A stretch of DNA of 64,000 bases, from contig OZ024752.1 in the NCBI GenBank assembly GCA_964016885.1, positions 10,664,001 through 10,728,000 on the forward strand. Reading direction: 5' to 3'. Origin of the DNA: Eledone cirrhosa. Lineage: Eukaryota. The notes under the pieces were generated by a model. The model saw only the letters and a list, made by a program, of their open reading frames with translations, made no database searches and was not told where the DNA came from. A program made the translations under genes and the position numbers. This document shows positions 1 to 64,000 of this stretch, one piece after another. Numbering within the stretch: position 1 is the first letter of the stretch; the number at the start of each line of letters is the position of its first letter.

Positions 1-927
1 CAGTGTAGAAAGGCCCTGATCAGCAAAACCTACCCTTTTAAGTAAACCCACTGTACTAATAGGAAATGTATCATATGTAAAGTAAACCCCCGGATAAACT
101 GTAAAACTAGAAACGTAGTCTATAGCATAAGATGTACAGAGGGTACTTGCAGAAACATGACAACAACATACATAGGCGAGAGAAGCTCGTAGCATAGCTG
201 AAAGGATAGACATACACTGGGGGTGAACTAGAAGGACGAAAAAACGGTTCAGTACTATACGAACATGCCAGACAACAAAACAACGGTAACATAGGCAACA
301 TAGGAGTTAGAATAATATCTAAACATAGAAATAACCCAGCAGATAGGCAAATCAGAGAGGCCAGCGAAATAGAACTTAGAAGGCCAAGGCTAAACAAAAT
401 ATGAATGGAATAACAACAACACACAGCAAACAACACTGACCTAAGAGAAGTATAAATAAATAAATAAATACATACACAAGCACAATAACAACAAACACAC
501 TAGTAAACTAAGATAGAATACATTAACCAATAGACAGTCACCCAAACAAGAACACACATCAAACATAACACTCTACACACACACAAACGCATGCGCAGAG
601 TAGACAAACAAAATAAACAAGTAAATAAATAAATAAACAGACTAAATAAAGATGGCGTAAGCATACAATGCAACGGGAGGAAACATAATAGCCCCACTGA
701 CTATGTTGCAGATGTGCAACGAAAGAATTTGATAGATTATATATATGTGTTTGTGTCTATATTGTATCTGTATTTTTGACCGTTGGTCAGTCAATGGCAA
801 CATTGAGGACCGAATAAATTAAATTAACCGATATAAAAGACACAGAAGCGAAAACCAACCAAACAGTGAGTATGTTCTGTTATTAATTCTGGCAATATTA
901 TTACACAAATATTACCCTCCCCAAGTA

Positions 928-978
<51 letters not shown>

Positions 979-1234
979 TGTCTGTGAAAATGGCACCTAC
1001 TAACATGTTAATATTTTCTTTGTAAATCCCACTGAAGTCCATTCATATGATTTACAATTATCAGGCTGGCGTCTGATCTCTATAAAGCCGAACGGCTGAG
1101 GATGATTCCGTACACATTCTCTTTCAGATATATAAACTGTTTAACCTAAAATCCTTACTTAAAATATGTGAGTTTATAGCCCCATAACTGAATTAAAATT
1201 AGTGTTTGCAAGTCGAAGTGTCATTATCATATCC

Positions 1235-1416
1235 TATTGGCAGTATCGTTAGAGGGTCAGACGCTATGCTTTCTAACATAGTTATGTCCTTTTATGATCT
1301 GAGTTCAAATCCCGCCGAGGTTAACTTGGCCTTTCATCCTTACAGGGTCGATAAGATAAAGTACCAGTAATGTACTGGGTAATTGCGGGCCTTGTGCCAA
1401 AAATTAGAAACAATTA
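1235..1416 (+). mobile_element. tRNA-derived SINE (window family S)
   Basis: A-box-like tggcagtatcg, B-box gagttcaaatc, body gcctttcatccttacagggtcgataagataaagtaccagt, 3' end tagaaacaattat. Imperfect TSD attatcatat(c/t)ctat at about 1223 and 1412. Confidence 0.85.
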
Positions 1417-2646
1417 TCATATTCTATAGAAAATTCAAGATTAAAAATAAATGGCAACGATATATTTACTCTGGCTATCAGTCAACCAGTCTTCTCACCA
1501 TAATCTTATGGTAATACTTTTCTTGGTATAATCGTTATGTATTTTCTTTTGGTTGTCGATGTATTTTAAGTTGATATCTCAGCCGAAATGTTAAACACCT
1601 GGCCACCGTTAAGATTATTTATATGCACTTAAAACTTTCTTTTGACAACACAAATAATCTATATATTAAAATCTAATTGCAATAACTCTATATAAAGTTT
1701 TTCCAATTATTATACCAAACATATGGCTGTATAAACAAATTGCATTACAACTATGTTACACCAATGTTATTTTTATATAATGACGAAGAATTGGTGAAAC
1801 TTTAGAGTGTGGAGCTTAACATGAAGTGAGTGATTGTCTATATTACGTCTAACCTTTAACATAGGGGTATTTTCGTTACCGTACTATCAATGTTAAATCA
1901 ATATTTTTCTGGAATATCGTGATGAAAGTGAGGAACATATTTTAAATTGATTTAGTCATATAAGTTAGGGAGTGTCTTCCTCTTTTGTATGTTATATTAA
2001 TATACGTTGTACATTTTATATTATAGCTGTTCAAAAAGTTTTAATGGATTTTCCTACAAAATAAAATGGCAATCGGACGAACATTCTCAAACTACTCGAA
2101 ATATATTTAATATTTGAAATTCTGTTGCTGACGAAAATGAAAATGGGAAACTATGAATGTTGCACGAATAAGATCTCAACTAGAGATAAATGAATATATA
2201 TACATATACACATTACACATGCATGTGCTTGTAAAGGTTCGGAATTGTTATACAATGTCACCTTGAAACTTCATGAAAATCTAATATTTAATAACTGGAT
2301 GACTGCGGGACTCACTAAACGTAATTTTTTTCTTAGGAATTTATTAAAAGTTGGATTATTTTGAATAAGTCATGAATGAATATTATGTAATTCATCTACT
2401 AAATTTTGTAGCTGTATAATTTATAATTTATTTTATAATTTATAATAAGATTCACTTCTTTAAAATGTTCAAATGTCTACACTTCCGGTTAGCGCTGGTT
2501 ATATCTTGACAGGTAGCCGTAAACTATATCACATCGTTTATATAAACATTCCTATAACATTCCATCGTTATATAAGGTTTATATTTCCGTCGCTAATTTC
2601 CTCCTCTTTCGTTTTCATAAAATTTTACCGGAATCCAGTTTACATA

Positions 2647-2827
2647 TAATTGTTTCTACTTTGGCAGAAGGCCGCAATTATCACAGTGTATTATTGGTGC
2701 TTTGTTTTATCGACCCCGTAAGGATGAAAGGCAAAGTTAACCTCAGCGGGATTTGAATTCATACCATAAAGGGCCGTAACTCTTTGCTTCAAAGCCTGGC
2801 GTCAGACCCTCTATCGATACTGCCAAT
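2647..2827 (-). mobile_element. tRNA-derived SINE (family S)
   Basis: Reverse-complement copy: tcgaccccgtaaggatgaaaggcaaagttaacctc...gatttgaa...gatactgccaa. Confidence 0.85.
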
Positions 2828-3280
2828 GCACAGTTTATATATAATATCGTCTTTGTTCAATGTATCATGCATTACTTTACTGATTACAGAAGAGAGTGTA
2901 ACACAGTCTCTCTTCAATTTCTGTGCATATTGTCAATTACGATTTTATTTGACGTATCAAATCTGAATGCATATATATTTGCGTATAATATCAATATGGA
3001 CACTACATATGCTAGCAGAAAGACCACCCTTCGGCCGTTTTTCTGTTAGTTACATTAATGATGCAAGAATCTGGAGAATGCTCTTCCGTTTATCGAAAAA
3101 GTGGAGCATTTAGCTTCGAAACTAACTCTTTTCAATCGATGTGTGTGTATTTCTGCTTGCATGTGATTGGTACTTACTCTGAAATATTTTTAATTTCTGA
3201 CTTTGGTAAAGATTATTGTCAATCATACTTAAATTAGAAAAGTTTGCACGAAATGATATTTTATAAGAATACTGTTGAGT

Positions 3281-3712
<432 letters not shown>

Positions 3713-3918
3713 CATCATTGGAAATCTGACAGTATTATTGCACGAAAGATAAAGTCACATAAATCTTATTTTCTCTTCATAATTCTACTTAATTTAATAT
3801 CATAGATATCTATACGTCTAGGGAAAGTATTATTGTTCATATTATTAATAGATGTATAATTCTTATATTGTTGATATTTCGGCTGAGAAGTAATACTATT
3901 GATGTGTTCGCATAATAA

Positions 3919-4011
3919 TAATTGTTTCTACTATTGGCACAAGGCCAGGAATTACTAAGTGCATCACTGGTACTTTATTTAGTCGACCCTGTAAGAATGA
4001 AAGGCAAAGTT
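3919..4011 (-). mobile_element. Partial SINE S (3' half)
   Basis: attgtttctactattggcacaaggccag...gtcgaccctgtaagaatgaaaggcaaagtt, interrupted at 4011. Confidence 0.7.
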
Positions 4012-4270
4012 ATGGGTGAAATCACCTCACAAGAAATAAAAACAGCAGTCAGCAATGTTGGAAACTAGAAATCCCTGTGCAGAGGTGAATTTGTAGCTGA
4101 AACATCTGGATGTGCTCCATGAAGTCTTAGCTGCTGAATTCCCCCAGAGAGGTCCCAAAGTGGATGACAACTGGCAAAACCGTATCTTCTACCGAAGAAT
4201 GAATGCTCAGAAACTACAGACCAATTACGTCTCCCAACGATGTACAACGCCCTCACGTTATTGATTAACA
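4012..4270 (+). pseudogene. Degraded RT fragment of an R4/Dong-like (RLE) non-LTR retrotransposon
   Basis: Frame-broken translation EITSQEIKTAV...N*KS, PKWMTTGKT..LPK, NYRPIT..TMYNALT resembles the NWKAPG / W.T.G.T.L.PK / NYRPITCL motifs of this clade. Confidence 0.65.
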
Positions 4271-5041
4271 ACACCATGCTTTGCAGCATAACGTTACGGC
4301 CCTTTACGTTCTAGCTTCAAATCTCGTAGAAACAATTAACTTATACAATACATATAATTCAATGCATCCTTCCTTAGATAGATTTATACAAAACTACGTT
4401 ATATTATTTCCACATTTCTATGTGCATTCATATTGGAATACCTTCAGCTAAGCTATTTATAGACGCCATAATTAGCAGCCCCATATTTATTTATTTTCAT
4501 TGGCAATTTTCGTTTCGGCTTCTCTACTATCTGTAAATTATTCATTTCAGATTTTCTTCTCCAACATAATACAAAAGATATTTTGCAAATAATTTCTATG
4601 AATAATCAACACATTAAAATGTACGTTGATGTAGCGAACGCTTCATAATTTCCCTTAATGTACGCCAGTTGCCCTTAAAGTGTTTGAAACTATGTATATG
4701 AGAGAAGACAAAATGTGTGAAATATGTAAATGAACTGTAAACTTTCCTCAAAATCTCCTGCTAAAAAAATGGGAAAGAATCATTTAACCTTAAACTCTAC
4801 AAAATACATCAACAATGCTGGTATATAAGCAAATGGGGTCCCACGCGCTGGCCGCCCCGCGACCCCAGCGGACAGAATAGAGAAGGCGTTTCCTCGGAGG
4901 ATGGTGAGGAAAACATTCAAAGGGCCAATGACACAACAGGCTTCCACTTTGTTGACATCTGGGTAAATATATAATGTCTTCTCGATGAGGGTTTTCCTCG
5001 AATGTTAGTGAGGAACACGGTCATAGCGCCAAGGTCACAAG

Positions 5042-5175
<134 letters not shown>

Positions 5176-5211
5176 TATATATATGTATATATGTATACTA
5201 TATATATATAT

Positions 5212-5256
<45 letters not shown>

Positions 5257-5339
5257 GAGTTAAACAAGATTCAATGAGTATATCAAAGAATGAGTTTTAC
5301 AGTAGATTGGAAGCACCCTACGAGAAAAAATTGTCCAGA

Positions 5340-5636
5340 GTTATTAATATTAAAATACAAATATTAATAAAATAGATGTTCTTTTGACCAATTACATTTT
5401 ATTATAAAGATTTCGGATGTACATCCTCATCAGACAAAATATAATGATACATGACATACCCTGAGATGTTAAATGGTTACGATTTAATCACTACCTTGAT
5501 TAATAGTAACCATTTAACATCTCAGGGTGTCATGTATCATTATATTTTGTCTGATGGGGACGTACATCCGAAATATGTATAATAAAATGTAATTGGTCAA
5601 AAGAACAGCTTTTTTATTAATATTTGTATTTTAATA
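5340..5636. mobile_element. Head-to-head inverted PLE-type terminus with two hammerheads (family A)
   Basis: Arms of about 145 bp are reverse complements around about 5490. The right end runs into (TA)n. Confidence 0.8.
5391..5445 (-). ncRNA. Type I hammerhead ribozyme (family A, intact core)
   Basis: rc: attatattttgt-CTGATGA-GGATG ta CATCC-GAAAT cttt ATA-ataaaatgtaat. 12-bp helix I. The plus-strand partner at 5539-5592 has CTGATGG. Confidence 0.85.
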
Positions 5637-5733
5637 TATATATATATATATATATATTATATAGTAATAATAATAATAATAAATTTGAAGACTATAACTT
5701 TAATCTGTTATTTTAATAAATATATATATATAT

Positions 5734-5768
<35 letters not shown>

Positions 5769-5971
5769 ATATATATATATTATGTATATATATATATTAT
5801 ATATATATATATATATATTATGTATATATATATATATGTATGAATGAAGTAATTCCGTTGGAAAAGTCCAGGAAAAAAGAGTGCTCTATGTAGGTAACAG
5901 AGCTTAATAGTTATGGTCTGTTTATTGAATTTGGATTTTAAAATCAAAATTCCATAAACAGACCAGGATTT

Positions 5972-6030
5972 TTTCATTCTGAGGATTGAAAGCAAATTTT
6001 TTGCTTTTAAGAAACCACTGGTAAATGGAA
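5972..6030 (+). ncRNA. Type I hammerhead ribozyme (family C)
   Basis: tttcatt-CTGAGGA-ttgaaagcaaa ttt tttgcttttaa-GAAACC act GGTA-aatggaa. Related copies at about 6833-6893 (CTGATCA) and about 23430-23483. Confidence 0.85.
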
Positions 6031-6055
6031 TAATTGTCTTATGTTGTTTATTACA

Positions 6056-6059
<4 letters not shown>

Positions 6060-6093
<34 letters not shown>

Positions 6094-6221
6094 GGATATA
6101 TATTATATATATATATTATATATATATATATATTATGGATATATATTATATATATATATTATATATATATATATATTATGGATATATATTATATATATAT
6201 TATATATATATATATTATGGA

Positions 6222-6281
<60 letters not shown>

Positions 6282-6308
6282 ATATATATATATATTATGG
6301 ATATATAT

Positions 6309-6343
<35 letters not shown>

Positions 6344-6372
6344 ATATATATATATATATTATGGATATATAT

Positions 6373-6407
<35 letters not shown>

Positions 6408-6429
6408 ATATATATATATATATTATGGA

Positions 6430-6478
<49 letters not shown>

Positions 6479-6487
6479 GGATATATA

Positions 6488-6538
<51 letters not shown>

Positions 6539-6541
6539 GGA

Positions 6542-6572
<31 letters not shown>

Positions 6573-6609
6573 ATATGGATATATATTATATATATATATA
6601 TAATATGGA

Positions 6610-6641
<32 letters not shown>

Positions 6642-6699
6642 TTTATATATATATATATATATTATATATATATATATATATATATTTTATATATATATA

Positions 6700-6790
<91 letters not shown>
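6060..6790. repeat. Compound (TA)n minisatellite with recurring tattatggatatatatt spacer
   Basis: The ggat-containing unit recurs about 11 times among TA runs. Confidence 0.9.
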
Positions 6791-6791
<1 letters not shown>

Positions 6792-7595
6792 GTACGAATG
6801 AAAAAATCCTGGTGTAAATACCACCATGATTTTTTCATTCTGATCACTGAAAGCAAATGTTGCTTGCTTTCAAGAAACCACTGGTAAATGAAATAATTAT
6901 CTTATGTTGTTTATTACATTACTAAATATATATATTACATATATATATATATATGTATATGTATGTATGTGTGTGTGCCTGTGTCTGATGGTAGGTATGA
7001 TGCTTCCATAGGCGGTATGTCGGTTGAGTACTGTATGTTCTTACTGAGCAGAGTGTGATATAATGTAAAACGAAAAATCAGTGAAGCATCTGAACTCAAT
7101 TTATTGTGTGTTACAATTGTTTCGTCGGACACGTGTGTGTAAGTGCGTGTGCGTGTCTATATATATGTCTGTACGTGTTTGTGTATAGCAGTCGATATAC
7201 GCGTATGCATGTGTGTGCGCATGTATGCGTGTGTTTGTGTGCCTATGTGTGTGTGTGAGAGCTGATGTACGTGGGCATGTAGGCAGGCGTCTGTGGATGC
7301 GTATGTTGTTATTTATGTGGTTGTGTGAGTGTGTGTGTGTCTATGTGTGTGTACATATATATATATACATGTATATGTGTGTGTGAGCGCGCGAGTGGAC
7401 TTGTGAAATACCAAACCCACCATGGATTCATTGAAGCGTGTCAGGCGGAGGGACAGGTTATGGCCAGTGTGACAGCAACTATTGGCCAGAATTTATGATG
7501 ACGTAGAAAAAGAACAGCCGACACCAGGACAAGTGAAGAAGATGTTTTCTGACGCTAACACCCCAGCGAGAAAATGTGATCCGAAATTATTGCAA

Positions 7596-7737
7596 GTGTC
7601 CGACGAACCTGCAGATCCAGAGTCAGACTGCTCGAGACACGATCATTGTATGGATCTGTCTGATGCTGGACCTGCATCAGACAGATCCACACAATGTTCC
7701 TGTCTCGAGCAGTCTGCCGGCGAAACAATTGTAACAC
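7596..7737 (+). ncRNA. Hammerhead-like RNA with U4C core and long hairpin in helix II (family I)
   Basis: gtgt-CCGACGA-acc...[near-perfect hairpin 7624-7716]...ggc-GAAAC aatt GTA-acac, followed by aataaa. Inverted partner of the terminus at about 7059-7133. Confidence 0.65.
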
Positions 7738-7780
7738 ACAATAAATCGAGTTCAGATGCATCACTGATTTTTCGTTTTAC

Positions 7781-7901
<121 letters not shown>

Positions 7902-8481
7902 GAGAAGGCGGCCAAAATTAGCAGTTACTAGTCCGGGTGACCGCCTTCACTTTTCAGCCCCTTGGATTGTGTCTATTATATTCCTTTGTTGGATAAATTT
8001 CGGAATACCTGATGTTGTCACCGGATTCATACTGAACTCGGTCATTGACATGTTCATAGTATAATAAAGCTTTAAACTCCGTACTCGCACCACCAACAAC
8101 ACAAACGAAGACGGGTGAGTTGCATTACGCCGAATGCTCTCCATAATGTTACATCGAGATTGACCATACAGAATAACCAGTTCTATCGAGTTGTGAACCA
8201 ACAAACCGAAATATATATATATTTTGAGTTAAGAACTCAGGGTAGTCTCTTAATTAAATATCCCTAAGAAAAAGGCTTTTCCGAGCCGTACAATATAATT
8301 GAATAAACAATAAGATGAACACTAATATAAACATACATGTGTTCGAATCGTAAGGACCAAATTTGCTAGGGTGAAAAAATACTAACTACAGCAATATAGT
8401 TTGTTTTCCTTAACTTTAAATATTAAATGAAGAAAAATTAAGAGAAATAACAGACCTATATTGGGCAAAAATGCCTGGTAA

Positions 8482-8559
8482 CAACTAGACAGTGTTGGAA
8501 ACTGTTTTGCAAAGACTTATTAAGTGAAGTTCTCACGTTTCTCTGCTCATCAGTAGTTG
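8482..8559 (-). ncRNA. Type I hammerhead, one core mutation (family G)
   Basis: rc: caacta-CTGATGA-gcagaga...tctttgc-AAAACAG tttccaaca CTGTC-tagttg. All three helices pair; G12 is changed to A. Confidence 0.75.
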
Positions 8560-8654
8560 TTGAGAAATTAGTGATCCTTTCACTTCTAAAAATATTAGAG
8601 AATGAATTGTGTGTGATCCTTGGTACAGTTAGGTATATTTGAAAATAAGGGAAA

Positions 8655-9004
8655 TAATGACTTCATTTGTAGTGTTAAAAACATTTTAGATTTAATTTTA
8701 TAATATTATAATATTATGAGTTGGTAGATCCAGTAAGTTCTTTGTTAACGTCGGTGGGAAGAATTTTCAAGATTCCTCGTTAACTGGGGTTGGAGAACTT
8801 TCTCGTATTCGTCTGTCTGTGGCGATTTTCATCTCAGTTTGACAATCGCCGCAGACAGACGAATGCAAGAAAGTTCTCCAACCCAAGTTAACCAGGAATA
8901 TTTAAAATTCTTTCCACCGAAGTAAACAAAGAACTTACTTTACTGGATCTACCAATAATATTATAAAATTAAATCAAACATTTTTTAACACAAGTGAAGT
9001 CATT
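8655..9004. repeat. Fold-back inverted repeat (arms about 165 bp) abutting (TA)n
   Basis: ggttggagaactttc...tctgtctgtggcgatt / aatcgccgcagacagacg...gaaagttctccaacc. Confidence 0.85.
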
Positions 9005-9019
9005 CTTTTCTTTATTTCC

Positions 9020-9092
<73 letters not shown>

Positions 9093-9454
9093 CGTGTATG
9101 TATGTGTGTATGTGTGTATATATATATATATATATGTATGTGTGTATATGTGTGTGTATATATTTATATGTATGTATGTGTATATATATATAAAATGAAT
9201 CAACGGAGTAAAGGACAGGTGTAATATAATGTAATATAATGACTTCAAGGAAAATGTTCCGGGCTCTTCAAAATATATAGGAGTGAATACTTGATTTTTC
9301 ATAACACCGTATTTTTACCACCAGAGTGAAAGACATATAAATGGTGTAAGGTAATGAGAAAAAACATTATAATCAAACAGGTTAATACATTTCAAAAGTA
9401 CCACCATAACTCTTACACACAGTCCCTTTACAGATATCTATCTTATATCTCATT

Positions 9455-9493
9455 CTTTCTTCTGATGAAGGAGCAGCGTCCGAAACGTCAAAT
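9455..9493 (+). ncRNA. Minimal PLE-type hammerhead (family E)
   Basis: CTGATGA-a-gga gcagcg tcc-GAAAC-GTC, with a loopless palindromic helix III (ACGT). Second copy on the minus strand at 37214-37252. Confidence 0.8.
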
Positions 9494-9796
9494 CCCTCTT
9501 CCTGCTATTTCAAGCATTAACCTAAAATAATCTTTTTATATACTGTACCGATTGTGTTGTTATTTCTGTTTACCTTTTACATATATATATATATATATAT
9601 ACAGTGGCGGACTGTGTCTAAAAATATTGGTTCCCATGAAATGAAGGGGACCCACCTACATATATAATGCTATCATTTTTTATGATATTTTTATAATGAA
9701 TAAATTTATAAATTTTATAATGAATAAATAACATTTTCAAAACATACATATGTGGAAACAAAACAGTGCAAACAAATTTCTGCGGAAAAAATATAT

Positions 9797-9849
<53 letters not shown>

Positions 9850-9921
9850 ATAACACTGATGAACGATCCAGACGTATATTATTATTGTCTAGGATCCAGA
9901 AACCTTTGGTAATGGAGTAGT
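9850..9921 (+). ncRNA. Hammerhead (family F)
   Basis: CTGATGA-ac gatcc agac..gtct a ggatc ca-GAAACC ttt GGTA-atggagtagt. Homologs lie in the inverted pair at 21670-22060. Confidence 0.7.
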
Positions 9922-10359
9922 TATATATTGTGTTGTTCACTTTCTAAATACAATATATATATATGCATGCTTGTATGTCTGGCTCTTTATATGTATGTGT
10001 GTATGCTTTAGATTTAGTAGAATGTACAACCACTGATTGCAGCTATTTGCTATTTCATATATTTTGGTTATTATTAATTCCATGGGAAATTGGTTGACCA
10101 AATGCTTTGCTTAATTGTTTCATTTGTTTTATTTTTAATTATTCTTTCTCTTAGACGTTAGGTATTTTTTGAAAGCAAAGCATTGGTCCCTAAAATACTA
10201 CAACGAGCCCTGCAATGTTACCGGCGGCCCCCTGTGGACCACCTACCGTTGAGCAACCTGGCAACCTTTTCTTTTCATGTCAGTTATATTCAAACTTAGA
10301 ATGATTAGCATTATATATATATATATATGTATATATACAAACACACACACACACGCACA

Positions 10360-10412
<53 letters not shown>

Positions 10413-10559
10413 ATAATAATAAATGTGAAAACTAAAATATATATAGATATATAGATATATATATATGATATTTGTTTGTTAAAATGATTAAATTAAATTA
10501 ATTCAACAGTTAAACAGACATAGGAATAATAAGGTTATTACGAAAGAGCCAGAAGATTG

Positions 10560-11030
10560 ACAAGTCAACCCTAAATATGACTAATAACACTCGGAAAGCC
10601 ATGAACAACACCGCATTGCTTCAACTTTGATTTTGAAAGTAGGTTTATAATTATTAATGTTCATTACTGTTGGGTAGCTGTCTCGGCGGCTCAGTAGGAG
10701 CAATAATAGAATGTGGTGATCCTGGTCTGAAGTTCCATCCTGGTCAGGAGTAGGGTTGCGCTAAATATGTTCAGTTTTTTTCTAAGGGATATAAAATAAA
10801 AACTGAACAAGTTTACATGTACCTCTTGACCAGGATTGAACCCAAGGCCAGGTTCTCCACCGTCTCTAGTACCTACCGCTAGGCCACTGAGACAGCAACG
10901 AAAATCTGAAAATTCATATTTATAAACCCACTTTCAAAATGTTCAATACAAAATGATGTGGTGCTGTTCGTGTCTTTCTTAATGTTATTGTTCCTACTTA
11001 AGGTCAACTTCTAAATCATTTGGGTGTTCC
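10560..11030. mobile_element. Diverged long inverted repeat with a tRNA-like module in each arm
   Basis: rc 10823-10897 gctgtctcagtggcctagcggtagg...gggttcaatcctggtcaagagg (A/B-box-like). Degenerate mirror at 10677-10750. Confidence 0.6.
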
Positions 11031-11215
11031 ATAAACTCCATCCTCATTCTGTTTCTCATCACTCTAGACTATATTTTAATCTTCAATTCGTATTTCATTT
11101 CTGTTACACCTCATTTCTCCCCCCTTTCTCCCCCTCTCTCTCTCTTTCTTTCTCTCTGTGATATTTGAATCTACTATGATTTTGTATTACGTTATTCATG
11201 TATATATATTCATGT

Positions 11216-11373
<158 letters not shown>

Positions 11374-11399
11374 TATAATATATATATATATATATATAT

Positions 11400-11705
11400 A
11401 CGATATTAAACAAATGGAAACTATATTTATAAAACCATATTTATTTAAATGGAAGTTGCATTATTCTAAGGTATGTCAAAATTATTTATAAAACAGCTTG
11501 TATATTGTATTTTGTCTGAGGAAGGCATACCATATTTTTAATATGATATCCCAGAAATATATATAACGAAATAAATATGGTTTTATAAATATAGTTTCCA
11601 TTTGTTTAATATCGTAAACCTACTCCAAAAACTGTTGAGTGCTTTTATATCAGTTATAAAATATTTACTCGTTGTAACCCAACAATTTTAAATAAATCTT
11701 TTGTA
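11400..11705. mobile_element. Inverted PLE-type terminus, family B, hammerhead at about 11505-11580 (+)
   Basis: gtattttgt-CTGAGGA-aggcataccatatt tt aatatgatatccca-GAAAT atat ATA-acgaaata. Arms cgatattaaacaaatggaaactat / atagtttccatttgtttaatatcg. Flanked by (TA)n on both sides. Confidence 0.75.
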
Positions 11706-11718
11706 TATATATATATAT

Positions 11719-11792
<74 letters not shown>

Positions 11793-11802
11793 ATATATAT
11801 AT

Positions 11803-12013
<211 letters not shown>

Positions 12014-12619
12014 ATATATATATTATAATATATATATATATATCACAAAATATGCGGAAAATCAGTGCTATGTTTGATAACTTTTGATGCTTTGGAGACT
12101 TATCTGAAAGGTTTAGTGTTACACCAAAGGAGTAAGGCTCTTCGTTATGGAGCAACACCTATTTTAGGCAACAACGGTAAAATATTGCTATAATGGAGTT
12201 TGTTAAAAGCCAATGAATTTTAAAATCTCATTTAAAATACGTTGAATTATTCAAGTAACACTTGATCCAATATGCAATTATTATTTTAAATGGCAGCATT
12301 ATGACACGCTAATACATGTTGTTTTTCAGCTATCGACTTAATCACCGCCACATTTGATGCATGTCTCTTCTTCCTGTGAAGTTATACGCATTACAATATC
12401 CATAATTTACGAAGTATCAGGAATTAAAGGTATATCTTCCGCACAAATAGCATTAGTCTAATGCAACTGTAAGTGATTCCTGAGGATTACAACTCATCAT
12501 ATTGCGTTATATGGAGCAAATCCTATGTAAAAAACTGGTTAATTGCTCTAAATCTCTATTTAAAATGTTTAAAGTATTACATTTCATATCAGAAATGCCT
12601 CCTATATAAAAGACATGAT

Positions 12620-13096
12620 CTCAGAAATACATATTTATATCACATATATAAATGTTAAATCATGTTATATCTCAATACATATATATCACATATATAAACG
12701 TTAAACCATGTTATATCTCAATATATATATATATATATATATATCACATATATAAATGTTACACCATGTTATATCTCAATACATATATATCACATATATA
12801 AATGTTAAACCATGTCATATCTCAATACATATATATCACATATATAAATTTTACACGATGTTATATCTCAATAAATATATATCACATATATAAATGTTAA
12901 ACCATGTTATATCACAATATATATATATCACATATATAAATGTTACACCATGTTATATCTCAATACATAAATGTTACACCATGTTATATCACAATATATA
13001 TATATATATATATATATCACATATATAAATGTTACACCATGTTATATCACAATATGTGTATATATCACATATATAAATGTTACACCATGTTATATC

Positions 13097-13133
<37 letters not shown>

Positions 13134-13260
13134 AACGTATAAATGTTACACCATGTTATATCACAATATATATATACATATCACATATATAAATGTTACA
13201 CCATGTTATATCACAATATATATATATCACATATATACATGTTCCACCATGTTATATCTA
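12620..13260. repeat. Minisatellite, unit of about 40-50 bp: atatcacatatataaatgttacaccatgttatatcacaat(at)n
   Basis: About 14 tandem units visible. Confidence 0.92.
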
Positions 13261-13457
13261 GAGATAATAAGGTACAATATAATATTATTGCTGGAGTGAA
13301 TTCGAAGGATCGTTCAAGCCTCAATTAACATCTTCTGTCTTTATTTTTGGCTCTCAATGCTCAGAATTCTCATCACATTCTGTTCAAATTCATCTTCCAT
13401 AAGTTCGTGGTCGATAAATAATATACCGACCGAAAAACAATTACTATCATTACTATC

Positions 13458-13481
13458 AGTGGTAGCAGCAGTAGCAGCAGC

Positions 13482-13533
<52 letters not shown>

Positions 13534-13601
13534 TCAGTAGTAGTAGTAGCAGCAGCGGCGGCAGCAGCAGTAGTAGTAGTAGCAGGAGCAGTAGTAGTAG
13601 C

Positions 13602-13660
<59 letters not shown>

Positions 13661-25100: not shown

Positions 25101-27821
25101 AATTATATATGAATATATAGTATACTGTAATATCGAACATGTTACAGAATCTAAACTCTATGTGAAATAAATCGTTGCTTCATTGTGTTAATTGGTGGTA
25201 TAAGACGTAGGAATTAGTTTTCAAGTATTACACAATATCTTTATAATTTCTGAATATTTGTGTTGATCTGTGTTTATTTTAAGAATACGAAGTTCGAATC
25301 AAACTTCGAATTCTTTATACCATATACAATACTTCAAGTAAACTACAAATTCCTTCTTATTTTAAGAAATTTAAACACTATTAAAGTTACATTTCTATCC
25401 ACAACCTAACTTCTGGAAAATATATTGAAACAAACATTGACTAGAATACAAATATATGCGAATAATATGTAAATTAATATAATCAAAATATATTAGGAAT
25501 ATTCATTATCGATTATGATTTTTATGTTTAGCCAATCAAAAATAAAGGAGGATTATAAAAATAGATATTAAGAATTTTAATATATTTCCATGTGCATGTT
25601 TCAGTACATAATTCCTTCGGTTGCATGCATGTAATTTTAATAACTTCTTCAACGTACTGCATTTAGAATCTGTAAAACGTTTTACATAATAATGTTAAAA
25701 ACAAGATTTATTCAGATATTTAGGAATGAATTTTATTTTAACAGGTTCTAATTTTTTACATTAAATACACCTCGGTGAAGTTTTGCTAAATATTTTTAAC
25801 ACGAAATATATTACATTTGATTAAATATGTTTCGGAGCATAAACATAAGTATGTTTTTTGTGTATGGTCACATAGGCATCTGTCCATATATATTCACACA
25901 CACTCATGCACAAGCACACACACAAATATACACAGACACACTCTATCACACACACACTCACACGTGCGTGTGTGTGCACACAGGTGTGTACGTTTATCAT
26001 TGGAAAGATTTGATTATAACTCATCTCCCCTTGTTACAGTTCAGTTGGAAATGAAAATATTTAGGGAAAAATTCCAATCCTAATATAAGCTGTCTTATAT
26101 ATTTGTATTGCAAATGATTTTACGTTTTTAAAAATTTAACGTAATGCTCTTCATATAAGCCAACAACAAGTTTGCAGTACTTAATTTTTTTGTGAACATG
26201 GTGCATTCAATTCTACTTGAATAAATCTGAAAAAATTAGACTTCTAACGAACAATTTTAAATTTTACTATAATTGGCTATCTTGATTTAATATATATATT
26301 TTTTTAATTCCACAGTCATAGGTTGTTGCTGTTTTTGTTTAGAGGTTTGGTTGCTATTTTGTTTTTTTATTTCAATTCCAAATTCACTATTTGTTTCAGT
26401 AAAACACTTTATTTTCTGTTTTAATTTACTTTCTAATTGAATTCCGCAAACGAATTGATTGCTTCACTGACCTGAAGTCTCATTGAGACATATTTTTTTA
26501 TATTTTATTTCGTTTACCTATGTAATACTGAAAACCTAAAAGCGAAACATGGTTCAATAATGCTTTTCCTCCTTTAATTTGTATTAAATTCTGAAAATGA
26601 TTTGAAAGAGTTTTTATATTTTTTATTTCCGTTTCAATGGAAAGAGAAAATATAGGGAAATGAAATTAAAGTTTCTGGAATTTTAAGTGTTTTTATCAAA
26701 TTTTGTCAAACGTACTGAATAGGAAAACACTTACTCCCGTATAGACGTTCGTTTAAATATACATACAAACACACACGCACATATACACACATATAGTGGG
26801 TATGTATGCATGTATGCATGTGTTATGTGCATATGTATTAAGTATCCATGTATCCATGTATGTATGCGTGTATGCCATTATGTATGTATGTAGGTACGAA
26901 GCTATGTATGCATTTATGTATGTAGATATGAAGGTATGTACGCATTTATGTACGTATGTCTTACGTCTCTGCAATTACCTGTCTTTCGTCCCATGCTTTC
27001 ATGTCCTTCGGGGTAAACATTAGAATATTCTGTATAAGAGATTTAGATTTCGTTTCATTTGCGATACTACAGTAAATTATTCAATATAACTATTCGTTGC
27101 AAAGCTGCTTTTCCTTTGAGTTCTCACCATAGATGTGTATCTGTTGAAAGTCTGTCAATTTGGTGAGATTTCTGCGATACTTACGTTTAATGCCGATATA
27201 TTCGTTTTTAGTCTAAGTCTATTTGGATGAGAAATTATATCCTTATCCCACAAAATTCTGTATTCCATAAAAGAGATACTTTTCGGCCGAAACAAATCAA
27301 TCCAACCAATAAACATTTCCAAATTTCCACAAGAAAAAACACATGTGCATCGGAATTAAACATTTTTTGCATTAAACATTTGCGAGTAAGTAATCTTTGA
27401 GAGGAAAGGGAACAACCATTGCATAAATATTTTAAGTCAAAGAATAAATAAAATTTCGGGTACGAATGGTGTGAATCGTCACTAAAATTTTAATATATTC
27501 TGTAATATACATTACCCCCACATTTTCGTCTTGAGTGTGTATCGAAATAATTACAGTGTTGCTCCCTCATACACCTCCCTCCCCCCCGTCCAAGACATAC
27601 ATATACAACCGTACACACACCTATATATATATATATAAAAACCTGTTAGTTTTTTCGTTGCTCTGGTATTGTGTGTTAGGTTTCGCCTAGTACAATGTTC
27701 AATTTGTCAAGCTATTTAAACGTCTGTTGTTAATCTAAGGACCTACTCTTATTGGGTGCTTTGCTAACTCATTCATATTGTAGGTCGACTTTGCTTGCCC
27801 ACAGCCAAAGCTTCGAATTTA

Positions 27822-28445
27822 CTAAGCTTCCGGTAGCTTCCAACCGACATGGTTGCATTCTTTAAGGGTATGTCAATATTTGTTTATAAAACTGATCTAT
27901 ATTATATTTTATCTCATGAAAACGCACCATAATTTGCTTTGGTGTACTTAAAATATGTATAATGAAATAAATATGGTTTTATAAATATAATTTCCATTTG
28001 TATTTTTACTCCAAAAATTTGTTGAGTGATTTATATCAGTTATAAAAATATTTGCTTGTTGTATCCCAACAAAATAAATATAACTTCTACATATATATAT
28101 ATATATATATACAATATATTCATAAATGGAAACTATATTTATAAAACCATAATTATTTTATTATATATTTTATTAACTATCCAGCCAAACTTCAACCGTC
28201 AAGGTTGTTTTTCTAAGGGTATGTCAACATTTATAAAACAAATTTATATTTTATCTGATGAAAGCGCACCAAAACTACCTTGGTTGCCCTTGAAATATAT
28301 ATAATAAAATAATTATGGTTTTATAAATATAGTTTCTATTTATTAATATATAGAATATTTACTCCAGTTTCTGTTGAGTGATTTATATCAGTTATAAAAC
28401 TTTTAGGCTTGTTGAATGCCAACAAATTAAATATAACTTCTGCAT
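27822..28445. mobile_element. Two adjacent family B PLE-type termini (27822-28090 plus; inverted pair 28112-28445)
   Basis: Homologous to 15350-15530. Hammerhead at about 28245-28318: CTGATGA-aagcgcacca...ttggttgccctt-GAAAT atat ATA-ataaaata. Confidence 0.72.
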
Positions 28446-28621
28446 ATATATACATATATATATTTATATATATATGTGTGTGTGTGTGTGTACGTCTGTG
28501 TGTTCTTGTATGTGTGTGTGTGAAACGGTCGTCGTAACTGTGCATGATAAATATAGACCTCGTTTGTTCTTAATATATACATATATGAACATCAACACAC
28601 ACACACACACGTATACAAACG

Positions 28622-28655
<34 letters not shown>

Positions 28656-29108
28656 GGGGGGGGGGGGTAGATATTTTAGCATTTATTGTACCACCTTAAC
28701 TTCGTTCCTGCGTAATTGTTTATACATAGGTGTATGTATGTGTTTATGTGCGCATGTCCATGAGTATGTGTTTGTGATTGTATGTCTAGACGCCTTGAGA
28801 TGTCTTGGAGGAATCAAAAGAATTATATGAACGGGTTGGCGCAGTGTTATGTTGATTTTAAATTATATACCATCTCAGATTTATAAATAATTTCAATATA
28901 AAGAAAATGTGGTTCAAAATAGAAAAGAATGGCGATTTAACGGTCTACAATATATTCCAAGTTAATTCCTTTCAAATTAAACTTCCCGAGTATATATTGT
29001 GTAAAGACTATCCATACACACACATACACTTACATAGACGCACTCACAAACACACTTGTAAATATATATGTATGTGTGTGTCTATGTATGTATGTACATA
29101 TATATATG

Positions 29109-29176
<68 letters not shown>

Positions 29177-29312
29177 CTTAGAAATAGAATGAGAATACAA
29201 TAAAAAAAAGCAAGAATGTGTGTGTGTGGGGGGGGCTCCTCATCAGTTGTGTACTGGGGGTGTCGGATAATTCAAAGCCTACCTTAACTAGCAAGTACAC
29301 AGCCAATCCTAT

Positions 29313-29424
<112 letters not shown>

Positions 29425-30504
29425 TATATTTATATATATATGTGTGTGGGTGTTTATCCTGGGTTCAATCGGGGGTAAACAGTCAGTAAGATACTCAATA
29501 CATAGCAGAGTATAAATACTACAGTGGGCCGTACAATGCTACCGAGCCCCCCCCCCCCCCCCCCCCCTGGCGCCCACTTGCCATTGGGCAACCTGGCAAC
29601 CTGGCCAGTCCGCCACTGTATATATATAGAGAGATACAGAGAGAGATTCATTTTTAAGGCTATACAGTGAGTCTCCATCCAGAGTAGCAAAACTCACAAT
29701 GTTGCGTTAATGATATGAATAATTAAACTATGTATGTATATATGTTATGTCGGGTCACTCATGAGTGCTACTGGTAGCATGTAACCCAGTACAACCTGTC
29801 GCATGGTTGGGTCGGCGGCGACTAAACCGACAATCCCACCAAGTTTACTTGGTGGGGAAGGCGTTTGTAGACACTCTGCAGGACAAAAAACAAAACCTGA
29901 CAAAGGGCGGAAGAACTCATAAGAGTCAACGGTCATCCAAAACTGTGTAAATATGTATATAGACATGTACCGCGCAGTTAAACCACTGGGAGTGAAATCC
30001 CCAAGCCTTTGTCAGGGCATTCTTCTAGGAGAAGGCAACTCAGGAAACTGGGATAACTCCGATATAATACATGCAGCTCAGTAGTTACCGATGAAGTTGA
30101 TCTTTTCTTCTTTTCGGGTTATAGCTACTGTCGCTCAGAGAGTGGGATTGGCTCAGTGCGCAGTCTTTCCTCACTTTAAAAAATATCTTCACGCACAGGC
30201 ATTGCACGATATAATTAATAAATAATTATTAATAATGGTATATCGTGCAATGGCCATACGCGATAATGAGGGGGCAGCCATCATGTATGTATGTATGTTC
30301 TGGTTTTATAATTTCACAACTTTTTGCCAATAGAGAAAGAGTCGGTTTCTAACATAGACACAATACTCTCTCATTGGAATTTACACAATATCAACTAGAT
30401 AGATATGTATGCATGTGTGTGCAGGTATGGATATTATTGTATGTGTGGATGCGTATATTTTGAATCTATGTGTGCATGTATCTGTACATGTGTATATGCT
30501 GTTA

Positions 30505-30745
30505 TTAGATGCAAAATCTTTGGAATGTTTTACATATTTTTACTGTTCCATTAATGGATTGTACTTGTAATTTCCTAACTAGTTGTGTTCTTTCTGTTCC
30601 TGTGAAGCCTAGCTTCTCAAGATTTGTATTGAGGCAGTTACTAATATACCCCAGTGCCCCAATAATCACAGGCATAAATCTGAAGGTATATTCCGGGTGG
30701 ACTATCTGCATATTTCTCATTATGTATGTGTACATTGTGGAGTTT
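30505..30745 (-). mobile_element. 3' fragment of an R4/Dong-like RLE LINE
   Basis: YTFRFMPVIIGALGY...GTVKICKTF is homologous to the C-terminus of ORF 49431-50600. Confidence 0.8.
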
Positions 30746-30971
30746 CTTATTTTGAACGTAAGAGTACAATAGAAATATTTAACTAAATAGGTTTATTTTA
30801 AACGGCTCAAATATTTTGTCATAGGAATCTACCCCTGCATATTGATTTAAATGTCTGCAAAAAGAGCACCATCAAATATTCTTAGGGATATTAGTTCGTT
30901 TTACTGCAGTTATAATTAGGCATTAAATTACATTGAATTTATGCCATAGTACCTAACAGCAACTGAAATAT

Positions 30972-31336
30972 AATATTGCAGAAGGCCAGCAATTACCCAG
31001 TACAGCAATTACCCCGTGTGGATGAAAGGCAAAGTTAACCTCGACGGGATTTGAACTCAGACCACAAAAGGCCGTATCTATGCTAGAAAGCATGGCGTCC
31101 AACCCTCTACCGGTACTGCCAATTCACCACCAACAACAGCTAAAATATAATTGTTTCTACTTTTGCCACAAGGCCAGCAATTATCCCAGTGCATTACTGG
31201 TACTTTATTTTATCGACCCCGTAAGGATGAAAGGCAAAGTTAACCTCTGCAGGATTTGAACTCAACCCATAAAGGGCCGTAACTCTTTGCTGCAAAGCAT
31301 GTTGTCCGACCCTCTACCGATACTGTCAAACCACCA
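30972..31336 (-). mobile_element. Two tandem SINE S copies
   Basis: Copies at 30972-31131 and 31148-31336. The junction motif cagc..aaatataat is repeated three times. Confidence 0.85.
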
Positions 31337-31869
31337 CAGCAGCAAAAATATAATGCGACTTCGTATCAGTTCGGCTGTATTCATGTATACCATTAAAATC
31401 ATACACATAGATGTCTTTAACCTATTGCCTATCACTCCCACCTCAATCAGCCGTTTTATCGTTTATATTAGAATTATATATTCTATCATGCATTAATTCA
31501 CCATGTTATTTAGTTAAAAACAAAGGCAAACCTATGCATTTGTGTCGCAAATACATACAGTGACTAACGCAATTTTATCTGGATAGAGTTTAATAATGAA
31601 ATCATTGTGCTTTTTAAACCACATATAACACTGGTTATTGCAAACATTAACTGAATATACACATGCTGCATATTTTATTTGAAATTTGGTGAAGGTTATA
31701 TAAAGGCGTTTCTATTGTTAAATATCTAGAATTTAGAGCCTTGTACATAAAGCGCTAGTTTCTGAAAGCACATCTATGTGTTTCTGAATCTTCCAAACAG
31801 ACATTTTTTAGACTGTCTGCAGATGTGTGATCGAGTGTGATTTCTCACTATTTATTTAAGATTGAAACA

Positions 31870-32079
31870 ATAATGGGTTTTTTATATAGCAATTTGGAAG
31901 GAGGGGAAAGTCGATTAAATCGTCCCCAGTGCGTGACTGGTACTTTATATCATCGACCCCGTAAGGATGAAAGGCAAAGTTAACCTCGGGGGGATTTGAA
32001 TTCAGATTATAAAGGGCCGTAACTCTTTGCTGCAACCATGGAGTCCGAGCCTCTACCGATTCTGCCAATCCACTACCCC
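31870..32079 (-). mobile_element. SINE S copy with variant 3' region
   Basis: Conserved body. TSD-like taagattgaa(a/c)..ataat at about 31857 and 32080. Confidence 0.8.
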
Positions 32080-32779
32080 TAAGATTGAACAAATAATTGT
32101 TCGTATTAGCATATTAGTTTTAAAACATTTTTTTTTTCTGATAATTAATTAGAAACTGAATTATGTTCATATTTATGCGTACAGTAGTTTTCTTTGATAT
32201 GTTGTACTCGTATTTGTACCCGTAATGTGCATTTTTTTTTTTTTTTTTTTGTGGATTAGAAAATAATATTATATTTTGTAGAAATACTCAGTTTAAATTA
32301 TTTGTATACGTTCTCTTCAACATCCATAAATATTCCAGTTTTATGAATGATGCAGTTTTAACAACATTAATACTTCTGCAAGGAATTGTCATATGGACTT
32401 TTTCTTAGAAATCAGACGCTTAAAAGATTATGATTTTAATAGAACATGAAATATATCTTTTTAATAAATTTGCAGATTTTATATAATAATGCATTGGCAG
32501 ATATTTCTATGTTGTTATCTTTATTTTATATGTCACAATTTTCAAAATATTTCTTCGTAACATGTGCACACTGAGTAATAATTATTTGTGATTATATAAT
32601 TCAAACGTCTGGCGGAATGTTTAAATCTGTTTACATGATTAAATTATTTATATTTTAGGTGTTGTTCATATATCTTTACGATATGTAATTAAAAATATCT
32701 GAATGGCCGATTGTCTTTTAAGCATATTTGAACATTCTTCAAACGTTTAAAGTTTGCAATTAATTCCATGGCTTAATAT

Positions 32780-32918
<139 letters not shown>

Positions 32919-34108
32919 ACTTTTATAGAATGTGTTTTCACTGGTAATTGACTTGTGTATTAATATTCTTGAACAAGATTTGGCAAATTTCTACGTTTTG
33001 CAACTTTATATAATCATCTCCCCACATCAAAACAGAATTCTCTCCAATATCCTTTATCACATTTATGAATCTATTTTGTGATATTTCTGTATTAAATATC
33101 CTCATATAATTCATTACATTTTCTCTCTAAAATTGTTAATTACAATTCTATTATAATTATCTTATTCATTGATGGTAATTTAAATTATGTTTGTTTTCTC
33201 TGTCCTCTGTGTATATTCATATGTTTAAATTACATTTATTTTGTCTTTTTCATTCTATTTTCATTGAGGATATCATGTAGCGTTAAATAATTTACATATA
33301 AATGCAGTTTTATTGGACGTATGATCATGTGTAATAATAACCAAGTAGACAGTATAGATTTTAATTATATTTTAGTATTAAAGTCAGTTACGTGTTCTTT
33401 GCTATTATTAGTTTTAAACATTACATTTAATAGTTCAGTCAATACGATTAGAAAATAATAAAACCAACCAAACAGTGAGTGTGTTCTGTTATTATTCCTG
33501 GCAATATTATTACAACAATATGACCGTCCCAAGTATAACAATATTTATACATATATATATATATATATTTTTTCAATCACATATTTTTTTATATGTTTGA
33601 CACGAATTACTTGGTCGTTTCTATGGTTGTGCGGATGACGGTTTAACCATCGTCTCGGTGTGTTTGGCCTTTAACGTATGTTGTAGCTCTGGTTCGTCAG
33701 AATTATTGAGCGCTTGCCACACATCTCGGAAGTTGTTTTTCGCTAATTCCAAAGCCGAAATCCGATTCTCGCTAATTTATATTTGTATTAATCTCCAGAG
33801 TCTAGCTATTGACCAGTTAATTTTCTTGATTTCTTTAGTTGATTCTATTGACTGATGAATAGCTTTTGTTAACTTATAACCATTCTGTTGAGAGCTTAAT
33901 TCGTTTTGTGATATTTTGCATTTTTGCAATAATATACACATACTGAATTTCATCCGCCAAAAATAAGGGTTCCCTCCCTTGTCGAGCCCCACGTGGGTAT
34001 CGGTAACGGTCATTCTTTCGCCTGGCATTTGAACTAAAACCTGTTGAGAAAGTGACTTCCTTGTTCAATCATCTTACCAGAAGCCTAACATTATTTGTCT
34101 AAGCGGAG

Positions 34109-34217
34109 GTTCCCGCCGAGGTTGACTCTGCCTTTCATCCTTACGGGGTCGATAAAATAAAGTACCAGTAATGCCCTGGGTAATTGCTGACCTTGTGCAT
34201 AAAGTAGAAACAATTAT
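34109..34217 (+). mobile_element. 5'-truncated SINE S with 19-bp TSD
   Basis: attatttgtctaagcggag at 34090-34108 and 34213-34231. Confidence 0.88.
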
Positions 34218-34510
34218 TTGTCTAAGCGGAGAGTACTTGATCTGGGAGTCGCAGAAACCCAAATGCTGGATTTTTAACAACCATCCATTTTTCCTTAGAA
34301 ATTTTTTCAATCACATATTTTTTTATTTGTTTCACTCGAATTACTTGGTCGTTTCTATGGTTGTGCGGATGACGGTTTAACCATCGTCTCAGTGTGTTTG
34401 CTCTTTAACGTATGTTGTAGCTCTGGTTCGTCAGAATTATTGAGCGCTGCCACACATCTCGGAAGTTGTTTTTCTCTAATTCCAAAGCCGAAATACGATT
34501 CTCGCTAATG

Positions 34511-34597
<87 letters not shown>

Positions 34598-34743
34598 GTT
34601 TACATATACATAAATTTATATATGTTACAACCGGTCACTTTTTAGCTCTATGAAGAATTAATAAATTAAATACTCAGAGCAATATATTATTGGAAATGGA
34701 GTATATATTTTGTTTATCTAATAATTCTGTAGACATGATTTAT

Positions 34744-34791
<48 letters not shown>

Positions 34792-34997
34792 TTATATATA
34801 TAAAGAATATATATATATATGTATATTTATATATATAAAGAATATATATACTTGTGTGTTTGTATATATGGAGAGAGTGTTCCAGAACAATGTTCCAAAA
34901 CAATTATTTATTAGAATGCTGTTGAAGTGGGTATACAATTTTGTATGATTTTTCAGCGGAATAGGAGGCTGATTATATGTACAAACATTATTAATAC

Positions 34998-35044
34998 TGC
35001 TCCGAACACTCCAAGCCTAGGCTTGGAAGAAACAATTGTCAGCA
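34998..35044 (+). ncRNA. Hammerhead-like motif, family J (U4C core)
   Basis: tgct-CCGAACA-c tccaagcc ta ggcttgga a-GAAAC aatt GTC-agca. Homologs at 39774-39820 (-, CCGAAGA) and 40102-40148 (+, CCGAAGT). Confidence 0.68.
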
Positions 35045-35238
35045 ATTAAATGTTCTAACATAGCTTTTATTCTTGTGTATTCTATATTACTGCTCTGTAT
35101 AACAAATGATGTTCTTACATTCAGCTATTTATCTTACTGGTAATAAGGTAGTAATAAATTACTGACCTTACCTGTTTATAGTTGTATATAGTATAGTATA
35201 TACATAACTATAAATAGTATCCTTAATATTATATACAC

Positions 35239-35269
<31 letters not shown>

Positions 35270-35646
35270 TAACAGCCTAAAGTTTGGATTTTAGTCTTCA
35301 AATTTATTACTATTACTATATATATATATATATTTCGTTTCTGAATTTGTTTAGCAAGATTCTTTATCTGAAAACGTGTGTTGAAACCGATATTGTTATA
35401 CTTTGGGAGGGTCATGTTGCCAATAAGAAACACACGCACCAGTTGCTTTCGCTTCAATTTATTATAATAAATTTATAAATTTAGGAATTTATAAATTTCC
35501 GGTTGGTTGGTTCCACAACCAGATGGTTGTTTATATATTGTCAAAGTTCTTTCATCACATGTTCTGTGACCTCTTCAGTGACTGGGGATTCTTTTCTTTG
35601 TTTTTGTGCCTCTCCTTTGTTCTGTCCTACGTTTTATAATGTATAT

Positions 35647-35732
<86 letters not shown>

Positions 35733-35777
35733 GTGTGTACATACATATATATATATACATACATATGTATATATATA

Positions 35778-35965
35778 TAGGAGAGAGTATGACCCCGACG
35801 GCAGAATTCAAGCTGTTTCGACGGCTATTTCTGGACTGAGTCCATAGATTACCGTCGAAACGGTTTGAGCTCTGCCATCGGGGTCATACTCTCACTTATT
35901 ACTCACTCTACTACCCTAAATATTGAGTACTCTGGTGCGTTATGGTCAATCTGTTTCCTTACAAC
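35778..35965. mobile_element. Fold-back PLE-type terminus (family T), second locus at 45400-45642
   Basis: gagagtatgaccccgacggcaga...gtttcgacgg / ccgtcgaaacgg...tctgccatcggggtcatactctc, bounded by (TA)n. Confidence 0.7.
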
Positions 35966-35976
35966 AACTCCTCCGT

Positions 35977-36059
<83 letters not shown>

Positions 36060-36516
36060 TATATGTATATATATATGTATATATGTGTGTGTGCGTGTGT
36101 GGGCGTGTGGGTATCTCTGTGTGTGTCTGTGTTAGGTGTATAGCTAGAGTTACAGGTGGCGCAATTTTGGAAGCCCTCAATGTCTTTACGAGGATCTCTC
36201 GTGTTGGGTGGTATTCGAGATTTAAGTAGACTTTAGTTGTGCATAGTGTAAATAAATAAACAGAATCGAAGTCAGTGTTGTGGCATATGTGCACACTTTA
36301 TTGGCATATTTCAAGTGTTCCAATATCGATTAGCTCAGTGTACAATCAAATTGCTGGGTCTCGATTCTTCTCCGACATCTCACACGAGATGCATGTTTAT
36401 ATGTGCGAAGACGCATCCAAACATTCGACGGAGGTCCAAGGATCCTTTATATAGTTTTATTAATAGGTGTCCAGGGGCGTGGAGAAGGGGTAGTAAGTGA
36501 GTAAATGAATATATGT

Positions 36517-36562
<46 letters not shown>

Positions 36563-37078
36563 AAATGTGGACTTTTTCTTTCACATTGACTTTTTATGCT
36601 CCACATGACGCTCCCTTTTTTTTCTCTTTTTCTTTTTTTTTTATTTCATAAACCTTGTTTGTAAATAACATTATTCTTTCTGCACCATTTCTTTAACATG
36701 TGCAAAACCACCATTTTACACCAATACATACACTAACATTTGAAAATGCATAAAAATGCTGAAACCGGTAATAGGCAATCATTAAACATATAAATAGATA
36801 AATAAATGCCATTGTTAATTAATAAATAAATCAACTAATACCTCAACACTTCACACAAAGTAAAACATTTCGTTTTAATCATTTTCTAACCCAGAAAAAA
36901 AGAGAGAGAGAAATAAAAAAGAAAAAAAATATTGTCCTTCCTAATAATCGTCTCTTTCTCCCTGTTTTCCTATATATATATAAGTTATTCCGGGTTGAAT
37001 CGGAGGTAGCCACAGTAAGTATGGTACTCAATACATAGCAGAGTATAAATGTTTTAATATAGAAGAGCTATATATATT

Positions 37079-37129
<51 letters not shown>

Positions 37130-37448
37130 AAAAGGTAAACAGAAATAACAACACAATCGGTACAGCATATGGAAGGGATATATTAGGCTAACGCTTGATA
37201 TAGCAGGAAGAGAGTCTTAACGTTTCGGACGCTAGTCCTTCATCAGAAAAACGAATGAGAAATAAAATAGATTGAGGGGACTGGCGGGATGGAATTGGTA
37301 AAAATGTCTTCAGATAAAAATAACAGGTCCATATAAATGTTTTCGAATATTAATAAAAATATTAGATTCCTTTGCACAAACAGTCTCTTTTAAGCTATGT
37401 TAGTAGAATGAGCCCCTCATTCTTGCTTTTGTGTTGGCATGTCAACAG

Positions 37449-37497
37449 AACTGCAGGCATTAAGTTTTCTGGATGATAACCCTTCATCAGTGCAGTT
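37449..37497 (-). ncRNA. Hammerhead, family M (degenerate copy)
   Basis: rc: aactgca-CTGATGA-aggg ttatca tcc a-GAAAAC ttaat GCC-tgcagtt. Confidence 0.6.
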
Positions 37498-39009
37498 TAC
37501 TGTTCACCTGCCAACTACCAGACCTAATGAAAATATCATACATTTTCGGAAATATACAGTCGCTTGAAAGAGGATGTTTGTATAATTGCAAACGAATCGA
37601 ATATTATTATTAATATTCGACAAACTCAGATTACATATATTGTATTCATCCATGTAGAGCGAAAACTATTTGTTATTCGGATCTAGCTGTCGAAACAGCC
37701 GGAGCTCAGCCGTCGGGGTCCTGACCCGTTTCGTATATTTATATATATATGAGTTTCAGAAGATCCCGTTAAGGGTAAAAGCAGCAATTCTTTGCTTAAA
37801 CTTTAATCTGTTATTTTAATAAATATTTGCTCTAGGGGTCTTATATATTTGATATATATTTATCCTTATCGAGCCCTCTTTGGATTTTAGTCTTCACATT
37901 TATTATTATTGCTGTATATATATACTTATTTAAGTATAAATGTATGTTGTACACCACATTTCTTGTTTACATGTATATGCATGTGCAGATATGTCAAATA
38001 TAACAAAGATAAAAATGATGTATTTGATAGAAAATTAAATACTTCAACGAAAATATGACCAGAAAATATATAATGCTACCTGACAAGACATCATTACTTT
38101 TCTTCCAACCAAGAGGAAAAACTATATTTTAACATGTCATGACAACATAATGTAATATCTTTGTGGAAAAATACAACGATGAACGAGAAATGGAAGAGTA
38201 TTTTATGGAATATTTCGAAATAATCCTAAGCTTTTTTAAAAGAAGCGAATACTTGCCAAGTAATATAGAGTTCGGATTAAGGTTTTAAGTACATGTCAAT
38301 ATTTGAAAGGAAAAGAAATGAAGTAGCAAATTAATGACTAAAACAAATAAAAATAGAAATACGTCGATTAATAATATTCTGGAGGTGTGTCGTAAACTGA
38401 CAGTTATTTCTTATAGGAAATCTGCATATAGGATGTTCGCATCTATATTGATTATTATTTTTTTTTTTTCGATTCAATTTAAAATGTGGGAATCTGAAAT
38501 AGGATATAATCACATAACTGAATTGGAGCATTATCATTGCTAATAGTTCAAATATGTGTTTAAGATTTATATAAATTTGAAAATAATATTGTTTCATTAT
38601 ATATAGCATTTTATGTTTTAATGGTTTCGTTCATTGCACTTCAACTATCCTCTGGCAAAAACTTCCCATAACATGGACTCCATTAAGTATTTGGATAGGA
38701 TATTTACTTTCTCAATATGTGTATATCAAACGATGATGTAGGATATAAAAGTGCACATTCGAACTTACATACACATAAACACACACAAACACACACAAAC
38801 ACACTCACACACAAACAAACACACACACACACTCACAACATTATTGTTGCAAATTCCACCACCTACACCACAAATTGATTTGGCAGGTTTCAATAAAACA
38901 TTCATACAAAACCTCCTTTCGCCGGAGCTTGACAATAATCAGTATCTCGTGAATCCCATTTGTATTTGCTTAGAATAAATAAACCCTCAATTGTGTGGCC
39001 GTTCATGTT

Positions 39010-39156
<147 letters not shown>

Positions 39157-39413
39157 GTGTGTGTGTGTACGGGAGAGTGAATGTGTCCTTATGTTATCGT
39201 GCATATTAAAAATATTTTTTCAAAGATTCCATGTCCTTTAGAATACAATATCCGATGAACCCCGCATATCCACCCAAATCATCACTTTCCCCCAATCACC
39301 AGATAACATTTAAATACGAGGACAGTCTGCTTACCTGATTATTTCTTTGGAATGAATCAGTTCTAGTCCTGTAGAAGCCATTTCTATATTAAACTTCATA
39401 TATGAAACTTGAT

Positions 39414-39451
<38 letters not shown>

Positions 39452-39597
39452 ACAATCAGTTATAATGTTTGGTGATTGATTAACAAAATTAATTTTAGAA
39501 CAGATTAGAAGTACTCATCAGTTTTTATCTGGAGTATCATTAGTATTAATAATATTAATAAATGTTTTATAAATATATTTTCTTTTTATTAATATTA

Positions 39598-40430
<833 letters not shown>

Positions 40431-40546
40431 CACGGAGTGTAATGGGGAGTTGCTGTAGGTTTCACCGGGTGAGCACTCTATGTTTAGGCTCACTTCTGTG
40501 TCGAGGTGTATAACTAGACAGAGTGTAGTATAATACAATAAAACAG

Positions 40547-40732
40547 TGACGAGTGGTTACTCCTTCATTACGTTTATTGATTGGTAACGCGCGCTTTTTC
40601 ATTACCACTAAAAGGGTCTGACGAGTCGTGGATGATAGAATCGGGCTAGATCGATACAGATCGAAACTTTGGGTAATTCGGAGGTGAAACGCGCGTCAGC
40701 AACCAGTAGACGTAATGAAGGAGTAACCAGTC
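40547..40732. mobile_element. Short inverted element with central hammerhead-like motif (40614-40679 plus; family N)
   Basis: Arms tggttactccttcattacgt / acgtaatgaaggagtaacca. Motif gggt-CTGACGA-gtc...gatc-GAAAC tttgg GTA-attc. Confidence 0.55.
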
Positions 40733-40783
40733 ATTTTTGCTTTATTTTATCATATGTATATATATATATGTATATATATATAT

Positions 40784-40835
<52 letters not shown>

Positions 40836-40836
40836 C

Positions 40837-40971
<135 letters not shown>

Positions 40972-40980
40972 CATATATAC

Positions 40981-41016
<36 letters not shown>

Positions 41017-41042
41017 GTGTGTTTGTATACATATATATACAT

Positions 41043-41111
<69 letters not shown>

Positions 41112-41143
41112 CATACATATTATATATATATATATATACAAAC

Positions 41144-41218
<75 letters not shown>

Positions 41219-41409
41219 AACATATATATATATATATATATATGTGTAGAAGTTATATTTAATTTGTTGGGGTACGACAAGCAAATATTTTTATAACTGA
41301 TAAAAGCACTCAGCAAATTTTTGGAATAAAAATACGATATATTAACAAATGGAAACTATATTTATAAAAGCATATTTATTTCATTATACATATTTCAAGG
41401 ACACCAAGA

Positions 41410-64000: not shown

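What the first reader, a model, noticed from the sequence alone, without database searches (positions are those of the whole stretch)
7596..7737. Hammerhead carrying a 93-nt near-perfect hairpin as helix II, with a helix-II-less mirror copy
Seen: between CCGACGA and GAAAC lies cagactgctcgagaca..cattgt.tggatctgtctgatgc-loop-gcatcagacagatcca.acaatg..tgtctcgagcagtctg (about 38 bp paired, pre-miRNA-sized). The inverted partner at about 7105-7133 reads gtgtCCGACGAAACaattGTAacac, meaning the whole helix II was removed at the CGAA microhomology, which supports the alignment of the two core halves. Inference: a ribozyme with hairpin cargo that could be a Dicer/Drosha or ADAR substrate.
Basis: partly seen in the sequence, partly recalled or inferred. 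Interest (0 to 1): 0.75.

Follow-up and report, generated by a model that had tools for sequence, protein, structure and literature searches.

The report
Retroelement hammerhead with a one-off fold-back
This is one decayed copy of a common jumping gene whose end carries a predicted self-cutting hammerhead RNA with an unusually long arm; the striking hairpin is an inverted duplication seen only in this copy, likely a copying accident that is predicted to hinder the ribozyme rather than serve as its cargo.

Summary
The hairpin is real (40 of 43 bp paired, z -11.8) but private: 0 of 29 other top copies have it, and 320 genomic matches have a 40-70-nt spacer against this one hairpin-bearing match. 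It is a 53-nt inverted copy of the family's own helix II domain, with microhomology at its first junction. It is predicted to take away the basal helix II strand (pairing 0.002 against a family median of 0.75). The 'mirror copy' is the inverted, 5'-truncated arm usual for Penelope-like elements (PLEs). Its apparent helix I strand is also the first bases of the forward copy read backwards, so it gives no support for the core. The hammerhead itself is genuine at family level. It sits at the 3' end of a PLE with Hydra-clade protein motifs, and over 3,100 related motifs carry a canonical core, a palindromic helix III and a 55-62-nt helix II domain with compensatory changes. Published Hydra hammerheads have about 26 nt or less there. 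This copy's lineage has a U4C core. Cleavage and expression are untested.

The parts
7126..7787 (+). 5'-truncated 3' end of a high-copy Penelope-like retroelement (Hydra-clade motifs), ending in (TA)n
   Evidence: longer copies L032/L033 continue upstream into RT and GIY-YIG coding sequence
   Evidence: junction shares CGG(ACAC) with the start of the forward copy
7596..7599 (+). helix I, 5' strand (an extension 7587-7592 can pair with 7739-7744)
7600..7606 (+). hammerhead core first half, U4C variant (CCGACGA)
   Evidence: sequence; lineage-wide
7607..7721 (+). helix II domain: 61 nt in normal copies, 115 nt here
7624..7676 (-). private 53-nt inverted duplicate of positions 4-56 of the family helix II domain; net gain 54 nt
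7624..7716 (+). resulting hairpin, 40 of 43 bp, 7-nt loop
7722..7733 (+). GAAA, palindromic helix III (ACAATTGT) and GUA; predicted cut after 7733
   Evidence: sequence; self-duplex of two copies -8.4 kcal/mol; GUA sites and short palindromic stem III occur in published Hydra hammerheads
7734..7737 (+). helix I, 3' strand
43707..43810 (+). related long-helix-II hammerhead of a diverged subfamily with canonical core, in its own fold-back with 43577-43677
   Evidence: this copy was in the model's training set

Best explanation
The locus is a truncated, inverted-arm insertion of a Penelope-like retroelement whose 3' end carries a predicted type I hammerhead, and the 93-nt hairpin is an inverted duplication private to this copy, likely made by polymerase template switching and predicted to disable the local ribozyme fold. 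Shown: repeat membership, RT and GIY-YIG motifs upstream in longer copies, the 61-nt family helix II domain, the origin of the insert, its uniqueness among the copies examined. Inferred mechanism: the polymerase (the element's reverse transcriptase at insertion, or host replication soon after) copied up to CAGAC, switched to the opposite strand at the family's native CAGACAG...CTGTCTG inverted repeat, copied 53 nt backwards, and returned to the forward strand with 1-3 nt of homology. In intact family members the hammerhead would most likely cut slowly, as a dimer through the palindromic helix III, to process tandem element transcripts. In this lineage U4C and an A-C closing mismatch would slow it further. 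In this copy the hairpin, and in read-through RNA the 71-bp pairing with the inverted arm, would block the fold.
For: 0 of 29 other top-scoring copies carry the insert (40 of 1891 candidates were scored, 30 fetched including the window). Junction pattern: 3 hits, 1 exact (the window), 2 with two mismatches that are different fold-backs. Spacer 40-70 nt: 320 matches, control 0. Spacer 90-130 nt: 2 matches, the window and a direct tandem duplication. The insert matches the reverse complement of the family majority at 50 of 53 positions. The arms differ at 3 of 43, in line with ~5% mean divergence of 35 copies from the majority, so the event is about as old as the insertion and unlikely to be an assembly fold-back. 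Inverted partners are common in these families: 6 of 29 and 11 of 28 loci. In 12 of 15 inverted pairs (the window included) one arm ends at reference position 339 and the other at 415-420, the one-sided tail described for PLEs (PMC8557442 passages). Basal helix II pairing is 0.002 here against 0.79-0.88 in L061. Forcing the hammerhead frame costs 6.4 against 1.8 kcal/mol. Family fold: 84.6% of 913 cells paired, 18 of 30 pairs with double changes, 0 of 500 shuffles reach the covariation score, slid controls 27.5-40.6% paired.
Against: No cleavage or RNA data. RNAalifold found no consensus structure on the same 31-row alignment, and single sequences fold weakly (z -1.75 to +1.29 for nine family members). 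I wrote the tested structure myself from member folds and picked 31 of 110 distinct motif copies to span subfamilies, which favours it. Core columns were fixed by the search pattern. 9 of 37 normal copies also have basal pairing under 0.01, so loss of the fold is not special to the hairpin copy. The two arms share a change that is rare in the family (1 of 35) but differ at a site that varies between subfamilies, so one template versus two templates plus conversion is unresolved. Pfam support for RT and EN is below curated cut-offs; the clade call rests on motifs, not a tree.
Confidence: 0.88

Rival explanations
1. One reading: an active ribozyme carries a selected hairpin cargo that is released and processed by Drosha/Dicer or edited by ADAR.
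For: The hairpin is very stable and of pre-miRNA size; it scores weakly, as any long hairpin does, against miRNA models, all below threshold. The hammerhead frame can still be forced at a cost of 6.4 kcal/mol.
Against: Single copy. Arms diverged at the neutral rate. Core is U4C, reported to lower activity considerably in vitro (PMC3088659 passage). A type I cut after 7733 frees only one side of the hairpin. 9 such inverted repeats lie in the window.
Confidence: 0.04
2. The hairpin is private and accidental, but if transcribed (for example inside an intron) it is incidentally edited or diced like other repeat-derived double-stranded RNA, with no link to the ribozyme.
For: 40 of 43 bp duplex, plus a second 71-bp duplex in read-through RNA; repeat-derived hairpins are known dsRNA substrates (own knowledge).
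Against: No expression evidence was obtainable. This is compatible with the best explanation and adds no function.
Confidence: 0.2
3. The motif is not a hammerhead at all, only a chance match of short core words inside a repeat.
For: No Rfam hammerhead hit at gathering level in the window or at E up to 10 on one canonical-core member; RNAalifold blank.
Against: 3112 matches against 2 in the control for a canonical core with a 50-75-nt spacer. 96 of 110 distinct motif copies have 4 or more consecutive helix I pairs (the patterns fixed part of these bases). Double changes in 5 of 6 helix I pairs and 7 of 8 basal helix II pairs. Position and stem III style match Hydra PLE hammerheads.
Confidence: 0.05
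4. The inverted arm did arise by deletion of helix II between the near-direct repeats CCGACGAA and CCGGCGAA, followed by inversion at a 7-nt microhomology.
For: True helix II deletions exist: L042 and L165, 1 of 20 fetched loci. The window's forward copy has G, not A, at the variant site.
Against: A plain truncation plus one common substitution explains it with one junction, since the forward copy itself starts with CGGACAC. Either way it records DNA microhomology, not ribozyme geometry.
Confidence: 0.3

Closest known systems
Hammerheads of Hydra-clade Penelope-like elements (Craig et al. 2021, PMC8557442; passages, section 11, supplement parts 1-2 of 59 with Files S1 and S2 read; supplementary figures not read)
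   Same: C-terminal EN element with DKT, CxCX5C, CxxC and CxH motifs, (TA)n targets, hammerhead near the 3' end, short palindromic stem III, GUA among the cut sites, inverted 5'-truncated arms, one-sided tail.
   Different: Listed Hydra motifs have about 26 nt or less between the core halves; this family has 55-62 nt, with bulged stems and a conserved internal loop. This lineage has U4C. File S2 does list two spike-moss PLE-X motifs with ~50 nt there, so long helix II is not unprecedented.
Minimal and small-helix-III type I hammerheads of metazoan PLEs (Cervera and de la Pena 2014, PMC4209133; parts 1-2 of 4 read)
   Same: pLTR location, palindromic helix III implying dimer cleavage, pairs of motifs 100-700 bp apart on opposite strands, low activity in vitro.
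   Different: Helix II there is 6-8 bp. G10.1-C11.1 is conserved there but present in only 7 of 31 aligned rows here.
Short-range template-switch events (Walker et al. 2021, PMC7954356; passages read)
   Same: A two-switch event that inserts a reverse-complement copy of nearby sequence and creates a near-perfect hairpin.
   Different: Here it lies in a retroelement end and may have been made by the element's own reverse transcriptase.
PAc Poseidon element hammerhead (PMC11167929; passages and second part of main text read)
   Same: PLE hammerhead; catalytic mutants did not affect insertion in vitro, which fits the spread of a U4C lineage.
   Different: Different clade, ordinary stem II.

Membership tests
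Type I hammerhead ribozyme (family level) | CUGANGA and GAAA core with NUH cut site | tested here: met
   3112 genomic matches, control 2; GUA site
Type I hammerhead ribozyme (family level) | Helices I, II, III closing the core | tested here: met
   (hand-written structure, double changes in helices I and II); RNAalifold gave no structure; helix III columns were fixed by the pattern
Type I hammerhead ribozyme (this copy) | Canonical core | tested here: not met
   U4C; a known natural variant with lowered activity (PMC3088659 passage)
Type I hammerhead ribozyme (this copy) | Helix II closing on the core | tested here: not met
   predicted pairing 0.002 or less; A-C at 10.1-11.1
Type I hammerhead ribozyme | Self-cleavage at the predicted site | not testable with these tools
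   needs an assay
Hydra-clade PLE | RT with DKT in place of DKG, C-terminal GIY-YIG | tested here: met
   DKT and YRDD in L032, EN downstream; Pfam GIY-YIG E 0.0063, below cut-off; homologue P0001 has a weak RVT_1 hit
Hydra-clade PLE | CxCX5C linker; CxxC and CxH around the conserved E and N | tested here: met
   read directly in the L033 translation, compared with section 11 of PMC8557442
Hydra-clade PLE | N-terminal RWK motif | tested here: inconclusive
   copies fetched are truncated before it; two homologues show RWR
Hydra-clade PLE | (TA)n insertion and inverted 5'-truncated arms | tested here: met
Hydra-clade PLE | Placement in the RT phylogeny | not tested
   no tree built
pre-miRNA | Conserved or family-wide hairpin | tested here: not met
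   single copy; no Rfam family at threshold
pre-miRNA | Precise small-RNA duplex reads | not testable with these tools
   no small-RNA data available
Non-LTR retrozyme | Non-coding tandem monomers, each with a hammerhead | tested here: not met
   copies are dispersed or inverted pairs, and longer ones join an RT-EN frame

The most novel reading that the evidence does not exclude
A large radiation of Hydra-type retroelements has turned helix II of its hammerhead into a ~60-nt structured module with a conserved internal loop, kept by compensatory change across many subfamilies. One successful lineage keeps this module while carrying a weakened U4C core. The module would then be a protein-binding or regulatory element (for example for the element's own RT/EN), showing that the PLE hammerhead fold is kept for something besides fast cleavage.
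Probability: 0.3. Interest if true: 0.55.

Novelty: new variant of a known kind. Interest (0 to 1): 0.27.

Why it matters
The hairpin itself matters little: it is a one-off rearrangement in a decayed repeat. The family behind it matters modestly. Hammerheads with a 55-62-nt helix II domain fall outside the 7-17-nt spacer of a published core search (PMC8557442) and were missed by Rfam here, so such motifs are probably undercounted in animal genomes. What PLE hammerheads do is still open. A lineage that spread with U4C, next to sister lineages with canonical cores and the same long arm, offers a natural comparison to test whether cleavage or the fold is what is selected.

Tried and rejected
Rfam at gathering level on the window: 0 hits. 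Rfam by E-value on 4 loci: no hammerhead among the 150 of 217 rows shown; 0 rows on one narrow member; 18 sub-threshold miRNA/snoRNA rows and no hammerhead on 7570-7780. The ~100-codon open frame across the motif has no Pfam hit and is closed by a stop in the family majority: rejected as coding. DNA transposon with terminal inverted repeats: rejected, because the arms differ in length and longer copies carry RT and EN. Search for a different hammerhead in three element ends: no better candidate. Public runs: no RNA holder listed; laying 4 runs gave no piece spanning the junctions, so no verdict on presence in other individuals. Pattern scans of metagenome and viral contigs: 12 and 1 loci, 5 weak model hits of about 20 bits; the 4 shown as alignments are unrelated tandem repeats: no relatives found outside this genome, but no other animal genome could be searched. 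RNAalifold on the family alignment: no structure. The idea that inverted arms start preferentially at the base of helix II: 4 of 15 pairs start at reference positions 261-271 besides L042, which was selected for it; suggestive only. Lunse et al. on dimeric PLE hammerheads was not held, so I saw only its title in a reference list; it may describe relevant variants. Literature searches for a long-helix-II animal PLE hammerhead found none, within an open-access library.

Full report
Observation. The hairpin pairs 7624-7666 with 7674-7716 at 40 of 43 positions around a 7-nt loop, with z -11.83. No Rfam family reaches its threshold in the window.

It is a repeat copy. A search of the own genome with 7395-7785 gave 1891 first-look candidates, of which 40 were scored and 30 fetched, the window included. 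None of the 29 others has the hairpin; they are about 54 nt shorter at that place (one is deleted across the region and one is truncated after it). A core pattern with a 40-70-nt spacer has 320 matches, control 0. A similar pattern with a 90-130-nt spacer has 2: the window and a direct tandem duplication. The junction pattern has 1 exact match and 2 two-mismatch matches that are different fold-backs.

Origin of the hairpin. Window 7624-7676 matches the reverse complement of positions 4-56 of the family's 61-nt helix II domain at 50 of 53 positions. The first junction falls in CAGAC, shared by the forward strand and the native inverted repeat CAGACAG...CTGTCTG; the second has 1-3 nt of homology. 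This is the pattern of a short-range template switch (PMC7954356 passages). The arms differ at 3 of 43 and family copies differ from their majority by 5% on average (35 copies), so the event is roughly as old as the insertion. Whether one or two templates were used is unresolved: the arms share a change seen in 1 of 35 copies but differ at a site that varies between subfamilies.

Effect on the fold. In a normal copy the basal helix II pairs form with probability 0.79-0.88; here 0.002 or less, because the hairpin takes their 3' strand. Forcing helix I and basal helix II costs 6.4 kcal/mol here and 1.8 in L061. Across 37 normal copies the median is 0.75, though 9 of 37 are also under 0.01. In a read-through transcript the two element arms pair over about 71 bp and bury GAAAC, the cut site and the 3' strand of helix I. 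The window holds 9 non-simple inverted repeats with arms of 35 nt or more within 1 kb, so the hairpin is not rare as double-stranded RNA.

The mirror copy. The forward copy begins at 7126 inside the element's microsatellite-rich 3' region, where the family reads CGGACACGTG (6 of 10 copies with CGG, 8 of 10 with GG). The string CYGANGAAAC... occurs 154 times. In 19 of 20 fetched loci it is a variant of the 3' strand of helix II, and in 1 of 20 a real deletion; L042 is another real deletion. So truncation plus inversion is the simpler reading (about 70%) and deletion stays possible. Neither says anything about catalysis, and the arm lacks separate G8 and A9. Inverted partners occur at 6 of 29 and 11 of 28 family loci, and in 12 of 15 pairs one arm ends at reference position 339 and the other at 415-420, the one-sided tail known for PLEs.

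The element. [quoted passage not shown] These are the features given for the Hydra clade, as is (TA)n targeting (PMC8557442 section 11). Pfam hits are weak. 16 of 945 candidate proteins were homologous to the RT piece. No tree was built.

The family hammerhead. A canonical-core pattern with a 50-75-nt spacer has 3112 matches against 2 in the control, spread over many diverged subfamilies. Among 110 distinct motif copies in the fetched loci, 105 have a 55-62-nt spacer and 96 have 4 or more consecutive helix I pairs (the patterns fixed some of these bases). On 31 of these 110, chosen to span subfamilies, a structure I wrote from member folds has 84.6% of 913 cells paired and 18 of 30 pairs with double changes. 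0 of 500 shuffles reach its covariation score and slid controls give 27.5-40.6%. Against this, RNAalifold returned no structure and single copies fold weakly, as expected for decayed copies with bulged stems but still a limit. A model built on the alignment scores the window copy at 61 bits. Published Hydra hammerheads have about 26 nt or less between the core halves, with similar short palindromic stem III and GUA sites; two spike-moss PLE-X motifs have about 50 nt (File S2). The window's lineage has U4C in 46 of 50 motif rows. U4C is reported to lower activity in vitro but to be tolerated in a viroid (PMC3088659 passage), and hammerhead mutants did not affect insertion of a Poseidon element in vitro (PMC11167929).

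How it most likely works. In intact members the motif would cleave after GUA slowly and as a dimer through the palindromic helix III (self-duplex -8.4 kcal/mol; dimer model from PMC4209133), trimming tandem element transcripts. This is inferred, not shown. The window copy is most likely inert.

Earlier notes of this scan mention long stem II hammerheads in this genome. They agree with the family result but are unchecked notes; the Hydra comparison they suggested was tested here directly.

Verdict. Observation partly confirmed, cargo interpretation not supported, hammerhead identity supported at family level. New variant of a known kind for the family; the hairpin is an ordinary private rearrangement. 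Interest 0.27.

Noticed in passing
window 43541-43846: Fold-back pair of a sister subfamily with canonical core CTGAGGA, 7-bp helix I and the same 61-nt helix II domain; 2298 first-look candidates in the genome.
   Followed up: partly
window 51195-52850 (+) and 53431-53564: 551-aa open frame of a related PLE (RT 52% identical to L032, CxCX5C, GIY-YIG), followed by a degenerate core pair with a ~90-nt spacer; a short-stem hammerhead-like motif lies upstream at 50867-50934.
   Followed up: partly
window 36298-36398 (-), 28243-28315, 34990-35052, 39766-39828, 40094-40156, 49010-49077: Further matches to the family model: one decayed long-arm member (36.3 kb), one short-stem hammerhead-like motif (28.2 kb), others not inspected.
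   Followed up: no
window 49431-50705 (-): 424-aa open stretch that by recalled resemblance looks like the C-terminal part of a non-LTR retrotransposon protein with a restriction-like endonuclease; not scanned.
   Followed up: no
family alignment A1, columns 32-42 and 64-74: Sequence-conserved AGAGUC / GAGCUG internal loop in the middle of helix II across subfamilies about 30% diverged; a candidate tertiary or protein contact.
   Followed up: partly
L152, L160, L162, L164, L167: A further subfamily reads CCGTCGA or CTGTCGA (A6 changed to U), which suggests still more loss of the core in a spreading lineage.
   Followed up: no
L001, L045, L051, L072: Inverted arms start within reference positions 261-271, at the 3' base of helix II; possibly a reverse-transcriptase stall site, small sample.
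   Followed up: partly
window 5342-5642 and 8732-8939: Other long inverted repeats (115 nt at 93%, 100 nt at 89%) near the finding.
   Followed up: no
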